Below, piece by piece: positions 1 through 64,000 of a stretch of 64,000 nucleotides of DNA (position 1 is the stretch's first letter; each line of letters begins with the position of its first letter). The stretch is from Octopus vulgaris (taxonomy: Eukaryota): the NCBI GenBank assembly GCA_951406725.2, contig OX597829.1, forward strand, positions 29,822,001 to 29,886,000, in the 5' to 3' direction. A program made the position numbers and the translations under genes. The notes beneath the pieces were generated by a model. The model did not search any database. It worked only from the letters and a program-made list of their open reading frames with translations, and was not told the DNA's origin.

Positions 1-758
1 CCACTTGACAACTGGTGTTGGTTTGTTTAATCCCCTATAAGTTAGCAGTTCAACAAAAGAGAGTGATAAAATATTTTTAAACACACACACACACACACGT
101 GTATATAACATGTTTGAAAAGCTGTTAACAACAAAAGTGCTTACACAATACAAAAGCTTCCTTTCAAAATAATTGTACCATTGTTATTTTTTAAAAAAAT
201 TATCTAATTAATAATTTGTTAATTTAAGACAATCTTTCTTCAAATACACACAGGTATGTATGAATGTGTGTGTGTATATACATATTCATTTAAATCTTTT
301 GGCATGGGTTTTATGGCATGATGCCCTTGCTATGATCAACCATTTAACTGTATGAACTAAGTGTATTTTATCACACCACAGGTGCTATAGACGTAGTTTG
401 CAGTGGGACTAAAGAATTCCTCCAAGTCTACAACTGTTATTTTTTTTTTTATAATCAGAGATATTTCTTTCTTAAATGGGTCACCTTCACTATAGCTTGT
501 GGATTACCAGTCTTACTCATTCCTTTTAGCATAGTCTTTACAAACTACTGTACCATATATTAGATAATGTAGTTTTAAATATACTGTAACTGAATAAAAG
601 ATGGTAAGTCACAACTGGAATGTCTTTGGACATAAATCTGCTGGATCACAGCTGACATGGGGTTAAGCAAAAAAATTGTTTTAAATGAAACTATATTCAC
701 TAATACTGATAACAATAGCATATACTGAATAATGTAGTCCTAGAAATCCAATGATGAA

Positions 759-1075
759 GGTGCATGGCTCAGTAGTTAGAGCATCGAGCTTACGATCGTG
801 AGGTTGTGAGTTTGAATCCCAGACTGGGCTGCATGTTGTGTTCTTGAGCAAGACACTTTATTTCATGTTGCTCCAGTTCACTCAGCTGTAGAAATGAGTG
901 CCAAGTTGTATCAGCCTTTGCCTTTCCCTTGGATAACACTGGTGGCGTGGAGAGGGGAGGCCGGTATGCATGGGCGACTGATGGTCTTCTATAAACAACC
1001 TTGCCCAGGCTTGTGCCTGGAAATGTAACTTCCTAGGTGCAATCCCACGGTCAGTCATGACCGAAGGGGGGTCTC
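759..1075 (+). mobile_element. tRNA-derived SINE (family A)
   Basis: A-box-like TGGCTCAGTAGTTAGAGC, B-box-like GAGTTTGAATCCC, body TTGTGTTCTTGAGCAAGACACTTT (fragment also at 23230-23300). Confidence 0.75.
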
Positions 1076-1207
1076 AGAAACCCAATATCTTAAGGAACTC
1101 CCTTGATGCCAGGTCTTTTTGATTAGAACTAACCTGGGGAGCAACAACAACAACAAAACCAGCAACTACAGCAATAGCCACTAAAGTATACATTAAATAA
1201 TGTCACC

Positions 1208-1528
1208 TTAACCTTTAAACTGGCCATAACTGGTCCATATATTCTACCTGTTTTATGTTCAGACTGACCAGATCCAGCCTCTCACACCTACCCTGCAATG
1301 TCATTCTAAAAATAAATAATCACATCTTCGAAATCTGGAAGATACACGGGCTTACAAAGAATAAGTCCTGGGGTTGATTTGCTCGACTAAAGGCAGTGCT
1401 CCATCATGGCCACAGTCACATGACTGAAATAGGTAAAAGAGTAAAAGAGTATGACAGGATTAATTCTCAAAAAATGTGAATAAATAAGCATTACATTTGA
1501 CAAAGCAATCTGTATGCTAAAAGGTTAA
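1208..1528. mobile_element. TTAA-bounded MITE (piggyBac-like) with a SINE 3' fragment inserted at about 1349-1450
   Basis: Ends TTAACCTTT...AAAGGTTAA. Confidence 0.5.
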
Positions 1529-1549
1529 ATATAGTATGTCTAAATATAT

Positions 1550-1770
1550 TGGTTTCAAATGTTGGCACAAGGCCAGCAAGCTTGGGGGAGGGGGTAAGTT
1601 CATTACATTGGCCCCAGTATGTGAATGGTATTTATTTTATTGACCCCCAAAAGGATGTAAAACAAAGTTGATTTTGGCAGAATTTGAACTCAGAACATAA
1701 AGATGGATGAAATTCCACACTTAGCATTTTGCCCAGCATGCTAACAGATTTAGTAGCAGGTTGCCTTACT
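1550..1770 (-). mobile_element. SINE with a Deu/Nin-like domain
   Basis: Minus strand carries a CATCCTTTT.GGGGTCAATAAAATAAATACC core; same family at 39670-39960 and 56715-56905. Confidence 0.65.
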
Positions 1771-1774
1771 ATCT

Positions 1775-2170
1775 TTTTATCTTTTATCTTTCACTCATTT
1801 CAGCCATTAGACTGTGGCCATGCTGGGGCACCACCTTGGAGAATTTTTTAATCAAGATTTATTTTATTTTTTAAGCCTGGTACTTATTCTATTGGCTGCT
1901 TTTGCTGAACTACTAAGTTATGGGGATGTAAACACACCAGCACTGGTTGTCAAGTGATGGGGTAGGGACAAACACTGGTACAAAGACACATGCACACATA
2001 AATATATACATACATATGACAGGCTTCTTTCAGTTTCCATCTACCAAATCCATTCAGAAAGTTTTGGTCAGCCTGGGGCTATAGTAGAAGACAATTGCCC
2101 AAGATGCCATGCAGTAGGACTGAACCAGGGACCATATGGTTGGGAAGAAAGGTTCTTACCACACAGCCAT
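1775..2170 (-). mobile_element. Abundant tRNA-derived SINE (family B)
   Basis: Homologous to the full-length copies at 8313-8700 and 9262-9645. Confidence 0.8.
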
Positions 2171-2720
2171 GTCTGTCTAAATATATTCTTTTCTACACTA
2201 GGCACAAGGCCCGAAATTTTTGGGGAGGCAGCCAGTCGATTAGGTTGGCTCCACTACGCAACTGGTACTTAATTTATTGAACATTTTTGGTCATGAATCT
2301 GCTGAGTCAGGGCTGAGTTAAACAAAAAAAAATTATAAAATTATAACAACTACAATATATATCCAATAATGTAGTCCTAAAAACACTATATCTTAGTAAA
2401 CTAAGGAGTTCTTTTGATACTTCGTCTCTTTGGTTCAGACTGACTTGGGTCTCAACAACAGCATCAGTGACAATAACCACCATACTTATACATAAAATAG
2501 TGTCATCTTAAATGCACAATGTCTGAATATAATAAAGAGCTTATTGTATACGGTACTAAAAAAATATGGGATGGTGACAACTGGGACATCTTTGATCCTA
2601 GGCCTGTTGATCAAGGTTGAACTGGGGCTAAACAAAACCACCCTGTAAGAACAATAGCATGATTGTCACACCTAAATATTTCATATATTTCATATATTTC
2701 TCTTTTATAAATCAGCTCAT

Positions 2721-2753
<33 letters not shown>

Positions 2754-3074
2754 AACAACAACAACAGTATTAGCTAGAGCTATCCATAAAAATCTCATAA
2801 AGCATTCAAACCAATCAAACTATATTGAATCTATAAGTTATATTAAAGAAACACCCCCTTTGTCCTTGTTTACCTGCTTTTATTTAGATTTTTGGGTCAC
2901 TGAGAATGTTTCCATTCCTTTCTCAATTACTGAAAAATAGCAGTTTTTCTAATGATGTTGCAAGAGTCAATTCTATTTATTCCTTGACAATTTTCATTAG
3001 AGGAATAATAATTTCTTACATCAGTAGCAGAAGAAGGTAGGATACTGTAAGATATTTTACTCAGAGGTATACTC

Positions 3075-3292
3075 TTTTACTCTTTAACTCTTTTACTCTT
3101 TTTCTTGTTTCAGTCATTTGACTGCGGCCATGCTGGAGCACTGCCTTTAGTCGAGTAAATCGACCCCAGGACAAATTCTTTGTAAGCCTAGTACTTATGC
3201 TATCAGTCTCTTTTGCTGAACCGCTAAGTCACGGGGACGTAAACACACCAGCATCGGTTGTCAAGCGATGTTTGGGGACAAACACAGACACA

Positions 3293-3346
<54 letters not shown>

Positions 3347-3515
3347 CATATATACGACAAGCTTCTTTCAGTTTCTGTCTACCAAATCCACTCACAAGGC
3401 ATTGATCGGCCAGAGGCTATAGTAGCAGACACTTGCCCAAGGTGCCGTGCAGTGGGACAGAACCCAGAACCATGTTGTTGGTAAGCAAGCTACTTACCAC
3501 ACAGCCACACCTGCA
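3075..3515 (-). mobile_element. SINE family B, full length with internal (CA)n
   Basis: GGCTGTGTGGTAAG head and (GAGTAAAA)n tail on the minus strand. Confidence 0.85.
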
Positions 3516-3939
3516 CCATTCTAACAATAAAAAAAACTGTATCATTTTCTAATTTCCCTCAACGATAGTGGAGTGATTGAAAAAAGCCTTCTGTCTTGCT
3601 GTATTTAGTTATGCTGCTTTATCTTTCTCGTTCAAATCCATCCAGAGCTAGCTTTGTTTTATATTTTATTGTGAGTTGGACATGAAATATCTTGCTGTAT
3701 TTGGATGTGATCTTTCACATTTTGAGTTCAAATCCCTCTGTAGCTGACTGTGTCTCTCTTCATTTTGGATTTTGATAAAATAAAATAAAATGAGATTGAC
3801 ATAATCAGCTGTTAATCTACCTTAATCCATCAACAAAAGAAGAAAAGAAATCAATCAGGCCAATCACCCATTTAAGTGTACATCTCAGTTCAGTAACAGG
3901 TTGAAATCGAGTCAGTTTATTCCACACTAAAGTGTGGCA

Positions 3940-4133
3940 TAATCATCATAATCATCCTTATGATGATGATCATCATCATCATTGTCAGCATCATCATCAT
4001 TGATATTGCAACTCTTAGCTCCATTTCTTTGTTGCTGTCTTGTCATTGTTATTGCTTTTGTCATCATTGTTGCTGGTGTCATTGTTGTTGTTGTTGCCAT
4101 TTTCATTGTCTTTGTTGCTGTTGTCAATCATTG

Positions 4134-4207
<74 letters not shown>

Positions 4208-4220
4208 GTCGTCGTCGTCG

Positions 4221-4257
<37 letters not shown>

Positions 4258-4500
4258 TACCATCATCACCATCACCACCATCATTATTGTCAATATTGTC
4301 ATCGTCATTATTATCATCATCTTCATCAATCATCTTTGTTGTCATCAGTGTCATCATCATCATCTTTGTTGTTATCAGCAGTAACAGCAGCAGTGGCAAT
4401 ATCTTTATCATCGTTGTCATCATCATCTTCATTATCAGCAGTAGCAGTTGCCATAGTCATTGCCATCGTCATCGTCATCATCATCATCATCATCAATGGC
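3940..4500. repeat. (CAT)n microsatellite with degenerate trinucleotide flanks
   Basis: Nearly pure CAT/CGT run about 4136-4257 inside decayed triplets. Confidence 0.95.
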
Positions 4501-4898
4501 ATCATTTTATGTCCATTTTCCATGTTGACATGGATTAAACAGGTGGAAATGGTTCAAATCAATTATTATTCAAAGTGACTACTCTCATACATGGGTCAAA
4601 GACCCTGTCTCATTCATATATTATCACATTGTTGACATGGTGTTTACATCTGGTACCCTACCTAACACCAAACACTCTTTAGTGGATGCACTGAGTGCAT
4701 TTTTTATGACACCAGCATCAGAGGAGTAGCCATGTCCTTGACAAGACATTGTTTTTGCTAAATAAATATTAAATAGTGAATTTACAACAAAAGTTAAGGT
4801 TTTACAAACTTTTAATACTTACCATTGAAAAATTCCCCCTCAAAATAAACAATGTTACAGTTATATTTAGAGTAAGATAAAGAATAGACTCACATACA

Positions 4899-5692
4899 TA
4901 TAGGGTAGTCTGAAAGTCTTGTTACCCCCCTACACACTGTATATTATTGTCATTGTTTTAGTAAAATAGTAAGTGCTGCACCCCACTATGTTATCATTGT
5001 CCAGGAGTATCTAAATGATGTCTTTCAGGATAGATAGATGGATAGGGCAAGGATTGCAACAACTTCCAACACCTGTGTCTCATGTTTTGTGGTAATGCTC
5101 TGTAGGGTATTATCAAAGAGAGAATTTCACATGAATGATACCAGAATACCAATCAGTTGAAGGATGCCATTCGGAGAGCCTTTGCAACAATCACCAAAGC
5201 ACATCTCAGTTCCGTAACAGGTTGAAATCGAGTCAATTTATTCCACACTAGAGTGTGGCGTAATCATCATCATCATCCTTATGATGATGCTCATCATCAT
5301 TGTCAACATCATCATCATTGACATTGCTACAAGCCCACATCTTCACTGAGAAAAGCAACATTAAGTGGCAACTAGTTTGTGTGTGTGTGTATGTGTCTTT
5401 GTACTTGTGTATCCCCCTCACTGCCTCTTGGCAGCTGGTGTTGGTTTGTTTACATCCTCATAACAAGTGGTTTTTCAAAGCACAGCTTGAAAAAATATCG
5501 CACAAGATATGGCACCACATCATTTTGTGCCGCGAAAGTGATGGTGTTCATACGGACCTTCTTGATATGTGACAGCATCAATGAAAGTGAATAAACTAAA
5601 TCCAGTTTGTGCCTTGGATTACTGCATTACTTGTTCTTCTATTGTTCTCATTACTTTCTGGTAGGGAGTAACATGACTTTTGGACCACCCTG
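4899..5692 (+). mobile_element. Defective Tc1/mariner-superfamily element (internally deleted) carrying a templated insertion
   Basis: Imperfect TIRs AGGGTAGTCTGAAAGTCTTGTTACCCCCCTAC and GTAGGGAGTAACATGACTTTTGGACCACCCTG+TA. Transposase C-terminal relics AAPHYVIIVQEYLNDVFQDR..WIG and KAQLEKISHKIW...DGVHTD. Confidence 0.7.
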
Positions 5693-5889
5693 TATATCAT
5701 CATCATTACCATTATCATTCAATGTCATTAAAATGTTACAATTCTGAAACTGCTGTAATAGTAAATTACATCAGTCAAGACTGCTATCACACAATAGCAA
5801 TATGGTTAATGAAATCAGGAATACATACGCTAATGTGAAATCAATGTTTCTCACTGCTGTGAAGTACTGAGTTAGTTTTTGTGGTTTCA

Positions 5890-6144
5890 TATCTTTTATC
5901 TTTTATTTGTTTCATTCATCTGACTGGAGCCATGCAGGAGAACCCCCTTGGAGAATTTTAGTTGAACGAATCCACCACAAGATTTATTTTTTAAGCCTGG
6001 TACTTATTCTGTTGGTGCCTTTTGCCAAACCACTAAGTTATGAGGACGTAAACACACCAACACCAGTTGTCAAGAGGCAGTGAAGGGGATACACAAACAC
6101 AAAGACAGACAGACAGAAAGACAGACAGACAGACAGACAGACAG

Positions 6145-6215
<71 letters not shown>

Positions 6216-6358
6216 CTACGGGCTTATTTCAGTTTCTGTCAACCAAATCTGCTCACAAGCCTGAGGCAACTTGTCCAAGGTGCCACACAGTGGGAATGAA
6301 CCTGGAACCATGTGGTTGCGAAAGTAAACTTCTTGCCATACAGCCATGCCTGTGCCTA
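5890..6358 (-). mobile_element. SINE family B, diverged
   Basis: Homology to the other copies; (GACA)n(CA)n middle. Confidence 0.8.
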
Positions 6359-7689
6359 TATAAAGTTTAAAAGAGAAAGTAAAATATAGCTGCCACTTAA
6401 TGTAGCTTTTCTCAGTGAAGATGTGGGTCTGTGATGATTGAAAGTTGGGGTGGAAAAAAATTAAAGGGAAAGATGGGGAGAGGGAGAGGAGTGCAGTAAC
6501 TAAATAAGAATTTGTACTATGAAGAGATCAGGTGATGATAACCATTATAACCCATAGCGGATTATAAGGGAAGGATTATAAAGAATAGTAGATTATAAGG
6601 ACAGGTGGTGATCAAGACAACCAGGAGGTTTATCAAAGTATAGACCTTAGTGGTGGTAGGTTATTGCATAGGTGAGTGAACAACAAAGAAAACCAGATGA
6701 AAGTGGCCATCAATGGGGTTAGCATACAAGGATACAGATCATTGGAGTGGGAGGGTGATGAATGGCGTGCTGGTAAGAGAAGGAGGAGGAGAAGGTGTGA
6801 GAATTACAATACTTTATTATAGTTGATAGGGGACTTACAAAAAAATAATAGGGAGGGGGCCTGGTTCTAAGGATAGAATTATATGGATAAGGCAATGAGA
6901 TAAAATTTTGCAGAATTTATGCCTGCACATGGAAATTGCATTAGAGATGCAATTTAAAAGAGAGACCTCATTGTGGTGTAATATAATATAGTGAGTGATT
7001 CATGGTGATACAAATGACTTGGTCATTGATTTCCTACGTAGGGAAATTTGACCACAAACTATGGACCAGGACAGGAGTATTTTGAGGTGGTGTATTTTGG
7101 TGGTAACTGTCTTTTGAGTGGCAGCTACTTGTGCTATAATGTTGTGTATAAATGTACTGTCTCCATCCTATGGACCTGCTCCATCAAGCTTTACATTTGT
7201 AATATGATTGATTTTAAGCAGTGATATCTTTTACATCTCAGCTCTTTCTATAATAGTGCCATGAAACAATCTACCTCCTTTGCCACCCAAATACACCACC
7301 TCTAGTATGTATTATGCCACAATAAGGTCTTCCTACTAAATTACTTCCCTGATGTAACATCCATATGCAGGTGTAAGCTTTGCAAAACCTTCTCTCGTTA
7401 CCTTAAATCCTTATAATTCTATTCATAGAACTAGCCTCCCTCATTTTTTTTTTAAAGCCCCAAACAACTATAACAGAGTATTGTAATTTTCACACACTTC
7501 TCTCTCACTCTCTTCCCTTTCTTATCAGTACACCATAATTCCCCTCCCACTTTAATGACCTGCATCCTTGTATACTGACACAATTGGCTGCCATCTTTAT
7601 CTGGTTTTGTCCATGCAACTAACACTTACTACCTACCACAAAGTATTCCCTGCCATTGCCTACCTCAGTGTTGTTTCTCAACCGTTTTT

Positions 7690-7934
7690 TACTTTTTCTT
7701 TTTATCTTTTATTTGTTTCAGTCATTTGGCTGCGGCCATACTGGAGCACCGTCTTTAGTCAAATAAATTGACCCCAGAACTTATTCTTTGTAAGCCTAGT
7801 ATTTATTCTATCATTCCTTTTGCTGAACTGCTAAGTTACAGGGACGTAAACATACCAACGTCAGTTGTCAAGCGATTTTGGGGGGATAATCATAGACACA
7901 CAAATACACATACACACACACATAGACACACACA

Positions 7935-7987
<53 letters not shown>

Positions 7988-8190
7988 ACACACATACACA
8001 CACACACGCACGCACACATGCACACACACATCACGGGCTTCTGCCAGTTTCCACCTACCAAATCCACTCAAAAGTCTTTCGTCAATCTGAAGCTATAGTA
8101 GAAGACACTTGCTCAAGATGCCACACAGTGGGACTGAACCCAGAACCATGAGGTTGGTCAGCAAGCTACTTACCACACAGCCATTCCTGT
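7690..8190 (-). mobile_element. SINE family B
   Basis: Full-length homology on the minus strand. Confidence 0.85.
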
Positions 8191-8312
8191 GCTTATATAG
8201 CCACTTCTGTGCCTATACAGCCACTCTTGTGCCTATGGACTCTTTTGATAACTATTTTATTCTGGTGGATCCCAACAGCCATTGGATGTTTAAAAACTAG
8301 TTTATATAGGTA

Positions 8313-8700
8313 CAGGAGTGGCTGTGTGGTAAGTAGCTTGCTTACCAACCACATGGTTCCAGGTTCAGTCCCACTGGGCAAGTGTCTTCTACTATAGCCT
8401 TGGACCGACCAAAGCCTTGTGAGTGGATTTGGTAGACGGAAACTGAAAGAAGCCCGTCGTATATATGTATGTGTGTGTTTGTGTGTCTGTGTTTGTCCCC
8501 ACAACATTGCTTGACAACTGATACTGGTGTGTTTACGTCCCTGTAACTTAGCAGTTCGGTAAATGAGACCGATACAATAAGTACTAGGCTTACAAAGAAT
8601 AAGTCCTGGGGTCGATTTGCTCAACTAAAGGTGGTGCTCCAGTATGGCTGCAGTCAAATGATTGAAACGAGTAAAAGAGTAAAAAGAGAGTAAAGAGAGA
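8313..8700 (+). mobile_element. SINE family B, full length
   Basis: GGAGTGGCTGTGTGGTAAGTAGCTTGC...GGTTCAGTCCC head; GAGTAAAAGAGT tail. Confidence 0.88.
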
Positions 8701-8819
8701 TACTTTTTCCAAAAATTCCTATTTTGTTATTCACACATTCACTTGCTTAAGTTGAATTGTGTAGAATGAGTGAGAAAAACTGGCAATAAATGCATCTAAA
8801 TCAAAACTTTTTCATGGCC

Positions 8820-8927
8820 ACTTAATATACAACTGTGGATCCCCAACTTACTATTATGCTTGTATGGACCCCCAAAAATCTTGTATGGACCTCCTGGGGC
8901 AATATAGACCCCAGTTGAGAACTACTG
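8820..8927. mobile_element. hAT-like MITE terminal fragment
   Basis: Repeated GGACCCC subterminal motifs ending CCCCAGTTGAGAACTACTG. Confidence 0.4.
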
Positions 8928-9261
8928 GTCTACATTTTGACAGACCTCTCTGTTGGTTTGATCACTTCTTTCCCTTATAATCTGTCTCTTGACTCTAATT
9001 ATTATCAACTGATCTCTTCATAGTACTCATAGTACAAATTCCTATTCAGTGATTGCAACCCTCTTCCTCTTGTCATCTTTCCCTGTAGTATTTTCCTTAC
9101 CTCCCCACTCACTACTTCAAATGTATATATTTGCAAAGATTGCTATACACATTTAACAACATTCTATCAAAGAGGGTAACTTAGCCTTTACCAAACAGAT
9201 CCTTAGGAACTTGGGTTACTCCATACTCCTATGAAATATTAAGTAATAAAAACGATTGTGG

Positions 9262-9645
9262 TGGAAGTGGCTATGTAGTAAGTAACTTGTTTACCAACCA
9301 CATGGTTCCGGGTTCAGTCCCACTGCGTGGTACCTTGGGCAAGTGTCTTCTACTATAGCCTCGGGCCGACCAAAACCTTGTGAGTGGATTTGGTTGACGG
9401 AAACTGAAAGCAGCCCGTCCTATATATGTATATATATGTATATATGTGTATGTTTGTGTTTGTCCCCCTAGCATTGCTTGACAACCGATGCTGGTGTGTT
9501 TATGTCCCCATCACTTAGCAAAAGAGACCGATAGAATAAGTACTGGGCTTACAAAGAATAAGTCCCGGGGTCGAGTTGCTCGATTAAAGGCGGTGCTTCA
9601 GCATGGCCACAGTCAAATGACTGAAACAAGTAAAAGAGTAAAGAG
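9262..9645 (+). mobile_element. SINE family B, full length
   Basis: Same structure as 8313-8700. Confidence 0.88.
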
Positions 9646-9856
9646 TATGGCATAAACCATAGTTCACCCGAAACAGCTGTCAAGATAAGACTATTACATA
9701 AATCATATTGTTTATTTTATTTTATTTTCCTTGATACTCTGTATTTTGTATTCCATGTAAGCCTATTTTTGTTTATCTGACAGGTTTACTTCTATATCAA
9801 CATATTCATACATACACACTTGCACAGATACATATAAAACTCTCTCTACATACACA

Positions 9857-9887
<31 letters not shown>

Positions 9888-10079
9888 TCGTCTTTCACTG
9901 TCTAACAACAGGGTTAACTGATAACTAAGAGCAAACAGTTAAATTTTGGTTCAGATGGTTTCTTCATTTACATTCAGTGTCAAACAATACAGGTCAACAA
10001 AACCAATCTGATTTATCTAAAAATACTCACCAGCCATTGTGTTTTGCATTTCCGTTTGTTTTATATTTTCTTGCAGTTG

Positions 10080-10179
10080 ATTTTGTGTGGATGTATGTGT
10101 GTGTGTGCATGCATGCATGTGTGTGTGTGCCTGTGTGCATGCATAAGCGTGTGTGTCTGTGTCTGTTTGTGTACATGTA

Positions 10180-10210
<31 letters not shown>

Positions 10211-10232
10211 CATCAAAGCGGACGTTAAATGA

Positions 10233-10289
<57 letters not shown>

Positions 10290-10688
10290 TATGTGTGGGT
10301 GTTTGTGTATGTCTGTGTATGAGTGTATGTGAGTGTATGAATGTGTATCAGTGTGTATGAGTGTGTGTGCGTGTGTGCATGTGTATATCTGTGTACAGCC
10401 ACACATGTGTTTGTGTATGTGTGTGTACATGTAAGTGTGTATGTGTAAAATGTGTGCACATGCACGTGAATATGTGTACTTATGCATGTGTTTATGTGAG
10501 TGATTGCATGTGTATGTGAATGCATGTATTTGTGTGTCTTAATTTGTGTGTTGTATGAAAGACAGCCAAGAGTGAAGCTGTGTGGAGCAAAGAGAAAGAA
10601 AAGGGAGTTGGTGTGCAGCTGTGTTTTTATGTGAGTGTGTGTGTATGTGTGTGTGTGCATGTGTGTGTGTGTGTGTGATTGTGTGTGT

Positions 10689-10752
<64 letters not shown>

Positions 10753-11075
10753 GTGTATGTGTGTGAAAGGAGAGAGAAGGTGAGTAGAGATGCATAAAGT
10801 AAATAGAGAGGGATTGAGTGATGTGAGAAATGGTGGAGCTGAGTGTCTGTATATGCAAATGTGAGTGTCTGAGTGTATATATATCAATGATAGAGAGTGA
10901 GAGGAAGGGGGTATGAATGCTACAGAGAGAAAGCAAAGGATGGTAGGAGGGAGTGAGGGAGAGAGAGAGAGATGAATGATAAAGAGCAAGTATGTGTGTA
11001 TGTATGTTAGTGAGTGTTTGTGCATGTGTGCGTAAGAGAGTGTATACGTGTGTGCATTTGTGTATGTGTGTTTGG
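10080..11075. repeat. Compound (GT)n/(AT)n/(GA)n microsatellite field
   Basis: Direct reading; explains the HT-repeat pseudo-ORFs. Confidence 0.9.
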
Positions 11076-11199
11076 TATTTTGAACCAATCAATAATATTT
11101 TAGGATTGGGTCCACACTCACTCTTCAGAATCATCATCATCATAGTCATCGTCATCGTTCTTGTCATCGTCGTCGTCATCATCTTGATCATCATAATCA

Positions 11200-11408
11200 T
11201 CAACATCATCATCATTTAACGTCTGTTTTCCATGCTAGCATGGGTTGGACGTTTTGACCAGGGTCTGGGAAGCCAGGAGGCTGCAAGTCTGATCTGGCAG
11301 TGTTTCTACAGCTGGATGCCCTTCCTAATGCCAACCACTCTGTGAGTGTAGTGGGTGCTTTTTACATGCCAGGGAAGGCTGGCAGCGGCCACGATCAGTT
11401 GGTGCTAT
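11200..11408 (-). mobile_element. RTE LINE 3' terminal fragment
   Basis: Reverse complement of the shared 3' end ...GGAAGGGCATCCAGCTGTAGAAAC...CCATGCTAGCATGGAAAA...(TGA)n. Confidence 0.8.
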
Positions 11409-11503
11409 TGAAAAAATGATATAAATTTAACCTTCCAGTCAAATTACATTTCACGTGTTGTGATAATTGTATAGGTACATACATACAGATAAATAAACAC
11501 ACG

Positions 11504-11547
<44 letters not shown>

Positions 11548-11949
11548 GTCTTCTCACACATCAAACTGTAATGTATATGGAGGTATCATCAGTCATATTT
11601 CCTGGAGTCACTGACTCCCAACACTCTTACCCAGGTGACCCACTCAGTGTTGATCAATGCCCCAGCTTGTGTCCTGTTAGCACTACCTCTAGCAGCTCAT
11701 CTTTTTTAGAGCTTAGAACTGCTGATCCACAGCTATTGCATCCATAACCAACACCATGGTCTTCCTCCTACTGGCTCCTATGATGTCCTTTTGTTGCAAA
11801 TTCTCTATATCCCACCCCAATTTCAAATTTCACCTACTCAGTATACTTCTACTTTTCTGCTTGTTAATTTCTTTCAAAAACGTTTCCCATATACATATGC
11901 ATGCACATTCACATGTATTTTTATACATGTGTGTTTACATATATATACG

Positions 11950-12710
11950 TGCCCTGAGAGAAATGTTGGACATAAGAAGCATCGGATGTGGCGTGCAAGA
12001 GAGATGTTTGCGCTGGTATGATCATGTACTACGGATGGATGAGGAGAGATGTGCAAAGAAGTGTCACTCCCAAACAGTTGAAGGAATCTGGAGTAGAGGT
12101 AGACCCAGGAAGTCATGGGATGAGGTGGACAAGCATGACTTTCAAACGCTGGCCTTCACAGAGGCAATGACGAAAGATCGAGACCTCTGGAGATATGCTG
12201 TGACTGCAAAGACCCAGCAAATAAAGTGAGTTCATGGCTGTATCCTACACCAGTTTTGCATAACCAGCCCCAGCCCATTCAAAAGTACATTGGATTGTAG
12301 GGTGACCTGCTGTGCTTGAGGAGACCTATTGAGTCAAGTACATCAATATTAAAATAATAATCAAATAGAAATTGTAGTTGTGATACCCGTGCCAGTGGCA
12401 CGTAAAAAGCACCATCCAAACGTGGCTGATGCTAGTGCCAGCTTGACTGGCTTCCGTGCCGGTGGCACGTAAAAACCACCAACTGATCGTGGCCATTGCC
12501 AGCCCTATCTGGCCCCTGTGCCGGTGGCTCGTAAAAAGCACCCACTACATTCATGGAGTAGTTGGCGTTAGGAAAGGCATCCAGCTGTAGAAGCACTGCT
12601 AGATCATTCTGGAGTCTGGTGCAGCCTCCTGGCTTCCCAGACCCTGGTCAAACCGTCCAACCCATGCTAGCATGGAAAACAGATGTTAAACAATGATGAT
12701 GATGATGATG
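11950..12710 (+). mobile_element. 5'-truncated RTE LINE (ORF C-terminus, 3' UTR, (TGA)n tail)
   Basis: LRWYDHVLRMDEERC...RGRPRKSW motif followed by the family 3' UTR. Confidence 0.88.
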
Positions 12711-12998
12711 TCTATATATACATATGTGCATGTGTGTGTGTGTGTGTGTGTGTGTTTGTGCTTGTATGTGTGTGTATATATGTGTGTAATTCCTTGACTT
12801 TGTATCCTGTGATAGTCGTAAAATAGGTCAGTCATACAAGTGGTTTGTTTTTAATCTTTCAAGAAAATTTGTCTAGTCACAGTTTTCCTATAGAACTTGT
12901 GTGACCTAGAAACAAAGAAACAGGTGAGGGTTGACAACTGGTAAAGCATCTGACCATAAAAAAAATATCTGCCTCAATAAATTATGTATGTATGTATG

Positions 12999-13054
<56 letters not shown>

Positions 13055-13225
13055 TATTTATAAGGTTAGTAATGTTAGAGGTTGGTCTAAGGGATAAAAA
13101 TATCCGTTATACTACCGGTATAATTACCTAAGTTAACCCTGGAGATAATATGCAAGAATATTATGCTCATAGGTTACAGGCAATGACAAAGATAAACATG
13201 AGTTTATCATGAATCAAATTTAAAG

Positions 13226-13259
<34 letters not shown>

Positions 13260-13379
13260 TATACATGTACATACATTTGAAACATACTTTTAATTAACTG
13301 TGTTCACTTGATATGCCATTTGAAAGTGCAGGTTTTAGTTTATTGATTTATGGCTAATGGATTTGGTTTCATTTCTATC

Positions 13380-14440
13380 ATTGTTTATTTTAGGCTGTCA
13401 GATTAAAGATGAAAAATTATAAGTTTGAGTGATTTTATTATGTGTGTTCAAACAAAGCAGCAAACTGTGGAAGCTGCTCACAATATCAACCAGTGAATGT
13501 ACAACTTAAAATTGGTTCCAAAATTTTGTAGTGAAACAAGAGCCTAGAAAATTAGCAATAACCAGTTGAGGGCCATTATAGACTGCAGACCAATGCAAAA
13601 CAATTCAAAAGGTTATAGTACAATTAAGGGAGAGTTTACAAAAAAAAACAAAAGACAAAGACAGGTGGTGTACAAAACAAACAGATGTATTAGTATAAAC
13701 GCTCAGGAATAGAAAAAGTCTTTTACGTTTTGAGCCAACATTCTTCTACAGAAAGGTACACAGAAAAAACAAGGAGAGAAACAAGGAGAGAAAAAAATGT
13801 GTGTAGTGGCTAACGATCTATCATGGTGACATTCAAGTGTTAGTTGATATTTGCACCTTGACTGAAAATGAAGTTCCACAAATGGCTACCACAGAAACTG
13901 AATGAAAAAAGAATGTTGTTATGGAGTCTGCTCAACAAAATGATCCATTTAAATTTTTTTTATCTCATCATGACATGGAATGTAAAAGTATGGATTCAAA
14001 ACAACGAACAACTGGCGGCATTCAGAACAGTTACTGAACTGAAGCAAGAGATTAAATACTTTCCAAATGCAAAGATGCATTAAAAGAAGGTTGTGATCAT
14101 TGCTACATGATTGGGAAATGGAATCACTCATCATTATTTCTTGAATCCCATTTGAACAAACACAACAATGTCATATTATGAGAAAATTGTCAACATTCTC
14201 CAAAAACTTCAGTTATGTTCACTATTGGTCATATGAACAGAGCCAATTTTCCTCTGCGACAACACATGTCTAGCAAATGTCTATTAGAAATTTAATTGGG
14301 GCAGTTACCCTCTCCTTCATTCAGTTTACTCTCCACATGTAACAGTGATCAATGACCACTTGCTTCAATTGTTTTGATAAATGTTAGTGAAAGATTTTCA
14401 ACAATTAGGCAGTAGCTCTAATCACTTTTGAAGAATTTAT
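13380..14440 (+). mobile_element. Heavily decayed mariner transposase relic, interrupted by a Penelope-like fragment at about 13625-13830
   Basis: KWLPQKLNE (WVPHEL-like), IMTWNVKVW (TxDEKW-like) and YSP remnants. Confidence 0.6.
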
Positions 14441-14741
14441 TTATATATATACTTGTATGCATCCTCGTTTTTAATGTTTATTTTTTTCCATGCCTTCATG
14501 ATTTTGAAAAAAAAAACATCATAAAACAGTATTGTACTCCCACTTGCCATTCATAACACTGATCGTTTTTTGTTTTGCAAATAAGGCAACTCTTTCCACG
14601 TGATGTTGCATATCAAAATGCCCAGCTGTAGGACATATTGTTTATCTGGGTCATAAACAAATATAATTACTTGTCCAAGCTGTGACAATATACACCACAC
14701 ACACACACACACACACATTTGTATATCTATCTGCCTATCTG

Positions 14742-14783
<42 letters not shown>

Positions 14784-14849
14784 AACCTATGTATCTATGT
14801 ATCTATGTATCTACTTATCCACCTCTCTCTCTCTATATATATATATATA

Positions 14850-16168
14850 TGAAGGGATACCCAAAAGAAACCAGAATTTTACATTATTTTATTCACTTAG
14901 TTTTACATGTTTACACTTTGATCACCTTCAAAGTATTCTCCATTTGAAGCAATGCATTAGTCCAGGCTTCTTTTCCACTGTTTCAAGCAGTCATGGAACT
15001 CATGTGAAGTGATGCCTTTTAATGCCTCTGTTATTTTTTTCCTTCACCTCTTTCACATCTGCAAATCATTTTCCTTTAAGGACGTTTTCCATTGGGGGAA
15101 CAAAAATAAGTTGCAGGGAACAAGATCGGGTGAATATGAAGGGTGGGTAAGTGGGTTCATGCAAATTTTGGTCAAAGAATTCTCACAGTCAAAATGGTGT
15201 GTGTAGGCACATTGTTGTGATGAAGCCGCTACTCCCCACTTTTCCACTGATCCGGGCGTTTTCATCTTATCGCATCTTGCAAATGCTTCAGAACTGCCAA
15301 GTAAAGTGACTGGTTAACAGTTTGATCAGGAAGAACAAATTTTGTGTGGATAATTCCTTTCACATTGATGAAACAAATCAGCATCGTCTTGACACTGGAC
15401 TTCACTTAACGCACTTTTTTTTGGATAATGGTGATATTGAATGCTTCCATTGACATGATTGCTGCTTTGTTTCTGAGTTACAGCCATAGCACCAGCTTTC
15501 ATCACAAGTAATGACCTTGAAAAAAAGGTCTGGATCAGCTTCTAACTGTTCTTTCAGCTCATGATCCACATTCAATCATGACTGCTTTTGATCTTCCATG
15601 AGCAAGCAAGGCACAAATTTTGCTGCACCTCTTTTCATTTGCAATTCCTTGCTCAAAATTCATTGGCAGGAACTCCAGGACACACCAGTCACATCAACAA
15701 GTTTGACAATTGTTTGGTGATGGTCCTCCAAGATTAGTTTATGAATTTTCATGATGTTTTCATTCATTTAAGAGGCTGATGGTCACCCTGAACAAAGTTG
15801 GCTTCAAGCGATAAGTGACCATTTCTAAAGCATGAAAACCACTCGTAAACTTGTGTTTTGCTCATAGCAGCATCTTTGTAAGCTGTTTGAAACATGACAA
15901 CTGTTTTAGCAGCCAGTTTCCCCAGTGAAAAAACAGAATTTCATGGAAGCATGTTGTACCATTGTTTCAGACGTCATAAAAATCTACAAACAGGGGAGAA
16001 GCACTGCAAAACAAAGATGCACCACATGACAGTATGACTAACCTGAATGATGCCAGTTGGCAGATTAATGCCTGAAGATCACATCAAGTGGCTTCTAGTG
16101 GCAGAAGTCTGAACTACACCAGGCTTGTCCACAGAGAATGTATCCAGTTACTTTTGGGTACCGCCTTG
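14850..16168 (-). mobile_element. Defective mariner (DD34D-type) element, near full length
   Basis: TIRs TA-TGAAGGGATACCCAAAAGAAACCAGA and TCCAGTTACTTTTGGGTACCGCCTTG-TA; HPSYSPDLVPCNLFLFP motif; partial copy of the same end at about 20960-21168. Confidence 0.8.
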
Positions 16169-16192
16169 TATGTATGTATGTATGTATGTATG

Positions 16193-16253
<61 letters not shown>

Positions 16254-16259
<6 letters not shown>

Positions 16260-16550
16260 ATTGCAGCATGGAAGATGTTTATAAGCCATTTAAGAAACAC
16301 ACAAAAACCGTTAGATTCACGTCAACATTTAAATTTAATTTGTCAAAATATTTTCATCGCTTTGAGACTGTGACCTGTTCGCTGACAAAATTCTGTGCTG
16401 CATAATTTTGGAACCAACTTTAACATTGACTGGTTGATATTGTGAACAGCTTCCACAGAATTTTGTCAGTGAACCGGTCTGAAGTGAATCTAACGGTTTT
16501 TGTGTGTTTCTTAAATGGCTTATAAACACCTTCCACGCTGCAATTGTTTT
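16254..16550. repeat. Nested inverted repeat (Penelope-like terminal-repeat relic)
   Basis: 16254-16320 vs 16484-16550, and 16372-16397 vs 16454-16478, are reverse complements. Confidence 0.8.
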
Positions 16551-16574
16551 CATTCCAGCACACAATCTCAGATC

Positions 16575-16834
16575 AGGTCACTTGCTATGCAAGTATATAT
16601 ATATATATATATCATCAAATCATAACTCCAAAAGAGAAGCACACTATAAGTTACAGAGCAGTAAAGTAATTAGAAAAAGATAGTTATGGCTGGTCTATGG
16701 GGTTAGGTCACTTGCTATGCAAGTATATATATATATATATATCATCAAATCATAACTCCAAAAGAGAAGCACACTATAAGTTACAGAGCAGTAAAGTAAT
16801 TAGAAAAAGATAGTTATGGCTGGTCTATGGGGTT
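16575..16834. repeat. Perfect 130-bp tandem duplication
   Basis: 16575-16704 is identical to 16705-16834. Confidence 0.9.
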
Positions 16835-17484
16835 ACCCTGGGTTTCATGTCCATAAAGCACTCAACCGCACAGCATCTTTCAGACCCTAATGGCTGGTGG
16901 CCTATGTATATATATATTTAATGGGGTTTGGCTGTGTGGTAAGAAGCTTGCTTCCCAGCCTTGTGAGTGTGTTAGAAAGTGTGTGTGTATGTGTGTGTCT
17001 TTGTACCTGTGTTAGTCTCCTACCATTGTTTGACAACCAGTGTTGGTGTGTTTACATCCCTGTGAATTAGCAGTTCAGTAAAATAAATGTATTTTAAGCA
17101 TTTACAAGTTTTTTTAAAATTTAGGTGCATTTTCAACAATACATTTTCCTTTATATATAATTCTTCTTTTGGAAAAGTGGATTTCAATGCACTTTAAACT
17201 ATAAATAACAGCATGTAAATATCGGGTAGAGAATCCCTTTCTGATACAAAAAGTTACAGGTAAGAAGGACTAAAGTTTCTAAAATGGATGGAAAAATTTG
17301 CAGGATCGTTTAGTCCAATGGTGGAACAATGGACATGTCTGCAGGAGGTGATTTTCAATCCCATATCTACATGCTATCGTTTATGATTTAATGTGCTCCA
17401 AGCTTTGCTCTTCCAAAAAAGAATCATTTCATAATCTTTTGAGGTTTATAAATTCTTATGATGTCAACATTATACATCTATCTA

Positions 17485-17539
<55 letters not shown>

Positions 17540-17542
<3 letters not shown>

Positions 17543-17930
17543 CTCTTTTACTCTTTTACTTTTTTCAGTTGTTTGACTGTGGCCATGCAGGAGCACCATC
17601 TTTAGTCGAGCAAATCAGCCCCTGGACTTATTCCTTTCTAAGCCTAGTACTTATTCTATCAGTTTCTTTTGCTGAATCGCTAAGTTATGGGGATGTAGAC
17701 ATACCAGCATCAGTTGTCAAGCGATGTTGGGGGAACAAACACAGACACACAAATATATACACACACATATATATATATATATATAGAAGACGGGCTTCTT
17801 TCAGTTTCCGTCTACCAAATACACTCACAAGGCTTTGGTCGGCTGAGGCTATAGTAGCCCAATGTGCCATGCAGTAGGACTGAACCTGGAACCATGTGGT
17901 TCGTAAGCAAGCTACTTACCACTCCTACGC
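17540..17930 (-). mobile_element. SINE family B
   Basis: Homology to the other copies. Confidence 0.85.
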
Positions 17931-17993
17931 CTATATATATATATATATATATATATACAGATGAGTGTGTATAGATATATGTGTGAGTGCATG

Positions 17994-18026
<33 letters not shown>

Positions 18027-18433
18027 GTGTGTGTGTGTATAATATATACATATACACATGCATATGCGTATATGTTTGTATATAATATATATGCATATGT
18101 ACAAACACAGGTACACACGTAAATATGTATACCAACATACTCATACTTGTGTATCTTTTATTATTACTCACTATTCTGAGAATACCAATTTACTGTGAAA
18201 ATCTGTTTCTTAGATTTGTACTTTACTACTGAATAAGATAGGAATCAAAAATACACTCCCATGTAGATAAGAGAGAAATATGTGTCATCTAATATTAGAA
18301 GAATCTTTATATGAATGTATATGCGTGTGTATGTGTGTGTGTGTGTGCATGTGTGCGTATGCATGTGTGTATGTGTATGTGTGTGTGTATGTGCATACAT
18401 ATATATATATATGTATGTAAAATATGTATGTAA

Positions 18434-18471
<38 letters not shown>

Positions 18472-19576
18472 ATGCATATATACATATCTATAAATACATA
18501 TATGCATATGTGTGTGTGTGTGTTTGTCTGTGTTTATATGCGTTTGTATGCATACACACACACACACACACAATTGCCCACTGAGAAGATCCTGCCTCTC
18601 AAAGGCTGTAGTCTATAGAGCTACCTTAACACCATCCAATGGCATTAGATGAAACTAAACAGGCATGAGAATCTATGGGTTTTTTTTAAAGGAAGTTACA
18701 TTCAGTATGTGCACTTCTTCACCTGCTGAGTTAGGGAAAAATTCTACTTCCCTGACTTGCTTCATCTAGAGACTCTGCAATCATTGCAATTTTTCCTCGA
18801 CATCAAATGCAGTATTATTGATAGAGATACTCACTCTCCAGGAACTAACAATTGCTAGCTCTGTCTCTCTGAGAGACTATACATACTTCATCAACTTCCA
18901 TCAACAGGGAGAATAAAATACCTTATTGTATCCACCAGAGGTACAACCAATTAATGAATTTCCAACTACTTGCAGCTGATAATCCAGATAGTCCAGTCTT
19001 AATTTGGTTTCCCCTAAAACATAATGGCAGGGTGTTTAATCCCTGCTTCTTGTATAGACTACTATCTCACCAATGTTGGTGATCTATCGAATCTGGTTAC
19101 TCCTATGTAAAGATTGCTGCTGTTAATATGATTATATACAATTGAATGGTGACTGATCTACTAAACTGTGACAACATCCAGCTCGACCATGTTTGGTACC
19201 AAATGCAATGAAACCGATGTTATTGATTACCTAATATATGACAGCTTGCCACCAAAGTGGCATCAACTTCGTGTCAAAATACTGTTGGAGCACATAAGGC
19301 TTAAGAATAAATGAGAGAACTAGTGTTGCTTCCACAAGATTAACAACACTACACAGTCAGAGCTGACCTTTTGAGGCCTAACATTTAGAAACCATTTTGA
19401 ATTTGTCTCAATTCCCTTACTCTTTTCTCAGTACCTGGAACTAAGTCAAAGTGTTATTAAAAACATGAGTAATACCTACAAAATGTGCTCACTGCCACTT
19501 TCTTTTGTTTGTCTGCTCACTCATATGCATATATACATATATGCATACATACATGCATGCATACATACATACACTA

Positions 19577-19965
19577 TGGAAATCGATCAATGGAAATTGC
19601 AGATGTGTTACCAGTGCCGGTGGCATGTAAGAGAACCTTCCGTTTCGCGACCATTGCCAGCACCGCCCCGTTTCGTGTCTGTTGCCAGCCTTGCCTGGCC
19701 CTCGTGCCGGTGGCACATAAAAAGCACCATCCGTTCGTGGCCGTTTGCCAGCTCTGTCTGGCACCTGTGCGGGTGGCACGTAAAAAGCACCCACTACACT
19801 CACGGAGTGGTTGGCGTTAGGAAGGGCATCCAGCCGTAGAAACACTGCCAGATTTGACTGGGCCTGATGAAGCCTTCTGGCTTCACAGACCCCAGTAGAA
19901 CCGTCCAACCCATGCTAGCATGGAAAACGGACGCTAAACGACGATGATGATGATGATGATGATGA
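19577..19965 (+). mobile_element. RTE LINE 3' UTR fragment
   Basis: GTGCCGGTGGCAC repeats, conserved 3' end, (TGA)n tail. Confidence 0.85.
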
Positions 19966-20467
19966 TACACATACATACATAGAAATATGCATTCAAACAC
20001 ACATACATAAATACATGCATGCACACATACACACACACATGCATGCACGCACACACAAATAAACATAAAAATGACCTCTATACTGTTGGAAGGCAATATT
20101 TTCACATTTCAAGATGGCAGGAAGTGAGTCATTGTGGTAGTGTTGATATTTCACCTCTTCCATATCAACCAATGTTATTTCTTATTTAAGTATAAGTTTG
20201 AAAGTTGATCCAACACAAAGGAATTCCAACTAGATGAAATCTCCAAGCAGCTTAAATGCACAATGCTCTGATATCCAAATGGCTAAAAAATATCAACAGA
20301 AGAGCACATAGGAGCCATGACCTGACTGCAGAAAGTAAGGAATTAAGAGCTGAAACACTTGCCTAAAGAAGTTTCTTCTCTAAAAACCTTTTGCTGTTTG
20401 GCTTGCTGAGAATCTTTTTTACCACTATATATGTGAGTGTGTGTGTATCTACACACACACATACACA

Positions 20468-20915
20468 GGTGCAGGCAAGGCTGTAGGGTAAGAAGCTTGC
20501 GTCCCAACCACATGGTTTTGGGTTCAGTCCCACTGTGTGGTATCTTGTCCTCTACTATAGCTTCAGGCCAACCAAAACCTTGTGAGTGGATTTGGTAGAC
20601 GGAAAATGAAAGAAGCCTGTCATATATACATATATCATCATCATCATCGTTTAACGTCTGTTTTCCATGCTAGCATGGGTTGGATGGTTCGATTGGGTCT
20701 GGGAAGCCAGGAGGGCTGCACCAAACTCCAGTCTGACCTGGTAGTGTTTCTACAGCTGGATGCCCTTCCTAATGCCAACCACTCCGTGAGTGTAGTGGGT
20801 GCTTTTTACGTGCCACCGGCACAGGGACCAGAGGAGGCTGGCAAAAGCCACGATCGGTTGGTGCTTTTTACGTGCCACCGGCACGGAAGCCAGCCAAGAC
20901 AGTGCTGGCATCAAC
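20468..20915. mobile_element. SINE B 5' half (+) abutting an RTE 3' fragment (-)
   Basis: SINE head 20468-20620; RTE tail 20635-20915. Confidence 0.75.
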
Positions 20916-21724
20916 TGTCATATATATATATATATATATGGAAAACTAAATATTTTTATTCCACATGGGTAAAACACTGCAAAAAAAATGGGTGATGAAC
21001 ACTGCAAAACAAAAACACACCATGTGGCAGTACAACTTCAATCAACAACATGGGTCAGCACACTGATGCCTGAGGGTTGCATCATGTGGCTTCTAACAGT
21101 AGAAGCCTCAACAACAATGGGCTTGTCCCACAGTGAGCATTTCCAGTTACTTTTGGGTACCCCTTTGTATTCTTAAAAGACAAAAAAAAGTGACCAGCAA
21201 GCCACTACAGAGAATCCCATTCCTCTTTTGCAGCTTGCAGGTCACTTTTTGCAATCTTGTGAGTGTTTTTACCAGATCTTCTAAGCTGTTTTCCTAACTA
21301 TTCTCCTGAATTCAAGATTTCCTCAGTTTCTAAAATAAAAATACCAACTCACTTAATGTTTTGGTGTTTGTTTATAAAAATGTTCTGATATCCAAAAGCT
21401 ATTATTTGACATTATTAAAGATGGTATCTGTTGTCATCGGTCTTTTAGCTCAAAGGTCCAAAGTGTTCAGTTGGATTTTGTGAGAAGCAGACTTCAATTC
21501 TCTGTAGCAGCATGCTACTCTTTTTCCATCTTATAAGGGTATTTTTACCTAATATTCTAAACTGTTTTTACAGATATTTTCCTGCATTCGAAATTTCCCT
21601 CATTTCTAACACACACACACACACATCATCATCATCATCATCATCATTAGACCATATAACCAAAAAAGCAGCACACTCTAAAAGTTAGAGCAGTAACGTA
21701 TTTACAGGTGATTAATTAGATGTC

Positions 21725-21800
21725 CGGTCACAGAGTGACTAATGGTTTCGCATCCATAAAGTGCTTAGCCTTATAGACAACTCATCAGATTCCAATGACC
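21725..21800 (-). ncRNA. Degenerate type I hammerhead ribozyme motif (Penelope-like)
   Basis: ggtcattggaat CTGATGA gttgtctataag...ctttatggatgc GAAA ccattag TC actctgtgacc; stem I ggtca/tgacc; homolog at 16822-16895. Confidence 0.6.
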
Positions 21801-21849
21801 ATGGAGGTTATATGTCCATCCATGGACATCTTAATCTCCTGTAAATATA

Positions 21850-21883
<34 letters not shown>

Positions 21884-22370
21884 CTGTCAAAAGTGAGGAT
21901 GCAATTTCCTTGTCAGGGATTTTAAAAATCTGAATATCAACTGGTGTTATCAATTTATATATTGAGAGAAAATTCCTCAATATATAAGGATAAACTGTCC
22001 AATATTTTGTTAAGTAAATATAAGAAAATGGAGGAGAAATATAGTGGATACTTATTTAATTTTATTTGCATCATGATGAAGACATATCAAATAGTATAAT
22101 ACAAATAAGATTTAAAGTAACAGAATCAACATAATAAATAATCAAAAAAGATGACTACACATGTTTCAATCTGGTCACTCGGTGAACAACTGCTTCGGAT
22201 CATCACAATTCGAACCATGTTGGGTGTAAAAGAGCCCCCACAGAATGTCAAGATTTCATCAGAGTGAAATTTCCTACATCTTGGTGGTAAATAACAAATA
22301 AGATTGATGAGGACCGTATTTTCGAATATTCATGATACAAATAAAATTAAATGTATATATATATATACAT

Positions 22371-22431
<61 letters not shown>

Positions 22432-22450
22432 CATACATACATACACACAC

Positions 22451-22494
<44 letters not shown>

Positions 22495-22507
22495 CTTATA
22501 TACGTTT

Positions 22508-22945
22508 ATCATCATCATCATCATCATCATTTAACGTCCATTCTCCATGCTAGCATGGGTTGGTTGGTTCGACCAGGGATCTGGGAAGCCAGAAGGCTGC
22601 ACCAAGCTCCAGTCTTATCTGGCAATGTTTCTACAGCTGGATGCCCTTCCTAACGCCAACCACTCCGTGAGTGTAGTGGGTGCTTTTTAAGTGCCACCTG
22701 CACAGGTGCCAGGCGAGGCTGGCAACGGCCACGGTCGGATTGGTGCGTTTTACGTGCCACCGGCATGGAAGCCAGTCGAGGCGGCACTGGCTTCGGCCAC
22801 GATTCGGATGGTGCTTTTTACGTGCTACCGTCACAGAAACCAGTCGAGGTGGCGTTGGCATCGGCCACGATTCGGATAGTGCTTTTTACGTACCACCAGT
22901 CCAGGGGTCCTGGCATCTGCCGGGTGCCAGTCATAGGATTGGTTC
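22508..22945 (-). mobile_element. RTE LINE 3' UTR fragment
   Basis: Family 3' end and internal ~55-bp repeats. Confidence 0.85.
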
Positions 22946-23997
22946 AGTATATATACATTATTGTGTCTGGAGAGAGTCATTTTCTTTTAGTGCCCTATTG
23001 TTTAACACACTCACCAGTTCAATTTCCACTCATTTACTTATTTATTTTAAATTAGTTAGATATATGTACACACACACACACACATCATTGATAGTGAGAT
23101 TCAGCCTTTATGTTGCTACCATAAGTCTTCTACTATAGCGTGTGTGTGTGTGTGTGTGTGCACGTGTGTGTGTTTGTGTGTCTGTGTTTGTCCCCTCAAC
23201 ATTACAACTGTTGTTGGACCAGGCTGTATATTGTGTTCTTGAGCAAGGCACTTTATTTACATTGCTCCAGTTCACTCAGTTGTAGAAATGAGTTGCAACA
23301 TCATTGGTCCTTGGAGGGATCGAGCAGAGAACTGGAAAAAAAAAATGATGCTGTCAGAGAAGCCATTGTTTACAACCAGTAGACATAGTGGGAAAACATG
23401 AAACCCACACACTCTCTCACACACTCACACACACACACACACACACATTAATATTCATGCATACCTCAATATAAGTTGATAATTGGCTTCAAGACTTGCA
23501 ACTTAATCAGCATAACAGGAAAAGGAATTTTTGAAACTTTATCAACTTATATCTGTTTTGGTAAATGGCTCACACATATTTTCACATGTATTTTATTCTA
23601 TTTTCTGTTTCAGTATTGATTTTTTAGGTGTTTATGTATTTTTTTTTTATATATTTATGATTTGAAATACATTCACTGAGACTGATGTAAAGTCAGATAA
23701 CTCAATTGAAGTTGAGGTATATTTTTTTCACCCTTAATATCTTAAAGAAGTGATGTAAAGTTGAAAAAAGATGTAACTTGAATGAGGTAACATAAGTTGA
23801 GGTATGCCTATATGTATGTATGCATACATGTATGTATGTATGTATGTATGTATGTATGTATGTATGTGTGTGTATGTGTGTATGTGTGTATGTATGTATG
23901 TATGTATATCATAATTTAATATCTGTTGTACATGCTGGCATAGGCTGGATGGTGTGACCAGAGTTGGCAAACTAATGGGGCAGGCTGCACCAGACTC

Positions 23998-24032
<35 letters not shown>

Positions 24033-24042
24033 CACATACATT

Positions 24043-25279
24043 CAGGGTTTGAACAAAATTATGGAAACACCTAGCATCATAATATTGAAATATCTATAAA
24101 ACCGTCAAAAGCTTGTTTATTTTTGTGTTTTTTTATTTATTATTAGTGTTGTTTAATATGTTTTGCTAAAATTACTGTTTCTTTTCAGATATCATCAGAA
24201 AAAGGTAATTAAAATTCATTAAAATGACAGATCTTTTGGACTTTCAAAGAGGTCAAATTGTTGGTGCTCATATGGCAGGTGCTAGTGTAATGGAAACAGC
24301 CAAAATATTTGGTGTATCAAGAAGTACTATCTCGAAAGTAATGACAGCCTTTGAGAAAGAGGGAAAAACCTCCTCGCCAAAACAAAACTCTGGAAGAAAG
24401 CCAAAACTTTCAGATAGGAACCGTCAGAATCTTACGTGAATTGTTAGAAAGGATCACAAAAGTACAGCGCCCAAAATTACTGCAGAGCTTAATGACCACC
24501 TTGAGAACCCAGTTTCCACAAAATCTGTTTGCCGGGAGCTGCACAAAGCTGGATTTCATGGGAGGGCTGCAATCCAAAATAAATGTTGCAAAGCATTTAG
24601 AGTGGAATAAAAACCTACAGAATTGGTCCCCAGAGCAGTGGAAGAATGTTATTTTCTCGGATGAGTCATCCTTTACCTTATTTCCGATCACTGGCTGACT
24701 TTACGTGTGGAGACAATCAAAAGAAGCATTTGACCTAGACTACCTTCTTCCAACTGTTAAACATAGAGGAGGATCTATGAGGATATGGGGGCTATATCTT
24801 GGAAATCCACTGGCTCAATGGTTTTCCTCCATGGCAGAATTAATATTTAAGCATTTTATCTGATCAAATTCATCCTATGGCTACGGAACTGTTTCTGGAG
24901 GGAAACACAATCTTTCAGGATGATAATGCACCAATTAACACAGCTAAACTTGTTACTGAATGGTACGAGGAAAATTCTAGTGAAGTTGGACATCTTACCT
25001 GGCTACCACAGTCCCCAGATCTCAATATTATTGAACATTTATGGGGCATTTTAGAGAAACAAGTAAGAAGTCGTTATCTTCCACCATCATCACTACAAGA
25101 ACTGGAAACTGTTTTAGCTGAAGAATGGACAAAAATTCCTTTGGAAACAATTCAAAGTTGGTATGAGTCCATACCTCATAGAATTCATGCTGTAATTACT
25201 GTCAAAGGCGGTCCTAATCCATATTAAAATAAATTTGTTTGAAATTTTAAGCTGCTTCCATTATTTTGTTCAACCCTTG
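24043..25279 (+). mobile_element. Tc1-like (DD34E) transposon, full length, transposase disrupted (24224-25227)
   Basis: TIRs CAGGGTTTGAACAAAATTATGGAAACACC and GCTGCTTCCATTATTTTGTTCAACCCTTG-TA; HTH with SGRKPKL, IFSDES, IFQDDNAP, SPDLNIIEHLW; stops and frameshifts. Confidence 0.92.
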
Positions 25280-25612
25280 TATATATGGAGTAATCATTAC
25301 TGATGATCTTTAATACCAAACAAAACTAGCTCACTAGTATAGTGACCTCGCTCACTGTGGAGCTTTTATCTCCCCTGTCAAATTGTTTTTTGTGACTATA
25401 AGAGTCAAATTGACTCTTGTTTCTAGCAATCTAGATGCTACCCTGTATCCTCAGTCACTATTAGTGGCAATTGAATTTTTCCTTTTTGGTTTTATATTGC
25501 ATCAAGCCACCTTCATTATTTTACACAAATATATGCATATATTTATAGATGGATATGTGTATATCTATCTATCTAATTTTAACTTTCAATCTCTCTCTAT
25601 ATATATATTTAT

Positions 25613-26115
25613 ATACCATAAATCCTCGTGTATAATCTGCATTTTTTCCCCAAAATTTAAAGGTTAAAATCCCTTGTGCGTACTATATACGAGGTTAAAA
25701 ATGAAAAATACTTTCTTAGCAATATCCGAGTCTCTATTTGCTGTCCAGCAATGTTTATTCAGATGAATTTTGTGATGTCAGGCGTGAAAATACCTTAAGC
25801 TAAGCCTGAAAGCAATGAAGTCATAAAAGAATCATCCATAACTTGCAGTAAGCAACATTTATTAAAATAAAAGTATTCAGAACACAGAATAACATGTAAC
25901 AAAAACAATTTACAAACATATTTACATTCCCATATAACAGTTAAGAACATCAGCATTATTGTATTATGCATGCTCGGAAGTGTTTGTTCGACTAGGTGCT
26001 GCTGGCTTCATTACGCACCACTCAAGTTAGAGAAGGGGTGCATATTATACACAAAGTTTAGGTTTTTCAGAGGTACAGCCCCCTAAAAATCCCCTGCGTA
26101 TTATACTCAGGAGGG
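25613..26115. mobile_element. pogo/Tigger-like MITE relic
   Basis: TA-CCATAAATCCTCGTGTATAA start, with inverted subterminal TGCGTATTATAC motifs. Confidence 0.5.
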
Positions 26116-27125
26116 AAGAAGAAAGAGTTGAAAAGATGGAGTGCATGGTTAGTGTTGTGGATGTGGGAGGGGAGGGAAGCCACTTGTGGGGAGGGGCAAG
26201 GACATGGTCGTGGTATTGCTCTGTTCATCAATTTTTGTAATGGTTGGAAATGCCCCAACTTGTGACAAAGTGGGCAGTGGTGGTTTCATCATGACAATGC
26301 ACCTGCACACACTGCCTTGTGTGTGAGACAGTTTTGGACCAAGAACACTTGGATTTTTTATCTCATTCTGTTAATTTTTATATAGATGCATGCTAATACA
26401 CAGCCTACGTTACACTCCTCATTCATATCATTATCGAACCTGGAGCTTAACTATAGTCTGTCCATAGCACTTACACAGCATTACCTGACACTTTTGGATC
26501 TTCTTGACACCAATACCTTTCATACCTTATATATATATATATATATATATTAAGTAAAAAGTGTGTTATGAGCATTTGTAGTATATAATCCTATATAAAC
26601 TCATCTAACAGTTAAAAAATGGAGAAGAGAGGATGTTAAAAGTTTTTATAAAGTTTTAATCCATACGGTCATTTTGAATGATAATACCAACATGTAAGAA
26701 ACATGGAAAAATTAAATTAATTATAATAATAATTAAAATAATAATTAAATTAAATTAATCTAATTACATATTACCATTCTCCTCAGTAGAAAAGATGCAG
26801 AAAACATAAAAAAAGTTATTATCAAAAGAATATTACAATGAAACTACAGAGAGCCTGTGTTGGATAAACTTGATATTCATAAAAAAGATTGTGAAAGAGT
26901 AAAAAAGAAATATAGGAACACGAGTTCATATCGGATTATATACTATAAATACTCATAACACTGTTTAAACTTGTCATGTTTTCATATTTTAAATACATGC
27001 ATTAGCAAGCTACTACTTTGATAGGAAGAATCCTTATTAGAGATCTAACTTTTTGGACCCCACAAAGAGTTCAAAATGTTCTACTTGAACTAAATCTTTC
27101 TCACACACAGACACACACATATATA

Positions 27126-29460
27126 TCATCATCATCATCATCATCGTTTAATGTCTGTTTTCCATGTTTGCATGGGCTGGATGGTTCAACTGGGGTCTGG
27201 GAAGCCAGGAGGCTGCACCAGGCTCCAGTCTGACCTGGCAGTGTTTCTACAGCCGGATGCCCTTCCTAACGCCAACCACTCTGAGAGTGTAGTGGGTACT
27301 TTTTACATTCCACTGGCACAGAGGCCAGAGGGGGCTGGCAGTGATCACGAACGGTTGGTGCTTTTTATGTGCCACTGGCACGGAAGCCATTCATAGCAGC
27401 GCTGGCATCAGCCACATTTGGATGGTGCTTTTTACATGCCACTGGTATGGGGATCACACCTACAATTTCCATTTGATTTTGGTTTTGATGTACTTGACTC
27501 AATAGGTCAACCCAAGCATGGCATGTTGCCCTGTGATCCAAGGTACTTTTGAGTGGGCTGATTATGCAACACTGGTGTAGGTTACAGCTGTCAGCTCACT
27601 TTATTTGCCAGGTCTTCTGAGTTACAGCATATCTCCAGAGATCTCAGTCTTTTGTCATTGCCTCTGTGAGGCCCAATCATCCCATGTCTTCCTGGGTCTC
27701 CCTCTACCCAGGATTCCCCCCACTGTTTGGGGGTGGCACTTCTTCACACAGATCTCCTCATCCATCCGTAGTACATGATCATACCAACCCAAACGTCTCT
27801 CTTGCTTGCCACATCCGATGCTTCTTATGTCCAACATTTCTCTCGGGGTGTTTACACTCTGTTGTGTGTGCACACTGACATTACACATCCAGCGGATCAT
27901 GCTAGCTTCATTTCTTTCAAGCCTACGCATGTCTTCAGCAGTCACGGCCCATGTTTCACTGCCTTGAAGCATGGCTGTTTGCACACATGCATCATACAAT
28001 CTATCTTTCACTCTGAGCAAGAGGCCCTTTGTCACAAGTAGGGGTAGGAGCTTTCCGAACTTTGTCCAGGCTATTCTTATTCTAGTGGTAACACTCTCTG
28101 AGCATCCACCCCCACTACAGACTTGGTCACCTAGGTAGCGGAAGCTATCAACTATTTCTAGTTTCTCGCACTGGCATGTGATGGAATCTGTATACTGAGC
28201 ATCTGTGGTGTTTATTGCCCCTGTATGTCTGCCACACATGAATGCTATCTTCTTGGTTAATCTTCCTTTGATGTTGCTGCACCTCTTATATGTCCATAGC
28301 TTACACTGGGTACATCTTATGGAGTTTCTACCTACACATTTTCTACAGATTGAGCAGGGCCACCTACCTAAATGTATGATATGTTCGCCTTCCTACTTGC
28401 TAGAACTTTGGTCTTTGCAACATTGACTCTAAGGCCCTTCAATTCTAAACCTTGCTTCCACACCTGAAATTTCTTTTCTAGTTCTGGTAGTGATTCTGCT
28501 ATGAGGGTCAGGTCATCAGCATAGAGGAGCTCCCAGGCCAACCTGTCTTGAATTCTTCTGTTATTGCTTGGAGGATTATGATGAATAAGAGGGGGTTGAG
28601 AGCTGATCCTTGGTGGACCTCTACTTCTACCCGGAATTCTTCATTATACTCATTGCCAACCCTAACCTTACTAATAGCATCTCTGTATAGGGCCTGTACA
28701 GCCCTTATTAACCGTTTGTCAATCCCCAGTTTTTGCATCACCCACCAGATAAAGGATCGGGGGTCAAAGGCTTTCTCCAAGTCCACAAAAGCGAAATATA
28801 GGTGTTTGGCTAGATATTTCTCCTGCAGTTGCCATACCAGGAATATAGCATCAGTGGTGCTTCTAACTAACACAAAACTGAACTGCATTTCATCTAAGTA
28901 GACTCTCTCCCTAATTAGTTGGGCTTTGACCCTCATCACCTTATCCAGTAGTTTTATACCCCTGTGGTTATTTCTATCTAGAGCATCACCTTTACCCTTG
29001 TAGCAGTTGACTATGGGGCTGCTACGCCAGTCATAGGGTATGATTCCATCAGGAACTACCTGGTTTACAATACGGGTAACTAGACCATAGCCCATACCAC
29101 CAGATGTTTTAAGCATCTCAGTAGTGATTCCTGATAGGCCAGGGGCTTTTCCTGGCTTCATACCCTTAATTGCTTTATCTACCAGGGTGCTGTCTATTCG
29201 GATAGCTGGTCCCTCAACTGGGTCAGCATTTAGCAGGCTCTCCTCCTCCCAATCATGCTCCATGATCAGCAGTCTTTCATAATGGCTTCTCCAAGCCTCT
29301 TTCTTTTCCAAATCATTAAAAGCATGTGCACCATCATCCATGCAGACACATTTCTCTCCTGTGACATCACAAGTTTCTCTCACATACTGTCTTGCAATCC
29401 GAATTACTTCAGTTCCTTGGTCCTCACATTGCTGGACTTTGGCAAACTTCTTTTCTGCAT
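27126..29460 (-). mobile_element. RTE LINE, 5'-truncated, disrupted RT
   Basis: ORFs 28508-29383 (GKAPG, YKGKGD, FVDLEKAFD, HQGS) and 27655-28239 (FRYLG, RGRPRKTW); (CAT)n tail at the left end. Confidence 0.93.
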
Positions 29461-30385
29461 ATCATCATCATCATCATCATCATCATCGTTTAACGTCTGC
29501 TTTCCATGCTAGCATGGGTTGGACGGTTCAACTGGGGTCTGGCAAGCCCGAAGGCTGCACCAGGCCAGTCAGATCTGGCAGTGTTTCTACAGTGGATGCC
29601 CTTCCTAACGCCAACCACTCCGAGAGTGTAGTGGGTGATTTTATGTGCCACCGACACAGGTGCCAGATGAGGCTGGCAGACGGCCACGCTCGGATGGTGT
29701 TTTTTATGTGCCACCGACACAGGTGCCAGACGAGGCTGGCTGACGGCCACGCTCGGATGGTGTTTTCTTATGTGTCACCGACACAGGTGCCAGACGAGGC
29801 TGGCAGATGGCCACGCTCGGATGGTGTTTGTTACGTGCCCTCAGCATGGAGGCCAGTCTATGCGGTACTGGCTACGGTCACGTTCGGATGGTTTTCTTAT
29901 GTGCCACCGGCACTGGTACCACAAGGATACAAATTCCATTGATGTTCATCTATTTTGATTTGGTTCGATTTGATTTGATTTGATTCGATTCTCACTTGCC
30001 TCAACAGGTCTTCACAAGTGTCACAAGAAAGAAGGTATGCACAGGTGGACTGACTACGTCCCAGGTAGGGGCCACAGGTTATGGCTTCACTAGTCTTGCT
30101 GGGTCTTCTCACGCACAGCATACTTCCATAGGTCTCGGTCTCTAGTCATTTCCATGGTGAGACCTAACGTCCGAAGGTCGTGCTTCACCACCTCGTCCCA
30201 GGTTTTCCTGGGTCTACCTCTTCCACGGGTTCCCTCAACTGCTAGGGATTGGCACTTTCTCACACACCTATCTTCATCCATTCTCGCCACATGACCATTT
30301 CAGCGCAATCGTTTCTCTTGCACACCACAACTGATGCTTCTTAGGTACAACATTTCTCTCAAGGTACTAACGCTCTCAAGGTACT
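29461..30385 (-). mobile_element. Young RTE 3' fragment (same subfamily as 33583-36969)
   Basis: RGRGRPRKTWDEVVKHDLRTLGLT...QD* followed by the same 3' UTR modules. Confidence 0.9.
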
Positions 30386-30404
30386 AGGATATATATATAT
30401 ATAT

Positions 30405-30598
30405 CCTATTACTTGTTTCAGTCATTTGACTGTAGCCATGCTGGAGCACCGCCTTTAGTCAAACAAATCAATCCTCAGACTTATTCTTTGTAAGCCTAGT
30501 ACTTATTCCGTCGGTCTCTTTTGCTAAACCGCTAAGTTATAGGGCCATAAACACACCAGCATCAGTTGTCAAGCGATAAATACAGACACACAAACACA

Positions 30599-30650
<52 letters not shown>

Positions 30651-30810
30651 CATACGATGGGCTTCTTTCAGTTTCCATCAACCAAATCCACTCACAAGAC
30701 TTTGGGTGGCCCAAGGCTATAATAGAAGACACGTGCCTAAGGTGCCATGCAGTGGGACTGAACCTGGAACCATGTGGTTGGTAAGCAAGCTACCTACCAC
30801 ACAGCCACTC
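30405..30810 (-). mobile_element. SINE family B
   Basis: Homology to the other copies. Confidence 0.85.
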
Positions 30811-30970
30811 AAAGATGCAAAAACATCACATAAAACTGCTATTCAGAGTTTCATGTTCCTATTCGTTGGGCAGTTGTGATCCTGAATAGATCTATTCTGG
30901 ATCACAACTGCCAGATGAACAGGAATGTGAAACTCTGAGTTGCAGCTTTTTGTGATATTTTTGCAGCTTT
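30811..30970. repeat. Spacerless 80+80 bp inverted repeat carrying a degenerate hammerhead motif in each arm
   Basis: Centre at 30890/30891. Plus arm reads aactgc CAGATGA ac-aggaat-gt GAAA ctctgag TT gcagct (30905-30947). Confidence 0.75.
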
Positions 30971-31050
30971 AATAATAAATCATATTACTCTACCTCCAGT
31001 ATTTGAGTACTATTTTTTCTCACCTTGTTTCACATTTATGTGCTTACTCT

Positions 31051-31123
<73 letters not shown>

Positions 31124-31689
31124 TTGCTATAATGCAAAAGTGTCATAAGTCCAAAATGCTAGTTTTTCAGAAAATGAAAAAGATAGGTTCATCATTCCAT
31201 AGTAAAACCATTTTACTACACTGTGACAATTTTTAGTATCTTGACATCTGAAGCAGCTGGAGATATGATATATATATATAAAATGATGATGATATATGTA
31301 TATATATATATATATATACATATATAATTTCAAGAGAGTTAGAGGTTGTGAATCCAACCAAGGGATAGTATCTAACCAATATACTGCTGGTAATATACTC
31401 AATTATTAATACACAAGTGTTGGTTATTGCATGGTAATTACAGTAATAGATGTAATGAGTGTAATAGATGGCAAGGGTAAAAGTGGCTTACCCTTAATTT
31501 ATACAGCTAGAAGAAAATGGAGGGAATCCACTGTTAGATATTATGTCTATTTATTTATTTTAAACAATAATGAGAATATATATACATATGTAAAGATTGT
31601 GTTTTACATACATAAGTACCAGTAATTTCTAGAATAGAAAAAGAAATTCTAGAAATTACTGTGAGTATTAGTAAATGTATCAATATTTA

Positions 31690-32620
31690 ACAGGTTAATA
31701 TTATGTGAAGAGATAATTTGTAAGAGATTTTTTGTGTTGGAAAAACCAATCCTAACACATCTCAGTTATATAACAGAATTTCTAATCATTACTCTACATT
31801 TAGGGATAGGAATAAACATAACAGTACAGGGCTTGGTAAGTTAATTTGGGATCTAAAAGACCACAATAAACAATTTAATTTAGATTTGTTGATTCTCTCA
31901 ATCTCCATATCTTATGACAAAGACAAGGAATTCTGTCTTCTCTGTAATTCTGAGCTATTTTTTATTCTTTTTTTCTAAAACAACCCTTGTAAACACAGTT
32001 ATAGAGCGTGCATACCGATGTAAACATTAGCAGAAACACACCTTTAGTTCATAAAGTGATATCTATCATTATATATAATTTAAGCACTAATTTTCTTCTT
32101 ACATTTCACAATCACTAGATATATCTTTTTCCAAGTCTATATGGTTTTAGTTAATATACATATCAGTATATACTTCTCATTTAATTCGTTTTTCTTTCCT
32201 CTATCCCTCCTCTTTCTATGGGCTTCCTTTGACGTTTTTTTGAAACAAACTTAAAAGCGTTCAGTTAATCACTATACATATCCATCATTTTCTGTTATAT
32301 ACTGTCTTATTGACGAGTTTCATTTCTTCACTACCCTGAAGAGAAGAAATATCATTGCTTTACACCATTTTATTCCTTTGGAATAATACCAATGATATCT
32401 TCGAAACATGGGTTGGAAGTAAAGGAATTTGAATAACACCTGCGTTTAACTCCATTTATTTATATATATATTATACAAAATATTTCATGTAAACCCGAAA
32501 TTTCTACGTTTAAAAACGAGTTACAACCTTTTCACTTGTGGATTTTTTGCTACCCTGATAACTATTTATATATTTTTTCCGTGTTAATTGTTAACAAGGG
32601 AAAAATACACACATTTATAT
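31690..32620 (+). mobile_element. Penelope-like element 3' end (GIY-YIG endonuclease C-terminus and terminal repeat with hammerhead)
   Basis: RISNHYSTFRDRNKHNSTGLGKLIWDLKD...FCLLCNSE...RCKH relic, followed by the hammerhead motif at 32330-32420. Confidence 0.75.
32330..32420 (+). ncRNA. Degenerate type I hammerhead with long stem II
   Basis: actacc CTGAAGA gaag.atatcattg...caatgatat cttc GAAA catggg TT ggaagt. Confidence 0.65.
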
Positions 32621-32624
32621 ATAT

Positions 32625-32842
32625 ATATGAATTAGAGAAGAACCACCGTGAAGCAATTCAACAATGATATACTTAAATCATACCATACTAAATAATAAAT
32701 AAATATACTATTTATTTATTATTTAGTACTTTATTTAGTTATGGGTAAATGTTTTATTGTATCTTCAATTTTTTTCTATATGGTATGATTTAAGTATATC
32801 AATGTTGAATTGCTTCATGGTGGTTCTTCTCTAATTAATATA
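32625..32842. repeat. Inverted repeat with ~65-bp arms
   Basis: AATTAGAGAAGAACCACCGTGAAGCAATTCAACA...CATACCATA vs TATGGTATG...TGTTGAATTGCTTCATGGTGGTTCTTCTCTAATT. Confidence 0.8.
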
Positions 32843-33582
32843 TACATGTATTATATATTGTGAAATTTGATTTAGTATTACTAAACTGAATTTTTCCCTG
32901 TAAGTTTGGAATCATATTTCCTAATATTATATATATATAATACATCTATGTTCCATGCTGGTATGGTTTACACATATATATATTTTTAAATATATGTGTG
33001 CATGTGTATAAAATTACTGAGGTACCCCCCACCCCCCCTTTCATGCTGATATTTTCAACATTTCACTTTATCTTCTATTTAAAATAACTAATAGCTAAGT
33101 CTACAACAGGAGGTTATTTTGGTAGTCTCTCCTTACTGAAACAGCATATTTTTTATGCATGATGTGTGACAATGTAATGGCAAACTAGCAGGTGTTTGAT
33201 ATGGCTCTCTACATTCTAAGTTTAAGCCCACCAAAGTCAATATCCCTTTCATCTTTCTGGGCCAATAAAATAAATGATCTGTTCATGTGGTAGACTGGCT
33301 TAATCTTTATTTAGAGCATTAGATAAAATAACTTGTGTCACTCGTTTTGTTTCATGCATACACGTGCACACACATATCATCATCATAACTTTTCCAAGGA
33401 TAGCATAGGGTGGATGGGTCATCACAACCTGGATCAGTTCTTATTGTAAGTTACTGTCTCTTTAGACATGTCAAGGGACCATTTATATATATATATATGC
33501 TAACAATAAAATTTTCGATTCTTATGCAGCGTATCATAATGATGTTCTAGCTAGGGCTGGGTACCATTAAAAAACTCAGTAT

Positions 33583-36500
33583 GAAGAATTCCGGGTAGAG
33601 GTTGGGGTCCACCAAGGTTCAGTCCTCAGTCCCCTCCTATTTATCATAGTCCTCCAGGCAATAACGGAGGAATTCAAGACAGGTTGCCCCTGGGAGCTCC
33701 TCTATGCTGATGACCTTGCTCTAATTGCTGAGTCACTATCAGAACTGGAGGAGAAGTTTCAGGTGTGGAAACAAGGATTAGAATCGAAGGGCCTTAGAGT
33801 CAACCTAGCTAAAACCAAAGTCCTAATAAGTAGGAAGGTAGACAAATCACAAACGCCTTCAGGTAGATGGCCCTGCTCGATCTGTAGAAAAGGTGTAGGT
33901 AGAAACTCTATAAGATGCACCAAGTGTAAGCTATGGACACATAAGAGGTGCAGCAATGTCAAAGGAAGGCTAACTAGGAAGATGGTTTTTGTATGTGGCA
34001 GATGCTCGGGAGCATTAACCTCTGAAAATCTGCAGAAACAACTTCCGTCACTTTCCAGGGGGAAAACTAGAAGTAGTTGATAGCTTCCGTTATCTTGGTG
34101 ACCAAGTCAGTAGTGGCGGTGGGTGTGCTGAAAGTGTAATGGCTAGAGTAAGAATAGCCTGGGCAAAGTTTAGAGAGCTCTTACCCCTGCTGGTGACAAA
34201 AGGCCTCTCGCTCAGAGTAAAAGGCAGACTGTATGATGCATGTGTACGTACAGCCATGCTACATGGTAGTGAAACATGGGCCGTGACTGCTGAGGATATG
34301 CGTAAGCTCGCAAGAAATGAAGCCAGTATGCTCCGATGGATGTGTAATGTCAGTGTTCATAATCGTCAGAGTGTAAGTTCCTTGAGAGAAAAGTTGAACC
34401 TAAGAAGCGTCAGTTATGGTGTGCAAGAGAGACGGCTGCGCTGGTATGGTCATGTGACGAGAAAGGCTGAAGATAGTTGTGTGCAAAAGTGCTACACCCT
34501 AGCAGTTGAGGGAACCTGTGGAAGAGGTAGACCCAGGAAAACCTGGGACGAGGTGGTGAAGCACGACCTTCGAACTTTAGGTCTCACTAAGGAAATGTCT
34601 AGAGACCGAGACCTATGGAAGTATGCTGTGCGTGAGAAGACCCGGCAAGACTAGTCAGGCCATAACCCGTGGCCCCTACCTGGGACGTAGTCAGTCCTCC
34701 TGTGCATACCTCCTTCTTGCGACACTTATGAAGACCTGTTGAGGCAAGTGAAAATCAAATCAAAACAAATCAAAATAGATGAACATCTGTGGAATTGTAT
34801 TCTTTGTGGTACCAGTGCCGGTGGCACATAAAGACACCATCCGAAGACCCGGCGACGTAGTCAGTCCACCTGTGCATACCTTCCCTCTTATGACACTTGT
34901 GAAGACCTGTTGAGGCAAGTGTGTGACACTTGTGAAGACCTGTTGAGGCAGAGGCAAGTGTGTGACACTTGTGGAGACCTGTTGAGGCAAGTGTGTGACC
35001 CTTGTGAAAACCTGTTGAGGCAAGTGAAAATCAAAAATCAAATCAAACCAAATCAAAATAGATGAACATCAATGGAATTTGTATCTTTGTGGTTCCAGTA
35101 CCGGTGGCACACAAGAAAACCATCCGAACGTGGCCGTAGCCAGTACCGCATCGACTGGCCTCCGTGCTGTGGGCACAACAAACACCATCTGATCGTGGCC
35201 GTTCGCCAGCCTCATCTGGCACCTGTGTCGGTGGCACATAAAAACACCATCCGAAGACCCGGCGACGTAGTCAGTCCACCTGTGCATACCTTCCCTCTTA
35301 TGACACTTGTGAAGACCTGTTGAGGCAAGTGTGTGACACTTGTGAAGACCTGTTGAGGCAGAGGCAAGTGTGTGACACTTTGTGAAGACCTGTTGAGGCA
35401 GAGGCAAGTGTGTGACACTTGTGGAGACGTGTTGAGGCAAGTGTGTGACACGTGTGACACTTGTGAAGACCTGTTGAGGCAAGTGAAAATCAAACCAAAC
35501 TTGTGAAGACCTGTTGAGGCAAGTGAAAATCAAACCAAATCAAAATAGATGAACATCAATGGAATTTGTATCTTTGTGGTTCCAGTACCAGTGGCACACA
35601 AGAAAACCATCCGATCGTGGCCGTTCGCCAGCCTCATCTGGCACCTGTGTCGGTGGCACATAAAAACACCATCCGAAGACCCGGCGACGTAGTCAGTCCA
35701 CCTGTGCATACCTTCCTACTTATGACACTTGTGAAGACCTGTTGAGGCAAGTGAAAATCAAAATCAAATCAAATCAAATCAAACCAAATCAAAATAGATG
35801 AACATCAATGGAATTTGTATCTTTGTGGTACCAGTACCGGTGGCACACAAGAAAACCATCCGAACGTGGCCGTAGCCAGTACCGCATCGACTGGCCTCTG
35901 TGATGTGGGCACATAACAAACACCATCCGATCGTGGCCGTCCGCCAGCCTCATCTGGCACCTGTGTCGGTGGCACATAAAAACACCAACCGAAGACCCGG
36001 CAAGACTAGTCAGGCCATAACCCATGGCCCCTACTTGGGACGTAGTCAGTCCACCTGTGCATACCTTCCTTCCTTCTTGTGACACTTGTGAAGACCTGTG
36101 AAGACCTGTTGAGGCAAGTGAAAATCAAATCAAATCAAATCAAAATAGATGAACATCAATGGAATTTGTATCTTGTGGTACCAGTGCCGGTGGCACACAA
36201 GAAAACCATCCGAACGTGGCCGTAGCCAGTACCGCATCGACTGGCCTCCGTGCTGTGGGCACGCAACAAACACCATCCGATCGTGGCCGTTCGCCAGCCT
36301 CATCTGGCACCTGTGTCGGTGGCACATAAAAACACCATCCGAAGACCCGGCAAGACTAGTCAGGCCATAACCCGTGGCCCCTACCTGGGACGTAGTCAGT
36401 CCACCTGTGCATACCTTCCTTCTTGTGACACTTGTGAAGACCTGTTGAGGCAAGTGAAAATCAAATCAAATCAAAACAAATCAAAATAGATGAACATCAA

Positions 36501-36969
36501 TGGAATTTGTATCTTTGTGGTACCAGTGCCGGTGGCACACAAGAAAATCATCCGAACGTGGCCGTAGCCAGTACCGCATAGACTGGCCTCCGTGCTTTGG
36601 GGACGTAACAAACACCATCCGATCGTGGCCGTCCGCCAGCCTCATCTGGCACCTGTGTCGGTGGCACATAAAAACACCATCCGAGCGTGGCCGTCTGCCA
36701 GCCTCGTCTGGCCACCTGTGTCGGTGGCACATAAAAACACCATCCGAGCGTGGCCGTTCGCCAACCTCGTCTGGCACCTGTGTCGGTGGCACATAAAATC
36801 ACCCACTACACTCTCGGAGTGGTTGGCGTTAGGAAGGGCATCCAGCTGTAGAAACACTGCCAGATCTGACTGGCCTGGTGCAGCCTTCGGGCTCCCCAGA
36901 CCCCAGTTGAACCGTCCAACCCATGCTAGCATGGAAAACGGACGCTAAATGATGATGATGATGATGATG
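33583..36969 (+). mobile_element. Young 5'-truncated RTE LINE with an expanded 3' UTR
   Basis: GVHQGSVLSPLLF, LLYADD, FRYLG, RGRPRKTW; one frameshift near 34040-34065; stop at 34654; (TGA)n tail. Confidence 0.95.
34635..36800 (+). repeat. Higher-order tandem array made of RTE 3' UTR modules
   Basis: Six copies of AAATAGATGAACATC (about 34772, 35055, 35542, 35791, 36142, 36483), nested ~30-bp TGTGACACTTGTGAAGACCTGTTGAGGCAAGTG units and (AAATC)n. Confidence 0.92.
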
Positions 36970-37559
36970 ATACAAGAAGCAGGCATGAGAAACACTGGTA
37001 ATTCCTACAACTGTGATGCACATCATATTCCACCACAATGTTACCGTTTGAGAACTCACATTTTTGCAGATGCATGTATGAGCAAGCATACTCGCGTCAT
37101 GCAGCATGCCCGAGGGCATTTATACATCCATATGTTAATTTATTTTCAATACTTTTCTCGCTGGATTGAGTGTTTGTTTCTCTTTTTGTCATCTGTGATT
37201 TTATTTTTGATGTTCTATATAAATGAAGATATTTCCTCCGTCTGGCTGTTTTCCTCTCTACAAGACGTAAAGTTACATTGCAGAACAGAGTTGTATTTAT
37301 TTATCACCTGACAAGATACACCTGCACCACTGGATGCTCCTGAACCAGTTGTTGAGTGTTTTACCCATGAGGAATCAATGCTAGATGTGTTGAAACATTT
37401 GTCATAATTAATAATTCTTGTATATTCCATCTTCTGTCTTTCATTTGTTATGTATATATATATATATTTGTACTCTGCAGCAGTGTTAAAACTGACCCTT
37501 CTGGTGGTGTACAGCATATATATGTATATTTATTTATTCACATATATATATATATATAT

Positions 37560-39560
37560 CATCATCATTTAACATCTGTTGTCCATGCTGGCAAACTGGA
37601 GAGCTGTGTCAGACTCCTGTCTGATTTGGCATGGTTTATATGGCTGGATTTCCTTCCTAATGCCAACCATTTTAGAGTCTGCTGCACAAACACTTTTATG
37701 TGGAACCGCCACAAGCGCTGTACACCACCAGAAGGGTCGGTCTTAACACTTCTGCAGCAGAGTACAGCCAGGTGCTAGGTATCTCAGTCCTTTGTCATCT
37801 TGCCTGAATGATTCAACATCCTGAGGTTGTTCTTCAGTACTTCATCTCATGTCTTCCTGGGTCTCTCACTTCCATCTTCTTTGGGAAATTGGCACTTGTT
37901 TATGAAGCTGTCGGCATCTATCTGCATCACATGACTAAACCAGCAGTCTTCTCTCTCGCAATCATCATCTAATTCCTCCTGTGCCTCTCAAAGCACTGGC
38001 ACTGTTGATTATGTACACTTACATTACACATCCAGCGGAGCATACTCGCCTCATTCCATTCTAACCTTCGCTTGTCCTCTGCATTCAGGGTCCACATCTC
38101 ACTACCATATAGTCTTTCAATATCAAACCAGTTGAGGGACCAGCCATCAGTGTAGTAGATAAGGTAATTAAGAATATGATGACTGGGCAAGCCCCTGGAC
38201 CATCAGGAATCACAGATTATTAAAATATCAGGTAGTGTGGGATACAGCTTTGTGACTCACATAGTTAACCAGGTTATTCAGGAAGGCGTCATCCCCAAAG
38301 ATGGGTGTAGTAGTATTATAGTTAGCTGCTACAAGGGTAAACATGATACCTTAGAAACAACTAGAGGTATTGAACTGCTGGACCAGGTCTAAGAGTTATA
38401 TCTCAACTGATTAGGGATAGAATTAAACTAGATGAGATGCTGTTTGGTTTTGTTCCAGGGAGAAGTATCACAGATTGCCATCTTCCTAGTGAGACGGTTG
38501 CAAGAAAGTATTTGGCCAAAAGTAAACCATTGTACTTAGCCTTCATTGACCTGGAGAAAGCTTTCGACAGGGTTCCCTGCTGTCTTATTTAGTGGTCTAT
38601 AAGGAAACTAAAAATGGCTTGTTAGACCCATTCAAGCCATGTACAGCAATGCTGTAAGGTGAGAGTTAGCCTTGAATATAGTGATGAATTTTATGTACAT
38701 GTTGGGAGTTTAGTCCACTCTTGTTCATTATAGTCCTCCAGGCCATAGCATGATTTCAAAACTGGATGCCCACAGGAATTGCTATATGCTGATGACATTG
38801 CTCTTATTGCAGAATTGGAGAATTTCTAGGTTTGGAAGCAAAACCTGGAACCAAAGGGCCTTAAAGTTAACTTAGCAAAGACTTAAGTTGCTGTTGTAAG
38901 CAAGAAAGCAGATTAAGACTCTTTTACATCAGGTAAATGGCCCTGCTCAATATGTAAATTCCATTTGCTGCACCAAGTTTAAGCTATGGACACATGAGGC
39001 ATGCAGTGGAATCACAGGTAGGTTGAGATAAGGTCGCTTTTGTGTGAACAAAAAGTACTAAGAGAATGAGGGACTTAGACTCTCTTGAGGTATAGATAGT
39101 TCCTGTTATTCAGGTGACCAAACTAGCAACGGTGGTGGATGCTCTGAAAGTATTGTTTCTAGAATAAGAACAGGGTGGAAGTTAAGAGAGCTACTACCTC
39201 TGTTGGACTGAGTGTGAAAATGGCTATATTACATGAAGTGAAATATGGGCTCTGACTGCAGAGGTATGAAGGCTCCACAGGATTTGGAACAGTGTGCATG
39301 ACCAACAAAGCAAAACTGTGTTGAGAGAAAAGTTAGGCATAAGAGGGATTAAATGTGGCATGTAAGGGAGGAGAATGCATTGGTTTGGACATATGATGCA
39401 TATGAGCAAAGGCAACTGTGTAAACATGTGCCCATCACTGAAAGTGGATGGTACCCGTGGAAAAGGAAGACATGGGATGAAGTAGTGAGGATGGATCTTA
39501 GTGCTCATGGAGAAAATGACAATGGACCAAGATGTTTGAATTATGAGGTTCTAAGGATCC
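37560..39560. mobile_element. Older RTE fragments: 3' end on minus (37560-38115) and a decayed RT-to-ORF-end segment on plus (38120-39560)
   Basis: LYGSEMWTLNAEDKRRLE on minus; GKAPGPSG, FIDLEKAFDRVP and LLYADD relics on plus. Confidence 0.8.
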
Positions 39561-39669
39561 ACCTACGTCAGAAGTGTTGTGTACCCCACGTAAACCAACT
39601 TCTCACACACCCTACATCTTTTTCCTTCCTCATCATAAACTGTCTTCCAGTCCCCTTATTTCTTTATTA

Positions 39670-39960
39670 CCCACACAGGTGACAAAGGGATTAAGTCAAT
39701 TATATCAATACCAGTGCATAACTGGTACTTAATGTATCAACCCCGAAAGGATGAAAGGCAAAGTCGACCACAGCGGAATTTGAACTCGGAACATAACGGC
39801 AGATGAAATACCTATTTCTTTACTACCCACAAGGGGTTAAACACAGACAAACGGATTAAGTTGATTATATTGACCCCGAAAGGCGAAGTTGACAGAATTT
39901 GAACTCAGAACGTAGCAGCAGACGAAATACCAAGCATTTTGCCTGGCTTGCGAATGTTCC
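39670..39960 (-). mobile_element. Deu/Nin-domain SINE with an internal duplication
   Basis: CCCCGAAAGGATGAAAGGCAAAGTCGAC...GAATTTGAACTC, present twice. Confidence 0.7.
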
Positions 39961-40847
39961 AGTTCCCATTCTTGCCCCCCTTACTGTATCACTGCTCCCA
40001 CTTCCATTTTTGTCAGGTTTTCAGTCACTACAATCCCTAATTGTGTCTCTTTGGCAATACCTTACTGCATGTTACAACCTTTGTACCCCCCCCCCACTTC
40101 CTTACTCTAATCACATCTATGCTCTGATCCTTCTTGTGAATATACCCTGGCACTTCAATCTTACACCTATGCTGTTTCCCTCTGGCTGGGTAGCCATTTC
40201 CACCCTCATTCTTGATCACTCGTTTCTCCAAGTAACAAACTATTTCCTTTACCTCAGCACACCTATTTGTCCTCTTTCTTGTACCTCTCTTTGACTGAGT
40301 AACCATGTACCTCCTCTATAGCAAGACAAGTATTTGTCACTTCTGATTACCTCCATTATAGCAACACATGTATCTACCCGTCTCACTAACCATTCATCCT
40401 CACACAAATACTCCTGCCAGTGCCATGTAAAAAAACAGCTATAAATATGCCAAGTGGTTGGTGTTAAGGACAGCATCAAACCATGCCAAAGACAGTAGCC
40501 TAGGGTATTTTTGTACCCTGCCAAACGTCCTATTCATGTACACATTGAAGACGGCTGATAAACAATGGTATTTCTGTTGAAATTTGACAATCTTTAAAAT
40601 ACAATAATGCCTCACTTTATGAGAACCCGGGTTTACGAGTTTTGTACAGTGAGCCGAAAGTTTTTCAAACAAGATCCAAATTTTGAATGAAGTGCAACCT
40701 TCTTTACTACCATATAAATGCTTCTAAGCAAACAACTCTAGAAATCTAAAAGTCCATGAGTATTAGTGAATCAGTGATTGCACCTACAAGTGGTGCGTGC
40801 AACTCATGTGAGTGAAAGTGATGCAGAGAACTATTATAATTGTATTT

Positions 40848-41926
40848 TTTATTATAAATGACATTCCTTTTACTTTACATAAAATATTCTTTATATTGAA
40901 TTCTGATTTATATACAAAAATAAATTTTTTAGGTAAAATATATTTCTGAAAAATTGGTTTATAACAGTGCATCTATGGGATTTTGCTCTGGTTTATGAAG
41001 TGTCCAGGTACAAATTAACTCAGAGGCATTACTGTAATGAATTTGAGTAATGTTAAGCCAGAGTTTGGAACAAATTGACATCTAATTTTGATGGAAGATT
41101 GTAATTTACATCACTTCAATTCCCTTGTTTCCATAATTGTTAAAATCTCATGAAAGCTGCAAACCCATTTTCAAGGACCATACAATTTGTGCTGCAAATT
41201 TAATACAGGAGGGGGAACAAAAGAAAAAACTGAACAATCTAGAATACAGTTTGAGAACTTCAATATTCCAAATTTATTTGTATGCTATTTAAAAAAAATT
41301 TCAATTAGCCTTGAAAGTCATGTAAGCAAAACAACAACAGCATACAATATGTAATATTTTATTCGTAGGAGTCAACAGGTCTTACCAATATACATGTTCA
41401 CAACCTGTAGAGACAATATTAGCAAAGAACATTTGTCAAAATGAAATGGAAGCAGTAATTGTTAGGGCTCTTGACGCATTTAAAAATCTAGTTCGCTGCT
41501 AAAATTATAGTTAATGTTTTAATATATGTCGATTTTAATGAAGAGCTCTATCCAACAACAAACATTTCTAGAATAGCCAAAAAATAACAACAATATCCAT
41601 ATTTTTAAATTAGAGAAAAAATTAATACACTAAATGAAAATTTAACTTGGGAATAACCCTCGCACATTATCCTTAAAATTAAAAATATGCACCAAATGAA
41701 AATATGATTAGTATAATTATTACCTACGCCCTTTATTAATAAACTGGTGCAGTTCGCATTCGCTTCATTGAAAGCCTTACAAAATGTAGACTTTTTGTCA
41801 ATGTATTTAGTTTTCTTTGGCATGCTTTTATCATAAGTTACTCGACCTGAAAAAATTAGTATCTGCACAAAATATTCTCAGAAACAAAATTTTAAAATGT
41901 TCTAAGTAAGCAATGACCAGAAGATT
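40848..41926 (-). other. eIF5: Probable eIF5 3' UTR with candidate AATAAA signals
   Basis: Repeat-free AT-rich sequence after the stop; minus-strand AATAAA at 41732-41737, 41358-41363, 41273-41278 and 40848-40853. Confidence 0.55.
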
Positions 41927-42028
41927 TCAAATGGCATCAATATCAATATCTGCTCCACTCTCATCATCATCCTCATCCTCATTCTTTGGTTCAGACATAG
42001 AAACTACCTCAGTAGGAGAATAGGCAAT
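41927..42028 (-). CDS. eIF5: eIF5 last coding exon (IAYSPTEVV...DIDIDAI*)
   Basis: ttccag| acceptor, conserved C-terminus, TGA at 41929-41927. Confidence 0.95.
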   Translation of the reverse strand: MAYSPTEVVSMSEPKNEDEDDDESGADIDIDAI

Positions 42029-45000
42029 CTGGAAGAGAGAAAAAGAGAAAAGTGTTAGTAACTGTAACAATTTGTTGATGTTTAGCAACAAGTCACAATT
42101 TTTACAACTTGAATTATTCATAAGTACATGAAATAAATTTTGAGTTACTAGGATAGAAGAGACTGAAAGTTATGCTAGTTTTTTTTTTTTTTTCTTATAA
42201 AAAAAAAAAAAAGACGCTATCTCCTAAATTAGTAATTTGACATTGGACTACAGTACAGTACAGGATACTTTATATTTCTATGTTCTTAATTGAAGTATTA
42301 GCACCAATTATAGACAAGGGAAGTAAGAGATAGAAAAGCAGAATATACCTCTTCATCATCAGACCCATCTTTATCAGAGTCTTCAACTTCAGCTTCTTCC
42401 AACCACTTGATAAATGGCTTTGCTTTCTCCCTGATGTCCTCAGCCACTGACTTGGACACATGATTCTTAGTTGGCTGAAAAGTTAGAAATAAACCAGTTA
42501 AGTTTAAATATTCACAACAAATACAAAATAGTACATGTGAAAGACAAAGAGATGGGAAACACACCTTAGCAGCCCATTTTAGTATCACATCTTCATCCAG
42601 TATATCTTCATCATACAGTGTCTTTAATATATGTGGAACCTTTGACATAAGAACATCCTTGTGGATTTTACCAACAAGAATTTCAATACCAGACAACAGA
42701 TATTTTTGGGCTTTTGGACTATCATTGCAAAACTGAAAGAAAAAAAAAAGTTCACAAATCTTAAGTTTTAATTTGGAAAAGTACAGACTTAAGATGGTTT
42801 CATGTTTGTATGACAAAAACACTAACAGATTTTAATTAAAACTGTTTTAAAAACAATGCTTATATACATGGTATCAAAAGGGTTTAAAAATAAGCATTTA
42901 AATATTAAAGAGTGGAACTATATTTACCCTTAAGAGGAGTTTCTTGTGTTCCTTAATTTGTTTTAAAATGTCTGCATTAAAAAGCAATTCAACCAGGATT
43001 GTAGGACATTTCTCTTTGATCTCAAGACGTTCAGCTTCAGCAAGGATATCTTTGTCAGCACCAGCAAGGGTTTTAGATTCATGCTTTTGCTATTCCAATA
43101 TAAATAAATGTATTAACTCTAAAATATCAAACCTTCTATTCAAAAACACATACTATTGTTTAAAACATGTCAAAAACCTTTTACTATATCAGCACAAGGG
43201 TACTGGATATTCCCATTAAAAATAAATTCAAAAGTATTAAAGTAATAACTAATCAATAGGAGTATCAATATACTTAAAACCTAAACTTGCATTCCTTTTA
43301 TTTTAAAATGCAAAAGAACTGTCTAATACTATGCAAGCCTAAGTTACATAAACATATTACTCAGGAAAAATTTCGACTCAACTCACTTTGATAAAGTTGT
43401 AGAGAATGTTCATTCTTTCTTCTTGTGTCTTTTCAAGATCATCTGTTAAGGTAAGCCCTTTGGCTGCCGATGTCAAATCTCTCATACGTTCCCTGACAGC
43501 TGCTTCACTAAAATCTTCAGTCCAATCATCATCATCACCAGCATCTTGGGCCTCAGGAGGTGCCAGAATATCTCCTCCACTTGCACGCTGAGCAGCCATT
43601 TGTTCTTGTGCATTAGCTTCAGGGCTGTTACAATCACCATTCACACTCTCTTGTTTCTTTGACTTCTTTGACTTTTTGCTTTTAGATGTTGCTTGAGCTT
43701 GATTATCCTAGAAAATGAAATTAATTCTCAGTTTCAGTTTTGAATACCAAGTTGATATATTCACAAGATACTTTAATGTGCAGTTCATAGTGTTCTATTA
43801 TTAGGCAATATACAGACATTAAATTCTTTAGAAAATATTGACAATCCTTTGAAATTTAAAATTAGCTTTTCTTATGGGCCCAAATTATGCCTAAAATCAA
43901 ATGCTTTCTATCTTAAAAAAAGGAAGAGTAACCATTCATTACCTGATCAGGTGGGTTTTTCAAGATAAATGTAGTAAGCTTATGATTCATATCAACGGGA
44001 CCTTGGTATCCACATGCAATACAACGTTGCAAGATAAGCTGCTTTCTGGATAAAATAACCTGAAAGTTCATTAAAAAAAACTTTAAAATATATGCACCTT
44101 CAATCAAAGTAAGTTATAAAAGTTGAACGTTCAGAATAGTTGCTTACCAAATTGGTCTCTGGATTAGAGCATTGTGGACAAAGCACAAATTTCTTAATGA
44201 ATCCATCAAGTAATCCCTGCAGCTTAATAGCTTCATGTGCACCATTAACAATGTAGCGATCATTTTTCAAGTCAAATTGTGTTTGGGCGCCAAGTTCACA
44301 GCCAAAATACTTGGTAGGATCTTAAAAATAAATAGGTTAAAATAAAGTTTGCAACTTGAATACTCATCGAGTTGACAGCTTATATTCTATTCAGAACTTC
44401 AAATATGAAATCTACATCACAAGGAGAAAAAAAAAGCTTACATTTTGGGGGCCTTGAGAGAGCTTTGGCAATCTCTGGCATGTTGACAACAACTGTTTTA
44501 ATACCATTTCCTTTCCCTTCTACCTAGAAATGGAAAAAGAAAAATCATTTTACAGAATCGAAGTTTTACAAAAAAAAATTTTAAATATGGACAACTTCCG
44601 ACAGAAAAAGTGAAACGTAAAGTACTAATAATCAGCAGAAATGAGGAGTAAAACGCAAAATGTGTTTTATTTAGAGTTATAATTTAAATTAAAGTAAAAT
44701 TTCAGGAGTTGATATACGAACACACCGGTACATACGTGTGTATGGTTGAATTGCGCTGATATACTCATATTAGCCAATTGTTAACCTTTCCAGTTAGTTT
44801 CACTTTGTTCAAGATTACATGTAAACCGTATTTGATGGTATAAAAAAATAATTTTTTTAATTAAAAAAAACGCATATGTATAAGATACACCCTAATTTCT
44901 AGAAGAGTTTTTGTACTCTTATTTAAAGTAACTTCGCACATAGGAGCCCCAGTGATATGAGGCGTTTGAGTTTTTTACTGTTTTGCAAAAGGTGGTTAAA

Positions 45001-45124
45001 AATGCGTCTTATAAGACAAATATATTGAAGTACAAGAATGATAACATACTTTTGCTATGAGACGAGGCATCTTATAGCGATAAAACTGGTCAGACACATT
45101 GGTGTTGACGTTAACGCAAGCCAT
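41927..45124 (-). CDS. eIF5: Eukaryotic translation initiation factor 5, spliced CDS join(45124-45050,44523-44442,44320-44148,44059-43943,43707-43387,43089-42928,42732-42565,42474-42349,42028-41927), 1326 nt, about 441 aa
   Basis: Manual splicing gives [69 protein letters not shown]... It includes the GAP arginine in FYRYKMP, the zinc ribbon CPQC...CIAC, W2/HEAT acidic-aromatic boxes ([24 protein letters not shown]) and the typical C-terminus DIDIDAI*. All introns are GT-AG and the frame is preserved. Confidence 0.97.
42349..42474 (-). CDS. eIF5: eIF5 coding exon 8 ([29 protein letters not shown]...DDEE)
   Basis: tttcag| acceptor, |gtatat donor, AA-box 2. Confidence 0.95.
42565..42732 (-). 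CDS. eIF5: eIF5 coding exon 7 ([13 protein letters not shown]...VILKWAAK)
   Basis: tttcag| acceptor, |gtgtgt donor, AA-box 1. Confidence 0.95.
42928..43089 (-). CDS. eIF5: eIF5 coding exon 6 ([27 protein letters not shown]...LLLR)
   Basis: aatag| acceptor, |gtaaat donor, EAERL motif, in frame. Confidence 0.93.
43387..43707 (-). CDS. eIF5: eIF5 coding exon 5 (lysine-rich linker, [18 protein letters not shown]...)
   Basis: ttttctag| acceptor, |gtgagt donor, conserved acidic DW linker motif. Confidence 0.94.
43943..44059 (-). CDS. eIF5: eIF5 coding exon 4 ([20 protein letters not shown]...KNPPDQ)
   Basis: tttcag| acceptor, |gtaatg donor, second CxxC of the zinc ribbon. Confidence 0.96.
44148..44320 (-). 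CDS. eIF5: eIF5 coding exon 3 ([13 protein letters not shown]...[11 protein letters not shown])
   Basis: ttttaag| acceptor, |gtaagc donor, conserved eIF5/eIF2beta N-terminal domain. Confidence 0.96.
44442..44523 (-). CDS. eIF5: eIF5 coding exon 2 ([27 protein letters not shown])
   Basis: tttctag| acceptor, |gtaagc donor, conserved eIF5 peptide. Confidence 0.96.
45050..45124 (-). CDS. eIF5: eIF5 coding exon 1 ([25 protein letters not shown]); the full exon with its UTR part spans 45278-45050
   Basis: ATG in strong context (ggaATGg); donor AAA|gtatgt; acceptor ttttttttccag| ahead of 45278. Confidence 0.95.
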
Positions 45125-47574
45125 TCCGATTGATTTTTGTGACACTTATGTTTACGATGGATGCTACTATCAGGATAGCGCCAATGGCTCCAAACCGTGG
45201 AGAAATTCATAAAACCTTGATCGGATTTACTTCTGGTCGAACACTTAGTTCTCGTGCTCAATAGGCACAATGATAACTCTGGAAAAAAAAATAAAAGAAA
45301 AAATGACAAAAACCACTGGCTACAAAAAACAATATTAAAAAGTCTATGTAAATTCGTGGCTAGATACTCACAAATTATTATTATACTAGCAGTATTCCTA
45401 TGTTGATAAAAGACTTATTCATATTCAAAAAAAATTATTTTTTTGCGAACTAATATTTTCCAAGTTGCCAAGAGACCACTAACAAATTTCGAAATTTCTA
45501 TTTAATCCACCGAACTTTCAGAAATCAAGCATAATCCAACATTATCTTCAAGAAAAAGATCATTGTGCCTTTAACAAATCCCCAATAGGTTGCTGTTAAT
45601 CGTCAATATGGTTGAATATTGGAAAGGTAGATTTGATACAAAGTCTTTTTCGGCAAAAGAGGAGAAAAAGAAAAAAAAAGAAGAGGTTGTATCGGTCATG
45701 GCTTTCCTAAGGGCAATAGCAATTCATCTAAAAAGAAATTGTTTTTAAGGTCCATGTTAATGAAACTTATAATCAATAGTTGACGCATTAAAGTCGTTGG
45801 GGTCAATGACAACAGCATTGAAACTTAACAAGTCGCGAAACTTCTTCGAAAACAAAAAACAAAAAAAAAACAAAAAGAAGGAAAAAACTGATAGAAACTA
45901 GAGAGGCGTTCATTGTTGAATAATTTTGGAAGGCGTTCTGTGGAACGACGATGCCAATATTTTGAAATTTAGCAACAAAAAAAAGAAAAAGAAACGGATT
46001 CAAATGGTTAAAGACCTTTTTAAAAAAAAATAAGTTCAAAGAGTTCGAGACGACAGTCTGTAGGTGGTGACGACATTAAAAGCTCTTGCTATATTATACA
46101 TAGCAGAGGCGAGGCAACGTGGAAGTTAAAAAGAATTGGAAGAAGAAAAAAAAAAGTCCTGTTTCCCTACCACCTCGAAAATTAATAAATATGAAACCAA
46201 ACTTTCTCTTCAATTAAATCCATTTAGCAATATATAAATCAATTAAAACGATATTTTAGAAGCTTATTAAAATGGAAATATGTTTTCTTTTATCTCGTTC
46301 CTTTACGTAGAGGTCAAACAACGAGTATCTATCTGACTGACATAAGCACATTAGTTACAAAAAGGCAATACGACATTAGAATTAAAGATTAGAGCAGCAA
46401 TTAATGTCTGGGCAAGTAAACTAATTGAGACCTTCCACATTCAATTGAAACGTTGGTTTCTCTGACGGCAATTAGCAAACCTCACAAAGAGAAGCGAAAA
46501 TCAGAGGGGGCAAGGGGGGAAAAAAAAAAAACCCATCGAATTCACTCTCTTCAATAGATTACTTTCCATGTGGCGATTGTACCTCCACCCACATATGTAA
46601 ATCGTACATAATTGAAGCTAAATAACACATTTGGGGGAAAAGAGAAATTACTTCAGAAATGGAATTTTTTTTTTTCTTGATTGATTTAAAAAGAAAATTT
46701 TTTTTTCGGAATACTATAATTAGAAAGAAAAAAAAAATTTGATGGGTGGAAAAAAAAAAAAAAAAAAACCCCGGCGAACCCAAATTAAAAGTGAAAAGAC
46801 AGGGAGAGATAGGTCAAAGAAGTTGGATTTTTCTAAAAATTTCCGTTAATATCGTTGGCAGCAAGTGGCAGTAAAAGAATGAAAGGGAACGAAATTAAAA
46901 TTCCTTAAAACGCACAAGTCACACACATCACACAGAAATGCAAGACTTAATGAAAACAGAACAAGGCAATTTTATTTTTTCTCTCTCTCTCTCCCCCAAG
47001 GCCACGAAACATTTCATAAAAGAAAGTAGCCATGTATATAATAAAACCAATGTGAACAGACATGGATGGATTCCATGCTGAACGTGGAAAATTTTCCTGG
47101 TGTTGCCGATAATATTCAATGGTAAAAATCAGGTTTTAAATGTGTATATATATATATTACTTTTATATATAACGTTTTATACATTTATATACATCTATAA
47201 CATGCATGTAACATAATTTGCTTACATAGAAACAAACATATAGCACTTTAAACACTGTAATAGGTTTTAAGTACTACATAGCTTCTCCCACACGCATAAT
47301 ATACATTCTCTCACTACACACACATGTAATATATACATACGATTGTTACACACACACACTATTTAACAATTAAGCCTAGAACATACGAACATATAAAGAT
47401 GTACATGAATTAGTGATGAAAGGAACATGCGGTTGATGTCACGACAAGAAAGACCAGCACATAATAGAAGAGTAGCGAAAAAAGGGTTTAATTTTAAAAG
47501 AGACTATGAGAAAGTGTGATTATATATATATATATATATTAGAAGTATTAGGGGTGATGTACACATTTAATTTT

Positions 47575-47612
<38 letters not shown>

Positions 47613-47639
47613 CTTTACTGCCCACAAGGGGCTAAACAT

Positions 47640-47683
<44 letters not shown>

Positions 47684-48014
47684 ATAGAGAAATCTAGAAT
47701 AAAGGATATACATATAAAAAAAACGATGTGTATATATATTATATAAGCTTATGTAGGAATACTGTGATAGACACGCGAAAAGTTAAAAGTTATGGACTTG
47801 TAACATGAAAACTGTAGGCCACAAAAAAAAATGTGAATGAAAAAAAAAGAAAATGGACAGAAATACAAGAAATTTTTTTTTTTTTTAAAACTGAGAAAGA
47901 GAGAGAGCGGTATGGAGAGAGGAGAGGCGATTTCTAAATGGTTGTGGTTAGTTTAGAAATTGTCCAAGAGGAAAGGAAAAAAAAAAAAAACTTACCGTCT
48001 TGATGCAATGACAT
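45055..48014 (-). promoter_or_regulatory. Spliced inhibitory uORF of eIF5, join(48014-47996,45278-45055), 80 aa, overlapping the main CDS out of frame
   Basis: uAUG1 tttttATGt at 48014 and in-frame uAUG2 gttttATGa at 45210. The TAG at 45057-45055 lies about 70 nt downstream of the main AUG. Confidence 0.85.
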
Positions 48015-48902
48015 AAAAACGTCGACGACAACAGAAAGGATAAAGAGATAAAATAAAATATGGCGGTTGGCAACAGCTGAAGAAGGGAGCGACACGAGCT
48101 CCTATTACTTCGTCCTGGTAGCCGTCTTCTTCTTCTTCTTCTGGCTGCTGCTGCTGCTTGCTTGCTTGCTTGCTTTGCTTGCTACGTCGCCGTCGTCGTC
48201 GTCGTCACTGTCTTCTTCTTCGCCGCCACCACCACGACTCCTAAAACAAACACTACTTTAGTAGGAGTGTTTTTAGTAGTGTTAATAGTTGTTTTTTTTT
48301 TTTTTTTTGGCTTTCTCGGTACACTGGTTGTTGAGTGATGGAAAGTAGTTGAAGGTGGTGGCAGAGTCGATATTGCTGGTGCTTGCTTTTATAGGCTTTT
48401 TTTTTTGTAAACTGCTGCTGCTGTTGTTGTCACTAGTGAAAACACTAGTGCTGCTGCTGCTGCTAAGTACCGACACTAGTGCGGCACCTGATGTTGCTGC
48501 TGCTGCTAGCACTGACAATGGTCGTCGCTGCTCCTACTGCTGCTGCTGCTGATGTCGTGTTGATAAGGAAATACTAAAATACTAATAATAATAATAATGG
48601 CAGTGGTGATTTCAAAAAAAAATTATAAACTTGTTCACCGCTTTTCTACCAGTAATATACGTGACCAAATTAACTGGGTTTTCTTCCTGTTGTTGTTGTT
48701 CTTTTGTGTCGAGGTTAATAGTGAAATAAATGTTGATAACGATGATAATACTGCTGCTGCTGACGGCAACTGTTATTCTGTGCAGACTGATGATCTTCAA
48801 AAATCACTGGTGAAAACAATACAAAACTATTATTAATGTATTTTTTTTTAATGATATATATATATTAAACGATCGTAATAAACGTATTCCGTAAAGTAGT
48901 TA
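47996..48902 (-). other. eIF5: eIF5 5' leader exon (3' end firm at 47996; 5' extent inferred, about 48090 to 49000)
   Basis: Donor GACG|gtaagt at 47996/47995. Splicing to 45278 keeps the uORF in frame. No minus-strand ATG between 48015 and 48902. Confidence 0.65.
48057..48066 (+). promoter_or_regulatory. YY1-like motif AATATGGCGG in the eIF5 leader/promoter
   Basis: Matches AANATGGCGG; next to the pyrimidine tract CTCCCTTCTTC on the minus strand (48079-48089). Confidence 0.4.
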
Positions 48903-51319
48903 CATATATATATATATATATATTGAGGTTGTTATCCAATAACCAAGAATTCGTTTTGTGATAAGAATACTAGGGTGTTTATTGTTTCTCTCTTGTGTTG
49001 GCGGTGAATGATCTGCTAGTTCCCACAATCCGTGGTTAGAGACAGACATAAAAGGGGTGGGAGGACGAAAGTATGCGTGTGAGTACGTGTACTTTTCAGA
49101 GAGGGAAAAAGAGCTATTGAGCGATAGAGGAGGAGGAGAGAGAGAGGAAAACTACAAGTATGTATATGTCAGAGAGAGAAAGAGAGGCATAAACATAGAA
49201 CAAGCGAGGGAAAAGACGACGGAGTGTATGAATGAATGAGAAAGGATGGGAGGGGTGTGTTGAAAGGAAAAGGCGGGTGTTTAAGTAAATTATCCTAAAT
49301 TAACATTTTAACAGTAATTAGTGAGTTCGAGTATTAGTACTCCTCATGAGGTTAATTAATAATTAATGAGATTCCTTCAGATAAATAAAAAAAATTGATT
49401 CTACGGAGTTAGCTCAAAATATGCATAATCGACATATATATATATATTTCTGAGAGAGAGTGAGATTGCTATCTACAAATAAGACAGATGCGAGAGCAGA
49501 TCAAGTCGGTAAGAGAGAGGTGAACCCGTAAAATATTTCCTTTACAATACTTAATATTTTGTTGGGCAACAAATATTCTTCTAATCAAAATCAGAAATCA
49601 AACTTATCGCTTATTATTTAATACGAATAAAATCAAATTAATGAATTCTGAATTACTCACATCGTCGAGCAAATAACCTTGGTCGGGAAAAAAAAGGTTG
49701 GTTACAAAATGAAAGATGGAGAGTTAAGTTAGAGGGAAGAAAGATCGGAATAAGTGGAGGGAACCGGAATTAGTCGTAGAAGCAAGCGGAAGTCTCGTTC
49801 GAACGAGACTTATGGCATTTTTTTAATGTAATGTAATGTAACAACTTTGTTACGTTCATTCGTTTTATTATGTTAGCAGACGTACATATACCTGTTATAT
49901 ATACATATAAAGAAATATATAAACTCGACCCTACTCTCAGTTTTTCGAAACCGGTTTCTAGGAGTCGTGTTGAATAGCAGCAACGCGAAACTCGCAGCAT
50001 ATGTGTGTGTGTGATTTACTTATTATTAACCCTGTTAAGCGCGGTTGCCAGAAAGTGCTTTCTTGAGTTGAAATACCGCCGCATTCAATGTTGGATCTTT
50101 AATCCTTCCGGAATCGAGAAAATAAAGTATCAGTTGACTTGAATTTGAAAGCTTGTGCTCATATAAATATATTATATAGAGAGAAAGAGTGTGAAATATA
50201 GATACGTAGACAATGCATGTTTATTAGAAGCCACTTGTAGGGAAAGCAAATCCCTTTAATTTTCATAGCGCAAACCGTGATGATAATAAACGATTTCCAC
50301 TGTAAATGCTTGTAATTGAGATTATTGCACTGGGATACAGCAAATCCAATTACGAATTAGCAATATAACTTTATTAAGCTTTAATATATTTGTTTATATA
50401 CATATACTTGTATATGAATAATTAAGGCAGAATTTTCTCGTGGCAAACAGTGGAATAGTAAAGAGTCATAAAATAGATGAGAAAGAAAACTCCTGGCCAG
50501 TTGGCAAGTTATGGTCGCAGATTCTGGCGTTATCTATCCCATGTACACAGCTGAACTGACGTATATAGTTTTTATATCCACATACATGTACGTGTATATA
50601 TATATAATACATATACGCCTTTATAAACATATACATGGATGTAAGTAGATAACATCATACTAAATATACGTGTAAATATGCACACCCCTTTGATATATAT
50701 ATATATATATATATATGAAAGCATATATTGCAGACATATATGCCTATATGTACATATATCTCTCTATACACACACAAAGAGGCATATAACACTTGCGCGT
50801 GTAACTGCGTTTATACCTTCTGCCGAGTTGCTTATAATCGATATTACAAGAATTACATATCAATTTATTCATAAAAGTAAACAGCGAAATTTCATTTCAT
50901 CCCACACGTCTCGCGACTAGGTTGTTGTGACCTGAGAACAAGATATTTCGCAGGTCTCTGTTGACTGTGAATGCCAAGTGGGAGTATTGTGGGTTTGTGA
51001 AGATTATGCCTACGTTATGTAGATTAGGAACAAACGTGGTGATGTATCAGCTGTACGTAAATGGAGATATAAAATGCGTAAGACACTGTCCCATCAGAAA
51101 TAAAGAAAAATACAATTGAAGCGGAATCCATATGTAATTATATCAAAAATATCGATGTGCGAGTGTCATCGATACATTTTAATATCAAGAACATCCTGAC
51201 AGGACTGGGTGCCTACACGTTTTGCTAGAAGATTCGATAATTCTCATGGCGAACACCGGCTGAATTTATATATATATATATAGACGTGTGTGTGTTTGTG
51301 CTTATTTCCTTCTTTCCTA

Positions 51320-51555
51320 TCTCTTGTTTCATTCATTGAACTGCGGCCATGTTAGTGCTCATCCTCGACGGGCTTAATCAAGGCGATAGCTTCCCTCCAA
51401 TTTTTATTTTTAGTCTGGTACTTTAATTTTATTCTATTGGATCCTTTTTGGCGAATCGCCCATTTTCGCACTTATATAAAAAAAAAACAACCAACACCGT
51501 ATCACGCGGTGAAATAATTAAGACACAGATATAGACAAGTATATGTGTGCGTGAG

Positions 51556-51592
<37 letters not shown>

Positions 51593-52035
51593 TCACGCAC
51601 ACAGGCGGTGCCCCAGCATGGCAACAGTCTAGTGACTGAAACAAGTATATTCACCTTTCAATTTTTACCTGTTCCAGTCATTAGACTGGGGTCTTGATCG
51701 AGCACTACCTTGAAAAATTTTTAGTCGAATGAATCAACACCAATATTTGTTTTTCTTTTTAAGTCTGGCACTTATTCTATCGGTCACTTTTATCAAACCC
51801 CTAATTTACGAGGAAGTAAACACACCAACACCAGTTGTCAAGCTGCGGTGGAGGGACAAACACACACACATATATATACGACAGGTTTCTTTCAGTTTCC
51901 GTCTACCAAATCCACGCACAAGGCTTTGGTTGGACCAAGGCTATAACAGAAGACACTTACCCAGTGTGCCACGCAGTAGGATTGAATCTGGAGTGATATA
52001 GTTGGGAAGCAAGTTTACCACACAGCCGTTCCTGC
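51320..52035. mobile_element. Cluster of diverged SINE B fragments
   Basis: Minus copies at 51320-51545 and 51660-52035; short plus tail at 51604-51646. Confidence 0.7.
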
Positions 52036-54659
52036 GTATTTATATATATATCTGTAGAGAGAGAGAGAGTAAAGATTATTTGCCAACATAATGTGACAGT
52101 CCTGGTTAGGACGATTGTTACTGTTAAACATCGTCTCCAGCTGGCTATATGATACACTACCTACGTCCTTATATTTTTGAACAAGGGAGTTTAGTGTCCC
52201 CAATCAGCTCAAAGCAAATTTATTAATATTTGGCAGAAGCAAGTGAATGACTCAGAGTACAAGAGCTTCGTGAATTAGCCCTTTTTAAATGCTAATACCC
52301 AAAGCTCTCAGACCTTGAGTCACTCTGTCACTTGTGTTGATAAATATCAATAAAAATATACATGTACTCATATTTTAAGTTCTATTTCTCCGCATCACCA
52401 TATCTACACACACACACAAACACACATATATATATATGCATGTATCATATATCAGGATTCAAGTAAATCAGACACTTAAATGGGTTGAAAATTGTGTACA
52501 CAACAAAGAAAGGAATACATACGCAGGTACCGAAGAACAGGCAGAAAGATACTCAGTTTACGTATACAATTAACTGTGCCCAACCATGTATATCATGAGT
52601 CCTGAGGCTAATCTGGAAATGCACATTGCACTAAATGTATGGTCCATAATATACTTCTGATCGATGCAAGATGCAGGTTCCAAGTGAGCTGAATAATAAC
52701 AGATGGACAATGTGTCAGTCTACTACAGCTGTTTCAAATGAGTTTTTTAATTGATTAATGGGGACATTACACCATTAGAAAAAAACGTTTTCATCTAGTG
52801 AAATCACAACATTCAAAGACATTCAAAAGCTGACTGCTTGTGCCACTTCATGATTCTGTGAGCATTACCGGTCATCTGATAATAATTTTGCTTGTCATTG
52901 TGTTACTTAGCCTATTGGTAACACTTTCATGTGATTAGAGAAAATGAGAGTGAGAGAAACATCCATGACATGAGATAGAGAGAATGTAAATGTAATGCTT
53001 TCACGTGATTAGTTAAAGGGAAAGAGAAGAGAAAGAAAAAGGAGAGAGAAAAAGAGGATAAGGCAAAGAATAAGACAGAAATAGGGTGAAAGAAAAGACA
53101 GAGAGAGAGAGAAGTGTTCATGATGTGAGGTAGAGGAAACCTAATAATTTTAGCAGAGGGGTGATGTTCTGATGGTGAGGTTAAAGAAATGCAGGGAAAA
53201 GAGAAAGATGAAGATGGTGATGGTGACTGGATAGTGAAAAGTGTATTTTAAAAAAAAATTGAATCAAGTTTTTTATATCACCTATCACTTAACGCATGTG
53301 CATAAGTGCAATTCCATGAAATATTCACAGTTATTTACATGACAGATAAATGCAATTTAACTAAGGGTTGTATCATATGTACAGAATATTTTTTTTATGG
53401 GGAAAATGGGAAAATAAGAGTGAATATTTATTTTATGAGCACTGTGCATTAAGTAATCATCATATTACAATTTCTTTCACTTTTCAATGAGTAGCAGATG
53501 GACGACTATATTTCCATACAGACAGAACATAGGCTACACTTTCAGTTTTTTTTTGGATAAAGTTTTCAGAAATAACCCAATAGGTTTACCATTAATTTGG
53601 TGAAATATTCATGGGTCCCACTACTAAGAAGGAATTTGTTTGTTCAGTTTGGTGGTATTATAAGGGAAAATGCTTTGATGTCAGGCATAAGTTGAGGAGT
53701 ATCAAAGATTTATAGCAATGAAGAAGGTTAGAGGATGGAGTAAGTGGGGCAAACAGATAACAAAATATTTTGGCCCTACAATGAAGATAGAGTTAGTTTC
53801 TTTTATTTCCATCCAACTAGAAGTTTTAAGGCTAAGTACAAAGAGTAAGGTCAATCAGCTATTTATTTATTTAACAGCTTTCTATATGCCCACTATAAGG
53901 CCAAAAAGATTGTAAAAGAGAGAGACAGTAAGTCTAAGAAGTGCTGGTGGGGGGAATATCAAATAAGAAGAGTGGCTGTCATATCAAGAAGTATACAATA
54001 AAATGCATTCAATACAAAAGTATATGAATGTAAATGGATAATAATTAAAAATGCAAGTGGTAAATACTGCAAAGAATCTTATAAGAATTTAAAAAATAAT
54101 TAGAAAGTAATTAAAATTAGTATAATGGAATAAAATAATGTAATAGGATAAATTATAATAATGAGTAAAAAGTAAAAAATACATTAATTAGTAAAAAATG
54201 AATTGGAAAAAATAATAATAGAATATATAATAACCATAATTCAATAAAGCCACAAAATGTTTTGAGATAAATCTAAATATATGTAAAAAAAAACCAAAGA
54301 AGATGAAAGAAAAGAGTATGGTATAAATTTCTAAGTCACAATTTGATGCATATAAAATAGGTTAGTCTGACTGTAATTACAGATTCATTGATATTAAGAA
54401 TATAAAGTGTATAAATAAAAAAGAAAGTATTTATACATATTGTGTTCAACATAAGGAATATGAGTAAATGATGTGTAAGATATTATAGGTTATAGACAAT
54501 TAGATTCAAATTTGTTTCAAGGGTGAACTGAATATACAGTACTGATGAACAGTGATTTGTTTCAACTGGCTTTGAATTTATACTGCATTTTTTTTAACAC
54601 TCCTAGATGAAATATTGAAGCCTAAAAGTGTTTAGCAACATGCATACATTAAGTATATG

Positions 54660-56710
54660 ACAATTATGAATGTGAAGAATGACTGGAAGGAGGAGAGTTT
54701 GCTTAATGTTGACCCAGTTGAGAGACTAGCTATCTGAATTGACAGTACCTTGGTAGATAAAGCAATTAAGGATGTGAAGACAGGGAAAGCCCCTGGTCCA
54801 TCAGAAATCACTAGTGAGATGCTCAAAATATCTGGTGGTGTGGGTTTTGGCCTAGTCACCCGTATTGTAAATCAGGTGGTTCAATGACTGGTGTAGCAGC
54901 ACCATAGTCAACTGCTACAAAGGTAAAGGTGATGCCTTAGACATAAATAATTACAGAGGTATCAATTGTTTGATCAGGGGATGTAAGTTACAGAGAGGGT
55001 CATAGCTCAACTAATTAAGGAGAAAGTTAGCCTGGATGAGATGCAGTTTGGTTTCATGCCAGGGAGAAGCACCACTGATGCTATATTTCTGGTAAGGAGC
55101 TGCAGGAGAAATACATAGCCAAAGATAAATGTCTCTGCTTGGCTTTTGTTGACTTCGAGAAAACCTTTGACAGGGTCCCCCAGTCCCTTATCTGGTGTTC
55201 AATGCAGAAACTAGGGATCGGTGAATGGCTTGTGAAAGCTATACAAGCCATGGAGAGGGACACTATCAGTAAGGTGAGGATTTGCAACGAGTACAGTGAA
55301 GAATTCAGAGTTAAAGTACGGGTTCATCCAGGATCAGTCCTCACCCTGGTCATCTTCTTCATGAGCAGGGTGAGGCAATAACAGGAATTTAAGATAGGCT
55401 GCCCCTGAGAGCTCCTCTATGCTGATGACTTACTCTTATAGCTGAATCAAGGTCCAGAATCAAAGGGCCTAGCAAAAAACCAGTCTTAGTAAGTAGGAAG
55501 ACAGACAAATCACAAATCGCTTCAGGTAGATGGCATAGGTTGAAACTCCATAAGATGTACCCAGTGTAAGCAATGAACACATAAGAAGTGCAACAATATT
55601 AGAGGAAAGTTAATAGGGTAAAAAAATTTTGTGTGTGGAAGATGCACAGGTCCAATAAACACTGAAAATATACAGAAAATAGTCTCCATTAACTGCCAGC
55701 AGGATAAGCTAGAAGTAGTAGATAACTTCTGTTATCTAGGTGACCAAGTGAGTAGTGGAGGTGGGTGCTCTGAGAGTGGAGCTATGAGAATAAGAATAGC
55801 CTAGGCAAAGTTCAGAGAGTTTCTACTTCTGCTGGCAACAAAGGGCCTTTCCTTCAGAGTGAAAGGCAAACTGTATCATACTTGTGTGCTAATAGCTATG
55901 CTACACATCAGTGAAGCTGGGGATATGTGTAGGCTTGAAAGAAATGAAGCCAGTATGCTTCACTGGATGTGCAATGTCAGTGTGCATGTAAGACAGAGTG
56001 TAAGCATCTTGAGAGAAAGGTTGGGCATTAGAGGCATCAGATGTGGTGCACAAGAAAGATGACTGTGCTGGTATAGTCAAGTGATATGCATGGATGAGGA
56101 CAGCTGTGTAAAGAAGTACTAATCTCTAACTGTGAAGAGAACCTGTGGTAGAGGCAGACCCAGGAAGATATGGGATGAGGTGGTGAAGCATGATCTTTGA
56201 ATTTTGGGCCTCACAGAGGCAACATCTAGTGACGGAGACCTTTGATGATATGCTGTGCTTGAGAAAACCTGTCAAGCCAAGTGAAATTGTAGATGTGGCC
56301 AATACTGGTGTCATGTAACTGGCACATAAAAAACATCTTTTGTGCATTGGACCACATGGAAACAAAGTGACTGATGCTGGTGGCATATGAAAAACTCCTT
56401 CTAAATGCTGGGCAATGACAAATGACCGAGACCTTGGCACTATGTCATGCTTGAGAAGAAGACTCATCAAACCAAGTAAAATCACAGCCGTGGCAGATAC
56501 TGGTGTCACGCAAATAGTACCTGTGCCAGTGGCAAGTAAAAGCACTCATTACACTCTTGGAGTGGTTAGCATTAGGAAGGACATCCAGCCACAGAAACCA
56601 TGCCAAATCAGACTGGAGTCTGATGAAGCCTTCCAGCTTGCCAGCCCTGATCAAACTGTCTAACTCATACCAGCATGGACAATGGATGTTAAATGATGAT
56701 GATGATGATG
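54660..56710 (+). mobile_element. Old RTE LINE, 5'-truncated, many disruptions
   Basis: GKAPGPS, FVDFEKTFDRVP, LLYADD and RGRPRK relics; (TGA)n tail at about 56694-56710. Confidence 0.88.
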
Positions 56711-56714
56711 ATTA

Positions 56715-56905
56715 ATGTGGTGTGTTGGCAGAATTGTTAGCACACCAGGCAAAATGCTTAGTGGCATTTATGTTCAAATTCCACTGAGGTTTACCTTCCC
56801 TTTCATCTTTTTGGGGTCAATAAAATAAATACCAGTTGAGCACTGGCTTCAGTGTAATTGACTTACATCCTCTCCCAGAGTTGCTGGCCTTGTACCAAAA
56901 TTTGA
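56715..56905 (+). mobile_element. Deu/Nin-domain SINE
   Basis: TGGCAGAATTGTTAGC head; CCTTTCATCTTTTTGGGGTCAATAAAATAAATACCAG core. Confidence 0.7.
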
Positions 56906-57101
56906 AGTTATATATATGTATGTATGTATATATCTGTATGTATGTATATGGTTTTTGAGTGCACTCGTATTTCAAGCATGTTGAAGACAGGTTGTTTTCT
57001 CCCTTGCTCCCTTAATATAATTATATACATATGTTTATAATTATTAATTTAAACAGTATCATTAACGTGATTTTATCCTTATATTCTATACACACACACA
57101 G

Positions 57102-57149
<48 letters not shown>

Positions 57150-57167
57150 ATATATATATATTTATAT

Positions 57168-57711
57168 ATAGGAAAAAAGCAACAAGAATGGATTAAATTA
57201 TCGGTACAATTGTTTCTTACGAGGACATCTTTAATAAGCTACAAAGAATGCAGTAAATATAGATGGCTCGTACTCGTCAGCTGAAAAAACATCAGAGATT
57301 CCCAAACATCAAAAGGGGTAGATACAAATGAGGGTGTGAGTTTAACTGCATTGAAGAAAGTTCAATTCCTGGAGATCCAATGAAAGGTCTTGAACTTACA
57401 GAATTTATGCATGTCCATATATAGTTCATATTGAATTGTTAATCAAGTTATGTGAAGAAATTTTGGATACACAAATTCTGTAAGTTCAAGACCTTTCATC
57501 GGATCTCCAGGAATCGAACTTTCTTCAATGCAGTTAAACTCACACCCTCATTTGTATCTACCCCTTTTGATGTTTGGGAATCTCTGATGTTTTTTCAGCT
57601 GACGAGTACGAGTCATCTATATTTACTGCATTTTTTGTAGCTTATTAAAGATGTCCTTGTATGAAACAATTGTACCGATAATTTAATCCATTCTTGTTGC
57701 TTTTTTCCTAT
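57168..57711. repeat. Near-perfect inverted repeat (~245-bp arms, ~55-bp spacer) with a hammerhead-like motif in each arm
   Basis: 57168-57412 vs 57467-57711; CTGACGA gtacgag...cttgtat GAAA caattg TA at 57599-57674. Confidence 0.88.
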
Positions 57712-57850
57712 TTGTAATCACCCCACTTGTCGTATGGTTAACACCATATAGATTTCCAGTGCATCCTAGTTAGGGACCATATTTATGTGAATTCATTAGA
57801 ATTCACTTGAATCTCAATTACTTAAACCGAATATATTTATATATATATAT

Positions 57851-58664
57851 ATATTGTTATATTTCGGAATGGTCATTTTGCCAGTTTAGCCAATAAAAAC
57901 ACACACACTATATATTTGGTGTTACTTTACTTCAGTGTTATTTATTTTTTACATTAATCTTAATCTTATTTTGGCCAGAGTTCTTTCGTCACTCTCCTGT
58001 GACAGCATCAGTGGTCCTTTGCTTTCTTCTTTCTTATTTGTGTCTCTCCTTACTAACCGTCAGCCATTTTGTATTTCTATTGTATGTCTTCATTTGCGCA
58101 TGCTTATATCTCTATGTGCGTCTGTTTAGTTAGTGTGTATGTGTGTATGTGGGGGGGATGCCTGTAATATTTGTATCTTCTGCTTATATACGTTTGTGTA
58201 ACTTGTTTTTGTTTTTGTTTATTCTTATTTTGTTCATGTGTTTACATCCACTTATTATTCTTATCATTATGTATGCTTGTATGTATGTATAACAACAATA
58301 CTAGTAATAATAATAATAAATAAATAAAAAATCTTTTAAATTAAACAAAACACCCCAAAAACTTATATACACTAACTAAACATAGACGCACATAGAGATA
58401 TAAGCATGCGCAAATGGAGACATACAATAGAAATACAAAATGGCTGACGGTTAGTAAGGAGACACACAAATAAGAAAGAAGAAAGCAAAAAAGCAAAGGA
58501 CCACTGATGCGATCACAGGAGTGTGACGAAAGAACTCTGGCCGAAATAAGATTAAGATTAATGTAAAAAATAAATAACACTGAAGCAAAATAACATCAAA
58601 TATATAGTGCGTGTGTTTTTATTGGCTAAACTGGCAAAATGACCATTCCGAAATATAACAATAT
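57851..58664. repeat. Inverted repeat (~290-bp arms) with a minimal hammerhead-like motif in each arm
   Basis: 57851-58140 vs 58365-58664; cca CTGATG cg atcac aggagt gtgac GAAA gaac TC tgg at 58501-58540. Confidence 0.85.
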
Positions 58665-58670
58665 CTGTTT

Positions 58671-58713
<43 letters not shown>

Positions 58714-58891
58714 TAGTTGTCTATAGCTTAATGCAATAAACTATTCCCTGATTATCTATTGAAGTTGAGCATCTGAATTCTCTTGGGACATCTGTAGCAG
58801 GATTCCAAGCCTCCTTAATGGTGAAACATATAAGAACTATAATATAAACTTGTGTTTATCCCTATTTCTCCCATACCTATGTATGTATGTA

Positions 58892-58938
<47 letters not shown>

Positions 58939-59951
58939 ATGTTTGTATGTATGAATGTATATCATTGTTCAGTTTTATTTCAAGATTTCTTGCCATTAGA
59001 AAAAGAGCTGTTTTCTAGCCTAGATCCAAGGCTCCTTCATTGGAATTTCAACATTGACAACAGGGTATTTTTGTATGTATGAATGTGCAGATTTGTATGT
59101 TTTGCTTTATGTATGTATTCTCATGCATATAGTTGCATATCTAGACATCCTCATGTATATTGAAATGCTAAACTTCTGGAAAGCTTTACTAATTCTTTCA
59201 ATTCCATTGATGGATCTGATCTGTAGTCTTCAAGTTAGCTTTCTCCTTTCTGATTTTGAGAAGCCTAATTTCTCAAAATTGGTAATTTAGGCAATTGGTA
59301 ATTTATCCCAGGGCTCCAGTAATTACAGGTATAAACCAGAACTTGTAATCTGGATAGAGTAACTGCAGATTTCTCAATAGTTCAGCGCAGGTATTCTTTT
59401 TTTCACTGATCTTCAGCTTTATGTTAACATCCACTGGGCAGCTAATTTCCTCATCTGTGTACAGTTTCTCTTCTCTATCACAAATTATTATATCAGGTCT
59501 GTTGTGCTTACATTTTATTGAAGTATTCTTTAGGATATTCCACCAGTACTCCTTTTTATTATGAGTGGCTATGGCTTCTACCATACTGCAGGTTCTTATT
59601 TTTTGTCCTTGAGGTTATCCTTCCGCTGGATTTCATTATAAAGTGTCCTAGCTACAACATCATATCTCATTGCCAGATAATGCCATGATAACATTTTCAG
59701 GCAACTGCTTATAATGTGGGTGATATCTTCAGTGTTAACTCCACAAAGTCTGCATTGGTCACATTTTACTGCTTTTCCTGTGCATCAGGTACTTGGTTCC
59801 TGGATTGCAAACACATACTCTTCAAAATGGGAGGTAGTAATCTGGCTATTGGTCCATGATCAACGTTACTGTCATCTCAGAGATTTCAACTAACATATCC
59901 ATGCATAGTTTTCTGTACATATAGGCTCATCCTTTCATCTGATGATATTTT

Positions 59952-60399
59952 TGTAATGGAAGGCAAGGTTTATGATATTGGAGGAATATCATCTTCTTCC
60001 ATCATCTTTTTCTTGTTCTTTATGTAGTTCAGGCTTTCGGCAGGCGAAAAGAAAAGACTTCAAGTACAACTGCTATTTACAACTGGTTTATTTACAGAAA
60101 AGGTGAAGTGTGCTGCTCTCAGCTACCATCTTAAACTCTGATAGTGGGGGTGCGTAACCACTGGAGATAGACAGGTAGAAAACTCTGCCAGCATTCATGT
60201 TCAACCAATGCCGCTGTGTAAGGGCACCAAAAGAGGCTGGTCTGAATCGGTTTCCTGTTTATATAGTTTCCATCGCAAGCCTTGTTGTGATCTCATGCAT
60301 GGCAAAAGGATGCAGGTGAGGTCTCACTCCAGTCTCAGAGATGGCAATGGCTGCCACGAGATCTCATTCAATATGACGCTGGCTGTTTGTGCCACTACA
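59952..60399. mobile_element. Possible solo LTR
   Basis: TGTAATGG...CCACTACA termini, internal AATAAA on minus, interrupts the R4-like element; no clean TSD. Confidence 0.35.
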
Positions 60400-60880
60400 A
60401 TATGTTGTGGTAGAGTTGTGCGACTTCTTTGGGCATGTATTCTAGGTTATCAGGCATAAACTGTTGCTAAAGGAGCTGCCTTCTAAATCTTATAATGTTA
60501 TCAGCTTAATGTATGCAAACTTGGTCAAGGGATGCACTTCGACAGTTGGTGGTCAAAAGATGTTGTCGAAGGGATATGATATGACGTTCAAAGGTATTTT
60601 AGATTGATGTCAAGCCTCTGCTGCCTTGTTTTCGTTTTAAGTAGAGGTGGTCTATGTCACTGTTTATGTGGAAATTATGTGTGTTGGTTAGTATCTTCTG
60701 GATTTTCACATCAATAGCTTGGATCTCATCAAGCGTCCAATCAAGCAGCCCAAATGTTGGTATGAGTACTGGCACTGCAAACACATTGTGGGCCACTGTT
60801 TTATTGAATGCAGAGAGTTCTGAGGTTCAAATTTTCTTTATTCAGCTGTAATATTCTCTAGTGACATGTGTTTTGTTCAC

Positions 60881-62995
60881 GCTTCTGGACTGGTGATCCC
60901 TGATGACGTTGTCCTCAGTTGACGAACTATGGTCATCCCTCAAAGTATATGTAATCTGGTTGACTGACCAGGCAGTTCCTGTTGGGCTTCCCAAGAAGAA
61001 GAAACACAAGCCCTGGGTGACGAAGAAGGTTAAACGAGAACGTCGACTCAGAGATATTGCTTGGGCTGAATTCAAAAATCTGGATTCGACTGCAGCTTTT
61101 GAGGTGTACAAAACTCAACGAGACCGAGCCGTGAAAATTGAAAAGGAAGAACGCTTCAGTTATGAATACAAAATCGCGGCAAATGCCAGTAGCAATCCAA
61201 AAACCTTCTTTGCCCATGTCCAACGGAATTCCCGCTTGAACAACCAGATTGCAACGTTGGTAGACTCAACAGGCGTATCGATTGAGGACCCTTATCAACA
61301 GAGTCAATTATTTGCCGAGGCTTTTTCAACTATTTTCAAACAAGATGATGGTCGTGAACCCCCTCCATTTGATAGATCAGTACCTCCAATGCCTAGATTG
61401 GTCATCATGCGGGACGAAGTCAAACGTGTTATTCAAGGCCTCAATGTCAACAAGGGTCACGGCCCTGACGGCATACACCCATGGGTTATCAAAGCGTTGG
61501 CTCCGGTCATCTGTGAGCCCTTAACACGTCTATTCAATATGTCATTGGCGACGGATGTTATACCTGCGGACTGGAGAACAGCGATAATCTGCCCAATTTT
61601 CAAGAAAAGGAGCCGCGAAGACCCGCTTAACTACCGACCGGTTTCCCTTACATCAATAATCAGCAAGATGTTCGAAACCATCCTTAAGAAAAGTATGATG
61701 CTCCACCTCCAAAACACAGCCTCTATCTCTGATTCCCAACACGGCTTCGTGCCGAAGAGATCATGCTTGACCAACTTACTGGTAATGGAAGAATTGGTGA
61801 CGCGCATCCTCGATGATAGTGATGCTGTTGACATCGTTTTATTGGACTTTGCCAAAGCTTTTGACTCGGTAAACCACCGCCTATTACTTGTCAAGCTTCA
61901 AGCATATAGTTTCCATCCGGATATTGTACGATGGGTTGGTGCCTTCCTCTCAGATCGCTCCTTCCAAGTCCAAGTTAATGGTTCGCGGTCCGACGTCTCC
62001 AGTGCGAGCAGTGGCGTGCCTCAAGGTTCAGTGCTTGGGCCCTTATTGTTCTTAGTCTTCATAAATGACTTGCCTGACGACCTCACACAACACACCCTTC
62101 TATTTGCCGACGATATCAAACTGGTCGCTCCTCGCGGTGATATAGAGGATCTTCGTCGATGCCTCCACCAAATTTGGAAGTGGTCTAACGAATGGGACCT
62201 GTGTCTGAACGTGACAAAGTGCTGTCATCTGCCTGTTGGCTCTCCTCCTGCAACTCAACTTGATTTCAAGCCGGGTCGTCTGCTGCTGGAGAGGACTGAT
62301 CAGGTAAAGGACCTGGGTATCTTGGTGGATTCCTCCTTTTCGCCTTCGGCCCAGTGCGTCCATGCTGCCAACAAAGCACACGGAATTCTGTTCTTGATTC
62401 GACGGTCATTCGGAATGCTCACAGCAGCCATATTCCTACCACTCTATGTCACGCTGGTGAGACCCATATTGGAGTACGGGATTCAAGCCTCTTCTCCTTA
62501 TCTCCTCAAAGACATACAGCATCTCGAAAGAGTCCAGAAGCTGGCTACCCGCATGGTTCATGGTCTCAAAAATTTGTCCTATGAAGAAAGGCTCAGGACG
62601 CTCGACCTTTATTCTCTTGAAAAACGCCGCCGCCGTGGTGATCTCATTCTCGCCCACAACATCATAAGCGGAAAGTGTAACCTCTCGAAAGAGCTGTTCT
62701 TCACTCCTGCTCCAGAGCGTCGGCTGCGGGGTCATTCCGAAAAGCTCTACCTGCGACGATTTCATCTCAATCGAAGGAGAGGAGCTTTCTCCATCCGGGT
62801 TGCGGATCCGTGGAACAAGCTGCCAGACGAGATGGTGAAGATGCCGACGACCGCTTTGTTCAAAGCCTCCCTTGACCTCAAGTGGCCTGAACTCTTTACA
62901 TGAACACCACCCTGTACTTAACTCCATGTCCCCCTACATGGCCTTGCTATTTGCTTTTGAGCCAAATTAACTAACTAACTAACTAACTAACTAAC
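60881..62995 (+). mobile_element. 5'-truncated CR1-group LINE with (CTAA)n tail
   Basis: Uninterrupted RT ORF; short 3' UTR; tail CTAACTAACTAA...; precise insertion into the R4-like ORF. Confidence 0.92.
60903..62903 (+). CDS. LINE ORF2 reverse transcriptase (5'-truncated, no endonuclease domain), 666 open codons
   Basis: NPKTFF, KGHGPDGI, NYRPVSLTS, QHGF, LDFAKAFDSV, SGVPQGSVLGPLLF, LFADD, KDLG, LERVQ, RRRRGDL, LRGH motifs. Confidence 0.9.
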   Translation: MTLSSVDELWSSLKVYVIWLTDQAVPVGLPKKKKHKPWVTKKVKRERRLRDIAWAEFKNLDSTAAFEVYKTQRDRAVKIEKEERFSYEYKIAANASSNPKTFFAHVQRNSRLNNQIATLVDSTGVSIEDPYQQSQLFAEAFSTIFKQDDGREPPPFDRSVPPMPRLVIMRDEVKRVIQGLNVNKGHGPDGIHPWVIKALAPVICEPLTRLFNMSLATDVIPADWRTAIICPIFKKRSREDPLNYRPVSLTSIISKMFETILKKSMMLHLQNTASISDSQHGFVPKRSCLTNLLVMEELVTRILDDSDAVDIVLLDFAKAFDSVNHRLLLVKLQAYSFHPDIVRWVGAFLSDRSFQVQVNGSRSDVSSASSGVPQGSVLGPLLFLVFINDLPDDLTQHTLLFADDIKLVAPRGDIEDLRRCLHQIWKWSNEWDLCLNVTKCCHLPVGSPPATQLDFKPGRLLLERTDQVKDLGILVDSSFSPSAQCVHAANKAHGILFLIRRSFGMLTAAIFLPLYVTLVRPILEYGIQASSPYLLKDIQHLERVQKLATRMVHGLKNLSYEERLRTLDLYSLEKRRRRGDLILAHNIISGKCNLSKELFFTPAPERRLRGHSEKLYLRRFHLNRRRGAFSIRVADPWNKLPDEMVKMPTTALFKASLDLKWPELFT

Positions 62996-64000
62996 AGGTG
63001 CAATTGTAAGATATGTTTTCATCCACCTTATAGCTTCCCCCTTTTCACAACCACATAACAACATTTATCCTGACCAAACTCCAACCTTACATCCTTTAAT
63101 GATGTTGTAACTAGGTCAAGGCTCTTTTTCATCTTATGCATATTCTTTGTATAAAGTCATCCACAAAGAAACAAGTGTGTAATTTTGGTATTTCTGTTTC
63201 CTTGTGAACCACTGAGATATCCTTCAAACATCCTTAACATGAATGACAAAGGGGTTTACAGAAACTATAAACAACACTACAGAGAAGCTGTCTGCTTGGA
63301 ATATGTCTTGCGATACTGTATTATATCAGTGATAATTTATCAGTTTCATTTCAAGATGGTGGCTCAGAATGAAGGTGGGTCAGCTATAGCTTTGACTATG
63401 CTCACTGAAACTTTAGCAAGCTGAAGGGCTTCCGTGAATAAGAACAGAGTCAAAAGCCATCTTGTAATCTAGCCACATTGAAACTAAGTTCATCCTATGC
63501 TCTCACACCTTTGACATCACAGTTTTGTTGATGAACAATTTATCAGCACACACCCCAGACTCCCTTCTTCCCAGCTCCTTGTTTTGCTGTGATGATGTTA
63601 TTGGTTTCACAATAGTCCTGGAGGAAGAGGTTTAAGCATGCTGTATATATCTTATACATTAAGTTCTGGTATGCAATTGGCTAGTAGTTTTTTGCCATGT
63701 GGGTGGTTCTGCATTTGGGGATGAATTTTGTCTCTGCCAGAGCTAACCAATGTACTATGTTACTGTTCCCATTGAGAACTTGCTGGTACCAGATTGATAA
63801 GATAGAGTCAGTAGAAGGTTAGCTTCTCGTACCAATATCCAACAATCAAAATATGAAGTTTTGAATCATTCCCCAACATTGATTTTGTTTCCTCATGTCT
63901 CTCTTTAAAATGTATATTTTTAAATGTCATTTTGCAGAAAATAAGTTTTCATGAATGCATGTTACAATTATCTTTTATGCATGCATGTATGTATTTACAT

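What the first reader, a model, noticed from the sequence alone, without database searches (positions are those of the whole stretch)
45055..48014. Spliced poor-context uORF overlapping eIF5: a start-codon-stringency autoregulation circuit
Seen: joining the donor at 47996 to the acceptor at 45278 creates an 80-codon ORF (MSLHQDELSLCLLSTRTKCSTRSKSDQGFMNFSTVWSHW...CLVS*). Its two in-frame AUGs both have U at -3/-2/-1 (tttATGt, tttATGa). It runs past the strong-context main AUG (ggaATGg) in another frame and stops about 70 nt into the CDS, so ribosomes that start upstream cannot reinitiate on eIF5. Established: eIF5 lowers start-codon stringency, and eIF5 mRNAs in many eukaryotes use poor-context inhibitory uAUGs as negative feedback, reciprocal to eIF1. 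Inference: this is the cephalopod version. The ORF track misses it because it spans a 2.7-kb intron.
Basis: partly seen in the sequence, partly recalled or inferred. Interest (0 to 1): 0.8.

Follow-up and report, generated by a model that had tools for sequence, protein, structure and literature searches.

The report
Octopus eIF5 self-limiting upstream ORF
The octopus gene for translation factor eIF5 has two weak-context upstream start codons on either side of an intron that, once spliced as predicted, open an 80-codon frame overlapping the real start, likely the ordinary self-limiting feedback brake already described for eIF5 in humans and other molluscs.

Summary
Joining 47996 to 45278 gives an 80-codon +1-frame uORF. 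Both upstream AUGs have U at -3/-2/-1 and no G at +4, and the frame stops 70 nt into the eIF5 CDS. The gene's protein is identical to a named Octopus vulgaris eIF5.

The junction was not seen in reads. It is supported indirectly: human EIF5 has a uORF1 intron in the same phase and codon, and a public O. vulgaris model uses the same join. The AUG contexts match the seven molluscs listed by Loughran et al. 2012, and the genome's two eIF1 copies have predicted poor-context starts.

This is a new member of a described element; regulation is inferred from human reporter work, untested here. The scan met the element before in another animal (e1-7507037).

Two extras: the uORF stop sits at the same codon in many distant eIF5 mRNAs. 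A public model also splices out the main AUG and fuses the uORF to eIF5, which is probably a gene-model artefact (7% real).

The parts
48015..48904 (-). ATG-free stretch upstream of uAUG1 (promoter and/or 5' leader; transcription start not located)
   Evidence: Longest ATG gap on either strand of the window; 0 of 5,000 block shuffles reach 890 nt; the proximal 200-300 nt alone are not significant
47996..48020 (-). 3' end of leader exon 1: uAUG1 (48014-48012, context gtttttATGt), first 19 nt of uORF1, donor ACG|GTAAGT
   Evidence: human equivalent in Loughran Table S1 primers
45279..47995 (-). 2,717-nt GT-AG intron 1, phase 1, inside the Glu codon (codon 7) of uORF1
   Evidence: acceptor tract 94% pyrimidine; same join in public model P0123; not seen in reads
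45050..45278 (-). Exon 2 (229 nt): 154 nt of leader plus eIF5 codons 1-25
   Evidence: all sampled words held by 20 of 24 listed runs
45207..45216 (-). uAUG2 (45210-45208, context ggttttATGa), in frame with uAUG1; alone gives a 51-codon overlapping uORF
   Evidence: similar uAUG2 contexts in molluscs and in loci L017, L022
45121..45130 (-). Main eIF5 AUG (45124-45122), G at -3 and G at +4
   Evidence: N-terminus matches P0002, P0121, P0122, P0124
45055..45057 (-). uORF stop TAG, formed by the rare Ile codon ATA plus GCA of eIF5 codons 22-23
   Evidence: ATA is 4 of 30 Ile codons in this CDS
45086..45195 (-). Putative 110-nt intron inside exon 2 implied by public model P0123; it would delete the main AUG and fuse uORF codons 1-34 to eIF5 residue 14 (probably an artefact)
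41927..45124 (-). eIF5 coding sequence, 9 coding exons, 441 aa
   Evidence: PF01873 and W2 PF02020; identical to P0002

Best explanation
The octopus eIF5 gene carries two U-rich weak-context upstream AUGs that, after the predicted removal of intron 1, share one 80-codon frame ending 70 nt inside the eIF5 coding sequence, and this likely acts as a negative-feedback sensor in which high eIF5 would divert ribosomes into the uORF and cut eIF5 synthesis. Shown from sequence: the AUGs, their contexts, the frame, the overlap and the strong main AUG. Inferred from homology: use of the junction. Inferred from human experiments: at normal stringency most scanning ribosomes pass both weak AUGs and start at the strong main AUG. 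When eIF5 rises or eIF1 falls, stringency relaxes and more ribosomes start upstream. They terminate past the main AUG and cannot reinitiate on it. The poor-context eIF1 start codons would give the opposite arm of the loop. NMD of uORF-translated mRNA may reinforce this (speculative).
For: ORF and contexts computed. Contexts are rare in the window (2.5% of ATGs). uAUG1 positions -6..-1 are identical to Lottia and C. gigas uAUG1; uAUG2 differs by one base from C. gigas and Mytilus uAUG2; 7 of 7 listed molluscs have two uAUGs. Human primers show exon 1 ending ACG and exon 2 starting AG, a phase-1 intron in a Glu codon 22 nt after uAUG1, against 19 nt here (compared by eye). Public O. vulgaris model P0123 uses the same join. 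Exon 2 is held by 20 of 24 listed runs, under six organism codes plus one metatranscriptome. Loci L017 and L022 show two +1-frame uuuAUGa starts and a stop at +70. Two eIF1 copies have predicted first exons with U at -3 and A at +4. Human reporters respond to eIF5 and eIF1 (PMC3326321).
Against: No read or contig was laid across the junction, and the transcription start is unknown. No ribosome profiling or reporter data exist here. Octopus start-context preferences were not measured (a literature search listed no mollusc consensus study). P0123 may rest on the same DNA as the window and contains a doubtful second intron, so it is weak support. No cephalopod leader DNA could be fetched, so conservation within cephalopods is only indirect. 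The uORF peptide has no homologue in protein collections. Its likeness to L017 and L022 is marginal (12 and 21 of 1,000 shuffles, uncorrected for 9 tests) and is not significant for the other 7.
Confidence: 0.82

Rival explanations
1. Most mRNAs use another first exon, acceptor or extra small exon, so uAUG1 is absent or uncoupled and only the 51-codon uAUG2 uORF acts as the sensor.
For: O. bimaculoides has three and O. sinensis two RefSeq accessions for one identical protein, compatible with leader isoforms. An acceptor at 45315 would end the uAUG1 ORF after 29 codons. Three acceptor-donor pairs in intron 1 could form small exons (acceptors 47811, 47761, 46713). In another animal the scan found a different first exon and a middle exon (e1-7507037, unchecked).
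Against: The 45278 acceptor has the strongest pyrimidine tract among the candidates listed (0.94 against 0.71-0.82). The direct join matches the human junction and P0123. The candidate internal donors have poor exonic bases.
Confidence: 0.08
2. An extra 110-nt splice inside exon 2 produces a real isoform in which the uORF becomes the N-terminus of eIF5, so that isoform would rise, not fall, when stringency relaxes.
For: Public model P0123 encodes exactly this and one GT-AG solution reproduces it. The O. vulgaris annotation paper describes use of Iso-Seq and PASA isoform updates (PMC10700109, passages); that P0123 comes from that pipeline is my assumption. Two mammalian 'hypothetical' models also join uORF1 sequence to eIF5 (P0093, P0063).
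Against: The donor has T at +3, seen in 0 of 9 donors of the gene, and the acceptor tract (0.53) ties with the weakest of 9. The mammalian models join at a different residue. Only 3 of 105 eIF5 proteins examined have such N-termini, none from RefSeq or Logan. No other cluster representative shares this N-terminus. Gene finders can patch a uORF onto a CDS with a short intron (my knowledge).
Confidence: 0.07
3. The uORF is a constitutive damper or NMD trigger that sets eIF5 level but does not sense eIF5.
For: A long overlapping uORF inhibits whatever controls it. Its stop lies upstream of eight further junctions of the gene model.
Against: A simple damper needs no conserved worst-case context, yet -3 is U in 98.8% of uAUG1s and +4 is never G. 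Human reporters respond 4- to 6-fold to eIF5.
Confidence: 0.06
4. A chance ORF in an AT-rich leader.
For: The peptide has no database homologue.
Against: Context, frame, overlap, intron phase and stop position all recur in distant eIF5 mRNAs.
Confidence: 0.01

Closest known systems
eIF5 mRNA inhibitory poor-context uORFs (Loughran, Sachs, Atkins, Ivanov 2012; PMC3326321), molluscan set in Fig. S1D
   Same: Two uAUGs, U-rich -3..-1, no G at +4; first uAUG opens the longest uORF, over 50 codons; strong main AUG.
   Different: No cephalopod is among the 7 molluscs listed. Octopus uAUG1 has U at +4 where all 7 have A. Whether their uORFs overlap the CDS could not be read from the supplement.
Human EIF5 uORF1
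   Same: Overlaps the CDS; split by a phase-1 intron in a Glu codon, exon 1 ending ACG and exon 2 starting AG; begins Met-Ser-Leu.
   Different: Human has three uAUGs, a uORF of over 90 codons, a 1,056-nt intron and 22 nt of uORF in exon 1. Octopus has two uAUGs, 80 codons, a 2,717-nt intron and 19 nt. Peptide similarity to the mammalian sequence (P0093) is not significant. Human is tested, octopus is not.
eIF1 and BZW1/2 poor-context main AUGs; Hox inhibitory uORFs (PMC8892498, passages)
   Same: Same sensing principle, start-codon selection stringency.
   Different: eIF1 and BZW use a weak main AUG (opposite sign). Hox uORFs sense stringency but do not feed back on it.

Membership tests
eIF5 autoregulatory uORF element (Loughran 2012) | Host gene is eIF5 | tested here: met
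   PF01873 and W2 domains; model identical to named O. vulgaris eIF5 P0002; one other PF01873 match in the genome, which I read as eIF2-beta from recall
eIF5 autoregulatory uORF element (Loughran 2012) | uAUG1 with U at -3 (and -2, -1) and no G at +4 | tested here: met
   gtttttATGt; rule from the paper
eIF5 autoregulatory uORF element (Loughran 2012) | All uAUGs lack a -3 purine and +4 G | tested here: met
   2 of 2 uAUGs in the modelled leader; no other ATG for 890 nt upstream
eIF5 autoregulatory uORF element (Loughran 2012) | uORF1 is the longest, at least 50 codons in invertebrates and/or overlapping the main ORF | tested here: met
   80 codons, 70-nt overlap, conditional on the junction; uAUG2 alone gives 51 codons
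eIF5 autoregulatory uORF element (Loughran 2012) | Main AUG in strong context | tested here: met
   G at -3 and +4; judged by the mammalian rule, octopus preferences not measured
eIF5 autoregulatory uORF element (Loughran 2012) | uAUG1 lies in the mature mRNA, joined as modelled | tested here: inconclusive
   No reads across the junction; indirect support from the human junction and model P0123
eIF5 autoregulatory uORF element (Loughran 2012) | Contexts conserved among relatives | tested here: inconclusive
   Match to 7 listed non-cephalopod molluscs and L017, L022; other cephalopod leaders not obtained as DNA; exon 2 words held under six coded organisms
eIF5 autoregulatory uORF element (Loughran 2012) | Leader represses on eIF5 excess and derepresses on eIF1 excess, uAUG-dependently | not testable with these tools
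   Shown only for human
eIF1/eIF5 cross-regulatory loop | eIF1 starts at a poor-context AUG | tested here: met
   2 of 2 eIF1 copies found (G000:C1:203319773 and 203280671) have tgctgtATGa; first exons are my prediction, not transcript-verified

The most novel reading that the evidence does not exclude
Octopus makes a second eIF5 mRNA by splicing 110 nt out of exon 2. This deletes the strong main AUG and turns the inhibitory uORF into a 34-residue N-terminus of eIF5 that replaces residues 1-13 just before the FYRYKM arm (which holds the catalytic arginine, from recall). The same weak AUG would then drive eIF5 up instead of down when stringency relaxes, so splicing would switch the circuit between negative and positive feedback, or make a variant eIF5. 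Similar fused models in goat and hamster would then point to a wider overlooked isoform.
Probability: 0.07. Interest if true: 0.65.

Novelty: new member of a known kind. Interest (0 to 1): 0.2.

Why it matters
It extends a near-universal translational feedback element to cephalopods and suggests that the intron splitting uORF1 is shared between humans and octopus, which would make the exon-level layout very old. The uORF stop appears held at one codon by a rare synonymous choice, hinting that the extent of overlap is under selection. Practically, it warns that a public octopus eIF5 isoform may be a mis-joined uORF. None of this changes the accepted model unless the fused isoform is real.

Tried and rejected
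No reads or contigs were laid across the intron (one search gave no result), so junction use and any alternative junctions stay open.

Protein searches with the 73-residue exon-2 part of the uORF: no candidate among 40-128-aa proteins, no Pfam family, and one hit among 1.84 billion representatives (P0134, E 3e-4, a repetitive protein; rejected as chance). A search with residues 1-40 of P0123 found no candidate among representatives of 254-809 aa.

The metagenome scan returned 80 of 185 relatives, none over 79% identical, so no cephalopod leader. Twelve of the 80 could not be parsed, and many are genomic contigs whose introns I did not model.

I hoped longer Logan proteins held translated leaders. 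P0129 is extended at the C-terminus and P0130 by only 7 residues at the N-terminus.

Peptide similarity to 7 of 9 comparison sequences was not significant. A shared Ser-His-Trp with the mammalian uORF is noted but not counted.

One search used wrong exon ends and is superseded. ATG depletion in the proximal 200-500 nt is not significant by itself (P 0.07-0.42).

Literature: 'eIF5 + uORF + cephalopod' and '+ octopus' each listed one unrelated paper (listings only). Searches listed nothing on a uORF-fused eIF5 isoform or on molluscan tests (listings only). PMC3483551 mentions EIF5 only in passing. The library lacks most subscription papers.

Full report
Observation. On the minus strand, a consensus donor follows base 47996 and a strong acceptor precedes base 45278. 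Joining them, with the downstream exons, gives an 80-codon ORF from 48014 in the +1 frame relative to eIF5. It has a second in-frame AUG at 45210 and stops at 45057-45055, 70 nt into the CDS. The contexts are gtttttATGt, ggttttATGa and, for the main start at 45124, atcggaATGg. A third Met of the frame (45099) is downstream of the main AUG. Only 73 of 2,934 ATGs in the window have TTT-ATG-nonG, and the leader frame stays open in 3.5% of 5,000 shuffles. No ATG occurs for 890 nt upstream of uAUG1. That is the longest gap on either strand and is reached by 0 of 5,000 block shuffles, so uAUG1 would be the first AUG for any cap in that range. The proximal 200-500 nt alone are not significant.

The gene. 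Nine coding exons give a 441-aa protein with PF01873 and W2 domains, identical to a named Octopus vulgaris eIF5, P0002. Relatives from O. sinensis, O. bimaculoides and Argonauta start with the same N-terminus. The genome search for PF01873 gave 2 matches, this gene and one that I read from recall as eIF2-beta.

Is the junction real? It was not observed: no reads were laid across it. Exon 2 is held in full by 20 of 24 listed runs, 1 on record as RNA, 13 guessed RNA and 6 of unknown kind, under six organism codes plus a metatranscriptome. Two indirect lines support the join. First, primers in Table S1 of PMC3326321 give the human boundaries: exon 1 ends in ACG, exon 2 begins with AG, a phase-1 intron in a Glu codon 22 nt after uAUG1 (compared by eye). 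Octopus has the same ends and phase at 19 nt. Second, public model P0123 uses the identical join, although it may rest on the same DNA and has a doubtful second intron. Against: several accessions per protein in two octopus species allow leader isoforms, an acceptor at 45315 would uncouple uAUG1, and three weak internal-exon candidates exist.

Comparison with what is known. I read parts 1-4 of 5 of PMC3326321 (all of the main text) and its PDF supplement as text. The peptide logos of Fig. S2 were garbled, the underlying sequences are not in the file, and the other supplementary file was not searched; these could hold detail on molluscan uORF ends. The paper reports 867 uAUGs in 337 eIF5 homologues, U at -3 of uAUG1 in 98.8%, never G at +4, and uORF1 of at least 50 codons in invertebrates. 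Seven molluscs, none a cephalopod, have two uAUGs each, with contexts equal or one base from those here. Human reporters were repressed up to 4-fold by eIF5 and induced about 2.5-fold by eIF1. Of PMC8892498, PMC10700109 and PMC3483551 I saw passages only, no supplements.

Related loci. The metagenome scan kept 80 of 185 eIF5 relatives. Of these 68 were parsed: 21 have a +1-frame and 4 a +2-frame uORF overlapping the CDS, and 13 of the 21 stop at the same codon as octopus. L017 and L022, unplaced animal-like transcripts, have two +1-frame uuuAUGa starts and share a Gly-Phe-Met-x-Phe motif at uAUG2. Their peptide scores are marginal (12 and 21 of 1,000 shuffles); 7 other comparisons were not significant. 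In 22 hand-picked non-redundant loci with Ile or Leu at that codon, 9 of 11 with a +1 overlapping uORF use the xTA codon that makes the stop, against 1 of 11 without (L016, whose leader is too short to judge). Background xTA use is 0-24% in the first group. I dropped near-duplicates and loci with another residue there; counting L043 gives 9 of 12. The loci are not phylogenetically independent, so this is a lead.

The other arm. Two tandem eIF1 copies lie on G000:C1. Each has a predicted 28-nt first coding exon in an 85%-identical block, with U at -3 and A at +4, as the loop requires. These exons are not transcript-verified.

Mechanism. Shown: anatomy and contexts. Inferred: splicing, leaky scanning past both uAUGs, greater use of them when eIF5 is high, no reinitiation because the stop lies past the main AUG, and hence negative feedback. 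Confidence 0.82.

The fused model. P0123 runs uORF codons 1-34 into eIF5 residue 14. This needs a 110-nt intron, 45195-45086, whose donor has T at +3 (0 of 9 donors of the gene) and whose acceptor tract ties with the weakest of 9. Three of 105 eIF5 proteins examined have such N-termini; the two mammalian ones are 'hypothetical' models that join at another residue. A targeted search found no further example among cluster representatives. The annotation method described in PMC10700109 mixes ab initio models and transcript updates, so it cannot decide the matter. I put 7% on a real isoform, which would invert the sign of the feedback.

Verdict. Real, correctly interpreted and ordinary: a new member of a known kind. 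My searches for a cephalopod report listed only unrelated papers. The scan noted the element before in another animal (e1-7507037). Interest 0.2.

Noticed in passing
window 45086-45195 (-); protein P0123: A public O. vulgaris eIF5 model splices out the main AUG and fuses the uORF to eIF5; goat and hamster hypothetical models (P0093, P0063) do something similar at another residue.
   Followed up: partly
window 45055-45057 (-); L017, L019, L022, L025, L028, L030, L031, L036, L039: The +1-frame uORF stop falls at the same eIF5 codon in many distant mRNAs, made by a rare xTA codon before Ala.
   Followed up: partly
window 48015-48904 (-): 890 nt without ATG (11 CAT on the same strand), rich in trinucleotide repeats; may be a long AUG-free leader or a broad start region.
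   Followed up: partly
G000:C1:203279255-203319773 (L007-L011): Two tandem eIF1 copies about 37 kb apart, both with poor-context predicted starts and slightly different N-termini; a 155-nt tandem repeat lies upstream of one (about 203320180-203321111).
   Followed up: partly
window 45180-45190 (-); P0093: The tripeptide Ser-His-Trp occurs in both octopus and mammalian uORF1 but at different distances from the junction; overall similarity is not significant.
   Followed up: partly
window 45125-45145 (-); P0130: An unnamed relative's protein starts with six residues of which five match the in-frame translation of the octopus leader just before the main AUG, hinting at leader conservation in other cephalopods.
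   Followed up: no
L033, L034, L040, L045; L018, L023, L024, L027, L029: Other eIF5 leaders use a +2-frame overlapping uORF or a long non-overlapping one, so the frame is not universal.
   Followed up: no
window 27655-29461 (-), 33571-34654 (+), 60897-62903 (+): ORFs that look like LINE reverse-transcriptase fragments (label from recall), the last 668 aa long.
   Followed up: no
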